Assembly (NCBI GenBank): GCA_048939625.1
Contig: JBHLPH010000004.1
Location: forward strand, 1 to 64,000
DNA: 64,000 nucleotides
From: Promethearchaeota archaeon
Lineage (GTDB): Archaea; Asgardarchaeota; Hermodarchaeia; Hermodarchaeales; Hermodarchaeaceae
Direction: 5' to 3'
Numbering within the stretch: the stretch's first letter is position 1; every line of letters begins with the position of its first letter. Both the position numbers and the translations under genes were made by a program. Below are positions 1 to 64,000 of the stretch, piece after piece. The notes beneath the pieces were generated by a model, which was not told where the DNA came from, did not search any database, and saw only the letters and a program-made list of their open reading frames with translations.

Positions 1-378
1 GATCATGGAGATCATGCTGGACTAACTCCGTTACTGAAAATGTATTCACTTGGTCATGATGTTGAAATGCCAGAAATCTGGGCTGAAGGTATCCGATATT
101 CCGCAGCCGCACCAATCATGAGTGCAGTACGAAAACTCGGTTTACTTGATGCGGTAGCATATCCTGTTGATGAGGTTTATGTCTATTCTCAGGCTCGCCG
201 ATTTATCCAAACTGAAGGTTTCATACCAGCACCAGAATCCTCGTATGGTGTCTGTGCCGCAATCGATAAAGCTCTTGAATTTAAAGAAAAAGGCGAAGAA
301 GCTGTGATTGCATTTAATGTGTCAGGACATGGTTTCTTAGACATGCAAGCATTCGCCAAACCCCTCAAACTCGAATAA
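1..378 (+). CDS. trpB2: TrpB2-type tryptophan synthase beta-like PLP enzyme, C-terminal part (5'-truncated by window)
   Basis: Frame is open from base 1: DHGDHAGLTPLLKMYSLGHD, PAPESS and FNVSGHGFLDM are TrpB2 motifs. Confidence 0.9.
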   Translation, partial: DHGDHAGLTPLLKMYSLGHDVEMPEIWAEGIRYSAAAPIMSAVRKLGLLDAVAYPVDEVYVYSQARRFIQTEGFIPAPESSYGVCAAIDKALEFKEKGEEAVIAFNVSGHGFLDMQAFAKPLKLE

Positions 379-411
379 TTCAAAAGGTACACACAATATT
401 CGAAATTTGAA

Positions 412-819
412 TCAAGGACTGGATTTAGTCGTTTCCAATTCTTCAACGAATTCCTTAATGCGAATCCCATATTGTTCAATTTGCTCACCAAGGTATTGTG
501 CCCGCTGAGGAAGATTGGTGAGCTGTTCGCCCATTTCCTTCAAATCAAGATAATTCAATTCTTTAACGCGCTCAAATAAAGGATGGCTTCGTCTACGAAG
601 CGTTTTCACCATATCATCCATCCGGATCTGGATATCTAGCATGATAGCTGATGCTTCTTTGGCTGAGGTCTTTTGACCATGAAATTCACCATAAGGAAAA
701 AAAAGCCGCCACGCTACATTCCGACTCTTCGGTCTGGTGATGTCGTCTAACTTCTCAAGCGCCCTATTTAAAAGGTCGATGATGTGGCGTAGTTGCTTGA
801 TGATGAGTTCATCGCCCAA
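412..819 (-). CDS. Hypothetical helical protein
   Basis: 135-aa ORF directly downstream of oppF, amphipathic-helix composition, no recognised motif. Confidence 0.65.
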   Translation of the reverse strand: MGDELIIKQLRHIIDLLNRALEKLDDITRPKSRNVAWRLFFPYGEFHGQKTSAKEASAIMLDIQIRMDDMVKTLRRRSHPLFERVKELNYLDLKEMGEQLTNLPQRAQYLGEQIEQYGIRIKEFVEELETTKSSP

Positions 820-852
820 ATTTAATACACAACCTGCTTAGGCTTAGATTGG

Positions 853-1905
853 TTAGGATTTAGTCTTTTCCTTTAATGTCGCTGCAGGATCAAATGCCAA
901 TCGGAGTGGAGGTCTTGGGAACCAGCAAGCTACCCAATGTCCGGTTTCAAGTTCTTCTAAAGATGGTTCATCCTGTCGGCATTTATCTTGGGCAAATTCA
1001 CAACGAGGTGCAAATAGACACCCTGGAGGAGTGTTAATTGGGCTACCAGGTTCACCTGGTAGCACCTTGCGTTTACGTTGAATTGTTGGATCTGGTGAGG
1101 GGACAGCTGAAATTAATGCCTGGCTATAAGGATGAACAGAGCCATGAATAACTTGATCAATGGTTCCTTTTTCCATGATCTTACCAAGATACATGATTGC
1201 GATTTTATCACCGATGTAACTTGCGATAGAAAGGTCATGAGTAACGTAGATATAGGCAATGTGAAACTCACGACGAATTTTTTCAAGAAGATTGAGAATT
1301 TCGGATCGAATGGACACATCAAGCATGGAAACTGGCTCATCGGCAACAATAAATTCTGGATTCACAACAATGGCTCGAGCGATCGCCACACGCTGCCGCT
1401 GCCCACCACTAAGTTCATGAGGATAGCGAAAAGTGAACTCTTCGGGGGGGACCAACTGGACAGCCTCTAGTGCCCGAATGACTCGAGCTTCTTCATCTTC
1501 TCCGGATTTAGCGATTTTGTTCAATCGAAGAGGTTCGGCAATGGTATCATAGAGACTTAGCCGAGGATTTAGCGATGAGTAGGGATCTTGAAAAATCGTT
1601 TGCATCTTCGCCCGTAGTCGCCGAAGTTTTCGTCGACCAATTTTACTAATATCCTCTCCAGCAAACGTGACTATTCCATCGGTAGGTGTAATGAGTCCCA
1701 TAAGGAGTTTGCCAGTTGTTGTTTTTCCACAACCCGATTCTCCGGCAAGGCAATAGAGTTCCTCTGGATAGACATCTAAGTCAACGCCGTCAACGGCTTT
1801 AAGGTATACTTCACCACCGATGAGTTGTGAGAAAAAACTTGAACTTACTTGAAACCATTTTCGAAGTCCACGACATGAGATAATTGGTTCTGTTGCCTTA
1901 GACAT
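853..1905 (-). CDS. oppF: Oligopeptide ABC transporter ATP-binding protein (OppF/DppF)
   Basis: GESGCGKTT Walker A, LSGGQRQR signature, IVADEP, C-terminal PPGCLFAPRC...C...HWVAC. Start taken at ATG 1905, just after the oppD stop. Confidence 0.95.
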   Translation of the reverse strand: MSKATEPIISCRGLRKWFQVSSSFFSQLIGGEVYLKAVDGVDLDVYPEELYCLAGESGCGKTTTGKLLMGLITPTDGIVTFAGEDISKIGRRKLRRLRAKMQTIFQDPYSSLNPRLSLYDTIAEPLRLNKIAKSGEDEEARVIRALEAVQLVPPEEFTFRYPHELSGGQRQRVAIARAIVVNPEFIVADEPVSMLDVSIRSEILNLLEKIRREFHIAYIYVTHDLSIASYIGDKIAIMYLGKIMEKGTIDQVIHGSVHPYSQALISAVPSPDPTIQRKRKVLPGEPGSPINTPPGCLFAPRCEFAQDKCRQDEPSLEELETGHWVACWFPRPPLRLAFDPAATLKEKTKS

Positions 1906-1907
1906 TG

Positions 1908-2909
1908 TTAGACCTCCTGTTTTCCTGGTGACCATTTGTCATCTTTGATTCGACCAGTTGCAAGGTGGCAGGCAGCCGTATGATTTGGACTCACCTCAAG
2001 TAATGGAGGATCCTCTTTTTCACAGAGGGCTTGAGCATACATACAGCGTGGATGGAATCGACACCCGGGAGGGGGATTTAGGAGATTAGGCGGTGATCCA
2101 GGAATAGATGCCAGGGTTTGGTCGCTCGATTTCTCAATAGAGGGAATTGAAGCGATTAGCCCCTGTGCATAAGGATGCCAAGGCTTTTGGAAGATTTCTA
2201 GGACGGAGCCCGTTTCAACGATTTTCCCGGCATACATGATGATGACGTTGTTACAAGTTTCAGCTACTACCGATAGGTCGTGAGTTATTAGCATTAGTGT
2301 GATTCCTAATTCTTTGACTAGTCGTTTGAGCAATTGCATGATTTGTGCTTGAACGGTTACATCAAGAGCAGTTGTAGGTTCATCAGCAATGAGAAATTTA
2401 GGATCACAAGCAAGGGCCATTACAATCATAGCACGTTGTTTCATTCCCCCGCTAAACTCAAAGGGGTAGTGATTAACCCGATCAGGGTCCATACCAACTA
2501 GTTTGAAAAGGTCTTTGGTTTTCTCTAGTGCCGTCTCTTTATCAAGTTCTGGATCATGTTTGAGCATGGCTTCCGTTACTTGATCGCTTACCCGCAAAAT
2601 TGGATTTAGCGCGTTCATTGCCCCTTGGAAGACCATAGAGATTTCAGTCCAACGGAAGTTTCGCATCTCCTCTGGGTTTAATGTAGCCATATCTACATCA
2701 TCCAGATAGATGTGTCCTCCAATGATTTCTCCTGGTTCAGGTAACATGCGAAGAATGGCAAAGGCAACTGTGCTTTTTCCACAACCTGATTCCCCAACAA
2801 GCCCCACTGAATCGCCTGCTTTAATGTTGAATGTCACGTCTTCAACAGCTTTGCAGTCTCCACGTTGCATACAATAGTACACTACAAGATTTTCTACGCG
2901 CAATGACAT
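1908..2909 (-). CDS. oppD: Oligopeptide ABC transporter ATP-binding protein (OppD/DppD)
   Basis: GESGCGKST, FSGGMKQR, IADEPTTALDV, PPGCRFHPRC. Confidence 0.95.
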   Translation of the reverse strand: MSLRVENLVVYYCMQRGDCKAVEDVTFNIKAGDSVGLVGESGCGKSTVAFAILRMLPEPGEIIGGHIYLDDVDMATLNPEEMRNFRWTEISMVFQGAMNALNPILRVSDQVTEAMLKHDPELDKETALEKTKDLFKLVGMDPDRVNHYPFEFSGGMKQRAMIVMALACDPKFLIADEPTTALDVTVQAQIMQLLKRLVKELGITLMLITHDLSVVAETCNNVIIMYAGKIVETGSVLEIFQKPWHPYAQGLIASIPSIEKSSDQTLASIPGSPPNLLNPPPGCRFHPRCMYAQALCEKEDPPLLEVSPNHTAACHLATGRIKDDKWSPGKQEV

Positions 2910-2920
2910 TGTGTTCTCAC

Positions 2921-4432
2921 CTATAGTTTCCTAAGTCGCGGATTGAGTGCCTTATCTACAGCATACCCTATAAAGATGAAGCCCATAGAGAGCAATGCAA
3001 TACAAAGCCCAGGAGGCATAAAGAACCACCAAGCTGGGGGAATCTGCGTCAGGGCAGCCTGATTATAAGCAGCCTGTAACATTCGACCCCAAGATACAAG
3101 ATTTTGGGGTGTCAATCCAAGAAAGCTCAATCCGGCTTCAGAAAGGATCGCTCCAGAAACACCAGTAGCTAATTGAACAAAAACGATTGTCAACACATTC
3201 GGGAATACATGGCGAAAGACTAAGTAGACATCACCTGCACCAGCAGCTTTTGCTGCTTCTACATAGGCTTTTTCTTTTTCAACTAGTACTTGCGAACGAA
3301 TTACTCGGGCAGGTCCAGGCCACGCGAATAAAGCAATTACAAAGACTGTGATTCCTAGACTTGGACTCAGAATTGCAGATAATATCATCATGACAGGTAG
3401 TGTTGGCATGATGATAAAGAAATCCGTTACTCGCATTGCAGCCTCATCGACCGCGCCTCCAAAGTACCCAGCAGCGAGACCAAGGATTAGCCCAACTGCT
3501 ACACCAATAAACGTGGCGACAATTCCTATAAAAAGTGAAACTTGGGCCCCCCAGAATAGTTGGGCCATAACATCTTGCCCTCTATCTGTTGTACCTAATG
3601 AGCCCCAAAAATGGCTATAGCCCCAGACTTGTATATCATCAGACCATAGACTCACTGTCCCAACCTGGTCTTTATTGACTTCACCCTGCCGGAATTCCAT
3701 AAAAACACGAATAGTAATTTCCTGACCTGGTTGGAATGCCCTAGTCATTACTTGACTAGTCAGGATGTTTGTATATGTCTGCCAGTTTCGAGGAAAGGTT
3801 GGAACAAGCCGAAAGGTGTATTGGCCCGGTGTAACGATGGGATCATCAAGGTTTTCATTTACAATTCTATAATAAATCAACACTGCATTATCTGTCAAAT
3901 TCCCGGATATATCGACCTGTGATGTGAAATAAACATAGGCCAATGCCGGAGGTATATGTTCCCACGTAAAGGTTATATCAGCATATATGCCTTGTCCGAA
4001 ATATGTTTCATTATTTGAATCATCGGTAAGCTGCAGAACCAATGATCGATTTGCACCTGTTATGCTGCCAGTAAAATCGGTAGTATCATAATACCAAGAA
4101 GCTTGTGGAGATGAGGCATTCACTGTCCAAGAGGTATCGAGATCAAAGAATGGATCAGGTACAAAGTTTTGGCCAGGGGGATAATCAATGCGGTTTCCTA
4201 AATCACCTGGAGAGGTCCATGACATCCATTGGGGAGCTGCAAAATCTGGACCCACCCGTACTAACACTCCCGGGTACAATGGGAATAAGGTTGGAGCGAG
4301 TAAAGCCATGAAAAAAAACCAAACCACAACTAAAATTCCAAAAAGCCCTTGTTTTACTTCTCGATACCGCTTCCAAACACCTTGTGCACGTTCAAATATT
4401 GAAAGCCGGTGTTTGAATCCTCTTTCACTCAT
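2921..4432 (-). CDS. oppC: Oligopeptide ABC permease OppC with large inserted extracellular domain
   Basis: LGTTDRGQDV, GAQVSLFIG, EAA loop YVEAAKAAGA, LSEAGLSFLGL, NPRLR end. About 200 extra hydrophilic residues follow TM1. Confidence 0.93.
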   Translation of the reverse strand: MSERGFKHRLSIFERAQGVWKRYREVKQGLFGILVVVWFFFMALLAPTLFPLYPGVLVRVGPDFAAPQWMSWTSPGDLGNRIDYPPGQNFVPDPFFDLDTSWTVNASSPQASWYYDTTDFTGSITGANRSLVLQLTDDSNNETYFGQGIYADITFTWEHIPPALAYVYFTSQVDISGNLTDNAVLIYYRIVNENLDDPIVTPGQYTFRLVPTFPRNWQTYTNILTSQVMTRAFQPGQEITIRVFMEFRQGEVNKDQVGTVSLWSDDIQVWGYSHFWGSLGTTDRGQDVMAQLFWGAQVSLFIGIVATFIGVAVGLILGLAAGYFGGAVDEAAMRVTDFFIIMPTLPVMMILSAILSPSLGITVFVIALFAWPGPARVIRSQVLVEKEKAYVEAAKAAGAGDVYLVFRHVFPNVLTIVFVQLATGVSGAILSEAGLSFLGLTPQNLVSWGRMLQAAYNQAALTQIPPAWWFFMPPGLCIALLSMGFIFIGYAVDKALNPRLRKL

Positions 4433-4480
4433 ACAATAATCACCATAAGGGGTCTTTTAATGCAGAATGCCTTTTTAGTA

Positions 4481-4501
4481 TAAACAGTCCGAACCTGTTT
4501 A
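4481..4501. promoter_or_regulatory. Inverted repeat TAAACAG-N7-CTGTTTA upstream of oppC (candidate operator)
   Basis: Perfect 7-bp arms between the oppC start (4432) and an AT-rich TATA-like tract at about 4505-4514. Confidence 0.35.
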
Positions 4502-4630
4502 AAAGTTATATTAAGTTGACGGTACGTGCAGCAATTAAATTCGCCCCCAGCACAATGAATTGAATTAGCTATCGTCTGAAACTGAATCTTGATTTTCTTG
4601 AAGCTTTTTATGAATAATAGTGAACCAATG

Positions 4631-4891
4631 CTAGTGAAGTACTTTCCCGGTTTGAGAAGTAACGCGGTTCATACTTGGTTGGGGAAGATATCTTTCAGTA
4701 AGCCAGAGATACAATAGGATAATCAATGAAAGAGCAATAAAGAAGATCCCTATCCAAATTAGCAGAATTCCGCTAAAGCTCATGAAAGATAATAGTATTC
4801 CGATGATAATCATAATAATACCAATTACAATAAACCACTTCAATGTCGGTTTTGTATTCATTAGCGAACGAAAACTCATTTGTCCAGACAT
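4631..4891 (-). CDS. Small two-TM membrane protein
   Basis: 86 aa with two long hydrophobic segments. Confidence 0.7.
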   Translation of the reverse strand: MSGQMSFRSLMNTKPTLKWFIVIGIIMIIIGILLSFMSFSGILLIWIGIFFIALSLIILLYLWLTERYLPQPSMNRVTSQTGKVLH

Positions 4892-5023
4892 TATCTTTTT
4901 TGCACCACTTCTCTGCTATTAAATGTTCTAATCCAAAGAACAGAGTAGTTAGAGTACCTCTTCAGTTAATTTTATTAGTCTTGGCATTTCAGGTTTTTCT
5001 CAATTTAAAGTGAAGTGAAGATT

Positions 5024-6046
5024 ATGGGACTACGTAGCTATCTAATCAAGCGCATCATTATTGCGATAGTCCTTTTTATTGCAGTCATTATATTCAACTT
5101 CTTTCTTTTCCGATTGCCAGTTTTTATCTTTGGAATTGATCCTGCATACCTCTATATTACCCCAGGTATGGACCCAAGAGCCATTGAAGGGATTCGTCGG
5201 TTGTATCAGCTTCCGCCAGCAAACGCGACATGGTATGATTGGTTTCTCCATTTCGTGTCTTATATGCGAAATATGTTCACACTGCAATTTGGTATTAGTT
5301 TCAGCTCTGGTAATCCAGTCGTAGAAGACATAATGGAACGCCTTCCGAATACCCTACTTCTTATGGGCACTTCCACAATTTTTGCTGTAATATTGGGTGT
5401 AGTAACAGGAATTATTGCAGCAAGTCGGCATGGTGGAGCATTAGACACGGGCTTAATTACATTTAGTTTGACCATGTATAGTCTACCAGTATTTTGGTTA
5501 GGCATGTCTTTTCTACTAGCCTTCTCTGTTCTTCCACAAATTTATCTTGGATTTCCCTTATTCCCACTTGGACATACAACAAGTCCACCCGGCTCAATAC
5601 CCAACGACCCGATATCCTATTCTCTTGACGTGGCATGGCATCTAGTACTACCTGCTTTGACATTGACATTAGCATTTTTTGGAGGATACATGCTGCTTAT
5701 GCGCAATACCCTAGTTGACGTATTGACAGAAGACTATATACTAACAGCTCGTGCAAAAGGCCTTGAAGAACGGACCGTTCTATACAAGCACGGAGTACGT
5801 AACGCCTTTCTACCCCTAATCTCTTTAATCGCAATTAACTTCGCATTTATCATAAGCGGAGCAATTCTCACTGAAACCGTGTTCATATGGCTGGGAATGG
5901 GTCGTCTACTATATGCTTCACTCACCGCAAATGATTGGCCAGTGGCACAGGGTATATTCTTCATGATAGCAGCTACAGTCATTATCGCTAATATAATCGC
6001 TGATATCTTATATGGGGTTCTCGATCCGCGAATAAAATATGGATGA
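5024..6046 (+). CDS. oppB: Oligopeptide ABC permease OppB
   Basis: MGLRSYLIKRI, QFGISF, ERLPNTLLL, HLVLPALTL, EDYILTARAKGL, DPRIKY. ATG 5024 preferred over GTG 5015. Confidence 0.95.
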   Translation: MGLRSYLIKRIIIAIVLFIAVIIFNFFLFRLPVFIFGIDPAYLYITPGMDPRAIEGIRRLYQLPPANATWYDWFLHFVSYMRNMFTLQFGISFSSGNPVVEDIMERLPNTLLLMGTSTIFAVILGVVTGIIAASRHGGALDTGLITFSLTMYSLPVFWLGMSFLLAFSVLPQIYLGFPLFPLGHTTSPPGSIPNDPISYSLDVAWHLVLPALTLTLAFFGGYMLLMRNTLVDVLTEDYILTARAKGLEERTVLYKHGVRNAFLPLISLIAINFAFIISGAILTETVFIWLGMGRLLYASLTANDWPVAQGIFFMIAATVIIANIIADILYGVLDPRIKYG

Positions 6047-6077
6047 CCTTGTATCAATAATTAATTGAGGACAAACA

Positions 6078-6497
6078 ATGTCGTATTTAAAAACACGCAT
6101 TGTTTTTGCTGGATATGCATTAGTCGGAGCTGTAATTATAACCACCTCAATTCTTCACGCTTCCTACACAACCGTTATCCCCGTTTTAAACCAACTGGCA
6201 TTTATTCTACTCTTTATTCCAGCGTTCTTCCTTGGAATTATTTGTATTGAATTCAAGGACACAATAATTGTTATGCTAGCGACTATGTTTCTTTCCATAC
6301 TTCTGCTTGCTCTCACAAGGTCAGCTCCAGCCTTTTTCGGGATTATTACTGGAACCGCGCCATTTTTTATAATCTCTCAATTTGCATTAACGGTTCCCCT
6401 ATTCTTCCCTCTTGTGCTTGTCTTTACCCTAGGCACTGTTGCAGGTCTACTCTTCAATGAATTTATAATTGAGCCACGAACTGATGATTTGATCTAA
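6078..6497 (+). CDS. Hypothetical four-TM membrane protein
   Basis: 139 aa, about four hydrophobic segments, co-directional with oppB. Confidence 0.75.
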   Translation: MSYLKTRIVFAGYALVGAVIITTSILHASYTTVIPVLNQLAFILLFIPAFFLGIICIEFKDTIIVMLATMFLSILLLALTRSAPAFFGIITGTAPFFIISQFALTVPLFFPLVLVFTLGTVAGLLFNEFIIEPRTDDLI

Positions 6498-6540
6498 CCA
6501 AGGTATAGAAGTCTACGAAATGTATGAATGTGATAAGACG

Positions 6541-6843
6541 ATGGCAAAAAAACGCGAAGTAAAAGTTGTTTATCGTAGATGGACCCTAATAATCCCTGTT
6601 TTCTTAATGATGCTTGGAAGCATTCTGATGTTTGCTTTTTGGTCAATTAATGCGGTAGTTTCACTCTTTGGAGGTATGTTAATCTTAATAGGAGTACTTT
6701 CGTTGGGTCTTCTTTTGGTCATGGTTATTTCTCTTGAACTCAGTACGCGCAGCCTACAACGTAAAAGACCAATACCTCCTCCTCTAAGCGAGGATTTTGA
6801 AAAAGCTGAACGCGAAAAGGAAACTCAGAAGGAAGCAGAATAA
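6541..6843 (+). CDS. Hypothetical two-TM membrane protein with charged tail
   Basis: Two hydrophobic segments and a Pro-rich then acidic C-terminus. Alternative start at 6520. Confidence 0.7.
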   Translation: MAKKREVKVVYRRWTLIIPVFLMMLGSILMFAFWSINAVVSLFGGMLILIGVLSLGLLLVMVISLELSTRSLQRKRPIPPPLSEDFEKAEREKETQKEAE

Positions 6844-6967
6844 CTCAGCTTGAAACCCAGTTGCAATGGCGTATCAGAGCTTCTCTTGCCATTAGAAATA
6901 AAGGAATTACATCGTGTACTCGCCTATACCAGAGTGTATATATATCTCTTTAGAGGATGAAGACTGA

Positions 6968-7005
6968 CCTTTAGCGGCAGTGCTAAATCTGCATGGCCGC
7001 AAGGG
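6968..7005 (+). promoter_or_regulatory. Stable hairpin in the oppA 5' leader
   Basis: CCTTT-A-GCGGC-AG-TGC-TAAATCT-GCA-TG-GCCGC-AAGGG lies between a TATATATA tract (about 6937-6945) and ATG 7021. Confidence 0.55.
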
Positions 7006-7020
7006 TAGTAAACGGAAGGA

Positions 7021-8946
7021 ATGAATTCCGAATTGACAAATTTAAGAAAAATTTCTTTAGTGACTGCAATTGCACTAGTGGGCCTCTTCCTATCTCTTGC
7101 GTACCTTACTCCACAGAGCGCCTCTGTTAGCGCTTCGTGGACATATCCAAGTGGATACGATCCTCACGGTGGTTACGTTGATCGAATTACCTTCGTCGTG
7201 TATCCATCTGAGGATATAGCTCAAGCACTGCTTGCTCTTCAGGCTGGTACCGTTTATTCATACGATGAACGTATTCCACACCAATCAGTGACAGAACTTG
7301 AGGCAAACCCAGCAATTGAGGTAACCTCCATTGAAGGAGCAATTTACCGACAATTTACTTTGCAATGCCAACGATTCCCAACCAATATCACCGGGTATCG
7401 TTATGCATTGAACCAAGCACTTGATAAAGCAGCTGTAGTGGCGAACGCCCGTGGTGGTTATGCTGCCCCCATGGACAGCGCTATTCCGCTGCCCTATGCA
7501 TATTGGGAATATGAATCTCAAATGGCTTCGCACTTCTATACAGAAGAAATTGCTGATGCTAACGCGACATTGGATGCTGCTCACATCATTGACACTCCTG
7601 ACTCACCACACCCTGGTTATCGGTACTATGACGCTGATGAAAGCGGAACCTGGACCGCAGGCGATAAGCGTGGTGACGTTTTAGCCCCTGATGGACTACA
7701 AATCGAATTATGGGCGTCAACAGGCTATGACCCCGCTATCCAAGCTGTTACCGTGATGGTCGATAGCATGGAGAAATGCGGCCTCATTGGAACAGTCGTA
7801 GAAGTTGACTTCAACGCCTTAATCGCTGGTCTCATCACTGGTGAATTTAGTCTTGGCTGTTTCAGCTGGAACATCAATCCACCGGGTGAGCCGTTCCTAC
7901 TCTATGACTTCTTCCACACCCAAGGCAGCTCCAACGGTCTCTTCTACCGATTCAATAACACGGCATACGACGGAAACGCAACCGCCTTCGTTGAAGCTCC
8001 AACTCGAATGGAGGCACGCGACTGGGCATGGAATTGTTGTAGAATTCTCATAGAAGAGATGCCAATGATTGTCTGCTACAACGACGAATACACCCACGCC
8101 TACCGAACTGACATTTGGGAAGGCTACGTGCCCCAAGTCGCTATTAACCGCATGGGTGGAAACCCATACACCTACATTCAAATGCGACTGACAGAAGATG
8201 CTGGTGGTCCCTTCGGTTGTATCCCAACGGATTACGTCACCGTACTTTCTGAGGGAATGGACTACACCAACTACATCCAAAGCGATTCGGGTTACACGTT
8301 AACCGTCTTAGGACTCATCTACGAAACCCTTTGGAATGTTGATCCTCTCGATCCAGACCAAGGTATAGGACCCGGGCTTGCATGGAACTGGACCATTGAA
8401 GACACTGTCGCAGCAGGCGATATTGAAGATGGAAAATTATTCACCTTCTATCTATATGACAATGTCACCTGGCACGATGGAACAACCTTCACCTCAGAAG
8501 ATGTTCAATACAGTTTCATGAACATTCATCCATGGTCTCCTCCACGGTCAGTCAATCTACTAGAGATTTACCGAGTTGATACACCAAACGCGACAACTGT
8601 TGAAGTCTATTCTAACAGTAGTGGCTACGTAGAATTCACCCGAGCAACAAGCTTGCCGATTCTTCCCAAACACATCTGGGAACCATATGAATCTGGCAAC
8701 TTCACCTGGAGCCCTGATACTCCGACCGAAATGTCGGGAACAGGTCCCTTCAAGTGGGTTACCCGGGTAACTGGACAATACATCATCCTAGAACGCAATG
8801 ACAACTGGCACTTCGGTGTTGAAGTTCCAGATGATCGACCACTTTGTCCACCTCCATTCAATCCTCTGATTTACGTAGGCATTGCCGTTGTGGTGATAGT
8901 CATTATCATCATCGCTGGCGTCTACTTCTTCAGAATCCGAAAGTAG
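7021..8946 (+). CDS. oppA: Peptide ABC substrate-binding protein (family 5), circularly permuted, C-terminal TM anchor
   Basis: Signal peptide; LIYETLW, PGLAWNW, FTFYLYDNVTWHDG and GTGPFK motifs; C-terminal hydrophobic helix followed by RIRK. Confidence 0.92.
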   Translation: MNSELTNLRKISLVTAIALVGLFLSLAYLTPQSASVSASWTYPSGYDPHGGYVDRITFVVYPSEDIAQALLALQAGTVYSYDERIPHQSVTELEANPAIEVTSIEGAIYRQFTLQCQRFPTNITGYRYALNQALDKAAVVANARGGYAAPMDSAIPLPYAYWEYESQMASHFYTEEIADANATLDAAHIIDTPDSPHPGYRYYDADESGTWTAGDKRGDVLAPDGLQIELWASTGYDPAIQAVTVMVDSMEKCGLIGTVVEVDFNALIAGLITGEFSLGCFSWNINPPGEPFLLYDFFHTQGSSNGLFYRFNNTAYDGNATAFVEAPTRMEARDWAWNCCRILIEEMPMIVCYNDEYTHAYRTDIWEGYVPQVAINRMGGNPYTYIQMRLTEDAGGPFGCIPTDYVTVLSEGMDYTNYIQSDSGYTLTVLGLIYETLWNVDPLDPDQGIGPGLAWNWTIEDTVAAGDIEDGKLFTFYLYDNVTWHDGTTFTSEDVQYSFMNIHPWSPPRSVNLLEIYRVDTPNATTVEVYSNSSGYVEFTRATSLPILPKHIWEPYESGNFTWSPDTPTEMSGTGPFKWVTRVTGQYIILERNDNWHFGVEVPDDRPLCPPPFNPLIYVGIAVVVIVIIIIAGVYFFRIRK

Positions 8947-8957
8947 TCTAGACCAAA

Positions 8958-8990
8958 GTAGGGCTTCGGCCCTACAACCCTCCTTTTTTT
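8958..8990 (+). terminator. Hairpin plus U-tract terminator after oppA
   Basis: GTAGGGC-TTCG-GCCCTAC (C(UUCG)G tetraloop) followed by T7 at 8984-8990. Confidence 0.8.
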
Positions 8991-8992
8991 AG

Positions 8993-9862
8993 GTGAAAAT
9001 ATTGAACGGCGAATTTGATAAAAGGCGATTTGGGACCATTGCGGCACAAGTAGCGATTGCTGCTGTTTACGGTGGTATTTTAGCGTATATTTTATTATCG
9101 ACAACTGATCTCACATATATTTCACTGGGAACCGCCTATCCTTTTCCGCTTAATATTTACATGGTTCTTCTTTACGCAGGAATTGGACTTGGCATCGTCT
9201 TCATCCTCAATCTTTTTTTTCGGTTCTCCAGTCTCCGTCCAGATCGACTATTCGTTTCGGTACTTCTTTCCCCACTACTTTTTCTTGCAACGTTACTTGT
9301 GGGCCATATTATCCTTCTGTTCTTTCTCCAGGGCGTTGAGAATCTTTTTCTCTATACAATTGTAGCTTTCGCGTCGATATACTTCTCTATGTTTGCCATT
9401 CTCTTTATCATACTTGATATGCTTCCCACGTGGGGAAAACAAGTGATGGTTATTTGGTATGGAGGAAGTATCGGTGCTTTCCTTGGCGTGGCGATTCCTA
9501 CCCTGCCACTCTTCGTTTTATTCATCGCTTTAGCTGCCCTTGATATCTTCACCGCTCAGGCTGTTCAACCTGATTGGCATAAGCGTGTTGATGGCATGGA
9601 TTTCTTAGGTACGATGCTTGGTGGCACTTTTATGGGTGTTGGCGATATTGTCTCCTATTCAGCTATCGTGGCTCATTCCCTTGTCTACTTTGGAATCTGG
9701 TTTGCCTTTGCCTCCTCTTTGATGCTCTTTCTGGGAGTTGCCGTGTTGGTTGCCATATTTCAACGACGAATAGATAAACCAATACCCGGATTGATTGTCG
9801 TTATATTTGGAGTTCTTCCGTGGATTCCAGCATTAATAATCGAAATTTTAACTAGTATTTGA
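8993..9862 (+). CDS. Presenilin/GxGD-family intramembrane aspartyl protease
   Basis: About 9 TMs. LAALDIF is the YD-equivalent Asp, MGVGDIVSYS matches GLGDFIFYS, and PIPGL matches PAL, all in the correct order. Confidence 0.82.
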   Translation: MKILNGEFDKRRFGTIAAQVAIAAVYGGILAYILLSTTDLTYISLGTAYPFPLNIYMVLLYAGIGLGIVFILNLFFRFSSLRPDRLFVSVLLSPLLFLATLLVGHIILLFFLQGVENLFLYTIVAFASIYFSMFAILFIILDMLPTWGKQVMVIWYGGSIGAFLGVAIPTLPLFVLFIALAALDIFTAQAVQPDWHKRVDGMDFLGTMLGGTFMGVGDIVSYSAIVAHSLVYFGIWFAFASSLMLFLGVAVLVAIFQRRIDKPIPGLIVVIFGVLPWIPALIIEILTSI

Positions 9863-10048
9863 TAAATAGACCCAATAATGGATTTAATCAACTTAGCCAA
9901 ACCTCCACTTGTTCCAAGAGTCAATGATGTTACGCCCCAAGTAAAGGTAAAGACTTGCGGCTCCAGGTTGTTTTATCACATGTTAATCAAAGACCAGACT
10001 GATTGTTGATGCTGTTAAGGCCAGGGATGCTTGTTGGAAAGTGAAAGG

Positions 10049-11281
10049 CTATGTAGTCGACCAATGTTTCAAAGCTTCAGCTAATTCTGGGTGTGATGCC
10101 GCGAATTCTTCAAGAGAGAATCCAGCTAGGGTTGCATCCACCGCTTGCCGCATTGCAGTTGCACCTACTCGAGTTCCCTTAGGGTGTCCATGAATTCCGC
10201 CACCCGCTTGGATAACCAAGTCTGTTCCAAAAATGTCAATAAGAATAGGAACGTGTCGTGGGTGTAACCCTCCTGAAGCCACAGGCAGAGTTGGTTTCAA
10301 GCCAGCAAGTGGTTCTTTACATTTATGAATGTTGGTTTCAACTTCCTCTCGGTCTTCGGACATTTTTCCGACTGCCGTTCCTACGTGTAACTGGTCAATT
10401 CCGAGCAGTCGTGAAGCAGTGGCAATAACGGGCATCGCAATTCCGTGTTGGGGAAGCTTTGTGAAGGCTGCATGCATTGCTCGGTGTCCATGTAAGATGA
10501 GGTTGAAGCCTTGTGCTCGAAGTGTTGATACTGCAGAGTAACCACAGGTCAGTATATCAATCATGGCCACTCGTCCGCCATGATCTTCGATAAATTGAGC
10601 TCGTCGGAGCATTTCCTGGGTTTCTGCAGTGACATTGATTAAGTAGACTTTCTTTTCCCCAGTTTCTTCTTCGGCGCGATCGCGTTGGTCTAATGTAGTG
10701 ATGACGCGATCTTCAAAGGGATTAAACGCTTGACTCGAAAGATTTTCATCATCTTTCACTATATCACATCCCCCCGCCCAGGCTTCATAGGCAACAGTAG
10801 CATGATCTTTGGTTCGAAGTCCAAGTTTAGGTTTCACAATTGTTCCAACTAGAGGTCGTTTTGGAACTTTGATAGTAGCCCGGATTCCGGGAATGCCAAA
10901 CGCAGGTCCTGGGAAGCTTTTCACTAATTTTTTCGGAAATTTAATATCGAGTAATCGAAGGTACTTGAGATCGCCCAGTCCAAAGACGTTCCCAGCTACC
11001 GAACTCATGATGTTAGGCATGTTACCAGGCTCAAAGAGCTCAATAGGATAAGCGATGCGAGCAACGTTCCCAGTTAGCTCAAAGACGGTTGCGGCAAGCT
11101 TTTTCATGTAGGGTTTCTCAGTCGTTAATTCAGTCCAAGTCCCAATCGAACTTTCAGCTGCAACACCACCAGCCGCCCATTCCATGCTTCGTTTAGGATC
11201 CCTGGTTTCGATCCGGAAAGTGCAGATAGTATCTGTTAGAGCGGGTTTGTATTTGGGATTGTAAAAGTCCTCATATTTCAT
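10049..11281 (-). CDS. rbcL: Ribulose-1,5-bisphosphate carboxylase, form III
   Basis: AAESSIGTW, GTIVKPKLGL, KDDENL, HRAMH, LHVGT, VGKM, SGGLHP, QAGGGIHGHP: all catalytic motifs present. Confidence 0.96.
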   Translation of the reverse strand: MKYEDFYNPKYKPALTDTICTFRIETRDPKRSMEWAAGGVAAESSIGTWTELTTEKPYMKKLAATVFELTGNVARIAYPIELFEPGNMPNIMSSVAGNVFGLGDLKYLRLLDIKFPKKLVKSFPGPAFGIPGIRATIKVPKRPLVGTIVKPKLGLRTKDHATVAYEAWAGGCDIVKDDENLSSQAFNPFEDRVITTLDQRDRAEEETGEKKVYLINVTAETQEMLRRAQFIEDHGGRVAMIDILTCGYSAVSTLRAQGFNLILHGHRAMHAAFTKLPQHGIAMPVIATASRLLGIDQLHVGTAVGKMSEDREEVETNIHKCKEPLAGLKPTLPVASGGLHPRHVPILIDIFGTDLVIQAGGGIHGHPKGTRVGATAMRQAVDATLAGFSLEEFAASHPELAEALKHWSTT

Positions 11282-11366
11282 TCAGTGTCACCTACAGGAT
11301 GTCTGTGTACTATCGAAGAATTAAAGGAAGCTGACCTAAAATCATTCGCTTTATTGGATTTAGAGC

Positions 11367-12275
11367 TTAAACAAAGCTTACAGCGAAGGTAGTGAGAATA
11401 ACTCCAGCCACACAGGCAATAATCGCCAGCAAGGTCTTGAAATCTAAACGTTCTTGAAGACCACGCCACCCGATGAAAGCAGCAAAGAGCGGGGTCAACG
11501 AGGAGAGCAACGCGACAGAAGTAGTATCCATTAATTGTAACGCGCGAGCAAAGGCCACATAGCCAATTGTTAATGCAAAGATGCCACCAATGCTTAAGTA
11601 GATCAGCTTTTGTCGAGTAAGCGTCTTTTCTGGTTTAACGATTTGTTGCCCGCAAATAAAAGGAGACATGATGGCAAGAGCAATGAATAGGCGGATAACC
11701 GCGATAAGTACCAAATCAGTATTTTGAAGAACCGCGGACAGAAAAATGGTACTTATACTCCAACTAATAGCAGTGCCTATCGCTGCAAAAATGCCAATCA
11801 ATAGTAGAGATCGCGTGAGTGGCGTTTCTTTTTGTGCGGTTTTATTCAGTTGGTATCCGAGAAGAGCGATCCCACTTACCGTGAGCAAAGCTGCTGGAAT
11901 CATCAACCAATGCACTGGTTGAGCTAAGAAGAGGGTTTGAAACAACAGAACAAAGAGAGGATAGGTTGAGGTGATTGGTACTCCTCGACTTACACCTAAT
12001 TTCTGAATTGCAATGAAGTAGAGGGCGTCGCCAATCACAAAAGCGAAGAGGCTACTACCAATAATGAGAAACCATTCCCATGGGCTTAAGAATAGAACCT
12101 GTGGATAGAGATTAAGGAGAAGGGTAATAAAAGCAAGGATACTGATAGGTGCAAGGATACGAATGAAATTTGCAGTTAATGGCGAGACATCATTCGCACC
12201 GGTCTTATAAAAAGCTGCACTGACTGCCCAGGAAAATGCCGCGATTAATGCGGCAACAACTCCGATAATTAGCAT
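11367..12275 (-). CDS. DMT/EamA family transporter
   Basis: Ten TMs in two repeats; GDALYFIAIQKLGVSRGVPITSTYPLF. Confidence 0.9.
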   Translation of the reverse strand: MLIIGVVAALIAAFSWAVSAAFYKTGANDVSPLTANFIRILAPISILAFITLLLNLYPQVLFLSPWEWFLIIGSSLFAFVIGDALYFIAIQKLGVSRGVPITSTYPLFVLLFQTLFLAQPVHWLMIPAALLTVSGIALLGYQLNKTAQKETPLTRSLLLIGIFAAIGTAISWSISTIFLSAVLQNTDLVLIAVIRLFIALAIMSPFICGQQIVKPEKTLTRQKLIYLSIGGIFALTIGYVAFARALQLMDTTSVALLSSLTPLFAAFIGWRGLQERLDFKTLLAIIACVAGVILTTFAVSFV

Positions 12276-12376
12276 AAGGGTTCGGCTTCCCTCTCTAGTT
12301 CTTCCCTTTTATCTTTCCGTTGCACCTCATAGTGTTTTTATCAAGGTATCACCTCAACTGAGTCAGATGTGTTGAT

Positions 12377-12799
12377 ATGACAGTCTATACCGGTGACATG
12401 AAAGTCAAAACCAATGGTGAACCCGACATCATCGACGTTACAAATCAAGTCACCCAGCATGTGGAACGAAGCACAATCCAATCAGGACTCGTAACAGTCT
12501 TCTGTACTGGTTCCACTGCCGCAGTAACTACTATTGAATACGAGCCAGGACTCCTCAAAGACCTCCCCGCAGCAATGGAGCGTTTTGCACCGCGAGACGC
12601 CGTATATGAACACCATCTTCGATGGCAAGATGGAAATGGTCACAGCCACGTCAGGGCTGCCATAATAGGCCCCAGTCTTACAATCCCAATAATCGAAGGA
12701 AAAATGCCGTTGGGGACCTGGCAACAGATCGCTCTGCTCGAATTAGACATTCGACCTCGAACACGTCAACTGATAATACACGTTATTGGGGACCAATAA
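12377..12799 (+). CDS. yjbQ: YjbQ/UPF0047 family protein
   Basis: GSTAAVTTIEYEPGL, DGNGHSHVRA, LGTWQQI, ELD. Confidence 0.93.
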   Translation: MTVYTGDMKVKTNGEPDIIDVTNQVTQHVERSTIQSGLVTVFCTGSTAAVTTIEYEPGLLKDLPAAMERFAPRDAVYEHHLRWQDGNGHSHVRAAIIGPSLTIPIIEGKMPLGTWQQIALLELDIRPRTRQLIIHVIGDQ

Positions 12800-12806
12800 C
12801 GAAGAA

Positions 12807-13589
12807 CTACTTCTGTCCCTTTCCTAGGTAGATACGCTGTGGATCAAGTCCACGTAGTTTTTGTAGTTCATATTCAGTAGGCTCAGCCGTTGTAGAAACC
12901 GATTTGGGAACTATTAAATCGAACATCACATTTTCCTTGACCCATTCGACCGTTACACCCGGATGAACCGAGTTCAGCCGGATTCGCTTGGTTTTAGGAT
13001 CAAAATCCATCTGACACTTGTCTGTGACAACAAGTGATGGTCCTCCTCCGATTAAACCCATTTTCTCACGGCTTCCAGGTCCAGAAAGATGCCCCGGGCT
13101 TGTCATGTAATCAAGCTTCTTTACGAACTTTCGTGAATCGTGTGTAAACATCAGGATAATACGACCAGCTGAACTGGCAATATCATTACCTCCACCACTT
13201 CCTGGGAGGCGGACTTTGGGTGATTCAAAGTCACCAATGTAGGAGGTATTGATGTTTCCATATTCATCGATTTGAGCCGCGCCCAGAAAACCCACATCAA
13301 CTCGACCTGCCATCATCAGAAAGCCAAGGGTTTCAATAAGTCCAATTGAGGCTGCAGCCCGGTAACCCAACCGGGAATCAGCTACAGATAACGCTAAGTC
13401 CTTATTTTGGGTGTCAACATTTCCCCCTTCATAGATAATGATGGCATTTGGGGCATGGGTTACCTTAGCAAGCATTGCACCAAGTACTGGCAGACCCGTG
13501 CCTGCAAACACACGCTCACCATCCTGTACAGCATGGGCTCCACAAACTGCCATCATTTCCGTTGCTGTATACTCAACCATATCCATCAC
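12807..13589 (-). CDS. Family I CoA-transferase beta subunit (GctB-like)
   Basis: FAGTGLP, IIYEGG (catalytic Glu region), GFLGAAQIDEYGNIN, RLPGSGGGNDIAS. Confidence 0.9.
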   Translation of the reverse strand: MMDMVEYTATEMMAVCGAHAVQDGERVFAGTGLPVLGAMLAKVTHAPNAIIIYEGGNVDTQNKDLALSVADSRLGYRAAASIGLIETLGFLMMAGRVDVGFLGAAQIDEYGNINTSYIGDFESPKVRLPGSGGGNDIASSAGRIILMFTHDSRKFVKKLDYMTSPGHLSGPGSREKMGLIGGGPSLVVTDKCQMDFDPKTKRIRLNSVHPGVTVEWVKENVMFDLIVPKSVSTTAEPTEYELQKLRGLDPQRIYLGKGQK

Positions 13590-13595
13590 ATCCTC

Positions 13596-14510
13596 CTAGT
13601 AGCCAAATCGTGGATCTGCTCGCAACTCCTTCAATCGTTTCTTTCCAATCTTCTTCAGGAGTCCTTCATGACTCTCCACATCAAGAATCCACTCGTCTAA
13701 ATACTCCTGCCAGCCCTCTTCAGTCTTACATTGCTGAACATAATACTGCAAGTGGGCTAAATCATAGTCGTACAAACCAAATACCTGCATTGGCCAGCTC
13801 CCAAAAGGAAGTTCCACAACATAATCAACATACAAACCAGGAATCATCGTCATATCCGGGTTCTGTCGAATTTCCTCATTTGAAATGATTTCTTCTACAA
13901 ACACAATTGACTTCTTTGCACAGCGAGTAATCTCGTTATCTTCCCCTTTAATACCAAAGATTTGCACATTCCCAGCTTGGTCCGCTTTCTGAGCACAAAT
14001 AACACCAAAATCCGCCTGAATTGAAGGTAACAGGGCAACCGGCGTTCCACTGAATGGACATTCCATCATCATCGCCTTGTCTTTCCGCAGTCGAGTCTTC
14101 TCCATCATATCAGATCCAATCATATGTCGAATTGGCATAAACGGTACATTCAGAGCCCCACCCAAAAACCGGAGAGCCATAGCCAGATTAGAATAGTCCT
14201 CAAATTTGACCTTCCCTTCCCTTATCCGACGGCGAAGATTGGGGGCTAATCCCAAGGCTTCAATAGCAAAGAAGGCAACCTCAAATTCCAAACACACTTC
14301 AGCACCTACGAGAATGTCCAAATCATGCTCCGATCCACAGGTGTAAATACGTATTTCGCGTTTCTTTTGACGGATGAGTTCCATTGCAAAGGCTTCAGGC
14401 GGTCGTTGGTAGCCAAATCCGCCCCAGGCGATGTGGGCGCCGTTATGAACCTTTTTGGTAACTTCTTCAAGAGTGATGCGTTTGTCTTCGATTGCTGCTT
14501 CTGTCAACAT
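13596..14510 (-). CDS. Family I CoA-transferase alpha subunit (GctA-like)
   Basis: GGFGYQRPP, EDYSNLAMALRF.GGA..VPFMP, CPFSG, QKADQAGNV, PFGSWP. Confidence 0.9.
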   Translation of the reverse strand: MLTEAAIEDKRITLEEVTKKVHNGAHIAWGGFGYQRPPEAFAMELIRQKKREIRIYTCGSEHDLDILVGAEVCLEFEVAFFAIEALGLAPNLRRRIREGKVKFEDYSNLAMALRFLGGALNVPFMPIRHMIGSDMMEKTRLRKDKAMMMECPFSGTPVALLPSIQADFGVICAQKADQAGNVQIFGIKGEDNEITRCAKKSIVFVEEIISNEEIRQNPDMTMIPGLYVDYVVELPFGSWPMQVFGLYDYDLAHLQYYVQQCKTEEGWQEYLDEWILDVESHEGLLKKIGKKRLKELRADPRFGY

Positions 14511-14573
14511 TGCTCACCAGAAATTACATGTACAGTCAAAGATTACTAGAAGTGATAAAAGGCTTACCGCCGT

Positions 14574-16007
14574 TTAGCCAATTTTGGCTTCGAGCACATC
14601 TTTAGCTGTAAAAACTTCGAGCACATTAGTTCGACCGGGAACCAAGGCAGAGGCACGCACCACAACCACTCTTTCCTCGGGTTTGATAATTCCGTCACTG
14701 TGCAGCTTCTTGAAAGCCAGTTGAAGAAGTTCGTCCATGTCGTCACAATGCTTAATCAATAGGCTTTCGGTACCCCAGAGTAATTTCATCTGTCGCTGTA
14801 CTCGAATATGTGGCGTACTTGCAACAACCCGAACGAAGGGTCGATATTTTGAAACCATGCGGGCCGAATAACCCGCCATAGTAAAAACAAGAACAGTTTG
14901 GACATCCAGATTCTTTGCCATGGTGACGACAGACCGACCAAGTTCTTCCGCAATAAGATGTTGCCCTGAATCATAGTAGGTTAAATCGCGTTGGGGAAAT
15001 GACGGTATCACTTGTTGCCCAATCGTTTCCATGACCCGAACCGCAGCAACTGGATGTCGCCCAACTGCTGTCTCAGCTGAAAGCATTACTGCATCTGATC
15101 CATCTAGAATAGCGTTTGCTACATCGCTCGTTTCAGCCCGAGTCGGACGAGAATTATGCACCATGGATTCAAGCATCTGTGTTGCAACTATGACTGGTTT
15201 GCCTGCCTGGTTACACTTACGGACAATTTCTTTTTGGAGGAGAGGTACTTGTTCAGGTGGAATTTCGACACCAAGATCACCCCGCGCAACCATGATGCCA
15301 TCACTTGCCTCCAGGATTTCGTCAAAATTTTGGATAGCCATAATATGCTCGATTTTTGATATAATAGGAATATCAGTGCCTTCATTGCGCAGGAAGCCTT
15401 GGACTTTTTTAATTTCGCTTCGGCGCTTCACCGCTGAAATGGCTACAAATTCTGGACCAAGTTCAACAATAAACTTGAGATGTTCGATATCTTGGAGTGT
15501 GGGTACAGCCATCCCTAAATCGACACCCGGAACATTTACACCTTTATTCGTGCTCATTTCTCCACCAGTCACCACGGAACAATGGATTTCCGATCCCCGA
15601 ATCTTATCGACATGAAGTTCGACGATTCCATCATTAACGAAGATGCTTTGACCAGCTTTGATTAGTTTAGTGAGAGTCTTTAGCGATACACTGACACGGG
15701 CGGCATCTCCTTCGATGTCTTCCGTTGTTAAAGTAATTTGGTCTCCTTCGTTTAGGGTGAAGGGAGATTTGACAATACCGATTCGAACACGGGGCCCTTC
15801 AAGATCCATAAGAATAGGATGATTGGGAAGATTTTCGCGAATGCGATCAAAGCGCGTTCTATGTTCCTTTAAGGTTCCATGCGAGAGGTTAAGTCGTAGA
15901 ACATCCATTCCCGCCTTTGCCATATCTAATAGCTTCTCTTTGCTTTGACAGGCAGGTCCGATTGTGCAGACAATTTTCGAACGGGTGGGAATCTTTCTTT
16001 GTTTCAC
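14574..16007 (-). CDS. pyk: Pyruvate kinase
   Basis: KIVCTIGPA, RLNLSHG, KIE, MVARGDLGVE, ATQMLESM, PTRAETSDVANA. Confidence 0.97.
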   Translation of the reverse strand: MKQRKIPTRSKIVCTIGPACQSKEKLLDMAKAGMDVLRLNLSHGTLKEHRTRFDRIRENLPNHPILMDLEGPRVRIGIVKSPFTLNEGDQITLTTEDIEGDAARVSVSLKTLTKLIKAGQSIFVNDGIVELHVDKIRGSEIHCSVVTGGEMSTNKGVNVPGVDLGMAVPTLQDIEHLKFIVELGPEFVAISAVKRRSEIKKVQGFLRNEGTDIPIISKIEHIMAIQNFDEILEASDGIMVARGDLGVEIPPEQVPLLQKEIVRKCNQAGKPVIVATQMLESMVHNSRPTRAETSDVANAILDGSDAVMLSAETAVGRHPVAAVRVMETIGQQVIPSFPQRDLTYYDSGQHLIAEELGRSVVTMAKNLDVQTVLVFTMAGYSARMVSKYRPFVRVVASTPHIRVQRQMKLLWGTESLLIKHCDDMDELLQLAFKKLHSDGIIKPEERVVVVRASALVPGRTNVLEVFTAKDVLEAKIG

Positions 16008-16142
16008 CTTTCCACCACATCTCAGGGTATAGGAGACACCATTTCTGCAAACCTAATTAGTGTTACTACCAGACGTGTTGCCCTGGATATTAGATTGGGA
16101 TTAAACCATAGAAAACCGCCTTACAGTCTACACCATTGTAGG

Positions 16143-16313
16143 TTATTCTTCATAATCCATTCCCAAGAATAAACCAGTTATCAGAATGAATGCGACCAGA
16201 AGGCTAAGGAAAATAAAAAAATAATTGCTTGTAAAAATAGCGATGGGAACGCTAATTCCCACGGCTCCCCCAATAATTGCTCCTATACTTCCATTTCGTT
16301 CTGATTTTTTCAC
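16143..16313 (-). CDS. Small two-TM membrane protein (not in ORF track)
   Basis: Hand translation from GTG: MKKSERNGSIGAIIGGAVGISVPIAIFTSNYFFIFLSLLVAFILITGLFLGMDYEE* (56 aa). Confidence 0.55.
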   Translation of the reverse strand: MKKSERNGSIGAIIGGAVGISVPIAIFTSNYFFIFLSLLVAFILITGLFLGMDYEE

Positions 16314-16518
16314 TTTCTTCTTACTCCCTCATTCGTGTTTTGTGTAAGATATCTTGCATGATTTCAGATAAATGTTACAAAAAGACACACCATAAATGAT
16401 TCCCTTAATTATAGAAACTTTATGCTCTCTCATGTATTATGGATTGAAAATCACTTATCCTTAGAATCATCGTGACTTTTATAACGCGGAAACTCACACA
16501 GAGACAACTGAGCCAAGA

Positions 16519-16803
16519 ATGTACGTGACTGTGAGGTACCTCAGTGTCATTCGAGAAATCACCGGAACACGAGAAGAGGTGATAGAAGTTGACAATGGGT
16601 CGACAGTCGAAGACCTTCTTAGTATCCTTTCGAAGAAGTATGGCAAAGCATTTAATCGAATGATTCGATCTGGGCGTGATATTCGAGGATTACAAATCAT
16701 CTATTTTATTGATGGGAAGAACATCGCAAATCTCGCAGGATTCAAAACTCCAATTCATAATCAAAGTGAACTCGTCATTATTCCACCGGTAGCAGGTGGA
16801 TAA
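16519..16803 (+). CDS. MoaD/ThiS/SAMP ubiquitin-like beta-grasp protein
   Basis: VTVRYLSVIREITG, STVEDLL, IIPPVAGG with C-terminal diglycine. Confidence 0.92.
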   Translation: MYVTVRYLSVIREITGTREEVIEVDNGSTVEDLLSILSKKYGKAFNRMIRSGRDIRGLQIIYFIDGKNIANLAGFKTPIHNQSELVIIPPVAGG

Positions 16804-16809
16804 GGCTTG

Positions 16810-17754
16810 TTATATTAGGTTCCCAGGATCATTGTAATGATGTGGGAGGGAATGTACCCTTTCGATGATGCTAGTTTCAAAAACATCGGCTTCTCTGAGA
16901 CTTTTTTGAATATAGCCCATCTCTTGCAGCACTGGAATGAAAGCCAAAGTGGATTGAATGTATTCGGGGGGAAGGCTTGCACAATATTTGGGTGAGACAC
17001 GAAACACTTGTTTAAGAAATGTCTCATCAACTATCCCGATTTCTTTTACGGCTAGGGAGGCCGCTTTACTTGGATTCTCTCGCATGAGGTTACAGGCGTC
17101 TTCATGAATTGCAAGGAATCCTCGTACATCCTCTGGTTGTGCTTTAATCATGGATGAGGTAGCTACAATTCCATAACTGGGATTGTAGGGCCAAATGGAA
17201 TTTGGGGGAAGCACCAGTTGAGCATCCAAATATTTCGTTGCAAGAACAGCTAGTGGAGGTGTTCCACAACCTCCAGCAACCTTCTCATCCTCCATCGCTT
17301 CAAGTATGAAATCTGCCCAGATAAAATTCTCGATTGTTATGGAGGCAGCTAGTCCGGCATCAGCAACGAGTTTGCGAATAATAACGTCATGAATTGAGCC
17401 TTTTGAAGGAGTTCCAAGTTTCTTGCCTTCGAATTGTTGCAAAGCTGCTTCAACAGATCCGGCTTCTTGAAGTGTTTTGTACTCTGCAAGGCCAGTGACC
17501 ACGGTTCCCTCAACATGCCCGCCACCTACACATTGGATATCCAATCCTTGTTCCATACCAATCATTGCAGGGGGGAGCCCGATATAACCGAGGTCCAAAT
17601 CTCCGTTCTTGAAAGCTTGAACTATGGCAGGTCCAGTGGGAAATAGCGTCCATTCGGTTTGCACCTTCATTTTCTCCTCAACCCAATGTCCCCCCATTAA
17701 AATGAAAGCGGTATGATAGGCGGTTGAGAGATGACCGATTCGCAGTACCGTCAT
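16810..17754 (-). CDS. NitT/TauT/SsuA-like periplasmic-binding-fold protein lacking a signal peptide
   Basis: LRIGHL, FPTGPAIVQAF..GDLDLGYIGLPPA, GTPSKGSIHDVI. Confidence 0.85.
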   Translation of the reverse strand: MTVLRIGHLSTAYHTAFILMGGHWVEEKMKVQTEWTLFPTGPAIVQAFKNGDLDLGYIGLPPAMIGMEQGLDIQCVGGGHVEGTVVTGLAEYKTLQEAGSVEAALQQFEGKKLGTPSKGSIHDVIIRKLVADAGLAASITIENFIWADFILEAMEDEKVAGGCGTPPLAVLATKYLDAQLVLPPNSIWPYNPSYGIVATSSMIKAQPEDVRGFLAIHEDACNLMRENPSKAASLAVKEIGIVDETFLKQVFRVSPKYCASLPPEYIQSTLAFIPVLQEMGYIQKSLREADVFETSIIERVHSLPHHYNDPGNLI

Positions 17755-17825
17755 GGCACTGAGTCTTCTCTGTCTTGTTCCACTTAATTATTATCCACGA
17801 ATAATAATCCCTGATGGCATTGTTT

Positions 17826-18968
17826 TTAAAATGCCCAAAAACCGTTGAGTGCCAGAATCCAGCGTACACCCAATGCGATAAAAAGAACGATATATGTGGC
17901 TGCGATATCCCAATAGACAGATCGCTTGGAGCGGAATGGTAGCCAAAAATAGGCGAAAAATAGCGAGAGCCCGAAATAGCTTACTGTAATCAGAATCCAT
18001 CCAATCACCCCAATTGTGCGATAGAACCCAAGAATGACTCCAAAGAGGATGATGCCATAAAGGTGGTGAGCGATATAGGAGATCAAAGCTATCTGACCGT
18101 TAATTTCAAAGAGCCGACTAATTGGATTCCACCATTTCCAAACATCTACAGTCAATAAGACACTAGCTACAGCAAGGAGTGCCATGCCAGATGAAAGCAG
18201 GAAGAAACCATTCGTGAGAGGATACTGGCTCACAAGATCCCCAAGAAGAAAGAAAGGCAGAACTGCTAAGGATAGAATACTCCCAATAACAAGGGTGTCA
18301 TAAACAAGCCGTCTGGGATTCGCGGGGGTTTCGAGTATCGCCTCTCCGATGAATGTGCCAATAATTGAACACGCAAGCCATGGAAAGAGCGGGGCTTTTC
18401 CTGTTGCAACGATAGCAGACAAATGATCGAACCAGGTTTGGGGAGGCGCATACTGAATATTGCCAACAGTTCCCACAATTACCTCATAATTTAGCCAAAC
18501 ACGAAATATAGGAGCCAAGAGTATTATCAGAATTGGGAGAAATACTCGATAACGCTTGGGAATGTAAAGGGTTAGCTGAGCAATAATCAGAGAGAAGCCG
18601 ATGAGTTGGAGAATACTCCAATCCAGAATCCATACTGTCCCAAACATAACAACAGAAAAGAGATAGCCTAATCCCATGATTAAAAGCCCCCGCGACAGCA
18701 CCCATTTCCAAATTGTCTTTGTGGAATCCCCTCTTTGTTGGAAGCGTGAGTTGGCCAAGACAACACCGATTCCTGCAACAATGTAAAAAAGAGGCGCTGG
18801 AATTATACCAAAAAAGAGAATCGACATCGCAATAGGTGACTGATATCCACCACCAACGAAGGTTTGTCCGAAATGGTTGATAATCATAAACACCAATGCA
18901 ATGCCACGAAGCACATCCACTGAAGCAATCCGACCGTTATGCTCGATATGGACGTGGGATTCTACCAT
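17826..18968 (-). CDS. DUF1624/HGSNAT-like membrane acyltransferase-family protein
   Basis: RIASVDVLRGIALVFMIINH, APLF, SILQLIG, PLFPW, multiple TMs. Confidence 0.85.
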   Translation of the reverse strand: MVESHVHIEHNGRIASVDVLRGIALVFMIINHFGQTFVGGGYQSPIAMSILFFGIIPAPLFYIVAGIGVVLANSRFQQRGDSTKTIWKWVLSRGLLIMGLGYLFSVVMFGTVWILDWSILQLIGFSLIIAQLTLYIPKRYRVFLPILIILLAPIFRVWLNYEVIVGTVGNIQYAPPQTWFDHLSAIVATGKAPLFPWLACSIIGTFIGEAILETPANPRRLVYDTLVIGSILSLAVLPFFLLGDLVSQYPLTNGFFLLSSGMALLAVASVLLTVDVWKWWNPISRLFEINGQIALISYIAHHLYGIILFGVILGFYRTIGVIGWILITVSYFGLSLFFAYFWLPFRSKRSVYWDIAATYIVLFIALGVRWILALNGFWAF

Positions 18969-19035
18969 GACTATCGAACCACATCAATTCTAAATTCAAT
19001 GATAGGAAGGTTGCATTGATTTACTTCTATAAGAG

Positions 19036-20145
19036 CTAGTTGGTGAGGTCAGGATAAATTTCCTCAGCAAGAATTCGCGACACGTCGAAGTAAGTATAGG
19101 GAGCATTTCGCTTACTTACACCATTGATGATTTCGAAACAAAATTTGTTTGCTCCCGCATCCACAAAAGCCTGAATTTTCTTTCGTACTTCTTCTGGCGA
19201 TCCTGCGAGCGTAATGGATTTGATTACGTCCTCGGGAATGTCACTAACAATCGGAAGCATCTTACTGATATCCAGTTTGGCAATATCATCAGCGTCGTAA
19301 GTTAGCAAACTAATAGTACTGGGGTGAATGCCCTGCTCATGATAAATGGACGAATAATCTTCTTTCCAAAACCCTAAGGCAGCCAGTACCTGGGGTTGTA
19401 ATACAAGCTGTCCACGTAATCCTCCAAGATATTGGGAGACAATTCCTGGATCATCATGCATGAAAACCCGACCCCAGAATCCAGCAGCTAAAGTTGAAGG
19501 GTCACGATCAATAGTTTTCATATGTTGATGGATATCCTTGAGCCCGTCTCGGTACATTTCTGGTAATGTGGGAAAGGGGAACCAACCATTGGCGAGTTCA
19601 GCGGTCAATTTGCGGGTCCGAGGACCATTTCCGGCAATCCAAATCGGTGGGTGAGGTTGGGTAAGCGGTTTTGGTTCCAGAACCGCACGGTCCAACTTGA
19701 AGAATCGGCCATGATGGGTCATTGGTCCTGATTGGGTCCACAGCAACTTCATGACTTCAATACACTCCTGCAGTCGGCTTACAGCGTTTTTTGAGTCAAA
19801 TCCGTAGACCGCTAGATTCATCTTTTCACCCGCACCCACTCCTAGAATAAAGCGTCCTTTAGATTGATGGTCTAAGGAGACGGCGTTTTGGGCTAAAATG
19901 GCGGGATGAAGACGAATAGCATCGGTAACAGCAACGCCTAATGACATTTCAGGTGCAAGTTCTGCAAAGGCACCTAGCATCGTCCAAGGAGAGAGAAAGG
20001 CATCAATGGCGAACGGAGGTAATCCTCGAAGATGATCAGGCACCCAACAAGTACTCCAATTCTTCTGTTCAATCATTTTCACAACTTTGGTTTTCACCAA
20101 ATCCCAAGACCGTGAGTAAAAGAGTTGTTGCCCAAATTCAATCAT
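19036..20145 (-). CDS. LLM-class (luciferase-like, probably F420-dependent) oxidoreductase
   Basis: WVPDH, RLHPAILAQ, LDHQSKGRFILGVGAGE, PHPPIWIAGNGP. Alternative start at 20163. Confidence 0.9.
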   Translation of the reverse strand: MIEFGQQLFYSRSWDLVKTKVVKMIEQKNWSTCWVPDHLRGLPPFAIDAFLSPWTMLGAFAELAPEMSLGVAVTDAIRLHPAILAQNAVSLDHQSKGRFILGVGAGEKMNLAVYGFDSKNAVSRLQECIEVMKLLWTQSGPMTHHGRFFKLDRAVLEPKPLTQPHPPIWIAGNGPRTRKLTAELANGWFPFPTLPEMYRDGLKDIHQHMKTIDRDPSTLAAGFWGRVFMHDDPGIVSQYLGGLRGQLVLQPQVLAALGFWKEDYSSIYHEQGIHPSTISLLTYDADDIAKLDISKMLPIVSDIPEDVIKSITLAGSPEEVRKKIQAFVDAGANKFCFEIINGVSKRNAPYTYFDVSRILAEEIYPDLTN

Positions 20146-20215
20146 TGCATTCAGAACACCCAAGAGCTTATTGGTCTATCATTCACTTCTGGGGATTCTT
20201 ATATGTGCTTTCAGT

Positions 20216-20425
20216 CTAACCTGGGTTTCGTCTTGAAGTCAAGATAATGAGAAGAAGTGAAATAATAACAATCGCGAAAATAACCCACCACACCCAGCCC
20301 ATCCAAAGCGGAGTTCCCTCAACTAGCGTCCAACCTCCGTATACTGCCATATATCCAGAAATTGTCAACACAATCACAGTCATAAAACCAATGCATGCAA
20401 CATCAAGTTTCCCGAGCCCTGCCAT
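20216..20425 (-). CDS. Small two-TM membrane protein
   Basis: 69 aa, two hydrophobic segments, AAGGAG upstream. Confidence 0.65.
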   Translation of the reverse strand: MAGLGKLDVACIGFMTVIVLTISGYMAVYGGWTLVEGTPLWMGWVWWVIFAIVIISLLLIILTSRRNPG

Positions 20426-20646
20426 AAGGTCCGTCTCCTTACTTCATCTCAGCAGAATTATTTCGGTTGTAGCCACTTCCTCAATCAGATGAGGTCAATT
20501 TGCCCTGATTATTCTTTGAATACACCACTATAAGGTTGACGATTTTAGTGGATTGGATAACAACGCGCACACTTAAATTACCCCAGCCGCCAATGAGAAC
20601 AAAAAGCCCTATCTGCAATTCGATTCCTCCGCGTTAGGTGAAATCT

Positions 20647-21705
20647 ATGATTAAAACGAAATTCACCGAAATGGTCGGCTGCAAACACCCCATTATCCAA
20701 GCGGCAATGGGACCCTTCTACACAACTAAATTATGTGCAGCTGTCAGCAACGCCGGTGCCTTCGGTATTGTCTCACATACGAATCTACGTAATATGGATC
20801 CCATCAAAGAAATGGAGAAAAACATCCTCGATGTGGTTGAAAATACTGATGGCCCTTTCGGCGTCAACATTCGAACAGCTCGACTCCAAATCGACTACCC
20901 TGAACTTATCAAACTGATTCCTCGGATTCGCAAAGAAAATAAAAAAGTCAGGGAACAACTTCGAGTTGTTATCACCTCAGCTGGTGATCCTCGCCCAGGA
21001 GCACATCACTTCAAAGATGTAGACCCTGATTTGAAAGTCTTTCACGTCATTCCTGCGAAATGGCTAGCAGTCAAAGCCCTGAATCCTGACTGGTTCCAAA
21101 AGAAGTTCCCAGGCACCAAAGGTGTACTAGACGGAATCGTCGCAACTGGTTACGAAGGCGGTGGTCATAACTCATATGAAAAAGTTGCCACCACAGTGCT
21201 AACCGCCGAAATGGTGGAAATGGCAGGCAACATCCCTGTAATTTCCTGCGGTGGATGGTTTGATGGTAAAGGACTTGCGGGTGCTCTCGCTATGGGCGCT
21301 TCAGGTATCCAAATGGGAACCCGATTCATCGCCACAAAGGAATGTGAATTCCACGACGATTACAAGGCCCTTATATTACCTGCAACGGACGAAGACACTG
21401 TTGTCACTACTGGAGCCTTCGGACCCATTCGGTTACTTAAAAATGAATACTCTAAGACTCATGGTTCACCCGTACCCGACCGGGAAGCCCGAATGGCTGA
21501 AGAATCGTCTATGACAGCTGATGATCTCCTCGATGAAATGGAACGCTACGAACTTGTCTACAAGGGCGACGTCCAAAAAGGGCCCATCCTCGTTGGTCAA
21601 ACCATCGGTGGTATTGACGAAATTCCCACGGTTCAAGAAGTCGTGGACCGCATCGTCAAAGAAGCAGAAATGCGCCTTAAGGCCGTAACAAAATTAGTGA
21701 ACTAA
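20647..21705 (+). CDS. FabK/nitronate monooxygenase-family flavoenzyme
   Basis: PIIQAAMG, AAVSNAGAFG, GYEGGGH, PVISCGG, GIQMGTRFIATKE. GGTGA SD precedes ATG 20647. Confidence 0.92.
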   Translation: MIKTKFTEMVGCKHPIIQAAMGPFYTTKLCAAVSNAGAFGIVSHTNLRNMDPIKEMEKNILDVVENTDGPFGVNIRTARLQIDYPELIKLIPRIRKENKKVREQLRVVITSAGDPRPGAHHFKDVDPDLKVFHVIPAKWLAVKALNPDWFQKKFPGTKGVLDGIVATGYEGGGHNSYEKVATTVLTAEMVEMAGNIPVISCGGWFDGKGLAGALAMGASGIQMGTRFIATKECEFHDDYKALILPATDEDTVVTTGAFGPIRLLKNEYSKTHGSPVPDREARMAEESSMTADDLLDEMERYELVYKGDVQKGPILVGQTIGGIDEIPTVQEVVDRIVKEAEMRLKAVTKLVN

Positions 21706-21721
21706 GATTCTGTACCTATTC

Positions 21722-21760
21722 AAGGAGCAAGCACTTTGCTCCTTAGCACCTTGCTTTTTC
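21722..21760 (+). terminator. Hairpin terminator after FabK-like gene
   Basis: AAGGAGCAA-GCACT-TTGCTCCTT followed by a T-rich tract. Confidence 0.65.
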
Positions 21761-21897
21761 CTATAAGGAGGAGAATACAGAGTTCCTAGATAATATCTAA
21801 TTGATAATAGAAAGCGTTACGCCAATAGAATATCCACTGGAGAAGCTGAACAGAAGGATTAAGTGTCCTGGCGAATAGGAAATCAGGGGTAATTCGA

Positions 21898-22680
21898 ATG
21901 GCGTCTGAGACAATGGTTGCACCTGACGCTATTGCTGAAGAGGTACTTGGGGTTACAATCACTACTGTTGTCGATAACCAATCTGCTCAACCCGGATTGA
22001 ATCATGTCTGGGGATTATCCCTGCATGTGAACATTCAGTTTCCAGGTCGGACTGAAGCACTCCTCATGGATACTAGTGGCAGTGCTCAAGTCTTCCGGCA
22101 TAATGCCCAAGCATTGAATCTGGATTTTACCAATCTTCGGGCTATAGTGATTAGTCATTTTCACCATGATCATTTTGGGGCGCTTCAGCCAGCTCTAGAG
22201 TTGATTCAGCATACGGATCTGGTTACCTACCTTCCTGCTCATCACGATGCGTTGGAGCTCACTTTGAGCCAAAGTAATATCCGTCGCATAGTTGCTGAGG
22301 AAGCTTCCATAATTCGGTCAGGAATAGCGACAACTGGAGCCTTAGGACCGAAGAAGCTCAAAGAACACGGCGTAGTCATTAATGTTGAAAGTGTGGGAAT
22401 TGTCTTACTTACAGGGTGCGCACATCCGAAGGTAAGACGTCTCCTTCAATCTGCGAAGAAAGTTTTTCCCGGTCGTCGAGTCCATGCTGTAATTGGTGGT
22501 TTCCATTTGAAGACAGAAGAAGAAGGAGTCAATGTAGGTGAATTGTTTGTGCATGAAGATGTGAATCTCGTCTCACCATGCCATTGCACGCATAAGATAG
22601 CAAAGGAAGCCATCCGAAGAACTGTTGGCGATGATGTGTATCGCGAGAATGGATCAGGAACCATCTTTTCCATATTGTAA
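21898..22680 (+). CDS. MBL-fold metallo-hydrolase (MJ0301/MJ0448-like)
   Basis: SHFHHDHFG, TGCAHP, IGGFHL, PCHCT. Confidence 0.88.
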   Translation: MASETMVAPDAIAEEVLGVTITTVVDNQSAQPGLNHVWGLSLHVNIQFPGRTEALLMDTSGSAQVFRHNAQALNLDFTNLRAIVISHFHHDHFGALQPALELIQHTDLVTYLPAHHDALELTLSQSNIRRIVAEEASIIRSGIATTGALGPKKLKEHGVVINVESVGIVLLTGCAHPKVRRLLQSAKKVFPGRRVHAVIGGFHLKTEEEGVNVGELFVHEDVNLVSPCHCTHKIAKEAIRRTVGDDVYRENGSGTIFSIL

Positions 22681-22790
22681 TGGCAAACCTGCTTCGGCTA
22701 ATTAATCAACCAAAATTCAAGTTTTGGGGTTCGTTGTTACTTTTGGGTTTATTTAATAGGACCAAGAGGGGAGGGATGTCGGGTTGGCTT

Positions 22791-23714
22791 ATGAAACTAG
22801 AGCAACTGATTTTCACTACAATCGTTTTTCCTCAGAAAGAATCTCAACTCAATACGCTACTTCTCATTGAGAGCATTCGAAACTTCGCTGGATCATTAGC
22901 AAAAAAGCCTATCTGGGTGTTTACACCCGAATCATCTCAGCCTCTCGAGGAAACCACCATAAAAGGTTTCGAAGCACTTGATGCGAAGTTGATTCCTTTT
23001 GCTATGGATCGATCTAAATTGCCTTTCTTTTTCGCAGATACCATTCAAGCAATTGCATTTGCCGAATCAATGGCCGAACGAGACACCACCTTACTGGCCT
23101 GGTTGGATGCTAATACCATTATTCTGGGGGAACCTACCGAATTTCTAATCCCTGATTCGAAGAGCCTAGCTTATCGACCTGTCCACCACACCCTTATTGG
23201 CTCGCGGTATACAGAACCCCTTGACCCCTTCTGGTCCCACATCTATAAGTCCTGTCAAGTCCCCCAAGATCGAGTGTTTCCCATGATTACCCATGTTGAC
23301 GCGACACAAATCCGTCCCTACTTCAATGCGGGCTGTCTGGTTACTCGACCAACGAACCGGCTCTTCCGAATTTGGCACGACACATTCTTCGAACTCTACA
23401 AGAACCGTGAGTGTCAGGGATTCTATCAGCAGGATGAACGATACGAAATTTTCGTTCACCAAGCAGCACTCTCAGGGGTGATTCTTTCAATGTTTCCCCC
23501 CGAAGAACTCCAGGCGCTTCCAAGTACCTATAATTACCCCTTACATCTTTTCAAAGAAGATGTATCTGACAACCGACCTTCCACACTGGAGGACCTGATC
23601 ACAATTCGACATGAAGGTTTTTACAAAGACCCCGATTGGATAAAATCAATCCCAGCCAAAGAACCTTTGAAGCAGTGGATTGAACAGCAGGTGTCCAAAC
23701 ACTCAAGCCTATAA
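22791..23714 (+). CDS. Putative GT-A (GT8-like) fold protein
   Basis: WLDANT (DxD-like), PYFNAG, HQAALS and LPSTYNYP resemble GT8 motifs. Start 22791 preferred over 22680. Confidence 0.6.
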   Translation: MKLEQLIFTTIVFPQKESQLNTLLLIESIRNFAGSLAKKPIWVFTPESSQPLEETTIKGFEALDAKLIPFAMDRSKLPFFFADTIQAIAFAESMAERDTTLLAWLDANTIILGEPTEFLIPDSKSLAYRPVHHTLIGSRYTEPLDPFWSHIYKSCQVPQDRVFPMITHVDATQIRPYFNAGCLVTRPTNRLFRIWHDTFFELYKNRECQGFYQQDERYEIFVHQAALSGVILSMFPPEELQALPSTYNYPLHLFKEDVSDNRPSTLEDLITIRHEGFYKDPDWIKSIPAKEPLKQWIEQQVSKHSSL

Positions 23715-23752
23715 TCAACGAAAATAAGAGGGAAATCACTGAATTCCTGTAA

Positions 23753-24301
23753 TTATTTGGATTGGAGCTCGGCTAACGCACTCTTTACATCATCAACGAG
23801 TTCGGGTGGTTCTAGAATTAACTGAAGCGTTGTAAAAAGGATGTAAAGCGCCTTGATTTGGGGACCAGAGAGTCCCTGTTCTTTCAGATCACGCGTCTGT
23901 TGAATCATGGAGTGGATGGCAGGGTACACCTGAGTAGTTAAGTAATCGGGAAAAACTTCGCGCTTATTGATATCTACAAAATGGAGTTCAACTCCATACT
24001 TGTAGCAAGCGCCGAGGATACGTTCTCGGATTTCCTCAGAAGCAACACCAATAGGGATTACGACAACAGGAGTGCCTTCTGGCATAGCCACTCGATTCTG
24101 CACAGCTCGTCCAACAGCTTCGTAAACATCTCCCGGGCTCCGAATCCATTTCGCATCAGCCAGAAGAGTACGGTTCTCAGAGGTTGCTAAAAGATCAACC
24201 ACACTACCGGCTATAGTGGCTTTTTGCTCGACCTCAAATCCATTGGCTTCAAGGTACCGGCGATACACAGACAAAAGCAGAAACTCAGACATCGAACTCA
24301 A
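23753..24301 (-). CDS. PD-(D/E)xK nuclease-like protein
   Basis: YLEANGFEVE, VDLLA, LLADAK and AVGRA helix match the restriction-endonuclease-like fold pattern. Confidence 0.7.
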   Translation of the reverse strand: MSSMSEFLLLSVYRRYLEANGFEVEQKATIAGSVVDLLATSENRTLLADAKWIRSPGDVYEAVGRAVQNRVAMPEGTPVVVIPIGVASEEIRERILGACYKYGVELHFVDINKREVFPDYLTTQVYPAIHSMIQQTRDLKEQGLSGPQIKALYILFTTLQLILEPPELVDDVKSALAELQSK

Positions 24302-24494
24302 TCCTTCCAGTGATTCAATCCCTTAATAACCTATTTTCAATTACCGCGATAGCAAGACGAAGAGCATTTAGAGGAAAAGAAAATCCATTGGAGAAAATTC
24401 CCAAAGAGATTAGAAAAAAGAAATAACTTTGGGGAGAGAATTATATGAAAAGTCTGAACTAAACCCCTATTTCCGTTTAGGTTAAGACCTGAAT

Positions 24495-24890
24495 CTATTC
24501 AGCGGGTTCTTTGAAAGACAACGTTGCAAGAATCTCAAGTTTCCGATTCTGTTTCAAGAAGTTAATGATTTGATCGACTCGCGATGGTGCTGAGTTAGCT
24601 AGTTTGTCAGTGGCTTCTGCATGCAATCCAAAATCATCGCGACGTCGAATTTCTGGCGACACCTTTTCCTTCGCAACGGGAGCGGCGACATCTAAATCCT
24701 GTTGGGAAATATTGCCTGATTCCAGTTTGTTAGCCAGGGCATTGTATTCCTTGTTTATCTGTTGGATAAGGGAGAGTTTGATATTAAGGTCTGTTACCAT
24801 ATTATAGGCGCTTAGTGATATTGCGCAATGTACTAAATTATCGACCACATGGTCTTTTGCTTCTTCAGGCATAACATCACATAGTATCAT
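24495..24890 (-). CDS. Hypothetical helical protein
   Basis: 131-aa ORF in an AT-richer patch, no clear family. Confidence 0.55.
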   Translation of the reverse strand: MILCDVMPEEAKDHVVDNLVHCAISLSAYNMVTDLNIKLSLIQQINKEYNALANKLESGNISQQDLDVAAPVAKEKVSPEIRRRDDFGLHAEATDKLANSAPSRVDQIINFLKQNRKLEILATLSFKEPAE

Positions 24891-24994
24891 GGTAGGCGGA
24901 GATTCATATAATTTTGCTACTATAAAGTGTACAACTAGAACATGTATTTTTTAATTGATACAATCGGTTATGTCAAAGCATTGATTTGGAAAGA

Positions 24995-25244
24995 TTAATC
25001 CGTTGTTACCTTAACTTTGATTCCTTTTCCTTCCCAGATTCCGTGTAGATTACAATAAGCATGGGCAACTAGGGTCGCAGATGTATTAAGTGTTACATGA
25101 ATCTTAGCAGTAAAACCGTTGGTAAGCGTTGGGTAAAAATAGACTTGTCCAACTGGTCGGAGATCAGCGTATAGTTGTTGAAAGTTAGATTACGAGGGTT
25201 GTTAAAAGAAGAATCAATGCAATTCCATTGAGTATATTCTTCAT
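24995..25244 (-). pseudogene. Superoxide reductase (neelaredoxin-like) remnant
   Basis: 25189-24995 reads SNFQQLYADLRPVGQVYFYP...TLVAHAYCNLHGIWEGKGIKVKVTTD*. A signal-peptide-like MKNILNGIALILLLTTLVI* (25244-25185) is in another frame. The EKHVP and HPM..H segments are missing. Confidence 0.75.
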
Positions 25245-25259
25245 TTGTAACCACTAAGA

Positions 25260-25284
25260 ATGTTTACCAGTTTACGGTAATCTT
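25260..25284. promoter_or_regulatory. Imperfect palindrome ATGTTTAC-N9-GTAATCTT (operator copy 1)
   Basis: Same left arm and spacing as the perfect copy at 25394. Confidence 0.5.
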
Positions 25285-25393
25285 ACACCAGACACTTGGA
25301 TATAAACCTGAGCGAACTTAAATGTTCGTTTTTTTGCTATTAGAGAAACCCTACGCACACACTTGAAAATAGCCCAAATACATAAATTTATAA

Positions 25394-25418
25394 ATGTTTA
25401 CTAATAATTGGTAAACAT
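25394..25418. promoter_or_regulatory. Palindrome ATGTTTAC-N9-GTAAACAT immediately downstream of TATA box (operator copy 2)
   Basis: Perfect 8-bp arms abutting TTTATAAA at 25387-25394, upstream of an HTH gene. Confidence 0.65.
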
Positions 25419-25477
25419 GTGATTATTAGATTCCATCAGAATTTAACTATCACAGATCAAAAAAACGAGGATTCACG

Positions 25478-25969
25478 ATGGGCATTTTATCCCCTGATGA
25501 GGAAGTTGTCTGGCAGCAGTTTCATCAGGGATTATCAACAAGTGCTATCGCGAAGGCCGGTCGAGCAAGCTGGTCTGTCGCCTACGTATCCCGAGTATTG
25601 AATCGGGCTCGTGGGAAAATCGCAAAAGCCCTTCGTGCGCAAGCTAAAAGCCACCGCCTTGATGTGGAAAGTCTACTGGATTATAACGGCCTCCTCATTG
25701 GATTTGACTATCAAGCAAACTCGGTCGTTTACGTTGTTTTCACATTCAAATTGGGGATTATCGTGTGGTACAAACACGCATCCTATGCAGGGATTATGTG
25801 CCACAATTGTCCTAAACTCATTGAATGTCGAGAAACGCTGGATACAATCATCAGAGAATACGGGATTAAATTGCGTCCAGATGAAGAAGTTTTGCCGATG
25901 ACCCAGCAGTCTACAGCCATTTTCAATAAGCTGGCGGCCAAGGAAATCCCTCGTTATCAACGGAGTTGA
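25478..25969 (+). CDS. HTH transcriptional regulator with C-terminal His/Cys cluster
   Basis: LSPDEEVVW...GLSTSAIAK...SVAYVSRVLNRARGKI (sigma-r4/LuxR-like HTH); WYKH...CHNC....EC. Confidence 0.75.
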   Translation: MGILSPDEEVVWQQFHQGLSTSAIAKAGRASWSVAYVSRVLNRARGKIAKALRAQAKSHRLDVESLLDYNGLLIGFDYQANSVVYVVFTFKLGIIVWYKHASYAGIMCHNCPKLIECRETLDTIIREYGIKLRPDEEVLPMTQQSTAIFNKLAAKEIPRYQRS

Positions 25970-26715
25970 AGACATTGGAAAATAGGAGTAGAGACAGTCG
26001 CATAATCCGTCCTCCCGGAGAGAAGATCTCACATGGTCGGCTTTTCAAACCCTCAAGGGCTTATCTCCAAAAAAGAATAGTTGACTTATGGATTACTGCA
26101 ATCGTCTTCTGGTTAATCGTTTTGTTGAGCTGGTTTGGTATTTCTTTAATTGGATTCTTTGATGCAGATCTATTGTGGATGAATTTTGCTGTATGGTGGC
26201 TGCCAATTACTAGTGGGATGTGGGTTTTCAATCTCTTCTGGTTGGTACCAGGAATGATTTTCACCGACCTTTATGTTCGGAATATTGAATACTCAGTCAT
26301 TTCAGAATCAGGTGAGAGCATGCCGGAGGTCTATGTCCAGAAAGGTATCTTCAATCAGACACGCAAACATGTGCCGTTTCGGACCGTTACTAACATCAGT
26401 ACGAAGTCAGGTCCACTTGATCGACTTTTTGGAATCGGATCCGTTAATATTGAGACCGCAGGATTTTCTGGTCAGAAAAAAGAACCTGAAGAGAAGTTGG
26501 AAGGGATTGAATTCTATGAAGAAGTCCGGGATTTCATTCTTCAGGAATTACGCAAATTCCGAGCACCTTACACCACTGGAACAGAACCCGGGATATACGG
26601 AGATAGCGAGATTCCCAAACTACCGGATTCATTAGATGATGAAATTCTCATGACGTTACGCGACATGAAAACCATTCTGGAAGAAATTTCTAAAAAATTG
26701 GAAAACACTCGCTGA
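25966..26715 (+). CDS. Membrane-anchored bacterial PH-domain (bPH_2/YdbS-like) protein
   Basis: Two TMs, then KGIF...HVPFRTVTNISTKSGPLDRLFGIGSVNIETAG. Overlaps the HTH gene stop. Confidence 0.88.
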   Translation: MKTLENRSRDSRIIRPPGEKISHGRLFKPSRAYLQKRIVDLWITAIVFWLIVLLSWFGISLIGFFDADLLWMNFAVWWLPITSGMWVFNLFWLVPGMIFTDLYVRNIEYSVISESGESMPEVYVQKGIFNQTRKHVPFRTVTNISTKSGPLDRLFGIGSVNIETAGFSGQKKEPEEKLEGIEFYEEVRDFILQELRKFRAPYTTGTEPGIYGDSEIPKLPDSLDDEILMTLRDMKTILEEISKKLENTR

Positions 26716-26762
26716 ATTTCCTCAGCTGGTCGAGGAAGGAAATCTCCTTTCTCGCTTCCAAT

Positions 26763-27005
26763 TTATTTTGGGATGTTACAGTGTCGTTCTAAGACGATAA
26801 TTGCTACGTGTCCATAACGTCATCCAGTTTTTACCGAACAGCCATGATCGAAGAGTATGTTTAATGCAAGCCCAAGATTTCGTAGCTTACCTGGATCCGC
26901 TACAAGAACAACTGAAGGAGAGTTATTCGTAATGTTGACTTTTTCTGTGACAATGTGCTCTGCGATGAAAACAGCTTCTGATTTTTAAGAATTGATTCTA
27001 TGCAT
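26763..27005 (-). pseudogene. Possible decayed small gene with two in-frame stops
   Basis: MHRINS*KSEAVFIAEHIVTEKV...LGLALNILFDHGCSVKTG*RYGHVAIIVLERHCNIPK* fills an otherwise empty 380-bp gap. Confidence 0.3.
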
Positions 27006-27095
27006 GATTTAGATCACATGATTTCGAAGAAGGGTAGTGTTAGGAAAATGCAAGTATAAAAAAGCAACACGGAATTTCTTCATTTGTGATAGAAC

Positions 27096-29192
27096 ATGAA
27101 TAAGGACAACGAGGAACTCCCAAACCAACTTATCCATGAGAAAAGTCCTTACCTGTTACAGCATGCTCATAATCCTGTAGATTGGTATCCATGGAGTGAC
27201 AAGGCATTTGCAAAAGCAAAGAAAGAGGACAAACCCATTTTTCTTTCCATCGGGTATAGTACGTGCCATTGGTGTCATGTGATGGAACGGGAATCCTTTG
27301 AGAATCCACGTATCGCTAAACTGATGAACGAGGCATTTGTCAATATCAAGGTGGACAGAGAGGAGCGACCAGATATTGACTCACTGTACATGTCAGTCGC
27401 TCAGATGATGACCGGGAGCGGAGGCTGGCCACTAACGATAATTATGCACCCCGATAAGAAACCATTCTTTGCTGCGACTTACATTCCTCCTGAAACGCGG
27501 TTTGGCCGAATAGGTATGGATGAACTAGTCCCCGAAATTCAACGATTATGGAATAAGGAACGAAAGCGACTTGATACGATTTCTGGTAATATTATAGAGA
27601 GCCTTGAAGCATCGAACGTTAGTACACGTGGTGCAGAGTTGGGAGAAGGCGTCTTGGAAATGACCTTTGACCGACTACAAGAACGATTCGATGAAGAGCA
27701 TGGCGGATTTGGATTCCGTCCTAAATTTCCCTCTCCCCATAACCTATTGTTTCTACTTCGATACTGGAAACGCACAAAAAGTGGAAAGGCACTTCGGATG
27801 GTCGAAAAGACATTAGACAAGATGAGGCAAGGCGGCATTTTTGATCATGTGGGATTTGGCTTCCATCGTTATTCAACTGACCCTAAATGGTTGCTTCCTC
27901 ATTTTGAGAAGATGCTCTACGACCAGGCTATGTTAATAATGGCTTACTCGGAAGCATTTCAAGCAACCCAAAAGACAGCGTATGCTCACACGGTTCGAGA
28001 AATCATCACGTACGTACTTCGTGATATGACTAGCCCTCTAGGCGGATTTTTTTCCGCTGAGGATGCAGATAGTGAAGGTGAAGAAGGGAAGTTCTATGTG
28101 TGGTCAGAAAAAGAAGTTCGGGATGCCCTGACCACAAAAGAAGCTGAAGTGTTCCTTGATGTCTACAGCTTTGAACCCGAAGGGAATTTTCTTGAAGAAG
28201 CGACCGGGAAACGCACGGGAACCAACATCCCTCATCTTCGAGTATCATTGGAAGCAGAAGGCCAAAATCGAAAAATGATCCCGAAGGTTTTATCAGAGCT
28301 TCTCGACGGCGCACGAAAGAAGCTGTTTGTTATCCGTGAGAAGCGAATACACCCCCATAAAGATGACAAAATCCTCACGGATTGGAATGGTCTAATGATT
28401 GCTGCCCTTGCTAAAGCAGCAAGAGTACTTCGCGAACCACGCTTTACTGAGGCTGCAATAAAGGCGGTCAAATTTGTTTTCACCGACCTGTATAAGGATG
28501 GACATCTTCTACACCGTTACCGGGATGGAGAAGCCACAATTTCGGCTTTCCTGGATGATTACGCATTCATGATTTGGGGACTCCTTGAACTCTATGAGAC
28601 CACCTTCAACCCTGACTACCTTGAAAAAGCAATTAACCTGAATCAAACACTTCTTACTCACTTTTGGGATACGCAAGATGGCGGCTTTTTCTTCACTGCA
28701 GATGATGCCGAAGACCTTCTCCTTAGGAAAAAGGATGCTTATGATGGAGCAATCCCATCAGGAAATTCCGTCGCGATGCTCAACTTACTTCGACTCAGCC
28801 GAATCACTGGCACATCTGACTTGGAATTCAAAGCGGCCAAAATAGGTCAAGCTTTTTCAGGCGATGTATTAAGATCCCCCGCTGGATTCACCTTAATGAT
28901 TGTGGCGGTGGATTTCGCCGTCGGCCCCACATATGAGCTGGTACTAGTTGCAAATCCAGAAGCGAATGACAGTCAAGAAATGGTGAAGGCTATTACTGAA
29001 CGATTCATTCCAAACAAGGTAATGTTATTACTTCCGCAAAGAGAAGAAAAGCGAATAGCAAAACTCGCCCCCTTCACAAAAGACTATACGAGTATCAGCG
29101 GAAAAGCTACTGCTTATGTGTGTAGCAATCATCAGTGCCAGTTACCAACCACGGATATTCAGCAAATGCTAGTCCTCTTGAAGGAGCAATGA
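27096..29192 (+). CDS. YyaL/SPATA20-family thioredoxin-domain protein
   Basis: [58 protein letters not shown]. Confidence 0.95.
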
Positions 29193-29200
29193 TGTAACAA

Positions 29201-29932
29201 TCATTTGCTGGGTTTTACTGCCTTAATGCATAGAAAAGACGGACGAGTCAACACCCTTTCATAGTCTTCAGGATTCGTCTTCTGAAACTCATCTAAAGGT
29301 CGAGGTTCGAGAATCTTCAAAATTTGAAAACCTGCCTCAATGAGTGGTCCAAAAAAGGCAGTGAGAGGCCTGTGGTAAAAGGGCATGATTGTAGGTTTGC
29401 CGAATCCGGTCCATAGCCATTCGACTCGGCGAGTTTCGAAGTAATCCTTTCGTTCACGCATTGTTGAGGGAGTGCATGGGTGAATGGTGGAAAAGATCAG
29501 TTCACCACCTGGTTTGAGAATGCGATAAAATTCCTTGAAAGTTGAATACCAATCTAAAATGTAGCCCATAACGAGGGAAGAGAAGATGAGGTCAAACGTT
29601 TCCCCTCGGAAAAAAAGGAGAGGTTGATTCAAGTCCACTTCACGAATGTCCGCGTTCTCTCCAAGTCGTTCTCGGCAAATCTCAAGCATTTTGGGACTAA
29701 CATCAACTGCCATAACCTTAGCTCCATGCTCGATAAGATAAGCAGCGTTATGACCTGGACCGCACCCAGCATCAAGAATATAGCGTCCATCAACATCAGG
29801 GAGCAGAGATAAAATTGCAGGGCGTTCAAGGTACGCATTATAATCCTTAGTGAGGACTTTTTCACTATACGCCCTTGCCATTGAATTATATGCCTCCAAG
29901 GCAATGAGCTTATCCTTCTCATCCTTTTCCAT
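29201..29932 (-). CDS. Class I SAM-dependent methyltransferase
   Basis: ILDAGCGPG, VDVSPKML, RILKPGG. Start 29932 has an AGGTG SD. Confidence 0.92.
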   Translation of the reverse strand: MEKDEKDKLIALEAYNSMARAYSEKVLTKDYNAYLERPAILSLLPDVDGRYILDAGCGPGHNAAYLIEHGAKVMAVDVSPKMLEICRERLGENADIREVDLNQPLLFFRGETFDLIFSSLVMGYILDWYSTFKEFYRILKPGGELIFSTIHPCTPSTMRERKDYFETRRVEWLWTGFGKPTIMPFYHRPLTAFFGPLIEAGFQILKILEPRPLDEFQKTNPEDYERVLTRPSFLCIKAVKPSK

Positions 29933-30167
29933 CGAATCGCACCTGGTTAGAAGCATAAAACGAACGTTCAAGAATATTCCGGCGATTTGGAGTGTTTCTG
30001 ATTTTCTACTTTTCCTAGTAATCAAACCTCTTTTAATTCCAAAGAACCGTTAGTACTACCCTATTCACTGGTGATACTAATGGACGATGAGATGAACGAA
30101 TATTTGATGGCAGCCAGAAAGACTCTCAAAGCATTCGATGATTACTCGACGGAGTAGGTGATTCATA

Positions 30168-30563
30168 ATGGTTGAAGCTCTTAAAAAGAAACTAAACTTG
30201 GATTTCGACCAGGCTGTAAAGCATGTTGAAGCAATTGTGAAAGAAGAAGGATTCTCTGTCCTAATGGTAAAGGCGTTACATAATATTTTCAAAGAGAAGT
30301 TAGGTGTCGAGGAGTATCCCCGCTATACGATGATCTGTGCATGTGGTGCCAAATTAGCAAAGGCAGCATTGGATGTTTCCAAAAACGTTGGCTTATTATT
30401 TCCCTGTAGTTTCGTCGTGTATGAAGACGCGGGAGAGGTTTTTGTAGCCCATGTTTCAATTATGAAAATGGCACCTGAAGTTGGACTTGTCCCTGCCAAT
30501 GACATGAAGCACGTAATCGAGATGACCAGCAAAATGATCGATCGTACGTGGTCAAAATTTTAA
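30168..30563 (+). CDS. DUF302 family protein
   Basis: FDQAV, EEGFSV, ICAC, VGLLFPCSFVVYE. Confidence 0.88.
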   Translation: MVEALKKKLNLDFDQAVKHVEAIVKEEGFSVLMVKALHNIFKEKLGVEEYPRYTMICACGAKLAKAALDVSKNVGLLFPCSFVVYEDAGEVFVAHVSIMKMAPEVGLVPANDMKHVIEMTSKMIDRTWSKF

Positions 30564-30738
30564 TCAATTCTGTTGACTGATGTTAGTTCTATGTCCTGTT
30601 AGCGAAGTGAAAACCGCCCGAACATCGTACATGCATGGGCTTTGGTCTTCCTGTCACTTTCGGTAACAAAATCGTCGTTGTTTACAGTGAAGTACTTGTT
30701 AATGCAAGCTGATGAGAATGCTGATGAGCTAGTTTACC

Positions 30739-31149
30739 TTATGTCATCATGCTGGTGACTTTTAATTGGTAAATTCCGCGTAGACCCTGAAGTTCTGTCG
30801 CCAACTGCTTCATTGTGGCTGCACGTCCTTTGACTACAATAACTAGCAAGCAATTATGTGTATCTAAATGAATGTGTGTAACCGATGTAATGAGGTGGGT
30901 GTGTTGATGTTGAATCCGGGTCAATTCGGCCTCAAGCCCGGAAACATCATGATCATAAATAATTGTAATCGTTCCCACTGCACTTGTGTCAGGATCTTGG
31001 TCCCAGCGATACTCCGAGATGAAATCGCGCATTGCCTGTTGAATTGCTTTAGATCGGTCATAACCGATATTGGCAGTTACTTGATCAAATTCCTTTAGAA
31101 GACTGGGAGGGAGCGACATGCTGATTCGGGTAACACCACTTTTTGGCAT
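30739..31149 (-). CDS. nikR: Nickel-responsive regulator NikR
   Basis: Ribbon-helix-helix RISMSLP...DRSKAI; ACT domain with QH, HIH and C nickel ligands. Confidence 0.93.
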   Translation of the reverse strand: MPKSGVTRISMSLPPSLLKEFDQVTANIGYDRSKAIQQAMRDFISEYRWDQDPDTSAVGTITIIYDHDVSGLEAELTRIQHQHTHLITSVTHIHLDTHNCLLVIVVKGRAATMKQLATELQGLRGIYQLKVTSMMT

Positions 31150-31186
31150 TGGGCTTCACTTCGGTTAGGTGCGTATGTGGTTGTGT

Positions 31187-31234
31187 GTAATATTTATATG
31201 CTGGCAGTATTACTTTTTTGATAGGTAGTAATAC
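31187..31234. promoter_or_regulatory. NikR-type operator GTATTA-N16-TAATAC (31207-31234) plus overlapping GTAATA-N15-TATTAC across the TATA box
   Basis: Half-sites read directly. The spacing equals the E. coli GTATGA-N16-TCATAC operator, and the site lies between nikR and the radical SAM gene. Confidence 0.75.
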
Positions 31235-31235
31235 C

Positions 31236-32534
31236 ATGCTCGGCTACATCGCTAACCGTCGACTCGCCAACAGCTTCTCTAAAATCAAGTTCCAATTCGG
31301 TGAAATTAACTGGAAAGAAATTTCACCGGACCATGTTGGAATCTACATTCATGTTCCCTTCTGCGAGCAACTGTGTGCATTCTGCCCCTTCCATAAAGTG
31401 CGATATCAAGAAGACCTCAAAGACCTTTACCTCAAAAGCATTGAAAAAGAAATTCACCAACGTGGCGTGCAGGGAGAAGTTGAATGGGTGTATATCGGTG
31501 GTGGGACTCCGAATTTATTACAGCCAGCAGAAATAGGACGTATTCTAGGGGCGCTGCGTAAATACGTCGATTTGGCGAATATTGGTATGGAAGGGAATCC
31601 CAAGCAATTTACACCAAAATATCTTGAAGCCGTTCGTAAACTCGGTGTGGAGAAGCTCAGCACTGGTGTCGAATCACTGAAGCCTGATACGCTGCAGCAT
31701 GTCAATCGGGCGAAGGCAGATGAGGCGCAGATTCAGTCAATTGTTGACCACGCCAGAGATCTTGGATTCACGGTGAATATCGATTTAATGGTCGGGCTTC
31801 CCAAGCAAACGAAGGCTGACTTTCTCTTTGATGTAGATCGAGTAGGCGTGGTGAATCCCCAACAAATCACGACCTATCCGTTTATGGAGATTCCGGGAGT
31901 GCGCGTCACTCCAGAAATGGATTCCCGAAGCATGTTTAACCTTATTGAACAAGCTGGAGAAATCTTAGACGGTCATGGATATTTCCGCGAGAATGTGTGG
32001 GTCTTTTCAAAGACCCAAAAAATCTATGATTCGGCTCGCGATGAGTTAGTGATAGATTACCTGGGATTTGGAGCGGCCGCTTTCAGCAAGGTAGGCGGTT
32101 CTCAAATGGTCAATCCGCCTTTACCATTATATGTGGATATGCAACGGAATGACAAGGCGTTAGCTTTCCAGACAAAAGTGGATGAAACGTCAGAGTTTTG
32201 GCGTAAATTTGCTCATGAACTCTATAATCTACAAATGGATTCCGAAGTCATTGAAGAGATGCCTAGAAGCATCAAATTTGTCCTCTCGATACTCCGGTTC
32301 GCAGGACATGTAAAAGGAAACGAAGTGACTAAGAAAGGTCGATTTTTCGTCCATGATTTGACAAAAACCGTGGTTGAGAGTTTACCCTTTCCAATAAACA
32401 ATCCGTTGGCAATCGTGAATTACCCTGAATATGAAGCCCTTCTCGAATCAGCGCAAGCGCTCCTTTTGAATAATGCTTCAGAAGTCGAGTCTCTCACGAC
32501 AGCACCAGTGGATTCTGAACTGATTAATCGGTAG
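31236..32534 (+). CDS. HemN-like (class C/MenK-like) radical SAM enzyme
   Basis: IYIHVPFCEQLCAFC (CxxxCxxC), YIGGGTP, NIDLMVGLP, YLGFGAAA. ATG 31236 preferred over TTG 31218. Confidence 0.9.
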   Translation: MLGYIANRRLANSFSKIKFQFGEINWKEISPDHVGIYIHVPFCEQLCAFCPFHKVRYQEDLKDLYLKSIEKEIHQRGVQGEVEWVYIGGGTPNLLQPAEIGRILGALRKYVDLANIGMEGNPKQFTPKYLEAVRKLGVEKLSTGVESLKPDTLQHVNRAKADEAQIQSIVDHARDLGFTVNIDLMVGLPKQTKADFLFDVDRVGVVNPQQITTYPFMEIPGVRVTPEMDSRSMFNLIEQAGEILDGHGYFRENVWVFSKTQKIYDSARDELVIDYLGFGAAAFSKVGGSQMVNPPLPLYVDMQRNDKALAFQTKVDETSEFWRKFAHELYNLQMDSEVIEEMPRSIKFVLSILRFAGHVKGNEVTKKGRFFVHDLTKTVVESLPFPINNPLAIVNYPEYEALLESAQALLLNNASEVESLTTAPVDSELINR

Positions 32535-32625
32535 ATGATGAGTACTAACATCCGCTATCAGAAATCATTTCATAAGAAGTCGCCTAATCCAATGAGGATG
32601 TCTCCACTTTATGGTGCATCCAAGT

Positions 32626-32781
32626 TCAGCAATCTGTGGGGATATCTAAAGAGTTGACGACGAGAAAATGAAAGCCATGATTCTCTGGTTCTTTGATGAG
32701 TTTGGTGACCGGTGCACCACAATTTAGACATACCTCAACGGTATCAGGTAGTTTCTTTTCGCAAACTGGGCAATGAATCAT
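32626..32781 (-). CDS. Small zinc-ribbon protein (not in ORF track)
   Basis: MIHCPVCEKKLPDTVEVCLNCGAPVTKLIKEPENHGFHFLVVNSLDIPTDC* (51 aa). Confidence 0.6.
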   Translation of the reverse strand: MIHCPVCEKKLPDTVEVCLNCGAPVTKLIKEPENHGFHFLVVNSLDIPTDC

Positions 32782-32880
32782 GTCGGTCACCCACAGAAAG
32801 GCGGTAACTTCACCCCTAAAAACTTCGGTGAACCAAGCAGTATCTAAAATTGCTAGATAAAAGATAGCTAGAAAACTTTG

Positions 32881-33675
32881 TTAGATTCCGAGATAGTCAC
32901 CATGAATGAATTGGTGATTAAACCACGCCACGATGGCTTCCATGGTTTGTTCAAAGGCGATTGGGTTTGTGAGGTTATGATCAGCTCCTTGTACCACAAC
33001 CAGCTCTTTTGGTTCATTGGCAGCCTCGAAAAGCCGTTTTACCCCTTCTAGATCGATTCCTTGATCCGCGTCTCCGGTGATGATGAAAAGCGGGCAGGTT
33101 AGTTTGTGGATTTCTTTCATGGCATTATATTGCGTAGCATCCTGAATCATACGGTTAATGACTCCAGCCCGTATATCTGGTTCCGTAAGACCATGCATTA
33201 CATCCGGAGAGGTTCGTAACAATTCGTCAATTGCAGCAGGAACAACAGGCGATTGAGCAAAAGCAAGGGGATCATAAACTGGTGCACGTAGCGCTATTGC
33301 AGTGATCAAGGGATTGTTAATTGCTTCGATTATGGCGACAGTAGCCCCATAACTTGCGGCGTATAATCCAACCCATTCCGGTGAGATGTGACCAGATGCA
33401 AGGAAATGCTTCATAGCGGCTTGAGCGTCTTTAATCTCACCAGCCAAGCTGAAATAACCATCACTAGATCGAAAGCCACGAAAGTCGAAGGTTAGCACCG
33501 CAAAGCCTGCCTCGGCAAGCCTTGTGGCGATTCCACTAACCTGGTCTGAAGATCCAGGGAATCCATGAAACTTACAGATTCCAGCAAACACACCGTCGCC
33601 TTCTGGAAGCACGAAGTTACCTCGAATTGTTTCTCCCTCAGAAGAGAACATGGTTGGTAAAACGCGGATTGTCAT
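32881..33675 (-). CDS. Alpha/beta hydrolase
   Basis: HGFPG, FDFRGF, AASYG nucleophile elbow, GDAD, GADH. Confidence 0.9.
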   Translation of the reverse strand: MTIRVLPTMFSSEGETIRGNFVLPEGDGVFAGICKFHGFPGSSDQVSGIATRLAEAGFAVLTFDFRGFRSSDGYFSLAGEIKDAQAAMKHFLASGHISPEWVGLYAASYGATVAIIEAINNPLITAIALRAPVYDPLAFAQSPVVPAAIDELLRTSPDVMHGLTEPDIRAGVINRMIQDATQYNAMKEIHKLTCPLFIITGDADQGIDLEGVKRLFEAANEPKELVVVQGADHNLTNPIAFEQTMEAIVAWFNHQFIHGDYLGI

Positions 33676-33843
33676 AAGATGACCTCTATTCTCTTGGGGT
33701 TATTTCGGTTTTAATACGGTTAACACTCCACTCCAAATCCCAATTTGCGGGTTACAATTTATATTCCTAGTGGTGTTGGCACTACTCAGCGACTGAGAAT
33801 TAGCAAAGAGTTTTGAGCCGAGACTTCACCTAATCGAGCCGGA

Positions 33844-35607
33844 GTGATACAAGTGAACAGAACAGATGATGTTTCCGTGTTAATTGGTGGCGAAGCAGGC
33901 GCAGGTATCTCCGCAGCAGGCATTTCATTAGGCAAGGTGTTCATGCGTGGGGGACTTCACGTGTTTGGCACCGTAGATTACCCCTCTCTGATTCGAGGTG
34001 GTCATAACTTTTACATGATCCGTGCGAGCAAGAATCCAGTCTATACTCAATGGGATACTCATGACCTTATTGTCGCTTTAGATGTAAACACAATTCAAAG
34101 GCATCTGAAAGCCCTCAAATCAGATGGGGGTATAATTTATGATAGCGATGAGATTAATGCCAAGATTTCGGATTTGCCAAAAAAAGTTGAGAATCTCTTT
34201 CCTATTCCCCTCACGAATATTGTTAAGGAAGTTCAAGGTCGCGATGTGGTTCGCAACACCATCGCCGTAGGTGCCACTTTGGGGATTTTAGGATTTAACA
34301 TAGAAATCCTTGAAAATATCCTTCAAGAATCCTTCGAACAAAAGGGCGACAAGGTTGTCAGTATGAATGTGAAAGCCGCTCGAGCGGGCTATGACTATGC
34401 TGTCACCCATTATGCGAACAAGCTTGCGCATCAACTGGCTCCTACGAAAAAGATCCAAAAGGATCGAATTTTTCTGAATGGTAACGAAGCTACAGCCTTG
34501 GGAGCCATTGCTGCTGGCTGTCAATTCTATGCTGCTTATCCTATGACTCCGGCATCAGGGTTACTACATTTTCTTATCGCCCAGGCTGAGAAATTTAACA
34601 TGATTACTATTCAAGCAGAAAGTGAGATTGCTGCAATTAATATGGCAATCGGTGCATCCTATGCTGGAGTTCGAGCCATGACCGGCACATCCGGCGGCGG
34701 ATTCTGCCTAATGACCGAAGCTCTCAGCATGGCGGCTATGACAGAAACTCCACTAGTAATTATGTTAGCCCAACGGACAGGCCCCAGCACTGGGCTCCCT
34801 ACATATACCGCACAGAGTGATCTCCGGTTCGCGATTCATGCTGCACACGGCGAGTTTCCACGAGTTGTGATTGCCCCCGGTGATGTAAATGAATGCTTCA
34901 AGTTTACAATTGATGCCTTCAATCTCGCTGACGAGTTTCAAATTCCGGTCATCTTACTCACAGACAAACAGCTTGTCGAAAGTTCGGCATCAATCTCGCC
35001 TTTCACCGCAGAGGGGGTTGAAATCAACCGAGGAAAACTTCTCCCCATGACCCCTTACTCCGGTAAAGAACCGTATTCACGGCATAAACTGACTAATGAT
35101 GGAATTTCGCCCCGTCTAATCCCAGGGACCCCTGGAGCCTTAATTCACTCTGACTCTGCGGTCCACAAAGAAAGTGGTTTCCAAGGCGATGATTGTGCTA
35201 TCGCTACCAAAATGGCAGATAAACGTTATCAGAAACTTCCAGCACTCTTCAAAACCCTAAAGACAAAACCCCTCATCAAGATGTATGGACCCAAAAAAAC
35301 AGATGTCACACTCGTAGGTTGGGGTTCAACCAAAGGAGTAGCCTTGGAAGTGCTTCGCCTCCTAGAAGCGGAGAACATCAAAGCAAACTTCCTGCAAGTG
35401 ATTTACCTTACACCGTTTCCAGCTGAGGAAATCAACGCAGCCTTGGAACGAAAGAACCTCGTTCTAATTGAGGGTAATCAGACTGGCCAGCTGGGAAGCC
35501 TCATCAAAGAGCATACAGGAATCGAAATACCACAACGCATCTTTCGCTATGATGGAAGGGCCTTCAATCCCTTGCAACTCACGCGACGCATCAAGGAGGA
35601 ACTCTAA
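33844..35607 (+). CDS. korA: 2-oxoacid:ferredoxin oxidoreductase alpha (gamma-alpha fusion)
   Basis: IGGEAGAG, YPSLIRGGHN, YPMTPAS, ESEIAA, TSGGGF, QRTGPSTGLPT. Confidence 0.95.
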   Translation: MIQVNRTDDVSVLIGGEAGAGISAAGISLGKVFMRGGLHVFGTVDYPSLIRGGHNFYMIRASKNPVYTQWDTHDLIVALDVNTIQRHLKALKSDGGIIYDSDEINAKISDLPKKVENLFPIPLTNIVKEVQGRDVVRNTIAVGATLGILGFNIEILENILQESFEQKGDKVVSMNVKAARAGYDYAVTHYANKLAHQLAPTKKIQKDRIFLNGNEATALGAIAAGCQFYAAYPMTPASGLLHFLIAQAEKFNMITIQAESEIAAINMAIGASYAGVRAMTGTSGGGFCLMTEALSMAAMTETPLVIMLAQRTGPSTGLPTYTAQSDLRFAIHAAHGEFPRVVIAPGDVNECFKFTIDAFNLADEFQIPVILLTDKQLVESSASISPFTAEGVEINRGKLLPMTPYSGKEPYSRHKLTNDGISPRLIPGTPGALIHSDSAVHKESGFQGDDCAIATKMADKRYQKLPALFKTLKTKPLIKMYGPKKTDVTLVGWGSTKGVALEVLRLLEAENIKANFLQVIYLTPFPAEEINAALERKNLVLIEGNQTGQLGSLIKEHTGIEIPQRIFRYDGRAFNPLQLTRRIKEEL

Positions 35608-35632
35608 TACGGAATTGAAGGATGGATGAATA

Positions 35633-36496
35633 ATGGATAAACCAACTCGTGAAAGTATCAAAACCCAAGAAACCAACACCTGGTGCCCAGGATGTGGCAA
35701 TTTTGGTGTGCTCCGCGCATTACAGAGCGCAATCGTGGATTTGGGTCTTCCACAAGACCAGGTCCTGCTGGTAACAGGCATTGGTTGTCATGGAAAAATC
35801 TACAATTACGTTAACGTGAATGGATTTCATGGTATCCATGGACGTGTCCTTCCTGTTATGACAGGGATTAAATTGACAAATCATGACCTTACTGTCATTG
35901 GCCATGCTGGTGATGGTGACCAATTTGATGAAGGTTTAGGTCATTTTCCTCATGCCGCTCGACGTAATATCGATGTTAAGTTGTTCACTCATAACAACAA
36001 AGTCTATGGGTTAACGACGGGACAAACTTCCCCCACTAGCATCCAAGGATATGTAAGCAAAACCACACCTCACGGCTCATTCCCTCCTCGAATTGAACCA
36101 TTACAAATCGCTTTGGCTAGCAACGCATCATTTGTGGCGCGAGGATGGGTCGGTGATGTAGAGCATCTCAAGGAACTTATGAAGGCTGCTATCCAGCACA
36201 AGGGTTTTGCATTTGTCGATATGCTTCAAGTTTGTTTCACATTCAATCGGGTGCAAAATTTCCAGTACTACCGGAACCGTGTCTACAAGCTCGAAGAACA
36301 AGGACACGATGCTTCAGATCTAGCGGCCGCAATGAAACGAGCTAGTGAGTGGGGAGAGAAAATCCCCATTGGTATCTTCTACCGTGAAAATCGACCAGTC
36401 TATCGCAGTTCTTATTCCCAACTCGAAAAGTCGCCTTTAATCAAACAAGCTCCTCAAACTAAGAGGTTTGTTGAAGTCCTTCAAGAACTAGCTTGA
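35633..36496 (+). CDS. korB: 2-oxoacid:ferredoxin oxidoreductase beta
   Basis: WCPGCGNF, GIGC, HGR, GDGD TPP motif, YGLTTGQTSPT. Confidence 0.95.
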   Translation: MDKPTRESIKTQETNTWCPGCGNFGVLRALQSAIVDLGLPQDQVLLVTGIGCHGKIYNYVNVNGFHGIHGRVLPVMTGIKLTNHDLTVIGHAGDGDQFDEGLGHFPHAARRNIDVKLFTHNNKVYGLTTGQTSPTSIQGYVSKTTPHGSFPPRIEPLQIALASNASFVARGWVGDVEHLKELMKAAIQHKGFAFVDMLQVCFTFNRVQNFQYYRNRVYKLEEQGHDASDLAAAMKRASEWGEKIPIGIFYRENRPVYRSSYSQLEKSPLIKQAPQTKRFVEVLQELA

Positions 36497-36528
36497 AAAA
36501 AAGAGGAAGAGTGCCTGCTAGCTCGGGG

Positions 36529-36966
36529 CTAAGCAGGCTTAATGAAGTAAGCTAAGTCGCCACCTTCAAGTTCTTGTGGTTCAATTTTGACTTTCATGCC
36601 CACTTTGGGTTTACTAGTTAAACCTTTCATGTGCCCAATGAGATGCAAATTATCTTCGAACTCGATGACACCGACCACATAAGGAACATTGGTTCGCCGA
36701 GCGATACCTTCGGGAGCAAAATGCACAATTGACCATGTGTAAAGTGTCCCTTCAGGATTCACTTCAAACCAAGTGAGGTCCTTACCACCACATGGGCAGG
36801 TAAATCGGGGTGGCATGAATTTCTTTCCACAAGACTTGCATTCTGTCGCCAGGAATTTACCTTCCTTCAGCCCATCAATGAACTTGCGAAATTCAGCAGT
36901 CATTCGTTGACGATGCTTAACATCCGAGGACAATTCTTGTACTAAACCTAGTTGGGGTTCACTCAT
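36529..36966 (-). CDS. DUF35 Zn-ribbon/OB-fold protein (thiolase partner)
   Basis: CKSCG...PPRFTCPCG, GTLYTWS, PYVVGVIE; directly follows the thiolase. Confidence 0.92.
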   Translation of the reverse strand: MSEPQLGLVQELSSDVKHRQRMTAEFRKFIDGLKEGKFLATECKSCGKKFMPPRFTCPCGGKDLTWFEVNPEGTLYTWSIVHFAPEGIARRTNVPYVVGVIEFEDNLHLIGHMKGLTSKPKVGMKVKIEPQELEGGDLAYFIKPA

Positions 36967-36977
36967 AACATTTCACC

Positions 36978-38189
36978 TCAGGGCTCTAAAATGAAGACGT
37001 TCACAAACTGACCATGTTGGCCAACATTGTGACACAATGCAACTTTTACATCGGGAACTTGACGTTCTTTTTCTGCTTTGCCGAAGACTTGCTTGTAAGC
37101 GTCAACGACCTGTCCGATACCGGTAGCGCCTAAGGGGTGACCCTTAGATTTGAGTCCGCCATCAACATTTACAGGAACTCCTGGTCCGTCAATGTAGGGT
37201 CCACGTTCTTCAGCCCATTTACCTCCTTGACCTCGTTCACAGAAACCAAGATCTTCATAAGCCATGACTTCGGCAACGCTGAAGCAGTCGTGAACATAGG
37301 CGACATCAATATCCTTAGCAGAGCGGCCCGATGATTTATACGCCATCTCCCCAGCTCTCACTGACCCACTCAGATTTGTAAGATTTGGACGATCAGTAAC
37401 ACGCATTGTGTCTGAAGAACAACCAAGACCAGTAATCCAGAGTGGATCACTTGACATCTCCTTCGCTTTTTCTTCATTTGCTAGAATGACGGTTGCAGAA
37501 CCATCGCTAATCAAGCAACAGTCATAGAGGCGAAGGGGTAAGGCAATGGGGACGGCGTTATTAGCATCTTCAATCGAGACTTTTCGACGCAGATGTGCTA
37601 ATTTGTTATAGTAGCCATAATAATGGCTTTTCACTGACACTGCAGAAAGCTGGTCACGTGTAAGTCCATCAACAGCCATCTTTCGTGCAGCGTAAAGGGA
37701 GTAGAAAGTTGGAAAACTAATTCCATAAGGATACTCCCACCTGTGGTCTCCAGCCACTGACATCAATTCAGTTGCGTAAGCAGTGGATACCCAGGTCATT
37801 GTTTCAACGCCGATGGCTGCCATGACATCGAATTGCCCAGATGCAATCTGTGCCCAGGCTGTTCTGATAGCAGTGGAGCCAGTAGCGCATGCAGTTTCAA
37901 CGCGCATTGTGGGTTTGCCAATAATACCGACTTCATCAGCGATGAGTGCGGCAGCAGCACCTTGGCCTGCAAATGCTTCTGCGGCAATGCCGATAACACT
38001 GGCTTCGACATCACCATTTGTAATTCCTGCATGTTCGAGGGCAGGAAAGTATGATTCGTGTGCCAGTTCTCGGATTGTGACGGCGGGATAGGTGGCTTTC
38101 TCGCCTTCAATGTCTTCTTCGATGATTTGGCCGCGTTTGCCGTATTTGCTGTGACCAACGCCCACAATGGCGACTTTTGGTAGTGCCAC
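36978..38189 (-). CDS. Archaeal-type thiolase (acetyl-CoA C-acyltransferase)
   Basis: VETACATG (catalytic Cys), DCCLISDG, HDCF, GGLKSKGHPLGATG. Confidence 0.93.
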   Translation of the reverse strand: MALPKVAIVGVGHSKYGKRGQIIEEDIEGEKATYPAVTIRELAHESYFPALEHAGITNGDVEASVIGIAAEAFAGQGAAAALIADEVGIIGKPTMRVETACATGSTAIRTAWAQIASGQFDVMAAIGVETMTWVSTAYATELMSVAGDHRWEYPYGISFPTFYSLYAARKMAVDGLTRDQLSAVSVKSHYYGYYNKLAHLRRKVSIEDANNAVPIALPLRLYDCCLISDGSATVILANEEKAKEMSSDPLWITGLGCSSDTMRVTDRPNLTNLSGSVRAGEMAYKSSGRSAKDIDVAYVHDCFSVAEVMAYEDLGFCERGQGGKWAEERGPYIDGPGVPVNVDGGLKSKGHPLGATGIGQVVDAYKQVFGKAEKERQVPDVKVALCHNVGQHGQFVNVFILEP

Positions 38190-38280
38190 TTATTTTTCAC
38201 CTATGTATTGTTCGTATCGTGATACTTCTATCGCGGTTTTCGCTAATAGAATCTTTTGTTGTATTAGTTTAGCTGTGTGT

Positions 38281-39093
38281 TTACTTGCCCTTAAATTTGG
38301 GTTTGGATTTAGAGAACACTGCAGCAATTCCAGTTGAAAGATCTTCAGTATCGAAGGTGGCTAGCATGCCTTCTAGTTCAGTGACATTACCTTTCTCTAC
38401 GGGAACGTCAAAGGAGTGGTTGATTGCGTCTTTAGCCAACTTGAGAGCAATAGGTGCATTATCGGCAAGTGATTGTGCTAGGAACAGGGCTTCACCATGG
38501 AGTTCGTCGCTGGGGACCACCTTGTTTACTAAACCCATTTCGAGGGCTTCATCAGCGAGCACGTCACGACCTGTTAGAACAATTTCCTTGGCTCGGCCCA
38601 TGCCAACAACTCGTGGTAGGCGTTGGGTTCCACCCCAACCTGGGATGAGGCCAAGTTTTACTTCGGGATTGCTGAATTTAGTCTCCTTCGAAGCGACACG
38701 TAAATCACAGGCCAGGCTCATTTCTAATCCTCCGCCCATACAAAGGCCGTGGATTTCAGCGATAAATGGTTTAGGAAAGGCTTCAATACGCCGGAATAGC
38801 TTTTGTCCGGATTCCATGAATTCTTTCGCCATTTTCCTATCTTGAGCCATTTGTGCTGCTGCTGTAAGATCGGCTCCTACTGAGAATGCTTTCTCGGAAG
38901 CAGATCGAATGATAACGGCACGAACGTTGTTGTCTTTTTCGATTTTATCCAGAACATCATTCATATCTTTAATGAGCTCTGGTCCAATCGCGTTGAGTTT
39001 TCCAGGACGGTTTAGGGTGATAACTCCGATTTGTTCTTCTTCGGCAAGAAAGTGCCCTTCAACCGCATAGGTGATAGTTTCATAATCTGCCAT
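38281..39093 (-). CDS. crt: Enoyl-CoA hydratase/crotonase
   Basis: LNRPGKLNA, FSVGADL, GGGLE, PEVKLGLIPGWGGTQRL. Confidence 0.94.
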   Translation of the reverse strand: MADYETITYAVEGHFLAEEEQIGVITLNRPGKLNAIGPELIKDMNDVLDKIEKDNNVRAVIIRSASEKAFSVGADLTAAAQMAQDRKMAKEFMESGQKLFRRIEAFPKPFIAEIHGLCMGGGLEMSLACDLRVASKETKFSNPEVKLGLIPGWGGTQRLPRVVGMGRAKEIVLTGRDVLADEALEMGLVNKVVPSDELHGEALFLAQSLADNAPIALKLAKDAINHSFDVPVEKGNVTELEGMLATFDTEDLSTGIAAVFSKSKPKFKGK

Positions 39094-39122
39094 TTTCGTT
39101 TTTCCTCCTACTTGATTGAATT

Positions 39123-39974
39123 TTACGAGTATTCGTGAAATCCTTTACCAGATTTCATACCCAGTTCGCCTTTTTCCACCTTTTCCAACAGCAACTTAGG
39201 TGTGGAATAGCAATCACCAAAACCTTCGTGTAAGGTTTTTGCAGTTGCGGCAGCGATGTCCAATCCGACAAAGTCAGCTAGGGTCAAAGGACCCACAGGA
39301 TGATTAGCCCCAAGTTGCATAGCAGTATCGATATCTTCAGCCGTAGCAAGACCTTCCTGGAGAATCCGAATAGCTTCACCCATTAGAGCTCCAAGAATGC
39401 GGTTCACAATGAAGCCAGGTGAATCTTTTACCTTCACAGGCGTCTTATCGAGCTTTTTACTGAACGCAATCGCTGTTTCAATCGTTTCCTCAGAGGTCTT
39501 TTCTCCAACCACAATCTCCACTAATTTCATCGTGTACGGCGGATTGAAAAAGTGTGTTCCTACAACTTTCTCTGGACGCTTGGTTACAGTAGCCATTTCG
39601 GTAACACTAAGACTTGAAGTGTTGGTAGCAAAGATTGTGTCGGGGCGAGCGGCTGTATCCATTTTTTTAAAGAGTTCTTTTTTGGCTTCCATGTTTTCGT
39701 AGATGGCTTCAACAATCAGGTCGACATCTTTGACGGCTTCAGCGACATCAAGGACTGGTTTGATGCCGTCAACAATAGCTTTGGCTCCTTTCAGATCGAG
39801 TTTGCCCTTGTCAACGCCAGTTTTGACCATAGATTTGATTTTGTTCATGCCATTGGTGATGAATTCCTGTTTGATATCGTTGAGGTTGACTTCAATGCCG
39901 TATCGGGCAGCTTGGTAGGCGATGCCTGTGCCCATAGCACCCGCGCCGATAACGGCGATGCGTTTGATTTCCAT
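39123..39974 (-). CDS. hbd: 3-hydroxyacyl-CoA dehydrogenase
   Basis: GAGAMGTGIA, EAIYE, TNTSSL, HFFNP, PGFIVNR, GPLTLADFVGLD. Start 39974 follows an AAGGTGA SD. Confidence 0.95.
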   Translation of the reverse strand: MEIKRIAVIGAGAMGTGIAYQAARYGIEVNLNDIKQEFITNGMNKIKSMVKTGVDKGKLDLKGAKAIVDGIKPVLDVAEAVKDVDLIVEAIYENMEAKKELFKKMDTAARPDTIFATNTSSLSVTEMATVTKRPEKVVGTHFFNPPYTMKLVEIVVGEKTSEETIETAIAFSKKLDKTPVKVKDSPGFIVNRILGALMGEAIRILQEGLATAEDIDTAMQLGANHPVGPLTLADFVGLDIAAATAKTLHEGFGDCYSTPKLLLEKVEKGELGMKSGKGFHEYS

Positions 39975-40110
39975 TTTTTTCACCTTAATGGTATTCGACC
40001 ATGAGAAGTGTGTTAAAGTAGTTATGCGGAACTTGGTTGTCCTATTTTAATTCAACTAAGCATCGAAAATAGGACCCACCGAGAGAGTACAAAGAAAAGT
40101 TAGTAACGGA

Positions 40111-41484
40111 TTAGAGGAGTTCCTGTGTGCGAATACGCCGGAGTTGAAGTTTTAGTCGAACGAACCTGCGATCATATTCTGCTTCCGTAATAGAACCAGA
40201 GCTGAGTGCTGCTTCGAGTTGTTTCAGTTCTTCAACGATTTGTGCTTCGTTACTCGAAACGATATGCTCCAATGAAGCTGATGAGGAACGATGAGGTTGA
40301 GTGGCTTCTACAGTAACAGGTATGGGTGGCATGCGAGTAGAATGGATTCCTGGTTCTTCGGATGTTATTACCTGAGGTAGTTCTTGTGGAACAACTGTCG
40401 GTGCAAGTTCGGGTGGAGGTTCTTTCTTAGCTTCCATTTTCATTCGTGGTGCTATTACAGGTTTTTCAGATGGTTTCGCTAACATGAATTCGAGTTCTGA
40501 GATGAGTGCGGGGTTGAGGACGTATTTTTTGAGAACAGTTATTCCCGCGTTTTCGGGCTCGGTAATGTTGTGGCAGGAATGGCAGACGAAGATCATTTGA
40601 GGGTGTTTGAAAGAGGAATTACACTGGGGGCATTGGTATCCACGGAAGACCCGGAATTCAGCTTCGTCTCTGGTGCTGATGCCACAGCGGTTACAATAGA
40701 TTTCTTGGTCTTCGGTGATTTTGACACTAACTGTCCCGCAGGTCAGATGTTCGAAGAGCTCGACAGGCTGTGCAGAGGTTTGGCAGCCGGGGCAAAGGAT
40801 ATGGGGATGTAAGTGAAGAGAGTTGCATTTAGGACAAGCCAATGAACTATCAGTCGGTTCAGGAAGGAGGATGCCATAATCAGCTAGACATTCGAGGAGT
40901 TTCATGGCTTCCTCATCATCTAGTCCGGTAATAGAAGAGACGAGGGGATATGAATACCCGATTTTAGTTGTGGCTAGTTCTGGCATCAATTCTCCTTGTT
41001 GTCGAGAAAGAAGGGACTTGATGAGGATTCGGACTTTTTCTTCTCGGAGAATGGCAAGTTCTGCTAGATCTGAAGGCGCTTTACGGGTAGCAAACTCTTC
41101 AAGTTCACTAGTTATGACCTCAAGCAGTTCATTACGAAATTCAATGGTGACGGCTTTGAAGCCATCGGGTTCACGATGCTGATGTGCCAAGATAGGATCG
41201 ATTTGAGCCTCGAGGTTGTCAAAGAATGGATCATATCGGGCTTCGGGGTCCCGAGCACCAACAGCAAGTACCTTCATTAAGACGCGTCCTCGCCGAATGA
41301 GTAGTTTGAAATTCCCCATGGCAATGGAGCTCAATTTTCCTCCCGAAGTTTCTTGGGCGAAATCATGACTTGCTGCAATGAAACCTGAAAATAGATCGGG
41401 GTTAAAGGCGAATCCTGGCACGGTGATATGCGTGAGGAGTAGTCCACTGTTTGCATCGATTAGCCAGATGCCGTAAAGTACCAT
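40111..41484 (-). CDS. Longin-like domain + TackOD1-like multi-zinc-ribbon + SHOCT-like fusion protein
   Basis: N-terminal GIWLID..SGLLL...DLFSGFIAA..FAQE..GKLSSI.M; central YSYP, CPKC, CPGC, EHLTCG, CNRC, CPQC, CHSC; C-terminal L..GSITEAEY. Confidence 0.75.
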   Translation of the reverse strand: MVLYGIWLIDANSGLLLTHITVPGFAFNPDLFSGFIAASHDFAQETSGGKLSSIAMGNFKLLIRRGRVLMKVLAVGARDPEARYDPFFDNLEAQIDPILAHQHREPDGFKAVTIEFRNELLEVITSELEEFATRKAPSDLAELAILREEKVRILIKSLLSRQQGELMPELATTKIGYSYPLVSSITGLDDEEAMKLLECLADYGILLPEPTDSSLACPKCNSLHLHPHILCPGCQTSAQPVELFEHLTCGTVSVKITEDQEIYCNRCGISTRDEAEFRVFRGYQCPQCNSSFKHPQMIFVCHSCHNITEPENAGITVLKKYVLNPALISELEFMLAKPSEKPVIAPRMKMEAKKEPPPELAPTVVPQELPQVITSEEPGIHSTRMPPIPVTVEATQPHRSSSASLEHIVSSNEAQIVEELKQLEAALSSGSITEAEYDRRFVRLKLQLRRIRTQELL

Positions 41485-41504
41485 TGTGGCATACACCTCG
41501 CACT

Positions 41505-41598
41505 TGAAAGAATCCTGAATTAGAGGAGTGTCTTTCAGTTCCCGCAGATAACCAAAGATGCATAAAGCCGCGTTTTATCCGAGCTTTGGCAATTCTGC
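41505..41598 (-). other. Two tandem hairpins in the long leader of the longin-TackOD1 gene
   Basis: 41544-41598 has GCAGA/TCTGC, CCAAAG/CTTTGG and ATAAA/TTTAT pairings. 41505-41537 has TGAAAGA/TCTTTCA and TCCT/AGGA. Confidence 0.4.
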
Positions 41599-41673
41599 CT
41601 CTGCCGAACATCCCATTTAATACTGTTCCTTCTTGCGAATTTCCCAAAGAAAAATGGAGTTTCACGTAATCCG

Positions 41674-42486
41674 CTAGACTTGACATTGTCGACAGAAATT
41701 CGCAACTCGCAGCCCGGATTTCACCGAGGAAATCGTTGTTGAACACACAGGACAGCGTGCACCACCTTTCCCGTGCACCTGAAGAAAATCACGCACTTCA
41801 AATTGAAGTTCATCCCCAACTCGAGAAGAAATCGTTTTGATGGCATGTTGAAGCACCGATTTCATCGCTGAATATAACGTGTCGATTTCAGTTTCCGTTA
41901 AACTGGATCGCCTTCGAAAGGGTAACACATGGGCTGCAAACAAAATTTCATCTGCATAGGCATTGCCAAGACCAGCAATGAAACGTTGATTGACCAAGAC
42001 ATGTTTAATGAGCGCATTGAATTGCCGAATACGACTTCGAAACACAGCGAGTGTTAAAGCTGAATCAAGTGCATCTGGGCCTTGACTATCGTAGTTGGGG
42101 ATCAATGATGTGGGTTCTCCTTCAAATAATAGATAGAGTTTACCCATGTTTTTGGCATCAATATACCGTAAGTCCCAGCCAGTATCAAGTTGAAGCCGGA
42201 ATCCCATTTTTTTCTGTTTCTTCGTCGAAGGGGATTGAAGCCTGAGTCTTCCAGCAAGCATGAAATTAATGAATAATCGCGCTTCGGGGCTGAAATGAAA
42301 AATAAGGACCTTCCCGTAACGTGAGAAGGCTTTGAGGGAACGGTTTCGGAGTTCTTGATTGAATTGCTCTGCGGTGGGTCGCCGTAGTAGGATTGGGCTC
42401 CCGATTTCCGCGTGCTGGATAGTTCGTCCAGTGAGGGTCCGGTTGAGCACATCTTTGGCTACTTCAAGGTCTGGTAACTCGGGCAC
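41674..42486 (-). CDS. mutM: Fpg/Nei family DNA glycosylase/AP lyase
   Basis: N-terminal MPELPD, RYGK, H2TH GLGNAYADEILF, C-terminal zinc finger CPVC...CRQCQ. Confidence 0.92.
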   Translation of the reverse strand: MPELPDLEVAKDVLNRTLTGRTIQHAEIGSPILLRRPTAEQFNQELRNRSLKAFSRYGKVLIFHFSPEARLFINFMLAGRLRLQSPSTKKQKKMGFRLQLDTGWDLRYIDAKNMGKLYLLFEGEPTSLIPNYDSQGPDALDSALTLAVFRSRIRQFNALIKHVLVNQRFIAGLGNAYADEILFAAHVLPFRRRSSLTETEIDTLYSAMKSVLQHAIKTISSRVGDELQFEVRDFLQVHGKGGARCPVCSTTISSVKSGLRVANFCRQCQV

Positions 42487-42522
42487 AGTGCTCCGCTCGC
42501 ATCTATCTTTCCAGATGAGGAT

Positions 42523-43314
42523 TTAAGTGGGTTTTGTCTCGGGTTCCAGTTCTGGTTCAAGCGGTGGTCCGCCTTCACGTTTGAGCAACCAATACGCTAA
42601 GACAAGGAAGATGATGGCAAAGATGGCGAAAAGACATTCGGTAAGGATTCCAGCAATAATCGGATCCATTACTGGGTACAGGACATACTGCAGAATCATT
42701 AGTGGGATATAGTCAAACAGGAAGTGCACTAGTATCGCTAAGAATGCAAAGATGAAACGACTATGCCAGACCGCTAACGCAACAAGAATCGTTGCGGATA
42801 CATGGAAGATGATAGCAATATTCCGTTCAAAAGCCCCTAAGATGAAATTAAGGACCAGATAAGATTCAGGAGGTAAGGGAATGATGGTGATGAGGAATTC
42901 ATAGAGAAAGCCATAGGTCAAAACCGTAAGTACATAGAGTAGGAGCGCTTCACAAATCCCCCAGCCGAGACCAAAACTAAGGGCATGTTTAACGGTCTTG
43001 ATGAAGGAGGGATATTTTCTCACAAATCCGTATTTAATGCCCTCCTCAAAGAGCCCAGCTAAGAATGCTCCCAAAAAAATCATGAGAGCAATGTAGATAG
43101 CATAGAAAGGCGGGGTGATAGTAAGTCCCCAAAGATCGAGGACTAGAAGAATTGGTGTTCGAGCTAGTAAGGCAATAAACCAGAAGAGTCCACCAATGAA
43201 TGCTGATAGCCACATGCTCCCTTTAGAGCGAGCAATTAACAGAAACACGAGAAATGCAGGTAGGACGGCGATGAGGCTACCAATGATAGCGACAAGAATA
43301 AGAAACAGGCTCAT
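42523..43314 (-). CDS. YhfC/DUF2324 family intramembrane metalloprotease
   Basis: AGLFEEGIKY, FGLGWG..EA, FER..AIIFH, LVHFLFD. Confidence 0.88.
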   Translation of the reverse strand: MSLFLILVAIIGSLIAVLPAFLVFLLIARSKGSMWLSAFIGGLFWFIALLARTPILLVLDLWGLTITPPFYAIYIALMIFLGAFLAGLFEEGIKYGFVRKYPSFIKTVKHALSFGLGWGICEALLLYVLTVLTYGFLYEFLITIIPLPPESYLVLNFILGAFERNIAIIFHVSATILVALAVWHSRFIFAFLAILVHFLFDYIPLMILQYVLYPVMDPIIAGILTECLFAIFAIIFLVLAYWLLKREGGPPLEPELEPETKPT

Positions 43315-43454
43315 TCTTTACACCAATTTCTCCTTAGTAATAACATGCCATAAATAACTGTAGGCATGTTTAAGGATTCATCTTTTTACTACTCTAAGAA
43401 GTGGTGAAATCCTTAAAGGAAAGAACCGGCTCAACACTCCAGTAGGTGAATTTC

Positions 43455-44711
43455 ATGGTAGACCACAAAGTTCGAGATCTGGCTCTTGCTGAAACCGGTC
43501 GCAAGAAAATCGATTGGGCAGAATCGCAAATGCCTGTTCTCATGAGCATTCGAAAGAAATTCGCAAAATCTAAGCCCCTCGAGGGATTGCGGATTTCTGG
43601 TTGCCTCCATGTAACGAAAGAAACTGCAGTGCTGGTTGAAACCTTTGTTGCGGCAGGCGCAGAAGTCGCGTGGAGTGGTTGTAATCCCTTATCAACTCAA
43701 GATGATGTTGCCGCAGCATTAGTGGCAAATGATGTTTCGGTATTTGCTTGGCACAATCTAAACACGGAAGAATACTATTGGTGCATCGATCAAACGCTTA
43801 AGATTAACCCTCAACTAACCTTGGATGATGGCGCTGATCTTATTTTTCGTGTACATACCAAGCAACCCGAGTTAGTTGAGAAAATTCTCGGTGCATCTGA
43901 GGAAACCACCACGGGTGTCCATCGTCTTCGAGCGATGGCTGCGGATGGTAAACTCAAATACCCTGTCATTGCGGCTAACGATTCGGTGACGAAACGAGAA
44001 ATGGATAATATCTTTGGCACGGGGCAATCCGCGCTAGATGGTGTTCTTCGGGCCACAAATATCCTCTTTGCAGGCAGCACGGTTGTTGTCGGCGGATTTG
44101 GTCATTGTGGGCGAGGACTTGCCCAACGTGCTCGAGGGTTAGGTGCTGACGTCATTGTAACCGAGGTTGATTATCTTCAAGCCTTGAAGGCGCGTATGGA
44201 AGGGTATCGTGTGATGCCCATGATTGAAGCAGCTCGTCTTGGAGATGTATTTATCACGTCTACAGGCATGCGTGATGTGATTACCAAGGAGCATTTCAAA
44301 GTCATGAAGGACCGAGCAATTTTAGCAAATGCTGGTCACTTCAACGTTGAAGTCAATGCTGAAGAATTAGCAAAGATGGCTAAAAGTGAGCGTGTAATTC
44401 GGGAAAATAACCGCGAGTACACGTTGAAGGATGGGCGTCGGATTTACCTCTTAGGTGAAGGTCGATTGGTCAACCTTGCTGCTGCTGAAGGTCATCCATC
44501 ATCGGTGATGGACCTATCTTTTTCCAACCAGTTCTATGCGATGCTATACCTGAAAGAACATCATAAAGAGCTGTCTAACGAAGTCTATGTGCTTCCTCGA
44601 GAAATTGATCAAACCATTGCTAAATTGAAGCTCGACTCCATGGATATTAGTATCGACCAACTAACTCCCGAACAACAACGCTATCATCAAGCCTATGCAG
44701 AAGGCACCTAA
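43455..44711 (+). CDS. ahcY: Adenosylhomocysteinase
   Basis: GCLHVTKET, CNPLSTQD, DDGAD, EETTTG, GTGQS, GRLVNL...GHP. Confidence 0.97.
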   Translation: MVDHKVRDLALAETGRKKIDWAESQMPVLMSIRKKFAKSKPLEGLRISGCLHVTKETAVLVETFVAAGAEVAWSGCNPLSTQDDVAAALVANDVSVFAWHNLNTEEYYWCIDQTLKINPQLTLDDGADLIFRVHTKQPELVEKILGASEETTTGVHRLRAMAADGKLKYPVIAANDSVTKREMDNIFGTGQSALDGVLRATNILFAGSTVVVGGFGHCGRGLAQRARGLGADVIVTEVDYLQALKARMEGYRVMPMIEAARLGDVFITSTGMRDVITKEHFKVMKDRAILANAGHFNVEVNAEELAKMAKSERVIRENNREYTLKDGRRIYLLGEGRLVNLAAAEGHPSSVMDLSFSNQFYAMLYLKEHHKELSNEVYVLPREIDQTIAKLKLDSMDISIDQLTPEQQRYHQAYAEGT

Positions 44712-44797
44712 CCAATCAATCCTGCCCAACACGAGCACTTTTCAGTGAGAACCAATCGTAATCTAACCCCTAAACATGAACTGAAGGTGGATTCGGT

Positions 44798-45580
44798 TTG
44801 TCAGATGTAAAACCCTTTATGCTCGCCAAACTCACCTGGGAAGAAGCCAAAGCCCTCTTCGAAGAAACAGACATCGCCATCATTCCCGTCGGTTCCCAAG
44901 AGCAACATGGCCCGGCACTTCCGCTTGATAATGATGCCTTTCAAGCTCAAGAGTTTGCTTACCTTGTTGCGGATAAGCTTTGGCCAAAAATCAAAACCGC
45001 AATTGCACCCCTTATCTCCTATGGCGTCTCGCCTCATCATATGCCCTTTTCTGGCACCATCACCCTCCGACACGAGACCTTTATCGACCTGATTGTGGAT
45101 GTTGGAAAAAGTCTTGCACAGCACGGTGCAAAGAAAATCATCGTCATGAATAGCCATGGAGGCAACACAGCAGCCTTATCCATAGCTCTTCGAAAGCTTC
45201 ATGATGAGGAAAGTTTGTGGTGTGTGGGCATCGAATGGTGGAAAATCACTAGCGATTTAGTAAAAGAAACCTTTGAACCACCCCATTTCCATGCAGATGA
45301 AATGGAAACCTCCGTTGCCTGGGCTCTTGGGCAACGAGTGCTCGAAGACAAGCGCGTGGATGAACCCGGTCGCGAACCAATTCCCGGATTTACTAAAGCT
45401 ACTATGTTTCCCCCGCAACCCCACATCATGCCCATCTGGGATACTACTGACTTTACTGATTCGGGCACAATTGGGTATGCAACACGTGCTGACCCGAAAA
45501 AAGGTCAGAAAATTGTGGATGAGGCGATTAACCGCATTAGCGCATTTATCGAAAAAGTCGCTAAAACGAAAAAGAGCTAA
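44798..45580 (+). CDS. Creatininase/amidohydrolase family protein
   Basis: PVGSQEQHG, YGVSPHH, NSHGGN, HADEMETS. Confidence 0.9.
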   Translation: MSDVKPFMLAKLTWEEAKALFEETDIAIIPVGSQEQHGPALPLDNDAFQAQEFAYLVADKLWPKIKTAIAPLISYGVSPHHMPFSGTITLRHETFIDLIVDVGKSLAQHGAKKIIVMNSHGGNTAALSIALRKLHDEESLWCVGIEWWKITSDLVKETFEPPHFHADEMETSVAWALGQRVLEDKRVDEPGREPIPGFTKATMFPPQPHIMPIWDTTDFTDSGTIGYATRADPKKGQKIVDEAINRISAFIEKVAKTKKS

Positions 45581-45621
45581 TGTAGTACGGGATTCGGTTT
45601 TTTGGATTTGCTGAATTCACT

Positions 45622-46563
45622 TTACTCTGCAACTTCTTTCTCTTTTGTGAACCAGTAGAGAAGCAACACAATGGCCACTATAACAGAGATGGCAACTGCA
45701 AGAGGAGTTAGTAGGGGGAGAAGGGGTTGTGGAGGTATTTCGTTTACCACGCCCATGATGACTTGTGCGAGTTCAAGATTGCCTGCATAATCAAAAGCTA
45801 AAGCTTCAATTGCATAGACAAACCATCCAATTGCTGTCGTAGTATTCCAGGCATACGTGTATGGTGCTGAAGAAAACGTTCGGTTAATAATGGGATAGTC
45901 CGAAATGGACTGGGATTCTGTGATGGTGAGTTCAACTCTTTGAATGCTACTTCCTTCATCATAAGCACGGATTGTGATGTTAACTATGGTTCCACCAGGA
46001 ATAATCCTGGCATCTGGAGGACTATCAATTATCACCTGAGGTCTAGTCTCATCAATGATGGTGTAATGGTAGTAGGAACTGCCGTTCATTTGAATAGTTG
46101 AAAAGCTACTGATATCAGTGGCGTTGATATAGTATTCAACAAAACTTAGCCAAGGCTGTGCAGGTATTACAGTAGAATATTCAGCTCGGGTTATATTTGC
46201 CATTGGAATGGAAGTCCAGGTTCCATTATCTACTCGGTAGAAAAGAGTCACATGGCTAATGCTGCTCGTGTTTTCGAGTACGTCGCAGGTTATGATGGGA
46301 GTATCCGAATATTCGACCATCGATGGGTTCTGCGAAATATTACCAACAATTGGTCCTAGATTTAGCGATCTTGTTTTTTCTAGAACAGAAAGGAGTTTGA
46401 TTTCAGGAGTGTCAATTTGAGTAGCATATGAATTGTGGCAGTTTGAGGATGAAGGCGCGAGAAGTAGGATTCCAACCTTGGTAGGAGCTAGGTGTTGGAC
46501 ACTACTCGAAATAAGTAGTAAAGATGAGAAAAAAACAAGACCAAGTAAAAGAGACCGACGCAT
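45622..46563 (-). CDS. Secreted Ig-like-domain surface protein with C-terminal TM anchor
   Basis: Signal peptide MRRSLLLGL; VTLFYRVDNGTW...VEYYINATD and D.TRPQV...AFDYAGN beta-sandwich motifs; many NxS/T sequons; terminal TM. Confidence 0.8.
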   Translation of the reverse strand: MRRSLLLGLVFFSSLLLISSSVQHLAPTKVGILLLAPSSSNCHNSYATQIDTPEIKLLSVLEKTRSLNLGPIVGNISQNPSMVEYSDTPIITCDVLENTSSISHVTLFYRVDNGTWTSIPMANITRAEYSTVIPAQPWLSFVEYYINATDISSFSTIQMNGSSYYHYTIIDETRPQVIIDSPPDARIIPGGTIVNITIRAYDEGSSIQRVELTITESQSISDYPIINRTFSSAPYTYAWNTTTAIGWFVYAIEALAFDYAGNLELAQVIMGVVNEIPPQPLLPLLTPLAVAISVIVAIVLLLYWFTKEKEVAE

Positions 46564-46640
46564 TGTATCCCCAAATACTGTAAAATTACAAATGTAAATC
46601 AATACTTAACCAGATTCTTTAGGTTGCCTATATGCCAGTT

Positions 46641-47150
46641 TTAAATAACTTCGATAACATCTCTTTCCCGGACTTCTCGCTTGCTGCGAATGCCCATAAC
46701 GCCAGCGGCTAATCCTAAGAACACACCAATGAGGAGGCTAAAGCCTCCAAAGGCTATGGCGATGAAACTGATGAAGAGTGTAAAAATGGAGAACACGAGA
46801 ATAAGCGCAGCACCTGCTCGTCGGTTGATAAATCGCATAAGCGCAGCACCTAGCAGGAGCATGAGGGAATAGAAGATCGATACGCCAATCATGGTGCTCA
46901 TCATCATTAGCATCATTGCTTGGTAGGACAAGAACCAGGGGTCACCTCCAGGAGCCATCCAAAGGAGTGTTTGCCGGATGATTTCGGTGATTTGGTAAAT
47001 GGCAAAGAGATTGAACACGATAGCAAAGAGCGCAATGGCGGGTTCCCGGAGAGGCTTCTCAGGATCCCCTTTGATGAGTTCACTTACCAGAGTCTGTTTT
47101 TCCGAAAACACATTCCAGCCTCCAATGTCATTTACTATGAATAGGTTCAT
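46641..47150 (-). CDS. Hypothetical four-TM membrane protein
   Basis: Hydrophobic segments and a GGFSLLIG..LG..AG motif. Alternative start at GTG 47111 after GGAGG. Confidence 0.7.
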   Translation of the reverse strand: MNLFIVNDIGGWNVFSEKQTLVSELIKGDPEKPLREPAIALFAIVFNLFAIYQITEIIRQTLLWMAPGGDPWFLSYQAMMLMMMSTMIGVSIFYSLMLLLGAALMRFINRRAGAALILVFSIFTLFISFIAIAFGGFSLLIGVFLGLAAGVMGIRSKREVRERDVIEVI

Positions 47151-47244
47151 GTCCTAGAAGTAAAAGCTTTTAGGTATAGGCTCCTAAAGAAAAACCATTA
47201 GGGTTCGGAAGGGAATAGGGCTGTATCGATACACCATAAAACGA

Positions 47245-50010
47245 ATGCAGCGGAACTGGAAACTCACCTTAGCCATTCTAATTGGCGTCGTTATCGGTAC
47301 CACACTTTTTGCCAGCGCCAATATCGCTAGCGCCGCCACCCTCAATTATATGCTCCAAGAAACCCTCCAAAGCGTTCCTATTGACTTCTCCTACTCCCCC
47401 GAGTATACCCATATCCACGGATACCCGAATAGCACTAACCTTCCGCTGTATCAAACCACCATTGAGGGAGTAGAAGGAGTTCTAGGAACCCATGTTTTAG
47501 CCCACCATTTCAACTATTCATATGGATTCGAAGATTATGTAATCTCAGTAACCACAGGAATCTCCGAAGATTCTCCAGTATGGATTGGTTCGAGTATCAC
47601 TGGTGCCTCCACTCTGGGAACCAATGAAACCTACATTTTACAGCGATCCAGCGATTTAAGCCAATATCCCATTGGGAGTAATTGCACAATTACTATCCAT
47701 GTCGAGAGATGGTCAACGGAACCACTACTTATCAACCTAACCTTGGATGTTGTGGGAATTATCGAATTGACTGATGAAGGATTGAGCCATTTAGGCGAGG
47801 GGGCAATATATCCAAACCCATATTATGGCCGACAAAATGGCTTTATTGTTGATCTCAATCAAACACTTCTCCCTATTATTGATGCCATTGGTAAGTTACC
47901 CTCTTTTCAGTGGGCTGCTGTTCACCCAAAGATTCACATCTATATAGATCGAGGTCGCCTCATTAATCCTTTTGATGTAACGGTATCGATTCAGCAAATC
48001 AACTTGATTGAACAACAAATCAGAAACGAATTAGGATTATCGAGTTATGATTACAGTCTCCAGAATCATCTATCCGTATTTTTGATTATTTTTAGCAGTT
48101 TTGCTGAAAACCAGAAGTATACTTTTCTTCTTATTTCAATGCCCATCTTCTTCATCGCCCTTTATGTGGGAATTACACTAAATGACGTGTCTTTCTCGCT
48201 TCGGCGTCGAGAAGTCGGGTTGTATTTGACCAAAGGTCAAACCCGTCAAGAAATTACTGGTATGTTTGTCATAGAGGGTTTCGTTGTAGGAATTCTTGCC
48301 AGTATACTAGGATTAGCCCTAGCCTTTGCGTTAGTACCCTTCTTCATGGGATCAGGAAGCTATACACCATTGAATCCCCTTCTAGTGGGTCTAGATACCC
48401 TCTTTCTCACCTTTGCTTTCGGTATCTTTCTTGCCGTGATCGCTACCTATTGGCCAGCCCGCAAAGCAGTCCAAATCCCCACGACTGAGGCGATTCGAGA
48501 ATACACTCTTGCCGGTGAACCCACAGGTTACAATAAGGCGATAGCTTGGACCTGCCTTGTTTTAGGCACGTACAAATTAGTTATTTGGATTTTTAGTATT
48601 AATATCGCGAGTTTGCTTCAGGATATCCTTTTTACGAACCCAATCCTCAGTATAGCTGTGGCAATTTGGCTATTGGTGGATTCAGTTCTTAGTTTCTGGG
48701 CACCACTTCTGTTCTTCTATGGGTTCACGATTATTTTGGTTAAAGGCTCCACACGATTTCACGAAAATGCATCACGATTTATTCGCAGAATTATGGGAGA
48801 CCTTGGTGGTGTCGCTGCTCATACTATCCGTCGCCGACCAGGTAGGACTGCTGCAGTCATTTTTATCACTACGCTACTGGTGGGATATAGTGTTCAAACC
48901 GTGGGGATTATTGCAGCTCAACAAGACTTAGTCATAAGAACAGTATACAAAGACGTGGGAGCGGATTTGAAGGTTCAGGTCCGATATCCTGATAACGTAA
49001 CCAACATGCTTGAAGTGATTCGAGCTATACCAGGAGTTGGCGGAGCAAGCTTTGAATTCACGTTTTCGATGCTAACATCATCCGGGAGTACTCAAGTTCG
49101 TGCCATCAATATCAGTGAGTGGATCAATGTTGCTTATTGGGAGTCCGAATGGTTTCCAATACAACCTGCCTCTATTGCGTTACAGCTGTTAGAAGAGAAT
49201 AATCAGTCCATCATCTTAGAACGACTTCGCGCAGTGGAATTGAACATTGAATTAGGCAACTACCTTTCAGTTGAATTTCCAGTGATAGGATTTCAAAGCA
49301 TGCAAGTTGTTGGGTACTTTGGTCCGGAACCAGAGAACCTGGGAAGCTGGGGATATAGTTATTGGTTGGCTGAGTCCACTTGGTCCTATATTTCATATGA
49401 ACACTACCAGGAACTACGCCCAGGACTCGGCTCCGAATCGGGGTATATATTAGTCGCGCTTCAAAATCCTGCATTCAATGATGAGGTCGTTAATGCGATT
49501 GAAGCCTTAGATGACGTTGAGAGCGTCGAATCATCACTTGAGATTTTGGGCGAGTTCAGTACCAATGTTTTTCTGAACGCAAACATCAACATGATGTATA
49601 TGGGATTACTGTTTGCATTTCTGTTGGCATCCCTCGGAACTGCGGTCATCATATTTTTGACCTTGCGGGAACGGCGAACGACTACTGCCTTGATGAGTGC
49701 TCGAGGAATGACTTACGGGCAGACTATAAGAACCCTAGTGGCTGAAACGTTAACAATCATCGGCTTCGCACTTATTGTTGGACTCCTTGTTGGACTGATC
49801 GTGCTATATGGTTCTGTCCGCGGTTCAGTGGGTGTGGGAGGATTCGTTGGCCTCCCAGCTCTATTAGTCGCTCGATTCCTGCCAGCACCCTTCGTGGGAT
49901 TGATGACAGTACAATTAATCGCATTATTAGCCGTCCTCCTCGGAGCCACCCTAATACCGATTCTCATTGAGGCATATACTGCCCGCTATGATACATCCAT
50001 CTTGAGGTGA
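47245..50010 (+). CDS. FtsX/MacB-like ABC transporter permease (two repeats)
   Basis: RRREVGLYLTKG, YWPARKA, GADL, ERRTTTALMSARG; two large extracellular loops. Confidence 0.9.
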   Translation: MQRNWKLTLAILIGVVIGTTLFASANIASAATLNYMLQETLQSVPIDFSYSPEYTHIHGYPNSTNLPLYQTTIEGVEGVLGTHVLAHHFNYSYGFEDYVISVTTGISEDSPVWIGSSITGASTLGTNETYILQRSSDLSQYPIGSNCTITIHVERWSTEPLLINLTLDVVGIIELTDEGLSHLGEGAIYPNPYYGRQNGFIVDLNQTLLPIIDAIGKLPSFQWAAVHPKIHIYIDRGRLINPFDVTVSIQQINLIEQQIRNELGLSSYDYSLQNHLSVFLIIFSSFAENQKYTFLLISMPIFFIALYVGITLNDVSFSLRRREVGLYLTKGQTRQEITGMFVIEGFVVGILASILGLALAFALVPFFMGSGSYTPLNPLLVGLDTLFLTFAFGIFLAVIATYWPARKAVQIPTTEAIREYTLAGEPTGYNKAIAWTCLVLGTYKLVIWIFSINIASLLQDILFTNPILSIAVAIWLLVDSVLSFWAPLLFFYGFTIILVKGSTRFHENASRFIRRIMGDLGGVAAHTIRRRPGRTAAVIFITTLLVGYSVQTVGIIAAQQDLVIRTVYKDVGADLKVQVRYPDNVTNMLEVIRAIPGVGGASFEFTFSMLTSSGSTQVRAINISEWINVAYWESEWFPIQPASIALQLLEENNQSIILERLRAVELNIELGNYLSVEFPVIGFQSMQVVGYFGPEPENLGSWGYSYWLAESTWSYISYEHYQELRPGLGSESGYILVALQNPAFNDEVVNAIEALDDVESVESSLEILGEFSTNVFLNANINMMYMGLLFAFLLASLGTAVIIFLTLRERRTTTALMSARGMTYGQTIRTLVAETLTIIGFALIVGLLVGLIVLYGSVRGSVGVGGFVGLPALLVARFLPAPFVGLMTVQLIALLAVLLGATLIPILIEAYTARYDTSILR

Positions 50011-50019
50011 AATGAAACA

Positions 50020-50910
50020 ATGGCATTCATCGAAGTAGAAGATCTGGTTCGAGTATACCGCATGGGACAAGTCGAAGTCCGAGCACTTCGAGGTCTCAAC
50101 CTGAGCGTCAATGAAGGCGAACTCGTCGCAGTGATGGGGCCATCTGGCTCAGGCAAAACTACATTACTAAATATTCTTGGAGGTCTCGATCGATCCACCG
50201 CTGGCCAAGCGAAGGTGGGGGATGTGGATTTGACCTTTCTCTCCAGGAAACAACTTGTCATGTATCGGCGAAACGTGGTTGGACATATCTTCCAAACCTT
50301 GAATCTCATCCCAACCTTATCAGCGGCAGAGAACATTTCACTCCCTATGATAATCGCCCAAGTTCCCCGTAGTGAAAGACGTGCGCGAGTTGATGAGTTA
50401 CTGGATATTGTTCAGCTATCAGATCGGGCCCATCATAAACCTGACGAGTTAAGTGGTGGGGAACAGCAACGGGTAGCAATTGCTGCAGCCTTAGCCAATG
50501 ATCCACCTGTGGTCTTAGCTGACGAACCGACTGGCGAATTGGATTCTGAAACTTCAAAGACTATCGTGGATTTTTTGGGACAAATTAATCGTAAATATAA
50601 CAAAACCATTGTGATGGTCACTCATAACCCGATTGTAGCAGCTGCAACACAGCGGATTCTTCGTATTGAGGACGGGGTGATTATTGCGGCCTATACACCT
50701 GCTGAACTGGAGGCAGGAGCAGAAGGACGTCAAGTAAGCTTTGTGGATCAGATGCAGCAGCGTACTCGTAAATTAGAAGCCGAATTGAAAGAGCTAGATA
50801 AAAAGTTCAAGAAAGGCGAAGTCACTGGGGATGAATATGTCGATGAACGACTTCGATTGAAAGCCGCAATTCAAGGGCTGGAAGATGAAATCCACCGCCA
50901 CGGTGGCTAG
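50020..50910 (+). CDS. LolD/MacB-type ABC ATPase with C-terminal coiled-coil extension
   Basis: [35 protein letters not shown]. Confidence 0.94.
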
Positions 50911-51018
50911 TCACTCATCTTAGGAAGCTAATGAAGCAGAAACGGAAGTATTAATTGCACTTTTCCCTCCTTTGATGCATAGCAAGATCGTTTCATTGAA
51001 TCAGGAGCCAGTTGAAGT

Positions 51019-51546
51019 ATGCCATTTCGTGATTACATTGCTGCCCCTCACAAACTAGTGTATATCGAGGGAAAAGATCGGTACGAAATTCCGTGTATTT
51101 TCTGTGCAATAATTGAAGGCAACCCACGTGTGAAAACCAAGATTGTGTATCGCGATTCTAAGTATATGGTAATTCTGAACATGTTTCCATTTAACCCCGG
51201 ACATGTGATGGTGGTCCCAATTCAGCATATTGAGAAACTTTCTGAATTCAGTCGAGAGGAATTGAATGCTTTCTTTCAGATGGGTGCAAAAACAGTGCGC
51301 CTTGTGGAAACCGCTTTCAACCCAACCGGTGTAAATATGGGGTTGAACATTGGTTCTGCAGCTGGGGCAAGCATAGAGCACCTCCATCTGCATATCGTTC
51401 CCCGCTACCCACGCGAATTAGGTTTCATGGAAACAGCCGCCGATACGCGAACTTTGGTAATGGATGCTGAAACCACTTTCAAACGATTAAAACCGCATTT
51501 GCATATTCTACAGGAAGACTTAGGCGAAGAAGCAGGAGGAAAGTGA
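51019..51546 (+). CDS. HIT family hydrolase
   Basis: CIFC, NMFPFNPGH, AGASIEHLHLHIVPR. Confidence 0.93.
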   Translation: MPFRDYIAAPHKLVYIEGKDRYEIPCIFCAIIEGNPRVKTKIVYRDSKYMVILNMFPFNPGHVMVVPIQHIEKLSEFSREELNAFFQMGAKTVRLVETAFNPTGVNMGLNIGSAAGASIEHLHLHIVPRYPRELGFMETAADTRTLVMDAETTFKRLKPHLHILQEDLGEEAGGK

Positions 51547-52091
51547 CATTGGGGAAAAAACGTACCACTGACCATCATGGTATGGTCCAAGTGTATACAG
51601 GACGCGGAAAAGGTAAAACCACCGCGGCATTGGGTCTGGGCCTTCGAGCAGCAGGACATGGTTTTGAAGTGTATATGATTCAGTTCATGAAAGGTCAGAT
51701 TAATTATGGGGAACTCGAAGCGGTGAAACATATTCCGAATTTCACGATTCGACAGTTTGGGCGTCCAGATTTTGTAGATAAAGCAAATCCTGATCCAGTG
51801 GATATCAAATTAGCAAGAGAGGCGCTTGATCATGCCCGAGACATTATCAACGAGGGAAAGGTGGACTTTCTGATTCTCGATGAGGTCAATGTGGCTTTAG
51901 ATTTCCGATTAGTCACAGACCAGGAGGTCTTGGCGTTGATCAAGTCGCGTCCACCTCAAATGGAGCTCATTTTAACCGGACGTTATGCACCTCCAGCGAT
52001 CCTGGAAATCGCGGATTTAGTGAGTGAAGTAAAAGAGATTAAACATCCATACCAGAAGGGAATTGCAGCACGAAAAGGCGTTGAAATGTAA
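51543..52091 (+). CDS. cobA: Cob(I)alamin adenosyltransferase (CobA/BtuR/CobO type)
   Basis: VYTGRGKGKTTAALG, QFMKG, ILDE, LTGR, KHPY..G..ARKGVE. Confidence 0.95.
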   Translation: MTLGKKRTTDHHGMVQVYTGRGKGKTTAALGLGLRAAGHGFEVYMIQFMKGQINYGELEAVKHIPNFTIRQFGRPDFVDKANPDPVDIKLAREALDHARDIINEGKVDFLILDEVNVALDFRLVTDQEVLALIKSRPPQMELILTGRYAPPAILEIADLVSEVKEIKHPYQKGIAARKGVEM

Positions 52092-52113
52092 GGCATAGGC
52101 AAGGTGATGAGGA

Positions 52114-53787
52114 GTGACGAAGAACCGGCGTGTCAAGAAGGCGCTCCGTGACTGGGAAACGAATGTGCTTACGCCATATAAGAAAAGGAGCCCTGAACGT
52201 GCCGACCAGTTCATGACTACCTCGAGTAAACCGGTGAAAAACCTTTACACGCCAGAGGATGTACCTGAGTTCGATTATCTGCAGGACCTAGGGTTTCCTG
52301 GTCAACCCCCGTTTACGCGTGGGGTGTATCCGACGATGTTTCGTGGTCGACTATGGACCATGCGAATGTATTCGGGTTTTGGGAATGCAGCACAAACGAA
52401 TGAACGATACCGGTATCTCCTCGAACAGGGACAAACGGGACTCAGCGTCGCCTTTGACCTTCCAACCCAGATTGGCTATAATTCCGACCACCCGATGGCA
52501 GCGGGCGAAGTCGGTAAATGTGGAGTCTCGATACCTTCAGTTGAAGATATGGCCATTCTCTTCCAAGACATTCCATTGGACAAGGTGAGTACTAGCATGA
52601 CCATCAACGCGCCAGCGTCAGTATTGCTGGCGATGTATGTTGCCATTGCGAAACGCCAAGGAATCGAGCCCAGGGTTCTCCGGGGTACAATTCAAAATGA
52701 TATTCTGAAAGAGTACGTAGCACGAGGAACCTATATCTATCCACCAGAGCCTTCGATGCGCCTCATCACAGATACTTTTGCTTATTGTCAAAAGGAACTC
52801 CCACGCTGGAACACTATCAGCATCAGCGGGTATCATATTCGGGAAGCAGGAAGTACGGCGACACAAGAAGTGGCTTTTACCTTTGCTAATGGGATTGCGT
52901 ATGTTAATGCAGCAATTGAAGCAGGTCTTCAAGTTGATGAATTTGCCCCACGCCTGTCTTTCTTCTTTGGAGCGCACAACGATCTTTTCGAAGAAGTAGC
53001 AAAATTCCGAGCTGCACGTCGCTTATGGTATAAGATCATGCGGGAACGATTCAATGCTGAAAACCCCCGATCATGGCTGCTTCGATTTCATACGCAAACT
53101 GCTGGGTGTAGTTTGACAGCTCAACAACCTGAGAACAACATAGTTCGAGTTACAATGCAAGCACTTGCAGCAGTGATCGGAGGTACTCAATCACTGCACA
53201 CAAACTCCATGGACGAAGCCCTCGCTCTTCCAACCGAAAAGGCAGCGACTATCGCTTTACGCACCCAACAAATCCTTTCCCAAGAAAGTGGTGCTGCTAA
53301 CACTATTGATCCCTTTGCTGGCTCTTATTATATAGAGAATTTAACCAATGACATCGAAGAGGGAGTCATTAGCTATCTTGACCGTATCGACAAAATGGGT
53401 GGTGTTTTACGGGCGATTGAAGCAGGATACATCCAACGGGAAATCCATGATAGTGCATATCGCTATCAACGAGAAATCGAAACAGGCAAACGCGTTGTTG
53501 TTGGTGTGAACCAGTTTGTTATCGCAGAAGAAGAGCAAGCCACTGACTATCTGCGGGTTGATCCAGCAGTAGAAAAGAGCCAAAATCGGAAGCTTGCCCA
53601 ATTGCGGAAGAGGCGTGATGCAAAAGCGGTGGAATCAGCTCTCGATAGGATAACGGTTTGTGCAGAAGGCACTGAAAACCTGCTTTATCCAATTATTGAT
53701 GCCGTCGAAGTTCAGGCTACATTAGGAGAAATTTGTGACGCTTTACGCTTTGTTTTTGGAGAGTATAAGGCGCCTCAGATTTTCTAG
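52114..53787 (+). CDS. Methylmalonyl-CoA mutase, large (substrate-binding) subunit
   Basis: [14 protein letters not shown] (Tyr89 equivalent), [16 protein letters not shown] (Arg207 equivalent), [15 protein letters not shown]. No DxHxxG B12 domain. Confidence 0.95.
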
Positions 53788-55040
53788 CGTTCTTTTTGGG
53801 CACCCGCTTGAGATGGAATCGTATACAGGACAATTGGAATCAGAATTAATCCGATGATTGCACCTACCCAATAGACGCCAGAAAGAGTAAGGCTTGCCAG
53901 TACAATTGCCATTATTAGAGGCCCCAAGGTTTGTCCAAGACGGAGCACTAGCCCATTTAGAGACATCACAGCAGCCCGATACTCAAGGGGAGCGAGATTC
54001 ACTAAGAGATTTTGAGTTGTAGGTATGGCTAGTCCCATTGCTACACCAAATAGACCGACTGGAGTGAGAATAAGAAGAAGGGTTGAGGCAAAGGGAATAA
54101 GAAAGAGCCCCAAAGCCGCAAATGGAAAAGCAGCGACTAGGATTACTTTCATGCGAAAGCGTTGTATCAGAAATCCGACCAGGAATGCGGTAATTGCTGA
54201 GGTTACTGAGATGAAGGAAACAACAAGACCGGCAATGAACGAGTTTACGCTAAACGCAGAGACAACTAGGAAGGGTAAGTAAGTGATTATTGCCCCATAG
54301 AGCATGATGAATATAGCCGTGCTTACAATAAATAGTCCCACTACTTGTTTATCCTGGAGGATGTACCCGATTTGCTCAAAATACTCACGTAAGGTCATTT
54401 CTTGATCGGGACAGGGATCTTTTAGCCAAACGATCGCAGCTAATCCGATTGGAAGAGCCAGAAGCGGAAGATAGAATGGAAAATACCAGGCAAAAAGAGC
54501 CAAGAACCCACCAATTGTAGGATAAGCTGCGGTTCCAATACTTTGGACACTCACATTATACCCCATGACCTGTGTGCGTTGTTTTCGGTGATAGAGATCA
54601 CCTATAACTGTAACATTAAGGGAACTAAGTGAAGCTGCACCAACTCCTTGAACAAATCGAAAAATTAGGAGTACAAGAAATGGCGAGAGCCCGAACATTA
54701 AACCTAAGGGCTCGGAAAAAGTGCAGGCAAAACCAGCGAAACCGAATAGGAGAAGAGAGGGAGCTAATACTCGTTTCCGCCCATAATGATCTGCTGCCAC
54801 TCCAAAAAAGGGTGTGAAAAGCACGCCTGGAATCGTGAAAACAATTATGAGTAAACTCACCATTCCTGGGGGTATCCCTAAGGCGATACTCATGGCTGGA
54901 AATGCCGGTGTGATACTAGCAACGCCCAAAACGGCAATCAGGGTGGTACCAAAAATGATGAGCAGATTGGCATTTAGCGAGGGTCGTCCCTCTGGAGCCT
55001 CAATTGGAGGTCCATCATCAGGTTGCATAATGCGCTCCAA
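53784..55040 (-). CDS. MFS transporter
   Basis: Twelve TMs, [11 protein letters not shown] motif A, RFVQGVG. Confidence 0.92.
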
Positions 55041-55130
55041 CCCCTAACCTTTGATAAAAACGTTTGTGGATTACTACTTAAATGAAACAGAAGTCTTTTG
55101 AAGACTACAAGGGGAAAAGATAGCGGAGAT

Positions 55131-55538
55131 GTGACTCGAGTGCGTATTGCTCACATTGGAATTGCCGTCAAAGATGCAGATACAGCCCTGAAACTATACC
55201 GTGATGTCTTAGGGCTAGAACCCTCAAGCGTTGAAATCGTAGAAACCCAGAAGGTAAAGTCTGTCCATATCCCAATCGGAGATTCGAGCATTGAACTACT
55301 TGAATCCACGAGCTCCGAAGGTGTCGTGGCGAAATTTATTGAAAAACGTGGAGAAGGAATTCACCATATCGCCATTGAGGTCGATGATATTAAGGCAGCA
55401 CTTACTCAAATGAAAGCTCAAGGATATCAATTGATTGATGAAACACCGCGAATGGGCGCAGAAAATATGCAGATTGCCTTCGTGCATCCCCGAAGCACTA
55501 ACGGAGTCCTCTTAGAACTCTGCCAATCAAGCCAATAA
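55131..55538 (+). CDS. mce: Methylmalonyl-CoA epimerase
   Basis: HIGIAV, IELLE, KFIEKRGEGIHHIA, FVHPRSTNGVLLEL. GTG 55131 preferred. Confidence 0.94.
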   Translation: MTRVRIAHIGIAVKDADTALKLYRDVLGLEPSSVEIVETQKVKSVHIPIGDSSIELLESTSSEGVVAKFIEKRGEGIHHIAIEVDDIKAALTQMKAQGYQLIDETPRMGAENMQIAFVHPRSTNGVLLELCQSSQ

Positions 55539-55541
55539 TAT

Positions 55542-56381
55542 GTGAAACCCATGGAATCCCCACCCATTCCCCTCGAACCACGGAACGATCCTTTTCAGCA
55601 CGCTTTTAATAATACCTCAAAAATCGTGTTCAAACGCCTGCTCCATTTTTCCTCCCTCACTTCGACAAACGAATATCTGAAACCTTTAGCTAAAAGAGGC
55701 GAAATTGAGGGACTGGTTGTGCTTGCTGATGAGCAGACAGAAGGACGCGGACGATTAGGTCGATGCTGGCATTCTCCTGCTGGAGGACTCTATTTCTCCG
55801 TTTTAGTCCGCCCGATGACCATTCCTGCATTACAGACACCACTCATCACCCTAACTACGGGTTTAGCCGTCGCAAAGGTGATCCAAACCGCCCTAGGAGT
55901 CAACCCTGCTTTGAAATGGCCTAATGATATTATGATAGGTAATAAAAAAGTCGCAGGAATTCTTGTTGACTCCGCGTTTATTGGTCAAGACATTGAATAC
56001 GCGATAATTGGAATCGGTGTCAATGCCAACATCCCTCTTGTAGAGTTATCTGAGCCGCTTCAAAGGATAGCAACCACGCTTCAGATTGCACTAAATCGAT
56101 CTGTAAACATCCCGCGTCTGTTTGGCTATCTGATTGGTCAGCTTGAATTCTGGTATATGAAACTGCGTGATAAGGGATTCAAAGCTATTGAACCCCATTA
56201 TCGATCACTGAGTATGACATTGGGAAAAACTATTACAATTGACTTGGGTAACCAGAAGGTTTCAGGGTTGGCAAAGTCATTAGACCCTGACGGGGGATTA
56301 TATGTTCAGACAGCAGATGGGCCGCAAGTTTTTCGGAGTGGAGACGTGGTTTCCTCAAAATCGAAGCCAGACATTGAATAA
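55542..56381 (+). CDS. birA: Biotin-protein ligase (class I, no HTH)
   Basis: STN, QTEGRGRLGRCWHSP, KWPND, KVAGIL, GIGVN. Confidence 0.95.
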   Translation: MKPMESPPIPLEPRNDPFQHAFNNTSKIVFKRLLHFSSLTSTNEYLKPLAKRGEIEGLVVLADEQTEGRGRLGRCWHSPAGGLYFSVLVRPMTIPALQTPLITLTTGLAVAKVIQTALGVNPALKWPNDIMIGNKKVAGILVDSAFIGQDIEYAIIGIGVNANIPLVELSEPLQRIATTLQIALNRSVNIPRLFGYLIGQLEFWYMKLRDKGFKAIEPHYRSLSMTLGKTITIDLGNQKVSGLAKSLDPDGGLYVQTADGPQVFRSGDVVSSKSKPDIE

Positions 56382-56433
56382 TCTTAACAAGCCTTTTAGG
56401 CGTAGAATTCTCAGGAGCATTTAGTGAACTACA

Positions 56434-56826
56434 ATGTCATTCACTGGTTTCCAGCTTAATTTGGCTGTTCTAACGGCCCAAATCGATTTTATAGACGGTT
56501 TGATAAACCTGATTTTCGGTGCCTTTGGGCTAATTTTCGTTGTTTTCATTGCCATTTTCGTCGGTATATTCATTTTTGCTTTCTACATGATCTGCAAGAG
56601 CATGCGCGCTGCGGCACGAGACATAGATATGCCAGAACCCGTTCATATTGATCAGGAACTTGGCCATGAAAGACAATTAATTCGAGAAAGTCTTCCTGCT
56701 GAGTGTCCAAACTGTGATGCTCCACTGAAGTATAATGAAGTCATTTGGACAGGACCGCGACAAGCTGAATGCCCTTACTGCGGTACAGTTGTAGAACTCG
56801 AAGAAACAATCGTTGGAGATTCCTAA
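56434..56826 (+). CDS. Membrane-anchored zinc-ribbon protein
   Basis: One long TM, then CPNCDAPL...CPYCG. Confidence 0.75.
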   Translation: MSFTGFQLNLAVLTAQIDFIDGLINLIFGAFGLIFVVFIAIFVGIFIFAFYMICKSMRAAARDIDMPEPVHIDQELGHERQLIRESLPAECPNCDAPLKYNEVIWTGPRQAECPYCGTVVELEETIVGDS

Positions 56827-56906
56827 GAAAAAAGAAATTCCGGTGACCAGCCTATAGGTTGATCACCTGTTCACGTATCTTTATCGGATTGCGCAATGAT
56901 TCAGAT

Positions 56907-57284
56907 TTAGCTAGTCTTCCAGAGCAGGTGGATGTTGCAGTATTCCCGTGCCATTTCTGGCTTGCCTTTCATCGGAAAGTCTGCTTCGGGTTTTTGGCCA
57001 GGTTCGAGAAACTGCCGCATGATTGTGCCGTCTTTGACGACTTGAATCCATTCAATCCAGTGCTCATCCGTCATCGGGTGAGGCGTGGAACCGACGATAA
57101 CGTGGAGACCATCCTTAGTCTCTTCCACAACCGGCACATGCTTTTCTGTCTTGAAGTCAGCGGTGTGCTCTTCCATTAGTTTCATGGGTTGTCCACAACA
57201 TACAAGCGTTCCAGTACCAGTGTGCAGGACTTCGACAATATTTCCGCAAACTTCGCATTTGTAGATTTGGAGTAATTCAGTCAT
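56907..57284 (-). CDS. dfx: Desulfoferrodoxin (2Fe superoxide reductase)
   Basis: YKCEVCGN...CCGQPM, EKHVP, HPM..EHWIEWI, EYCNIH. Confidence 0.96.
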   Translation of the reverse strand: MTELLQIYKCEVCGNIVEVLHTGTGTLVCCGQPMKLMEEHTADFKTEKHVPVVEETKDGLHVIVGSTPHPMTDEHWIEWIQVVKDGTIMRQFLEPGQKPEADFPMKGKPEMAREYCNIHLLWKTS

Positions 57285-57326
57285 TTCATAATCACCAATT
57301 ACAGTACCATTCGACTACCGTGAGGA

Positions 57327-57602
57327 CTAACCTGTCCCTCCCTTTGCCTCCTGTTCTTTCTTCTTTTTGACCATTTCTTGGACATCATTGTAGATCTCTT
57401 CACCTACGCATTCTTTGGCGTATTCACAATACTCTACGCAGGACATCGTATCATTGTAGATGGTAAAGCCGCAGTTCTCACAGTCCATCTTCACGTCACT
57501 TGTAAAGAGTTCAACTTCCTCGCCGCATTTCGGGCAGGTTTTGAAGATGATGGTGGGTCGTTTGAGCGGTGCGGCACCAGGGCAGTCATCGATAATCTTC
57601 AT
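57327..57602 (-). CDS. Small 8-Cys metal-binding protein
   Basis: CPG, CPKC, CENC, SCVEYCEYAKEC. Confidence 0.8.
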   Translation of the reverse strand: MKIIDDCPGAAPLKRPTIIFKTCPKCGEEVELFTSDVKMDCENCGFTIYNDTMSCVEYCEYAKECVGEEIYNDVQEMVKKKKEQEAKGGTG

Positions 57603-57653
57603 GGTTACCGACTAAGAGTTAACATCGTTGACCTTAAAACCGGTTTGGTTTTC

Positions 57654-57956
57654 CTACTCTTCGGCCTCATCCTCTTCGCTAGTCTCGTCCGGTTCAGCAA
57701 GCGGCTTCTGCTCAGATTTTGATTCACCCATCGCATCCGGAGCATACCCTGCCACCTTCTCGATAGCCGCAATCAACTGGTCTTTCAATTCTAAGGAGAT
57801 ACGCACACCTTTTTTGGTGGGACGCCAACTCGCTTCTCCAGCCTGATAATAAATCCGAATATCAATTCCAAGGAATCCTTGCCACTCAGAAAGGGATACC
57901 CAAATTTTTTCAGTTTCACTCCGCGGTAACGCCACTGGTTCACCAACAGTCGTCAT
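57654..57956 (-). CDS. PC4/Sub1/YdbC-family ssDNA-binding protein
   Basis: IWVSLSEWQG...IDIRIYY...WRPTKKGVRI; acidic tail. Confidence 0.9.
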   Translation of the reverse strand: MTTVGEPVALPRSETEKIWVSLSEWQGFLGIDIRIYYQAGEASWRPTKKGVRISLELKDQLIAAIEKVAGYAPDAMGESKSEQKPLAEPDETSEEDEAEE

Positions 57957-58015
57957 AAAATCACCTTACCCCTCAATACTAGAATTCACCCTATAAAGAA
58001 TCGTATTCGTAGATA

Positions 58016-58067
58016 AAACAAGGAAAAGGCGGATTCGGCACTCCACATACGGGGGCCTACCCCCGCC
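58016..58067 (-). terminator. GC-rich hairpin(s) plus U-tract after rubredoxin
   Basis: On the minus strand: CGGGGG-TAGG-CCCCCG, then GTGGA...TCCGC, then CTTTTCCTTGTTTT. Confidence 0.6.
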
Positions 58068-58083
58068 ATAAATATTCAACAAG

Positions 58084-58248
58084 CTAATCCGTCGGCTCGA
58101 ACATGTCCTTGCCAACGCCGCATACAGGACATACCCAGTCTTCAGGGATATCTTCGAACGCGGTACCTGGTGCGATACCTCCGTCGGAGTCACCGACAGC
58201 GGGATCATAGATGTATCCGCACGCTGTGCAGACATATTTCTGTGCCAT
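58084..58248 (-). CDS. rub: Rubredoxin (not in ORF track)
   Basis: [54 protein letters not shown] (54 aa), with an AGGTGA SD. Confidence 0.97.
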
Positions 58249-58319
58249 GCTAGGTCACCTGATTTTGTTGGCTGGTTTCGTCGTTATTATTGTTTGGGTG
58301 TTATGAGTAATGCTGCGAT

Positions 58320-58904
58320 TCAGTAGGTTTCGCAGAGCACTTGGAAGTATTTTCGTGCATGGAAACAGGAAGGACACTGTTCAGGTGGTTCTTCTCCTTC
58401 ATGGATGTACCCGCATTCCCGGCACACCCATTTGGTTGGTTGTTTCTTCTTGAAGACAGTTTTCGCTTCGACTTCTTTGAGGAGTTGGGTGTAGCGCGTG
58501 GCGTGGTGAACTTCTGCGTGGGCGATAGAGCGAACTTGTTTGGCAATTGCTTTGAACCCTTCCGCTTCAGCCGTGTCTGCGATTTCGGGATACATCTTAG
58601 TGTGTTCGTAGGTTTCGCCTTCGATGGCGGCTTTAAGATTGTCGATTGTTGTGCCGACTTTCAAGGGAGCGAGCGCGTCAACTGTGATTTCAGGCATAGG
58701 CTTGCCAGTTTGTTGCATGACAGTATGTGCAGCACGCCAAAAGTTTTTAGCGTGGACACGTTCATTATCGGCAGTAACATTGAAGATTTCGGAGATTTGT
58801 TCGTAACCTTCATTTCGGGCAATTTTTGAATAGATATTGTAGCGATTTCGGGCTTGACTTTCGCCGATAAAGGCTTGGACGAGTCCGATTAACGTTTTGG
58901 ACAT
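58320..58904 (-). CDS. rbr: Rubrerythrin
   Basis: AFIGESQARNRY, NERVHA, GETYE, AEVHH, WVCRECGY...CPSC.H. Confidence 0.96.
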   Translation of the reverse strand: MSKTLIGLVQAFIGESQARNRYNIYSKIARNEGYEQISEIFNVTADNERVHAKNFWRAAHTVMQQTGKPMPEITVDALAPLKVGTTIDNLKAAIEGETYEHTKMYPEIADTAEAEGFKAIAKQVRSIAHAEVHHATRYTQLLKEVEAKTVFKKKQPTKWVCRECGYIHEGEEPPEQCPSCFHARKYFQVLCETY

Positions 58905-59049
58905 AGGGTTCTAACCTCGTTGTTGTATCAATAGGAGTCTGGTTAAGAATCTTTGTGATTTCTAAGCGTTGGGATTTTATCTAAGCACATGGGTTTAAGA
59001 GGAGTGGCTATAGTAGAGAAACCACCCAGTGTAACTAGGAGATGCAAGT

Positions 59050-60609
59050 ATGCCTTCTGACGTGATAAAAAAGAAAATGAAGGAGCTCAACAAGCGCCTA
59101 GATAAAGCTCACCAAGGTGGCGGAAAAGAGCGGATTGAGAAGCAACATAAAACCGGAAAAATGACTGCCCGGGAACGGATTGACCGATTGCTGGATTCGG
59201 GGAGTTTTATGGAATTCGATGCCCTTGTCGAACATCGGTGCACAGAATTCAAAATGGACAAAAACAAAATCCCCGGTGATGGCGTCGTTACAGGCTACGG
59301 TACAATCGATGACCGTCTAGTGTTTGTTTTTAGCCAGGATTTCACCGTGTTTGGCGGAGCACTTGGCGAGATGTTCGGTGAAAAAGTCACCAAGATTATG
59401 GATCTCGCCCTTGAGGCAGGTGCACCCGTCATTGGATTGAATGATTCAGGCGGTGCACGGATTCAGGAAGGCGTAGCTAGCCTTGGGGCATATGGAGAGA
59501 TCTTTTATCGAAACGTTATTGCTTCTGGTGTTATTCCACAAATAAGCGCCATTATGGGACCCTGTGCGGGAGGTGCCGTGTATAGCCCTGCGGTCACTGA
59601 TTTTACGCTGATGGTAAAAAACACAAGCCGCATGTTTATCACAGGACCTAATGTCATCAAAGCCGTAACCGGTGAAGTCATTTCTTTTGAAGAACTGGGT
59701 GGAGCCATGGCACACAACATCAAAAGCGGTGTTGCACAATTTGCCGCAGAAAATGAGGAACATTGTCTCCAACTAATTCGCGACCTGCTATCCTATCTAC
59801 CATCTAACAACGTGGAAGATCCCCCTTATGTTGAACCTACCGATGACCCCCGACGGACGGACCCAGCGTTAAATGAACTACTTCCAGATGATACAACCAC
59901 GCCCTACAATATGAAGCAAGCCATTCTAAGTGTGGCGGATAACCACCAATTCTTGGAGGTCCATGAACACTTTGCTCAGAACATGGTAGTAGGCTTCATC
60001 CGCCTAAATGGTCATCCAGTGGGTGTGGTGGCAAACCAACCAAATTATCTGGCTGGAACCTTAGACATCAATGCGTCGGACAAATGTGCACGGTTTGTCC
60101 GGTTCTGTGATGCGTTTAATATTCCAGTCCTTACCTTTATGGATGTGCCAGGCTTTCTTCCAGGTGTAGATCAGGAACATCGCGGAATCATTCGACACGG
60201 AGCTAAGATTCTTTTTGCATATGCAGAGGCAACAGTGCCTAAGGTGACAGTGATTACCCGGAAAGCTATTGGAGGTGCGTATGTTGTGTTAGGATCTAAA
60301 CATCTTCGAGCAGATGTTGTCTATGCTTGGCCAACTACCGAAATGGCAGTTATGGGTCCTGAAGGCGCAGCGAATATTATTTTCCGTCGTGAAATCGAAA
60401 AATCCAAGGATCCAGAGGCGACCCGCGCTAAACGAATTCAGGAATACCGTGAACGCTTTGCGAATCCCTATTCGGGTGCAGTACGAGGATTCATCGATGA
60501 GGTCATTGAGCCTGCCATTACGCGGTCCCGTGTTATTGCAGCCCTTGAGATGCTGCGGACAAAACGCCAAGTGTTACCCAGAAAGAAGCATGGGAATTGT
60601 CCCCTCTAG
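59050..60609 (+). CDS. Acyl-CoA carboxyltransferase (PccB/MmdA/transcarboxylase 12S-like)
   Basis: [56 protein letters not shown]. Confidence 0.95.
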
Positions 60610-60732
60610 CGACAATTAACTAAAATTCAATATATCGCAGAGGATTTCAGACTCTACATAAGCTTATAACTCAGCCCTATGAAGGGAGTACAATACACCC
60701 CCGGCAGAGCTAGGGCGCTTCGGGAGAAATAC

Positions 60733-61293
60733 ATGATGAAATGTCCTCATTGTGGTGCAACTGTTAAAGAATTTGATACCTTTTGCTATGCCTGTGGCGC
60801 TGCCCTCGATTCAACTGAAAGTGAATTGGGAAAACCAGTAAGCAAAGCTGAGGAATTCAGCCCAGCGCCAAAGCCACCTCGATATGATTCGATGGATTTT
60901 AGTTTTGCAGGATTCTGGAAACGATTTGCCGCGTGGATAATCGATTTCATTCTTTTGTCCATCTTCGCGATTCCACTTTCCTTTATCTTGGCTTTTGTGC
61001 CTTTTCCTTGGGGATCGTTCATTTCGCTTCCGATTTCTATTTTGATTAGCCTCTTGTATTATGGGTTGCAGGAAAGCTCCGTGCATCAAGCGACCATTGG
61101 GAAACGGGCTCTCGGCATTATTGTAACAGATAATTATGGGAACCGTATAACCTTTGGTCGTGCAGCCGCCCGTGACCTTTCTAAGATTATTTCAGGTCTA
61201 ACACTTGGTATTGGCTTCTTGATCATTGGATTTACTGAGAAGAAACAAGGGCTTCACGATATGATTGTAGGTTGTCTAGTAATCAACAAGTAA
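60733..61293 (+). CDS. Zinc-ribbon + RDD family membrane protein
   Basis: CPHCG...CYACG; AGFWKRFAAWIID, QATIGKR, KKQGLHD. Confidence 0.9.
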   Translation: MMKCPHCGATVKEFDTFCYACGAALDSTESELGKPVSKAEEFSPAPKPPRYDSMDFSFAGFWKRFAAWIIDFILLSIFAIPLSFILAFVPFPWGSFISLPISILISLLYYGLQESSVHQATIGKRALGIIVTDNYGNRITFGRAAARDLSKIISGLTLGIGFLIIGFTEKKQGLHDMIVGCLVINK

Positions 61294-61444
61294 CCTCTAC
61301 TTCTTAGTCCTGATAGAAGCAGTGGCAGTTAACAGGGATGAATCCAACTTACGGATCACAGAAGCATGGACAGACAGAAGACTAAAAACTGGTAGTGATT
61401 ATTAGCACCTATCGCCCACCATGAGAAGGTGAAGTAATATCACC

Positions 61445-62956
61445 ATGACCACCACGGTTTCAAAACCCATCAAATTTACCGATACAACCTTTCGGGATGC
61501 ACATCAATCCTTACTCGCGACTCGTATGCGAACTGAAGATATGCTTCCGATTGCTGAGAAGATGGACAAGGTGGGCTTTAATTCCATGGAGGTCTGGGGA
61601 GGCGCCACTTTTGATGCCCCATTGCGATTCTTGAAGGAGAATCCCTGGGGGCGTCTCCGACAACTGCGAGCGGTCATCAAGAAGACGAAGCTGCAGATGT
61701 TATTAAGGGGACAAAACATTGTGGGGTATCGGCATTATCCCGATGATACCGTTCGTGAATTTGTGGAACTTGCTGCTCACAACGGCATCGATATCTTTCG
61801 CGTCTTTGACGCATTAAACGATCCTCGTAACATGAAAACAGCGTTAAAAGCAATTCACAAGGTTGGAGCACATGCCCAGCTTAGTTTTAGTTACACTATT
61901 AGCCCTGTGCATAATGTTGAATCTTTTGTAGAGCAGGCCAAGAACCTTGAAGCGATGGGAGCAGATTCAATCTGTATAAAGGATATGGCGGGTTTACTGA
62001 GTCCATTTATTGCCCGAGAACTCGTGATCCGCCTCAAAGAGGAAATCACAGTCCCGATTCAACTCCACTCCCATTATACTTCGGGCATGGCCAGTATGAG
62101 TTACCTTGAAGCAATCAAAGCTGGTGTGGATGTTGTCGATACCGCGATTTCATCCCTTGCTCAATCCACATCTCAACCCCCGCTAGAAACAATGGTTGCA
62201 GTCTTAGAAGGAACCCCATGGGACTCGCACCTAAATCTTGAGTTGCTGTCAGAAATCGCGGCTTATATCCATGATGTCCGGGAACGCTATGAAGCCTATG
62301 AATGCGGAATGGTGGGAGTTGACACGAATGTGCTACAATTTCAAGTTCCAGGTGGCATGATGTCCAACCTAATAAACCAGTTACGTGAACAAAACGCATT
62401 AGACCGTTTGCAAGATGTATTGGATGAAGTACCACGAGTACGAAAGGAAATGGGATATCCCCCGCTGGTAACCCCTTCTAGCCAGATTGTGGGCACCCAA
62501 GCGACACTGAACGTGTTATTAGGTGAACGCTACAAAACCATCCCTGAGGAAGTGAAACAGTATGTTCGTGGATATTATGGTCGCCCACCGGCCCCCATAG
62601 ATCCGAAAATTCAGAAACTCGTGATAGGTAACGAAGAACCAATTACGTGTCGTCCCGCGGATCTACTTGAACCTGCCATTCCCAAGGCACGTAAAGAGCT
62701 GAAAGGAATCACTTCCGAAATGGAAGATATCATTGCCTATATCCTATTTCCTCAACCTGCTCTCGAGTTCTTCGAACACCGTAAATCAAAGGAAGCCTTA
62801 GAGAAGCTTACACCAGAGATTTTGGCTGCAATCACGGCTGCACTCCTAGAAAAACAGCCTAACCAACCTCAAATGCCAAGTTTCCGTCGTCCAAACACAA
62901 ATGGAATTAATGCATGGGTTCTGGCAGGGCGACGAGAAGCAATGGGTTATGATTGA
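61445..62956 (+). CDS. Pyruvate/oxaloacetate carboxyltransferase (transcarboxylase 5S/OadA/PycB-like) without biotinyl domain, with epsilon/delta-like tail
   Basis: RDAHQSLLATRMR, EVWGGATFD, CIKDMAG, HSH, QVPGGM, YPPLVTPSSQIVG; tail EILAAITAAL...AWVLAGR. Confidence 0.93.
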   Translation: MTTTVSKPIKFTDTTFRDAHQSLLATRMRTEDMLPIAEKMDKVGFNSMEVWGGATFDAPLRFLKENPWGRLRQLRAVIKKTKLQMLLRGQNIVGYRHYPDDTVREFVELAAHNGIDIFRVFDALNDPRNMKTALKAIHKVGAHAQLSFSYTISPVHNVESFVEQAKNLEAMGADSICIKDMAGLLSPFIARELVIRLKEEITVPIQLHSHYTSGMASMSYLEAIKAGVDVVDTAISSLAQSTSQPPLETMVAVLEGTPWDSHLNLELLSEIAAYIHDVRERYEAYECGMVGVDTNVLQFQVPGGMMSNLINQLREQNALDRLQDVLDEVPRVRKEMGYPPLVTPSSQIVGTQATLNVLLGERYKTIPEEVKQYVRGYYGRPPAPIDPKIQKLVIGNEEPITCRPADLLEPAIPKARKELKGITSEMEDIIAYILFPQPALEFFEHRKSKEALEKLTPEILAAITAALLEKQPNQPQMPSFRRPNTNGINAWVLAGRREAMGYD

Positions 62957-62978
62957 CATTAAACATTGAGGGAAAGCA

Positions 62979-63560
62979 GTGACACGAAAATACAAACTAA
63001 CGGTCAACAGCAAAATCGTTGACGTCGAGGTTGAGGGTCCCATCAATGGAATCCTCATTGTTACTATAGGTGAGACTTCGTTTCCCGTGCAAATTAAAGA
63101 CGGTGATACTCAATTAGAAAAATTCGATATTAAAGTAGGCAACGTTAAACACACAATTAGCCTTACACCAAATCCCAATACCTCAGAATTCACGATTAAA
63201 ATCAATAAGGAAACCTATACCGCCTTCTTAGCTAGAGAATCTGTAACACCTTCCCGAAGCATTCGAGCACCAACAATTACTACTGCTCCAACTAGCTTCA
63301 CACCCTCCACTCAGCCTTCAACGGAACCACCCCAAGAATCCGCCGAACCAGGCACAGTAACCGCCCCCTTACCGGGACGTGTTCTCGAAGTCTGTGTAAA
63401 AGAAGCGGATGTCGTCAAACTCGGCGATGTCTTGCTGGTGTTAGAAGCTATGAAAATGGCAAACGAAATTCGCGCCCCTCAAGACGGAACTGTTAAACAT
63501 ATCCATGTTGAAGCTGGAACAGCTGTAGAAAAAGGACAGCCCATGATAAGCTTCCAGTGA
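62979..63560 (+). CDS. Biotin carboxyl carrier protein (1.3S-like)
   Basis: APLPG, LEAMKMANEI biotinylation motif, Pro/Thr/Ser linker, beta-rich N-terminal domain. Confidence 0.95.
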   Translation: MTRKYKLTVNSKIVDVEVEGPINGILIVTIGETSFPVQIKDGDTQLEKFDIKVGNVKHTISLTPNPNTSEFTIKINKETYTAFLARESVTPSRSIRAPTITTAPTSFTPSTQPSTEPPQESAEPGTVTAPLPGRVLEVCVKEADVVKLGDVLLVLEAMKMANEIRAPQDGTVKHIHVEAGTAVEKGQPMISFQ

Positions 63561-63658
63561 ATTGATTGCGATTAAAGCAACTCTGACACAATGAATCTGT
63601 GATGTGAGAAGCCTTTAAGAATAATCTTTGGGCAAACCAGTCTGGGGTATCGATAGGT

Positions 63659-63793
63659 ATGGCTTGCCCTATGTATGATGCCGAAAATAATGTATGCCAG
63701 CAACTTCAGCGAAACTTTCCTGAAGGTGCTCGAACTCCCTGTGAGTTCGTTAATGATCCTTCTCAATGTCCCATCTGTATGATGTGTTCATAG
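63659..63793 (+). CDS. Small 6-Cys protein (not in ORF track)
   Basis: MACPMYDAENNVCQQLQRNFPEGARTPCEFVNDPSQCPICMMCS* (44 aa); TTTAAG TATA-like box about 40 bp upstream. Confidence 0.65.
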   Translation: MACPMYDAENNVCQQLQRNFPEGARTPCEFVNDPSQCPICMMCS

Positions 63794-64000
63794 TCTGCAG
63801 ATGGGATTTATTTCCTTATCAGCTACTCAAGATACTATCTAAGCCTAAGTCCATCAAGTAGAGGTCAGATTGTCTATTGCCAAAACCATTAAAACCGCAG
63901 CATCCTAACTGAAGAAACAAGAGACCATTTCTCACATGGTCAGTTCCTTGTGATGGCGACGTCTGATGGAAATAAAAGAGAAGGAAACCGTATCCCAAAT

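Follow-up and report, generated by a model that had tools for sequence, protein, structure and literature searches.

A putative ATP-independent transcarboxylase made up of three separately encoded subunits in a methylmalonyl-CoA locus of a hermodarchaeal Asgard archaeon

We propose that a 12S-like acyl-CoA carboxyltransferase, a 5S-like pyruvate/oxaloacetate carboxyltransferase and a stand-alone biotin carrier, encoded in one locus of a Promethearchaeota archaeon of the family Hermodarchaeaceae, probably constitute an ATP-independent methylmalonyl-CoA:pyruvate carboxyltransferase of the transcarboxylase type, similar to EC 2.1.3.1. The three subunits are the only biotin-enzyme parts in the genome. 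Since this is the sole biotin enzyme, with two carboxyltransferases to one carrier and with neither an ATP-using nor a sodium-pumping partner, the transfer of CO2 between methylmalonyl-CoA and pyruvate without ATP is its most likely function. The same reading had been put forward in a preliminary description of this DNA, and the subunit complement and the absence of partners, both read from sequence, argue for it here. From the gene content, the uniqueness of the parts, the absence of partners and the conservation, which are direct observations, together with the predicted domain folds, we infer complex formation, activity and direction of the enzyme.

The window, i.e., the whole stretch of 64,000 nucleotides that was analysed (contig JBHLPH010000004.1), belongs to a metagenome-assembled genome (MAG) that is 87.6% complete with 6.3% contamination. 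Open reading frames and profile searches find the adenosyltransferase, mutase, epimerase, BirA, two carboxyltransferases and carrier just where the preliminary description had placed them, within 12 kb, all intact and on the plus strand, and the mutase small subunit and MeaB, which it had proposed to seek in the whole genome, follow shortly beyond the end of the window. The features are as follows.

51543..52091, + strand: ATP:corrinoid adenosyltransferase of the CobA/BtuR type (PF02572, 217 bits; TIGR00708, 174 bits, above the cut-off)
52114..53787, + strand: methylmalonyl-CoA mutase large subunit MCM1, without B12 domain (PF01642, 769 bits)
55098..55538, + strand: methylmalonyl-CoA epimerase (TIGR03081 equivalog, 153 bits against a cut-off of 115)
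55542..56381, + strand: BirA biotin-protein ligase without repressor domain (TIGR00121, 190 bits)
59050..60609, + strand: 12S-like acyl-CoA carboxyltransferase of the PccB/MmdA family (PF01039, 662 bits)
60679..61293, + strand: Zn-ribbon and RDD membrane protein, between the two carboxyltransferase genes (PF06271 and PF13240)
61445..62956, + strand: 5S-like pyruvate/oxaloacetate carboxyltransferase without biotinyl domain (PF00682 and PF02436)
62762..62956, + strand: conserved C-terminal tail of the 5S-like subunit (alignment of 18 tails)
62979..63560, + strand: stand-alone biotin carrier (PF00364, 68 bits; EAMKM motif)
62979..63242, + strand: predicted N-terminal BT-type beta-barrel of the carrier, residues 1-88 (predicted structure, Foldseek)
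63243..63560, + strand: linker (residues 89-121) and biotinyl domain (122-193) of the carrier (PF00364, 68 bits)
63966..64000, + strand: start of the second mutase large subunit MCM2, which ends at C53:65642
C53:65661-66071, past the window edge: small B12-binding subunit, the only one in the genome
C53:66080-67054, past the window edge, after the B12-binding subunit: MeaB

EtfBA is also present in the continuation of the locus past the window edge. The locus is split by unrelated genes, namely an MFS transporter, a minus-strand block of desulfoferrodoxin, PC4-like and rubrerythrin genes, and the variable RDD membrane gene. The latter occurs in just 4 of the 12 loci of genus g1 that span both flanking genes, this locus counted, and the Zn-ribbon and RDD protein is no conserved part of the system. 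Across the relatives, the order 12S, 5S, carrier, mutase, B12 subunit and MeaB is kept, the epimerase gene is syntenic, and the 5S-like and carrier genes are separate open reading frames in all of the relatives examined. The alignment to 1REQ and to its Y89F mutant entry 5REQ, which sets the numbering (WTMRM-Y and VA-R-GTY), gives Tyr and Arg at the Tyr89/Arg207 positions of MCM1, bearing out the substrate-specificity residues that had been noted for the mutase in the window, while MCM2 has Phe and Gln at these positions and is of the isobutyryl-CoA-mutase type.

The 12S-like protein is encoded by a single-copy gene and is the sole Carboxyl_trans protein of the genome in the profile search. 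It scores 871 bits with TIGR01117, under the cut-off of 999, its closest solved relatives are the beta subunits of propionyl-CoA carboxylase (PCC; 721-700 bits), and it matches the 12S subunit of Propionibacterium freudenreichii subsp. shermanii (P. shermanii; structure 1ON3) with 594 bits. By PF01039 and the match to 1ON3 it can take the 12S role of an EC 2.1.3.1 enzyme, that of the acyl-CoA carboxyltransferase subunit. The 5S-like protein, likewise the sole PYC_OADA protein of the genome, scores 770 bits with the PycB-domain model NF006761 and 558 bits with NF008984, the equivalog of the P. shermanii-type 5S, whose cut-off of 827 is not reached. Its bit scores to solved structures are 545 for 5KS8 (PycB), 515 for 2NX9 (OadA) and 458 for the P. 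shermanii 5S. RDAHQS, IKDMAG and LHSHYTSG are conserved relative to 5KS8 and 2NX9, and the residues RDAHQS, IKDMAG and HSH are those that we take, from the literature on 5S and pyruvate carboxylase, to be the catalytic motifs. With these motifs intact and no PF00364 domain of its own, the protein is what would be expected in the 5S role of EC 2.1.3.1. The tree places the 5S-like protein in a group apart from both the OadB-linked clade of clostridia (SH-aLRT 100) and the PycB clade of methanogens; the clostridial homologues have OadB inside the cluster, and the methanogen homologues have the biotinyl domain fused and a biotin carboxylase adjacent, in agreement with the preliminary description, which had held archaeal PycB to be normally fused.

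The carrier, with 193 aa, holds the sole biotinyl domain of the genome, and because of this it is the only possible substrate of BirA there. The biotin-accepting lysine is K159 in EAMKM (codon 63453-63455), and all of 15 carriers have E156, A157, M158, K159 and M160, so that a separate carrier with the (A/E)MKM lysine and a biotin ligase, as an EC 2.1.3.1 enzyme requires, are both present. The biotinyl domain superposes on the Pyrococcus horikoshii BCCP 2D5D with Z 15.5 and rmsd 0.9. The linker is rich in Pro, Thr and Ser and flexible (pLDDT about 34). The model of residues 1-88 has a pLDDT of 88.6, and with this domain the top 36 Foldseek matches are all PCC, MCC or ACC chains, those of MCC and ACC mapping to the BT region. 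The best of them is 8ZUZ_A (E 7e-5, TMq 0.82, rmsd 2.2 A, 86 columns), and the best VIA match is the BT domain of 5CSA_B (Z 7.9, rmsd 2.4, 80 aligned; next row 5.4); Pfam PCC_BT matches the N-terminus weakly (E 0.013). Thus, the N-terminal domain is predicted to have the BT fold of PCC, MCC and ACC.

The 5S-like protein ends in a tail for which the solved 5S sequence gives no match. The tail consists of the motif 'T-PE-x-x-AA-I-x-A', a variable linker and 'W-x-x-AGR', with A23, A26, W52 and R57 invariant across the 18 tails. The motif, whose pattern was defined post hoc, occurs in 19 of the 19 split 12S-5S-carrier loci checked and in 0 of the 38 loci linked to OadB or biotin carboxylase. In a complex prediction, the tail and the 12S-like protein scored 0.50, whereas the highest score among 3 controls was 0.02; at least 46% of the contacts are common to the runs, and the partner has a pLDDT of at least 62. 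Of 80 solved complexes, 58 attain the mark of 0.50, as do 2 of 110 mismatched pairs, with the band from 0.50 to 0.60 holding just 7 of the 80 solved complexes plus both of the passing mismatches. The prediction weakly supports the docking of the tail on the 12S-like protein, and we regard the tail as a candidate peptide for docking to the 12S-like core. The best Pfam match of the tail is ACC_epsilon (PF13822) and is non-significant (E 0.17; 13 bits, with the cut-off at 25); three further tails were without a match, and a profile of the 18 tails run against solved structures found no epsilon subunit.

The preliminary description had seen neither biotin carboxylase nor OadB/MmdB in the window, which holds, and the searches of the genome and its relatives extend this absence. 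The 87.6% of the source genome that is assembled gave no match to Biotin_carb_C and none to OAD_beta (PF03977; OadB/MmdB/GcdB), and tblastn with four Asgard biotin carboxylases gave as sole match an ATP-grasp_3 protein, which we rejected as a biotin carboxylase since it is without the carboxylase N- and C-terminal domains. Among the 18 relatives in the same family (f1), 16 have the 5S-like gene, 0 have biotin carboxylase and 0 have OadB. In a sample of 151 genomes of the phylum, the 5S-like gene is present in 17/19 genomes of family f1, 25/26 of f6, 3/3 of f12 and 1/1 of f17, and 45 of these 46 genomes are without both biotin carboxylase and OadB. Neither gene was found in f1, f6 or f12, whose sampled genomes take in two closed ones and many with a completeness of 95% or more; in the families without the 5S-like gene biotin carboxylase is common, and OadB occurs in the sample only in genome G041. 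Neither a biotin carboxylase nor a membrane beta subunit was thus found in the assembled genome or its family, as is expected of EC 2.1.3.1, and the counter-evidence that the preliminary description had named did not turn up in this lineage. Note also that G041, an Asgard genome, has the split cluster together with a biotin carboxylase and OadB elsewhere in the genome, and that some loci of Bathyarchaeia (L029, L060) and one of Chloroflexia have the split cluster adjoining a biotin carboxylase; the module is therefore not intrinsically carboxylase-independent.

Compared with the transcarboxylase of P. shermanii (12S, 5S and 1.3S; EC 2.1.3.1), the locus has the same three functional parts and is likewise linked to mutase and epimerase, while lacking a biotin carboxylase and a membrane subunit. 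Homology to the solved 12S, 5S and 1.3S is clear (594, 458 and 55 bits), but these chains are not the nearest for any subunit, the PCC beta subunit, PycB/OadA and the P. horikoshii carrier scoring higher. In the 1.3S, only about 46 residues precede the biotinyl domain (1DD2 range 47-123), whereas the carrier here has an 88-residue BT barrel and is not of the short 1.3S type (about 123 aa, a peptide before the biotinyl domain). Orthologues of the Propionibacterium type were thus rejected, NF008984 not being reached and the 193-aa carrier having a folded BT-type barrel. Of the likeness to Propionibacterium that had been claimed, the three-part architecture stands and close orthology does not (558 against 827 with NF008984; the 12S-like protein nearer to PCC beta), and since the subunits are not close orthologues the function is read from the subunit complement. 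The beta subunits of the PCC holoenzyme (alpha6beta6; 3N6R, 7YBU, 6YBP) are the most similar to the 12S-like subunit, and the carrier would reproduce the C-terminal part of PCC alpha, i.e., BT domain, linker and BCCP. By contrast, PCC has a biotin carboxylase domain, while here there is none in the genome or the family and a pyruvate carboxyltransferase is encoded instead; an identity with PCC was rejected, as the BT-like domain is present but the defining carboxylase domain was not found in the genome. PycA/PycB of methanogens and Methylobacillus (5KS8) and OadABG/MmdABCD share the TIM-barrel, the PYC_OADA domains and the catalytic motifs with the 5S-like protein, but PycB and OadA have a fused biotinyl domain and act with PycA or OadB, whereas the 5S-like protein is without this domain and both partners are missing. 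A two-subunit pyruvate carboxylase was rejected since no PycA was found, the tail that closes the 5S-like reading frame is not biotinyl and, in all relatives checked, the carrier has a reading frame of its own, and a Na+-translocating oxaloacetate or methylmalonyl-CoA decarboxylase was rejected since PF03977 is in neither the genome nor the family.

Ordinary ATP-dependent carboxylases (PCC, two-subunit pyruvate carboxylase) or Na+-pumping decarboxylases could still be considered if the partner gene lay in the unassembled part of the genome. The MAG is just 87.6% complete, the sequences are nearest to PCC beta, PycB and OadA, and the biotin carboxylase beside the split clusters of L029 and L060, together with the biotin carboxylase and OadB of G041, would fit with this. 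However, no match was obtained in the source genome, 18 family genomes, 26 f6 genomes and 3 f12 genomes, two of them closed, it is not credible that the gene was missed by chance in every one, and the only tblastn hit with Asgard biotin carboxylases was the unrelated ATP-grasp_3 protein, so that we regard this explanation as highly improbable. It is also unlikely that propionate is not the main job and that the locus serves anaerobic alkane degradation, where the 12S-like enzyme would decarboxylate or transcarboxylate (2-methylalkyl)malonyl-CoA derived from alkylsuccinate and the mutase would rearrange the carbon skeleton. Zhang et al. 2021 (PMC8163825) place the mutase and a 'methylmalonyl-CoA carboxyltransferase' in this pathway, the gene that they list is on a contig syntenic with the locus (L018), and two mutase paralogues are present; but the Phe/Gln of MCM2 fits non-carboxylated substrates rather than alkylsuccinyl-CoA, the locus also has a methylmalonyl-CoA epimerase and a Tyr/Arg-type mutase, the same cluster is found in Thor-, Bathy- and bacterial lineages, and a PFL-like glycyl-radical enzyme of the AssA/BssA type was not found in the source genome, an incomplete MAG.

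The same carboxyl transfer could have another job, either as a net, non-energy-conserving methylmalonyl-CoA decarboxylase together with an oxaloacetate-decarboxylating malic enzyme, or in the reverse run, where aspartate-derived oxaloacetate would serve to carboxylate the propionyl-CoA that stems from amino acids and from fatty acids of odd chain length, and so feed succinyl-CoA. A plain decarboxylase would have no need of a pyruvate carboxyltransferase, the full gene set of syntrophic propionate degradation is in no Asgard genome according to Imachi et al. (PMC7015854), and no membrane succinate dehydrogenase is seen for succinate oxidation. The soluble TfrAB-type fumarate reductase and the fumarase favour the reductive direction. 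On the other side, in the 19 family genomes no malate dehydrogenase was found and malic enzyme is present in 17, SucCD could yield ATP from succinyl-CoA, and EtfBA and the isobutyryl-CoA-mutase-type mutase adjoining the locus fit acyl-CoA catabolism. On balance we take such other jobs to be improbable.

For the preferred reading, a transcarboxylase, we suggest the following pathway. BirA would biotinylate the carrier, and the biotin on K159 would carry a carboxyl group from one carboxyltransferase site to the other, giving (S)-methylmalonyl-CoA + pyruvate <-> propionyl-CoA + oxaloacetate with no ATP or ion gradient. The build would resemble a propionyl-CoA carboxylase in which the biotin carboxylase module is swapped for a pyruvate carboxyltransferase: the carrier, equivalent to PCC alpha without the carboxylase part, would probably dock on the PccB-like 12S core via its BT barrel, and the conserved C-terminal tail may serve as the tether of the 5S-like subunit. 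The epimerase, MCM1 with the B12 subunit, MeaB and CobA would link the enzyme to succinyl-CoA, with the CobA-type adenosyltransferase supplying adenosylcobalamin to the mutases. Elsewhere in the genome there are SucCD, a class I fumarase, the soluble TfrAB-type fumarate reductase and at least 5 ADP-forming acyl-CoA synthetases. Besides malic enzyme there is also a distant PEPCK-like protein. As no malate dehydrogenase was found, neither of the Ldh_1_C type in the 19 family genomes nor of the Ldh_2 type in the source genome, the oxaloacetate-to-malate step of the Wood-Werkman cycle is not accounted for.

That Asgard archaea have a transcarboxylase is an idea already in print. From genomes, Imachi et al. 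2020 (PMC7015854) deduced that a propionate pathway linked to a transcarboxylase is conserved among Asgard archaea, and for Hermodarchaeota Zhang et al. 2021 (PMC8163825) entered the 12S-like gene as 'methylmalonyl-CoA carboxyltransferase', a listing of one gene only in which biotin is never mentioned; both concern the same genes with the same functional reading as here. The remark in the preliminary description that no characterised archaeal example is known thus applies to biochemistry, but not to genomic prediction (PMC7015854; PMC8163825). Neither of these two papers reports that biotin carboxylase and OadB are absent family- and phylum-wide, nor does either describe the carrier with its predicted BT domain or the tail of the 5S-like subunit. 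The most likely role of the enzyme is in the succinate-to-propionate branch, an electron sink, of amino-acid and organic-acid fermentation, and what is new is the subunit build, i.e., a carrier with a predicted BT-type beta-barrel and a conserved C-terminal tail on the 5S-like subunit, which differs from the textbook bacterial enzyme.

It is noted that the locus lies on contig C53 (121 kb, of which the window forms the first 64 kb) of a 2.31-Mb metagenome-assembled genome (MAG) of 83 contigs, which is 87.6% complete with 6.3% contamination. In the ORF listing and the Pfam and NCBIfam scans, the genes claimed in the preliminary description are all present with the positions it had assigned to them. 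The mutase small subunit and MeaB, which it had suggested seeking in the whole genome, are both found on C53 just past the window edge.

Genes of the locus on contig C53
51543-52091, plus strand: CobA-type adenosyltransferase
52114-53787, plus strand: methylmalonyl-CoA mutase large subunit (MCM1)
55098-55538, plus strand: methylmalonyl-CoA epimerase
55542-56381, plus strand: BirA
59050-60609, plus strand: 12S-like (acyl-CoA) carboxyltransferase
61445-62956, plus strand: 5S-like (pyruvate) carboxyltransferase with HMGL-like and PYC_OADA domains, biotinyl domain absent
62979-63560, plus strand: stand-alone biotin carrier, 193 aa, EAMKM motif
63966-65642 (locus L109, 966-2642), starting in the window at 63966-64000: second mutase large subunit (MCM2), 65% identical to MCM1
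65661-66071: small B12-binding mutase subunit, the sole one in the genome
66080-67054: MeaB, just beyond the window edge
68131-70153: EtfB and ferredoxin-fused EtfA, beyond the window edge

The gene order that is kept in the genus runs from epimerase and BirA, through intervening genes, to 12S, (RDD), 5S, carrier, MCM2, B12 subunit, MeaB, one further gene and EtfBA. Unrelated genes are scattered in the locus, including those for an MFS transporter (minus strand) and a conserved Zn-ribbon protein. An oxygen-defence block, with synteny kept across the genus, is located inside the locus on the minus strand (56907-58904) and consists of desulfoferrodoxin, a Zn-ribbon protein, a PC4-like ssDNA-binding protein, an 89-aa ORF and rubrerythrin. 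Between the 12S-like and 5S-like genes lies a gene for a Zn-ribbon/RDD membrane protein (60679-61293), which also occurs in the relatives G005, G009 and G011 and is missing from the remaining genus loci; since only 4 of the 12 genus loci spanning both flanking genes have it, the RDD protein is rejected as a new membrane partner. Hermodarchaeota MAGs encode the nearest homologues of the 5S-like protein (identities of 89% and 77%), and those of Thorarchaeota come next (~62%), which makes the host an Asgard archaeon. The 5S-like protein and the carrier are encoded by separate ORFs in all the relatives examined, including closed genomes, Thorarchaeota and Bathyarchaeia; the seemingly fused forms of 600-733 aa in relatives are stop-to-stop spans, which the ORF-level comparison resolves into separate genes.

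The reading of these subunits depends on whether a biotin carboxylase or the Na+-pumping decarboxylase beta subunit OadB is encoded elsewhere in the genome, either of which, according to the preliminary description, would speak against a transcarboxylase. Neither was found: a profile search of the six-frame genome gave no match to Biotin_carb_C and none to OAD_beta. With four biotin carboxylases of other Asgard genomes as tblastn queries, the sole weak match (contig C71, 1450-2673; 19-24% identical) is an ATP-grasp_3 protein; since the N- and C-terminal domains of the carboxylase are missing from it, it is rejected as a cryptic biotin carboxylase. Carboxyl_trans, PYC_OADA and the biotinyl domain each have exactly one match in the whole genome, and all three matches are in this locus. 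It follows that this carrier is the sole protein that BirA could biotinylate, and that the carrier itself could work with no catalytic partners other than the two carboxyltransferases.

One may ask whether the missing genes simply fell into the unassembled part of an incomplete MAG. In the host's family (f1), biotin carboxylase and OadB are each found in 0 of the 18 other genomes, with the 5S-like gene present in 16 of them. When 151 genomes were sampled evenly across the phylum, carriers of the 5S-like gene numbered 17/19 in f1, 25/26 in f6, 3/3 in f12 and 1/1 in f17. None of the 45 carriers from f1, f6 and f12 has biotin carboxylase or OadB; among them are two closed genomes of 2.8 Mb, and many of them reach at least 95% completeness. 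Because the relatives, including closed genomes, are also without both, MAG incompleteness cannot account for the missing genes. The sole exception among the carriers is the f17 genome G041 (91% complete, 9% contamination; loci L132, L133 and L134), where a split 12S/5S cluster with the 5S tail described below is present and where a biotin carboxylase and carrier pair and a strong OadB match (E 5.5e-141) are located on other contigs. In the other families of the sample, biotin carboxylase is common and the 5S-like gene is absent. Based on the subunit complement and on the absence of biotin carboxylase and OadB, the transcarboxylase interpretation of the preliminary description is supported, and we consider it quite probable that the locus encodes a transcarboxylase-type system.

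In a context survey of the best 80 5S-like homologues in the genome collection, three arrangements were seen.

Gene contexts of the 5S-like homologues
Type A: 12S, 5S and a separate carrier; Asgard, Bathyarchaeia, Chloroflexota, Acidobacteriota and others
Type B: 12S, carrier, OadB and 5S; Clostridia
Type C: 5S fused to BCCP, beside biotin carboxylase; methanogens, Syntrophomonas, Nitrospirota and others

A maximum-likelihood tree of the carboxyltransferase domains (quick search, SH-aLRT only) was built from 87 rows, namely these 80 homologues and Asgard relatives, a set that is without Propionibacterium, Pelotomaculum and Thermococcales references. In this tree the 5S sequences of Hermodarchaeia, Thorarchaeia, f12 and G041 cluster with those of type A bacteria (27 rows, SH-aLRT 97), the OadB-linked clostridial sequences form a clade of their own (SH-aLRT 100), and methanogen PycB joins a second set of Bathyarchaeia. 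Type A is clustered, yet not exclusive. In two Bathyarchaeia loci (L029 and L060, directly upstream) and one of Chloroflexia (L022), a biotin carboxylase and a second carrier adjoin an otherwise identical type A cluster, and therefore the module can couple to ATP-dependent carboxylation in other lineages.

By comparison with the Propionibacterium transcarboxylase, the solved chains are clear homologues of all three subunits, but the subunits are closest to none of them. The 12S-like protein scores 594 bits to Propionibacterium 12S versus 700-721 bits to beta subunits of propionyl-CoA carboxylase (PCC), the 5S-like protein 458 bits to 5S versus 545 to two-subunit PycB and 515 to Vibrio OadA, and the carrier 55 bits to 1.3S versus 68 to the P. 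horikoshii carrier. The 5S-like protein is also under the NCBIfam 5S equivalog cut-off (558 versus 827). With this low score and the closer relatives outside Propionibacterium, it is the complement of subunits, and not orthology, that carries the assignment. The enzyme would act as a transcarboxylase, but its subunits are not an orthologue set of Propionibacterium type.

The carrier differs also in its architecture. In Propionibacterium 1.3S about 46 residues precede the biotinyl domain, whereas the present carrier is modelled with a confident eight-stranded beta domain (residues 1-88), a disordered linker rich in Pro, Thr and Ser (89-121) and then the biotinyl domain (122-193). When the N-terminal domain was modelled alone (pLDDT 88.6), its top 36 Foldseek matches were all chains of PCC, methylcrotonyl-CoA carboxylase (MCC) or acetyl-CoA carboxylase (ACC), the best with E 7e-5, TMq 0.82 and rmsd 2.2 Å over 86 columns, and the MCC and ACC matches map to the BT (BC-CT interaction) region. 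A Foldseek-independent search placed the yeast ACC BT domain at the top, its Z of 7.9 (80 aligned, rmsd 2.4) comparing with 5.4 for the second-ranked row; the Pfam PCC_BT match is weak (E 0.013). In the PCC and MCC holoenzymes the BT domain anchors the alpha subunit onto the beta core, and the carrier, as modelled, looks like a PCC alpha subunit minus its carboxylase part. Carriers of type A have 156-236 aa and those of type B 123-153 aa.

At its C-terminus the 5S-like protein has a tail of the form T-PE-x-x-AA-I-x-A, a variable linker and W-x-x-AGR, with A23, A26, W52 and R57 invariant in 18 tails. The pattern, a loose one written post hoc and thus descriptive, is present in all 19 type A proteins and in none of the 38 of types B and C; the difference in 5S length (~500-530 versus ~469 aa) is independent of it. 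Homology of the tail to the ACC epsilon subunit found no significant backing: the best Pfam match has E 0.17, three other tails gave none, and a profile of the 18 tails matched no epsilon subunit and not the solved P. shermanii 5S chain. In complex prediction, the tail with the 12S-like protein scored 0.50, whereas the highest of 3 controls scored 0.02, which is weak support. That mark is attained by 58/80 solved complexes and 2/110 mismatches; at scores of 0.60 or less, only 7 of the same 80 complexes attain it, as do both passing mismatches. The prediction runs have at least 46% of contacts in common, with a partner pLDDT of at least 62. On these models we hypothesize that the tail may dock the 5S-like protein on the 12S-like protein.

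A carrier with a BT domain and a 5S tail confined to type A together constitute a variant architecture. With rather more doubt than confidence, we propose that it represents a distinct transcarboxylase class derived from a PCC-like assembly and not from the Propionibacterium enzyme, in which a PccB-like core would be joined by a carboxylase-less carrier (BT domain, linker, BCCP) docking like PCC alpha and by a pyruvate carboxyltransferase held by an epsilon-like tail. By gene transfer it would have become common to Hermodarchaeia, Thorarchaeia, other Asgard archaea, Bathyarchaeia, Chloroflexota and Acidobacteriota, and lineages without any biotin carboxylase would have it as their only biotin enzyme.

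For the mutases, with the numbering anchored by the Y89F mutant entry 5REQ, MCM1 does have the Tyr and Arg that the preliminary description had placed at the specificity positions Tyr89 and Arg207. MCM2 has Phe and Gln there, and AFHLPT in place of AFDLPT, which, judged by these residues, is a signature of isobutyryl-CoA-mutase type. One B12 subunit apparently serves both large subunits.

Elsewhere in the genome, a soluble, thiol-dependent, methanogen-like fumarate reductase of TfrAB type (contig C28, 30951-35729; locus L130, 6952-11730) adjoins a two-subunit class I fumarase, SucCD is on contig C42, and at least five ADP-forming acyl-CoA synthetases are present. Together with MCM1, the B12 subunit, MeaB, epimerase and CobA, these enzymes would cover every step from fumarate through propionyl-CoA to propionate. 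The gene set fits an electron-sink role, and the solubility of the fumarate reductase favours the reductive direction. Canonical closure of the Wood-Werkman cycle is not supported, the searches having given no enzyme for the step from oxaloacetate to malate: malate dehydrogenase of the Ldh_1_C type and PEPCK_GTP are each found in 0/19 genomes of f1, and a search of this genome for the Ldh_2 type gave none. Of the 19 f1 genomes, 17 encode malic enzyme, here as a fragment (contig C49, 3523-4299). A PEPCK-like protein of 644 aa (contig C31, 20088-22022; locus L138, 1589-3523), a very distant superfamily member (NF006821, 55 bits versus a cut-off of 369) kept in 18/19 f1 genomes, could from its sequence link oxaloacetate and PEP.

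It was proposed by Zhang et al. 2021 (PMC8163825) that the methylmalonyl-CoA carboxyltransferase and mutase, reported in every Hermodarchaeota genome, belong to alkane degradation; their genes lie on a contig syntenic with this locus, and biotin is nowhere mentioned. A PFL-like glycyl-radical enzyme was not found in the present genome, so that this genome lends the alkane-degradation role no support. Propionate metabolism was scored by these genes in Imachi et al. 2020 (PMC7015854). The transcarboxylase idea for Asgard archaea is thus already in print, and a full-text literature search turned up no biochemical study of a transcarboxylase from archaea. What this analysis contributes is a count, over family and phylum, of how often biotin carboxylase and OadB are absent; the carrier with its BT domain and the 5S tail confined to type A; and the failure to find a malate dehydrogenase, which marks a real gap in published pathway reconstructions.

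The Wood-Werkman route to propionate is ATP-neutral owing to the transcarboxylase step, and to our knowledge the biochemistry of transcarboxylase has been worked out in bacteria only. The BT-domain carrier and the 5S tail give testable ideas on assembly without a 1.3S bridge of Propionibacterium type. Asgard archaea are the nearest known relatives of eukaryotes, and published models of ancestral Asgard metabolism, with amino-acid fermentation and fatty-acid by-products, depend partly on transcarboxylase; the locus offers a compact, intact and conserved set, three subunits and BirA, that could be expressed to test that inference.

Follow-up and report, generated by a model that had tools for sequence, protein, structure and literature searches.

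To our knowledge, how a transcarboxylase is assembled from its three subunits is known for the Propionibacterium enzyme only, and we know of no holoenzyme structure in atomic detail. In that enzyme, the 1.3S biotin carrier has 123 amino acids, and a short N-terminal peptide glues the 12S and 5S subunits together.

In two-subunit pyruvate carboxylase, an alanine-rich C-terminal helix is enclosed by the CT-BCCP-linker barrel of another subunit, and either deletion of the helix or the A465R substitution abolishes the holoenzyme (PMC5059739). The tail helix of OadG binds the association domain of OadA, which adjoins the biotinyl domain (PMC7274780). In AccE5, a helix lies in a beta-cage and the C-terminal part anchors in the carboxyltransferase (CT) ring (bioRxiv 10.64898/2026.02.06.704326). 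In the geranyl-CoA and methylcrotonyl-CoA carboxylases (GCC and MCC), a conserved tryptophan in the BT hook lies buried within the CT subunit (PMC4673880). For the Asgard archaea, propionate fermentation is considered an ancestral trait (PMC7015854).

The window that we analyzed, a stretch of 64,000 nucleotides from an Asgard genome, holds a cluster of genes for a corrinoid adenosyltransferase, methylmalonyl-CoA mutase, an epimerase, BirA, a 12S-like and a 5S-like carboxyltransferase, and a biotin carrier. The last three are all on the forward strand: the 12S-like acyl-CoA carboxyltransferase (59050..60609; 519 amino acids; Carboxyl_trans, E = 6e-199), the 5S-like carboxyltransferase (61445..62956; 503 amino acids; TGA stop at 62954-62956), and the carrier (62979..63560; 193 amino acids), which is 23 nt downstream of the 5S-like gene. 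The 12S-like gene is the single copy of Carboxyl_trans in the genome, and PYC_OADA likewise occurs once. Biotin_carb_C, OAD_beta, and OAD_gamma had no match in the source genome, which is 88% complete, so the lack of biotin carboxylase, OadB, and OadG is not proven.

We predict that the 12S-like and 5S-like subunits and the separate carrier make up a biotin-dependent methylmalonyl-CoA:pyruvate transcarboxylase (EC 2.1.3.1). On balance, we favor the view that the locus encodes this enzyme in three parts, that the tail of the 5S-like subunit and a barrel in the carrier form a BT-type domain split over two polypeptides, and that a hook in the tail docks on the 12S-like subunit.

As judged from its domains, the 503-residue protein is of the 5S type, that is, an HMGL-like TIM barrel plus PYC_OADA without a biotinyl domain. 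Pfam gives HMGL-like (PF00682, E = 5.9e-24) and PYC_OADA (PF02436, E = 4.3e-58), with matches that reach residue 459, and the same scan found no biotinyl domain (Biotin_lipoyl) in this protein. The locus also encodes a 12S-type CT and, as a protein of its own, a biotin carrier. Some sources use the names "pyruvate carboxylase subunit B" or "OadA"; we rejected these because the protein has no biotinyl domain and neither biotin carboxylase nor OadB was found in the 88%-complete genome. The annotation that the analysis supports for these genes is transcarboxylase, in preference to "pyruvate carboxylase subunit B" and "oxaloacetate decarboxylase alpha."

The catalytic pyruvate/oxaloacetate carboxyltransferase domain (residues 1-449; 61445..62791, forward strand) has homologs in the PDB. 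The best match is the CT domain of 5ks8 (E = 1.3e-162), and 1rqb matches with E = 4e-136. The solved homologs 5ks8_C (two-subunit pyruvate carboxylase), 2nx9 (OadA), and 1rqb (5S) cover residues 5 to 447-449 and do not extend beyond, so the last ~54 residues are an extra tail. This tail sits where PycB and OadA run on into a linker and a biotinyl domain, as the first-pass annotation had stated.

The tail has three parts, all on the forward strand. It begins with an alanine-rich helix, LTPEILAAITAALLE (residues 455-469; 62807..62851), which is hydrophobic all round and nearly invariant in an alignment of 15 tails (alignment A2). A variable stretch rich in proline and asparagine follows (residues 470-490; 62852..62914) and holds a conserved basic pair (FRR or IRR). 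The protein then ends with a W-x-x-AGRRE-x-MG-x-D motif (residues 491-503; 62915..62953), which is our proposed hook and starts with W491 (62915-62917). The protein thus has the very end that the first-pass annotation had given for it.

The tail is real and conserved, as the first-pass annotation had required of it. It is present in 16 of 18 genomes of the source family (Hermodarchaeota), at 49-88% identity, with 14 positions invariant among the 15 tails of alignment A2. Twelve database orthologs carry it, all with an identical length of 503 amino acids, and all 67 database matches of the tail profile are HMGL+PYC_OADA proteins. (A search for related loci with alignment A2 returned only MAGs of the Hermodarchaeota type.) A diverged tail with the helix and W..AGR is found on 13 of 13 sampled 5S loci from two other Asgard families, f3 and f31. 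These diverged tails are only 19-30% identical to the source tail, with the helix pattern retained. Across the three Asgard families and one MmdD, the W, G, and R are invariant, and the A and M are nearly so. The middle stretch (470-490) is poorly conserved in alignment A2 and in the diverse alignment A6, and its length differs between Asgard families.

This pattern bears on whether the tail does anything. An old gene fusion or split could have left it behind, either from a former mmdD gene or from the linker of a CT-BCCP protein that used to be one chain, and it would then no longer contribute to assembly. The gene boundary does lie exactly at the cut point of a single-chain CT-BT-BCCP protein, and the middle of the tail varies. 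However, tails this divergent have kept the W, G, and R and the helix pattern over three Asgard families, bacterial MmdD proteins keep the same motif, and the length of 503 residues is kept in 12 of 12 database orthologs, so we consider this explanation very improbable.

What is the tail related to? Its closest relatives are delta subunits of methylmalonyl-CoA decarboxylases. When we compared the tail profile to four MmdD-type delta subunits, hhalign gave a probability of 95.3% (E = 2.2e-8 over 44 columns). One of these subunits (P0021) is the delta gene product in an mmdA-D-C-B (methylmalonyl-CoA decarboxylase) operon. In this alignment, the tail helix matches the ELVAVIAA..A helix of the MmdD-type proteins, and the W-AGR motif corresponds to their W..AGR.E..N. 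An exhaustive hmmsearch of the profile from 15 tails against 1.84 billion proteins also matched an OAD_gamma-family protein of 127 amino acids (P0019, E = 7.9e-5). Of the eight proteins matched in this search, six are long or repetitive and contain 4-21 matched stretches each, and we dismissed these as low-complexity noise. These sequence comparisons show homology between the tail and the soluble C-terminal module of the MmdD/OadG-type delta and gamma subunits of Na+-pumping decarboxylases. In the Asgard protein, the module would have lost its membrane helix and become fused to a carboxyltransferase.

PF04277 (OAD_gamma), whose model spans mainly the membrane helix, did not match the source tail at E up to 10, whether we used the tail alone or the tail set. 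PF13822 (ACC_epsilon) is the sole Pfam family that the source tail touches and the sole family matched by more than one of the 15-16 tails, but at 13.2-13.6 bits (E = 0.11-0.14) the match is well under the gathering cutoff of 25 bits, and only 2-3 of the 15-16 tails give even such a sub-threshold match (best E = 0.038). No PDB sequence matched the tail profile at E up to 10, and we found no sequence-level similarity between the tail and the BT helix-hook regions of propionyl-CoA carboxylase (PCC) or MCC. The first-pass annotation had assigned the tail to the docking peptides of small accessory subunits, both MmdD/OadG and the actinobacterial epsilon subunits, and had named the ACC_epsilon and OAD_gamma profiles as the check. 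The MmdD/OadG half of that assignment stands, through proteins of the OAD_gamma family rather than through PF04277 itself; the ACC_epsilon half does not reach significance.

These relatives raise the question of what the tail binds. The earlier proposal took the tail in its entirety for an epsilon/delta-type peptide, one that sits directly on the 12S-like hexamer and joins 5S to 12S without the carrier. The partner of the MmdD-type subunits, MmdA, is 12S-like, and the 12S-like protein at our locus is 64% identical to the MmdA of the mmd operon described above (L023). The weak resemblance to ACC_epsilon and the anchoring of the C-terminal part of AccE5 in the CT ring (bioRxiv 10.64898/2026.02.06.704326) also fit this proposal. 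However, every precedent that has been solved or tested encloses the alanine-rich helix in a beta-sheet or barrel of the carrier-bearing or biotin carboxylase subunit, and never in the CT hexamer (PMC5059739, PMC7274780, bioRxiv 10.64898/2026.02.06.704326), and the adjoining carrier is predicted to have just such a barrel without a helix.

The carrier consists of an N-terminal domain (about residues 1-88; 62979..63242), a flexible linker rich in proline, threonine, and serine (63243..63347; identified by composition, with pLDDT ~30), and a biotinyl domain (63348..63557; Biotin_lipoyl, E = 5.9e-19), all on the forward strand. The lysine of the EAMKM biotin-attachment motif is K159 (63453-63455). 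The biotinyl domain superposes on the Pyrococcus BCCP (Z = 15, rmsd 0.8-0.9 Å) and on 1.3S (Z = 13.7). The N-terminal domain is our proposed BT barrel. In AlphaFold2 (AF2) models of an ortholog's carrier without the tail, it has eight beta-strands, spanning residues 2-86 with pLDDT of 81-87, and no helix. Its similarity to PCC_BT (PF18140) is 13.9 bits (E = 0.064), which is below the gathering threshold of 23.5 bits. Hmmsearch alignments of the carrier to the alpha subunits of PCC and MCC begin within this domain. In the model, it adopts the fold of the BT barrel.

We modeled the tail together with the carrier as an artificial single chain, using an ortholog (L007) and reading through the stop codon, so that the tail is followed by 9 intergenic residues and then the carrier. 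In a structural comparison, this model superposes on the BT domain of human PCC alpha in its entirety (8zux_A; Z = 13.2, rmsd 3.7 Å, 110 aligned residues), with residues 8..159 of the model aligned to 518..650 of 8zux_A. As the barrel region accounts for at most 91 of the 110 aligned residues, at least 19 of them must belong to the tail. A model of just the carrier covers the barrel and no more, from PCC residue 557; with the tail, the match starts at residue 516. The start shifts likewise for bacterial PCC (from 497 to 461), MCC (from 549 to 501), and yeast acetyl-CoA carboxylase (from 617 to 574). Since the tail plus carrier matches the whole BT domain and the carrier alone matches only the barrel, the tail resembles the helix and hook of a split BT domain. 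The placement of the helix within the barrel is our deduction from these aligned lengths and ranges. The tail helix is predicted with moderate pLDDT (about 60-73), the hook and the variable stretch are below 50, and the mean pLDDT of the five models ranges from 54.6 to 68.0. Because the model is an artificial single chain, the covalent linkage may favor contact between helix and barrel. Also, the predicted confidence of the barrel is just as high when the tail is left out, so this control does not suggest that the barrel depends on the helix. We looked for an in-frame pair of 5S and carrier in families f3 and f31 and found none.

Taken with the precedents, this model suggests that the likely partner of the tail helix is the N-terminal domain of the carrier and not the 12S core. 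The AF2 model puts the helix in the carrier's barrel, and the modeling and three structural precedents together point there. In the 5S loci of families f3 and f31, we found no 12S gene at E = 1e-5, in loci that extend only ~0.6 kb upstream of 5S, whereas a carrier with a long all-beta N-terminal domain follows 5S in every one of the 13 sampled loci. Direct binding of the helix to the 12S-like core is thus not favored, and we think that a tail that joins 5S to 12S without the carrier is unlikely.

Another conceivable role for the tail is within the 5S oligomer, where it might pack on its own or a neighboring 5S domain and, for example, stabilize the dimer or build a tetramer like that made by the PT domain of pyruvate carboxylase. 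A passage in PMC7274780 that cites Balsera 2011 says that the isolated OadG tail promotes OadA tetramers. But the tail helix is hydrophobic on all faces (ILAAITAALL), which fits a fully enclosed helix, a kind that PMC5059739 sets against the amphipathic helices found on surfaces, and the CT domain aligns over its full length to solved structures that lack the tail. We regard this role as quite improbable.

A different gene, which encodes an RDD/zinc-ribbon membrane protein, was a candidate for a membrane partner by analogy with the membrane anchor of MmdD. In only ~4 of 13 related loci does it lie between the 12S and 5S genes; elsewhere these two genes are directly adjacent. We rejected this candidate.

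We propose instead that the ~50-residue tail of the 5S-like subunit supplies half of a split BT (BC-CT interaction)-type domain. The alanine-rich helix (455-469) would enter, in trans, the eight-stranded beta-barrel at the N terminus of the carrier, a contact that we infer from one artificial-fusion model and from precedent. Insertion of the helix would link the swinging biotinyl domain to the 5S subunit non-covalently. The stretch that ends in W-x-x-AGR-E-x-M would take the position of the BT hook and dock this junction onto the 12S-like hexamer. The analogy to the BT hooks of PCC, MCC, and GCC suggests that the W-AGR motif may contact the 12S core. Such a holoenzyme would share the architecture of propionyl-CoA carboxylase, with 5S in place of biotin carboxylase. 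It is plausible that this assembly differs from the 1.3S-bridged enzyme of Propionibacterium, as was first suggested.

More tentatively, Asgard transcarboxylases in general could be PCC-like, with 5S in place of biotin carboxylase and a two-polypeptide BT domain on a 12S hexamer; and the tails of MmdD/OadG, the helix of the AccE epsilon subunit, the helix that ends one subunit of two-subunit pyruvate carboxylase, and the tail described here could all be versions of one portable "BT helix in trans" module that decides which subunits of biotin enzymes associate. We consider this generalization somewhat less likely than not.

The Asgard locus suggests a different and simple answer to how the subunits of a transcarboxylase are held together. 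If our proposal is correct, then the helix-in-barrel device of PCC, oxaloacetate decarboxylase, two-subunit pyruvate carboxylase, and the mycobacterial long-chain carboxylase is reused in Asgard archaea, where the pyruvate-side subunit brings one piece of it and the biotin carrier the other. The proposal also offers a possible structural role for the W..AGR.E module that is conserved at the C terminus of MmdD-type delta subunits and is not modeled in Pfam. We see this as an incremental finding and not a surprising one, since the principle of assembly was already established; only the arrangement is new.

Compared to MmdD/OadG (PF04277), the tail has the same series of elements: an alanine-rich helix (ELVAVIAA.IA), a basic pair, and then W..AGR.E. 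But the Asgard tail lacks the N-terminal membrane helix and comes straight after a soluble CT domain, it forms the C terminus of a carboxyltransferase instead of being a separate small protein, and no OAD_beta pump was found in the source genome (88% complete).

Compared to the BT domain of PCC, MCC, and the geranyl-CoA and acetyl-CoA carboxylases (PF18140), the proposed order of helix, hook, eight-stranded barrel, linker, and biotinyl domain is the same, the fold is predicted to be the same in the model of tail plus carrier, and there is a conserved tryptophan in the hook region, as in GCC and MCC (PMC4673880). The Asgard version would differ in being split over two polypeptides at the boundary between the hook and strand 1, and in being on a 5S carboxyltransferase rather than a biotin carboxylase. 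Also, the sequence match is weak for the barrel (E = 0.064) and absent for the helix and hook.

The two-subunit pyruvate carboxylase of Methylobacillus flagellatus (5ks8) has a C-terminal alanine-rich helix that is enclosed in trans by strands adjacent to the BCCP (PMC5059739), as we propose for the Asgard enzyme. However, in 5ks8 the helix comes from the biotin carboxylase subunit instead of the CT subunit, the barrel is made of two four-stranded sheets from two CT-BCCP chains, whereas one Asgard carrier would provide all eight strands, and there is no hook, whereas the Asgard tail has a proposed one.

AccE5/PccE (ACC_epsilon, PF13822) is a bipartite tether with a beta-caged helix and a separate anchor in the CT core (bioRxiv 10.64898/2026.02.06.704326), which is also what we propose for the Asgard tail. 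But epsilon is a free small protein of an actinobacterial enzyme that includes biotin carboxylase, and the Asgard tail is fused to 5S. Finally, the transcarboxylase of Propionibacterium freudenreichii (12S, 5S, and 1.3S) has the same three catalytic parts in the same pathway context. Relative to 1.3S, the Asgard carrier is longer, at 193 amino acids, and has a predicted barrel domain, and it is the Asgard 5S subunit that bears the putative helix-hook tail.

Within 12 kb, this locus encodes a corrinoid adenosyltransferase, a methylmalonyl-CoA mutase, an epimerase-type glyoxalase protein, BirA, a 12S-like carboxyltransferase (59050..60609), a 5S-like carboxyltransferase (61445..62956, + strand, 503 residues), and a biotin carrier of 193 amino acids that starts 23 nt past the 5S stop. 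After the carrier, just outside the end of the window, comes a second large subunit of the methylmalonyl-CoA-mutase family (L003; contig C53, 64074-65615). The gene content matches the parts of a methylmalonyl-CoA:pyruvate transcarboxylase. An earlier paper had already noted propionate metabolism via these genes in Asgard archaea, at the level of gene lists (PMC7015854). Across the whole genome (88% complete), we found one gene each for Carboxyl_trans and PYC_OADA and nothing above noise for OAD_gamma. We also considered pyruvate carboxylase and oxaloacetate decarboxylase, but neither Biotin_carb_C nor OAD_beta had a match anywhere in this 88%-complete genome, which argues against both. The gap between the 12S and 5S genes contains a gene for a 204-amino-acid membrane protein with an N-terminal zinc ribbon and an RDD domain (60679-61293, + strand). 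Only some 4 of 13 related loci have it at this position; in the others, the 12S gene abuts the 5S gene.

Pfam finds HMGL-like and PYC_OADA in the 5S-like protein, reaching residue 459, and no biotinyl domain in its 503 residues. In a phmmer search of all PDB chains, residues 5-449 align to the carboxyltransferase domains of a two-subunit pyruvate carboxylase (5ks8_C, E = 1.3e-162) and of OadA (2nx9), and to the Propionibacterium 5S subunit (1rqb, E = 4e-136), and no alignment extends beyond residue 452. The last 54 or so residues are thus an appended tail. This tail had been described in the first-pass annotation, and it is real: the ORF ends as quoted there. It comprises a helix-like segment (LTPEILAAITAALLE, 62807-62851, + strand), a Pro/Asn-rich stretch (between 62851 and 62915, + strand), and the end WVLAGRREAMGYD (62915-62953, + strand).

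The tail had been proposed to be a docking peptide of both the epsilon type (ACC_epsilon) and the delta type (MmdD/OadG). The window's tail touches only one Pfam family, ACC_epsilon, which is also the only one matched by more than one of the tails that we scanned (2-3 of 15-16), but it scores 13.6 bits, and the cut-off is 25. This resemblance is not a match, so the epsilon relationship is unproven at the sequence level. The delta-type assignment was right. An exhaustive hmmsearch of 1.84 billion representatives with the tail profile gave two clean single-stretch matches: an ortholog fragment, and P0019, a 127-amino-acid protein (E = 7.9e-5) of the OAD_gamma family (64.5 bits). P0019 has an N-terminal membrane helix and a C-terminus of the form EELVAVVAAAIASYL..RIIRRR..AWSLAGRQETM. 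Three relatives share this type of C-terminus, including P0021, whose gene has a 12S-like mmdA on one side and a biotin carrier, then OAD_beta, on the other; given this position, P0021 is the delta subunit of a methylmalonyl-CoA decarboxylase. Profile-profile comparison of the tails with four P0019-type proteins gave a probability of 95.3% (E = 2.2e-8) over 44 columns that span both the helix and the W..AGR.E motif, so the tail and the soluble C-terminal module of MmdD-type subunits are homologous.

The 12S-like protein (59050-60609) shares 64% identity with the MmdA encoded by a complete mmdA-D-C-B operon on a metagenome contig (L023:1605-3251). If that contig is bacterial, this is unusually close and hints at lateral transfer of the carboxyltransferase, perhaps along with the tail module. 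The carrier of the same operon (L023:3693-4124) has a single N-terminal hairpin (RKFRVVVNGITYEVEVEEV) ahead of its linker, so several carriers, or strands contributed by a different subunit, would be needed to enclose the MmdD helix in a barrel.

At E = 0.01, the tail alone matches 16 of the 18 genomes in its own family and none of the 382 Asgard genomes outside that family, and 14 columns are invariant in an alignment of 15 tails. About 74 genomes of other Asgard families encode 5S-like proteins. In the families f3 and f31 (the latter Thorarchaeota-like), all 13 loci that we read have a diverged tail with the same layout, in which a short Ala-rich helix and a variable stretch precede S-x-W-x-x-AGR-x-[DE]-x-M-R. 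The next gene in each of the 13 encodes a biotin carrier whose N-terminal region is long and all-beta. A search of a protein database (152 amino acids or more) with a profile of diverse tails gave 67 matches, all with HMGL and PYC_OADA, and all of the named ones are from Asgard archaea. Within the collections searched, the arrangement appears to be restricted to Asgard archaea. The W..AG motif is doubled in most of the f31 tails that we read (11 of the 13 f3/f31 loci; the exceptions, L038 and L040, are short), which suggests an internal duplication of the hook. Most f31 tails are 83-86 amino acids long, with two motifs such as TWSDAGMSDL and TWSSAGRKDIM (for example L039:1954-2211, L044:1258-1515 on the - strand, and L046:1267-1521 on the - strand). 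Two genomes of the window's own family, G094 (C4 and C5) and G108 (C63 and C66), have two copies each of the 5S tail region, most of them no more than about 450 nt away from the end of a contig; assembly splits, mixed strains, or true paralogs could explain them.

We propose that the tail and the adjacent biotin carrier most likely complete a split BT domain, the helix, hook, and eight-stranded barrel of PCC and related carboxylases. The amphipathic tail helix of OadG binds the association domain of OadA, between its carboxyltransferase and biotinyl domains, and deleting this helix releases OadA (PMC7274780). In two-subunit pyruvate carboxylase, strands from the linker between carboxyltransferase and BCCP surround an Ala-rich C-terminal helix of the other subunit, giving a BT-like domain, and deleting this helix or introducing A465R abolishes the holoenzyme (PMC5059739). 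In AccE5 from the mycobacterial long-chain carboxylase, a helix at one end sits in a beta-cage and a separate motif at the other end binds the carboxyltransferase ring (bioRxiv 10.64898/2026.02.06.704326). By analogy, these precedents point one way for the tail's partner. The window's carrier opens with four beta-hairpin repeats and lacks a helix.

At locus L007, an ortholog, the carrier gene is in frame with the 5S stop (TGA), so we modeled the tail, nine residues, and the carrier as one chain with the stop read through (P0024; an artificial fusion, for a docking test only). At this locus (L007:1675-1704), the codon before the conserved N-terminus of the carrier (TRKY...) is CTG, not ATG, GTG, or TTG, and the reading frame continues uninterrupted from the 5S stop. 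From a 27-row alignment with tails and carriers mostly unpaired, AF2 predicted a helix (12-25, pLDDT about 60-73), a disordered region (28-67, pLDDT under 50), eight strands (69-153, pLDDT about 80), and the biotinyl domain (pLDDT about 90). The top PDB matches (Foldseek) were the BT-BCCP parts of the PCC and MCC alpha subunits (E = 1e-12, 250 columns). With VIA-align, model residues 8..159 superpose on the entire BT domain of human PCC alpha (518..650; Z = 13.2, 3.7 Å rmsd, 110 residues aligned); the barrel region accounts for at most 91 of these, so at least 19 are from the tail. A control model of the carrier alone had the same eight strands (pLDDT 81-87) and no helix, so the barrel is predicted equally without the tail. 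Adding the tail moved the start of the match from 557 to 516 in human PCC alpha (8xl3_A; 166 versus 182 residues aligned), from 497 to 461 in bacterial PCC (8pn7_G; 161 versus 189), from 549 to 501 in human MCC alpha (8j78_C; 158 versus 185), and from 617 to 574 in yeast ACC (5csa; 151 versus 182). The tail thus maps to the helix and hook of the BT domain and the carrier's N-terminal domain to the barrel, and the 5S/carrier gene boundary is predicted to fall between the hook and strand 1. We have moderate confidence in the helix-in-barrel contact, which is read from aligned lengths and residue ranges of one artificial-fusion model. That model is from one lineage, as no f3 or f31 locus has an in-frame 5S/carrier pair, and the tail has no sequence similarity to the BT helix-hook regions of solved enzymes.

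The first-pass annotation had the tail tethering the 5S-like subunit directly to the 12S-like core. GCC and MCC bury a conserved Trp of the BT hook in their carboxyltransferase subunit (PMC4673880), and aromatic hook residues of PCC stack on its beta subunit (PMC10148081). The tail's invariant Trp lies in the segment equivalent to the hook, and the 12S-like protein is close to the MmdA that accompanies an MmdD relative, so docking of the W..AGR motif on the 12S hexamer is a reasonable expectation by analogy. In this limited sense of hook docking, the proposed binding to 12S may hold.

These results are relevant mainly to enzymologists of biotin-dependent enzymes and to annotators of Asgard metabolism. 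As judged from its homology, the tail is a docking module of the MmdD/OadG type. In contrast to the MmdD and OadG subunits, it lacks a membrane helix and is fused to the 5S carboxyltransferase; the principle of assembly is known, but the arrangement is new.
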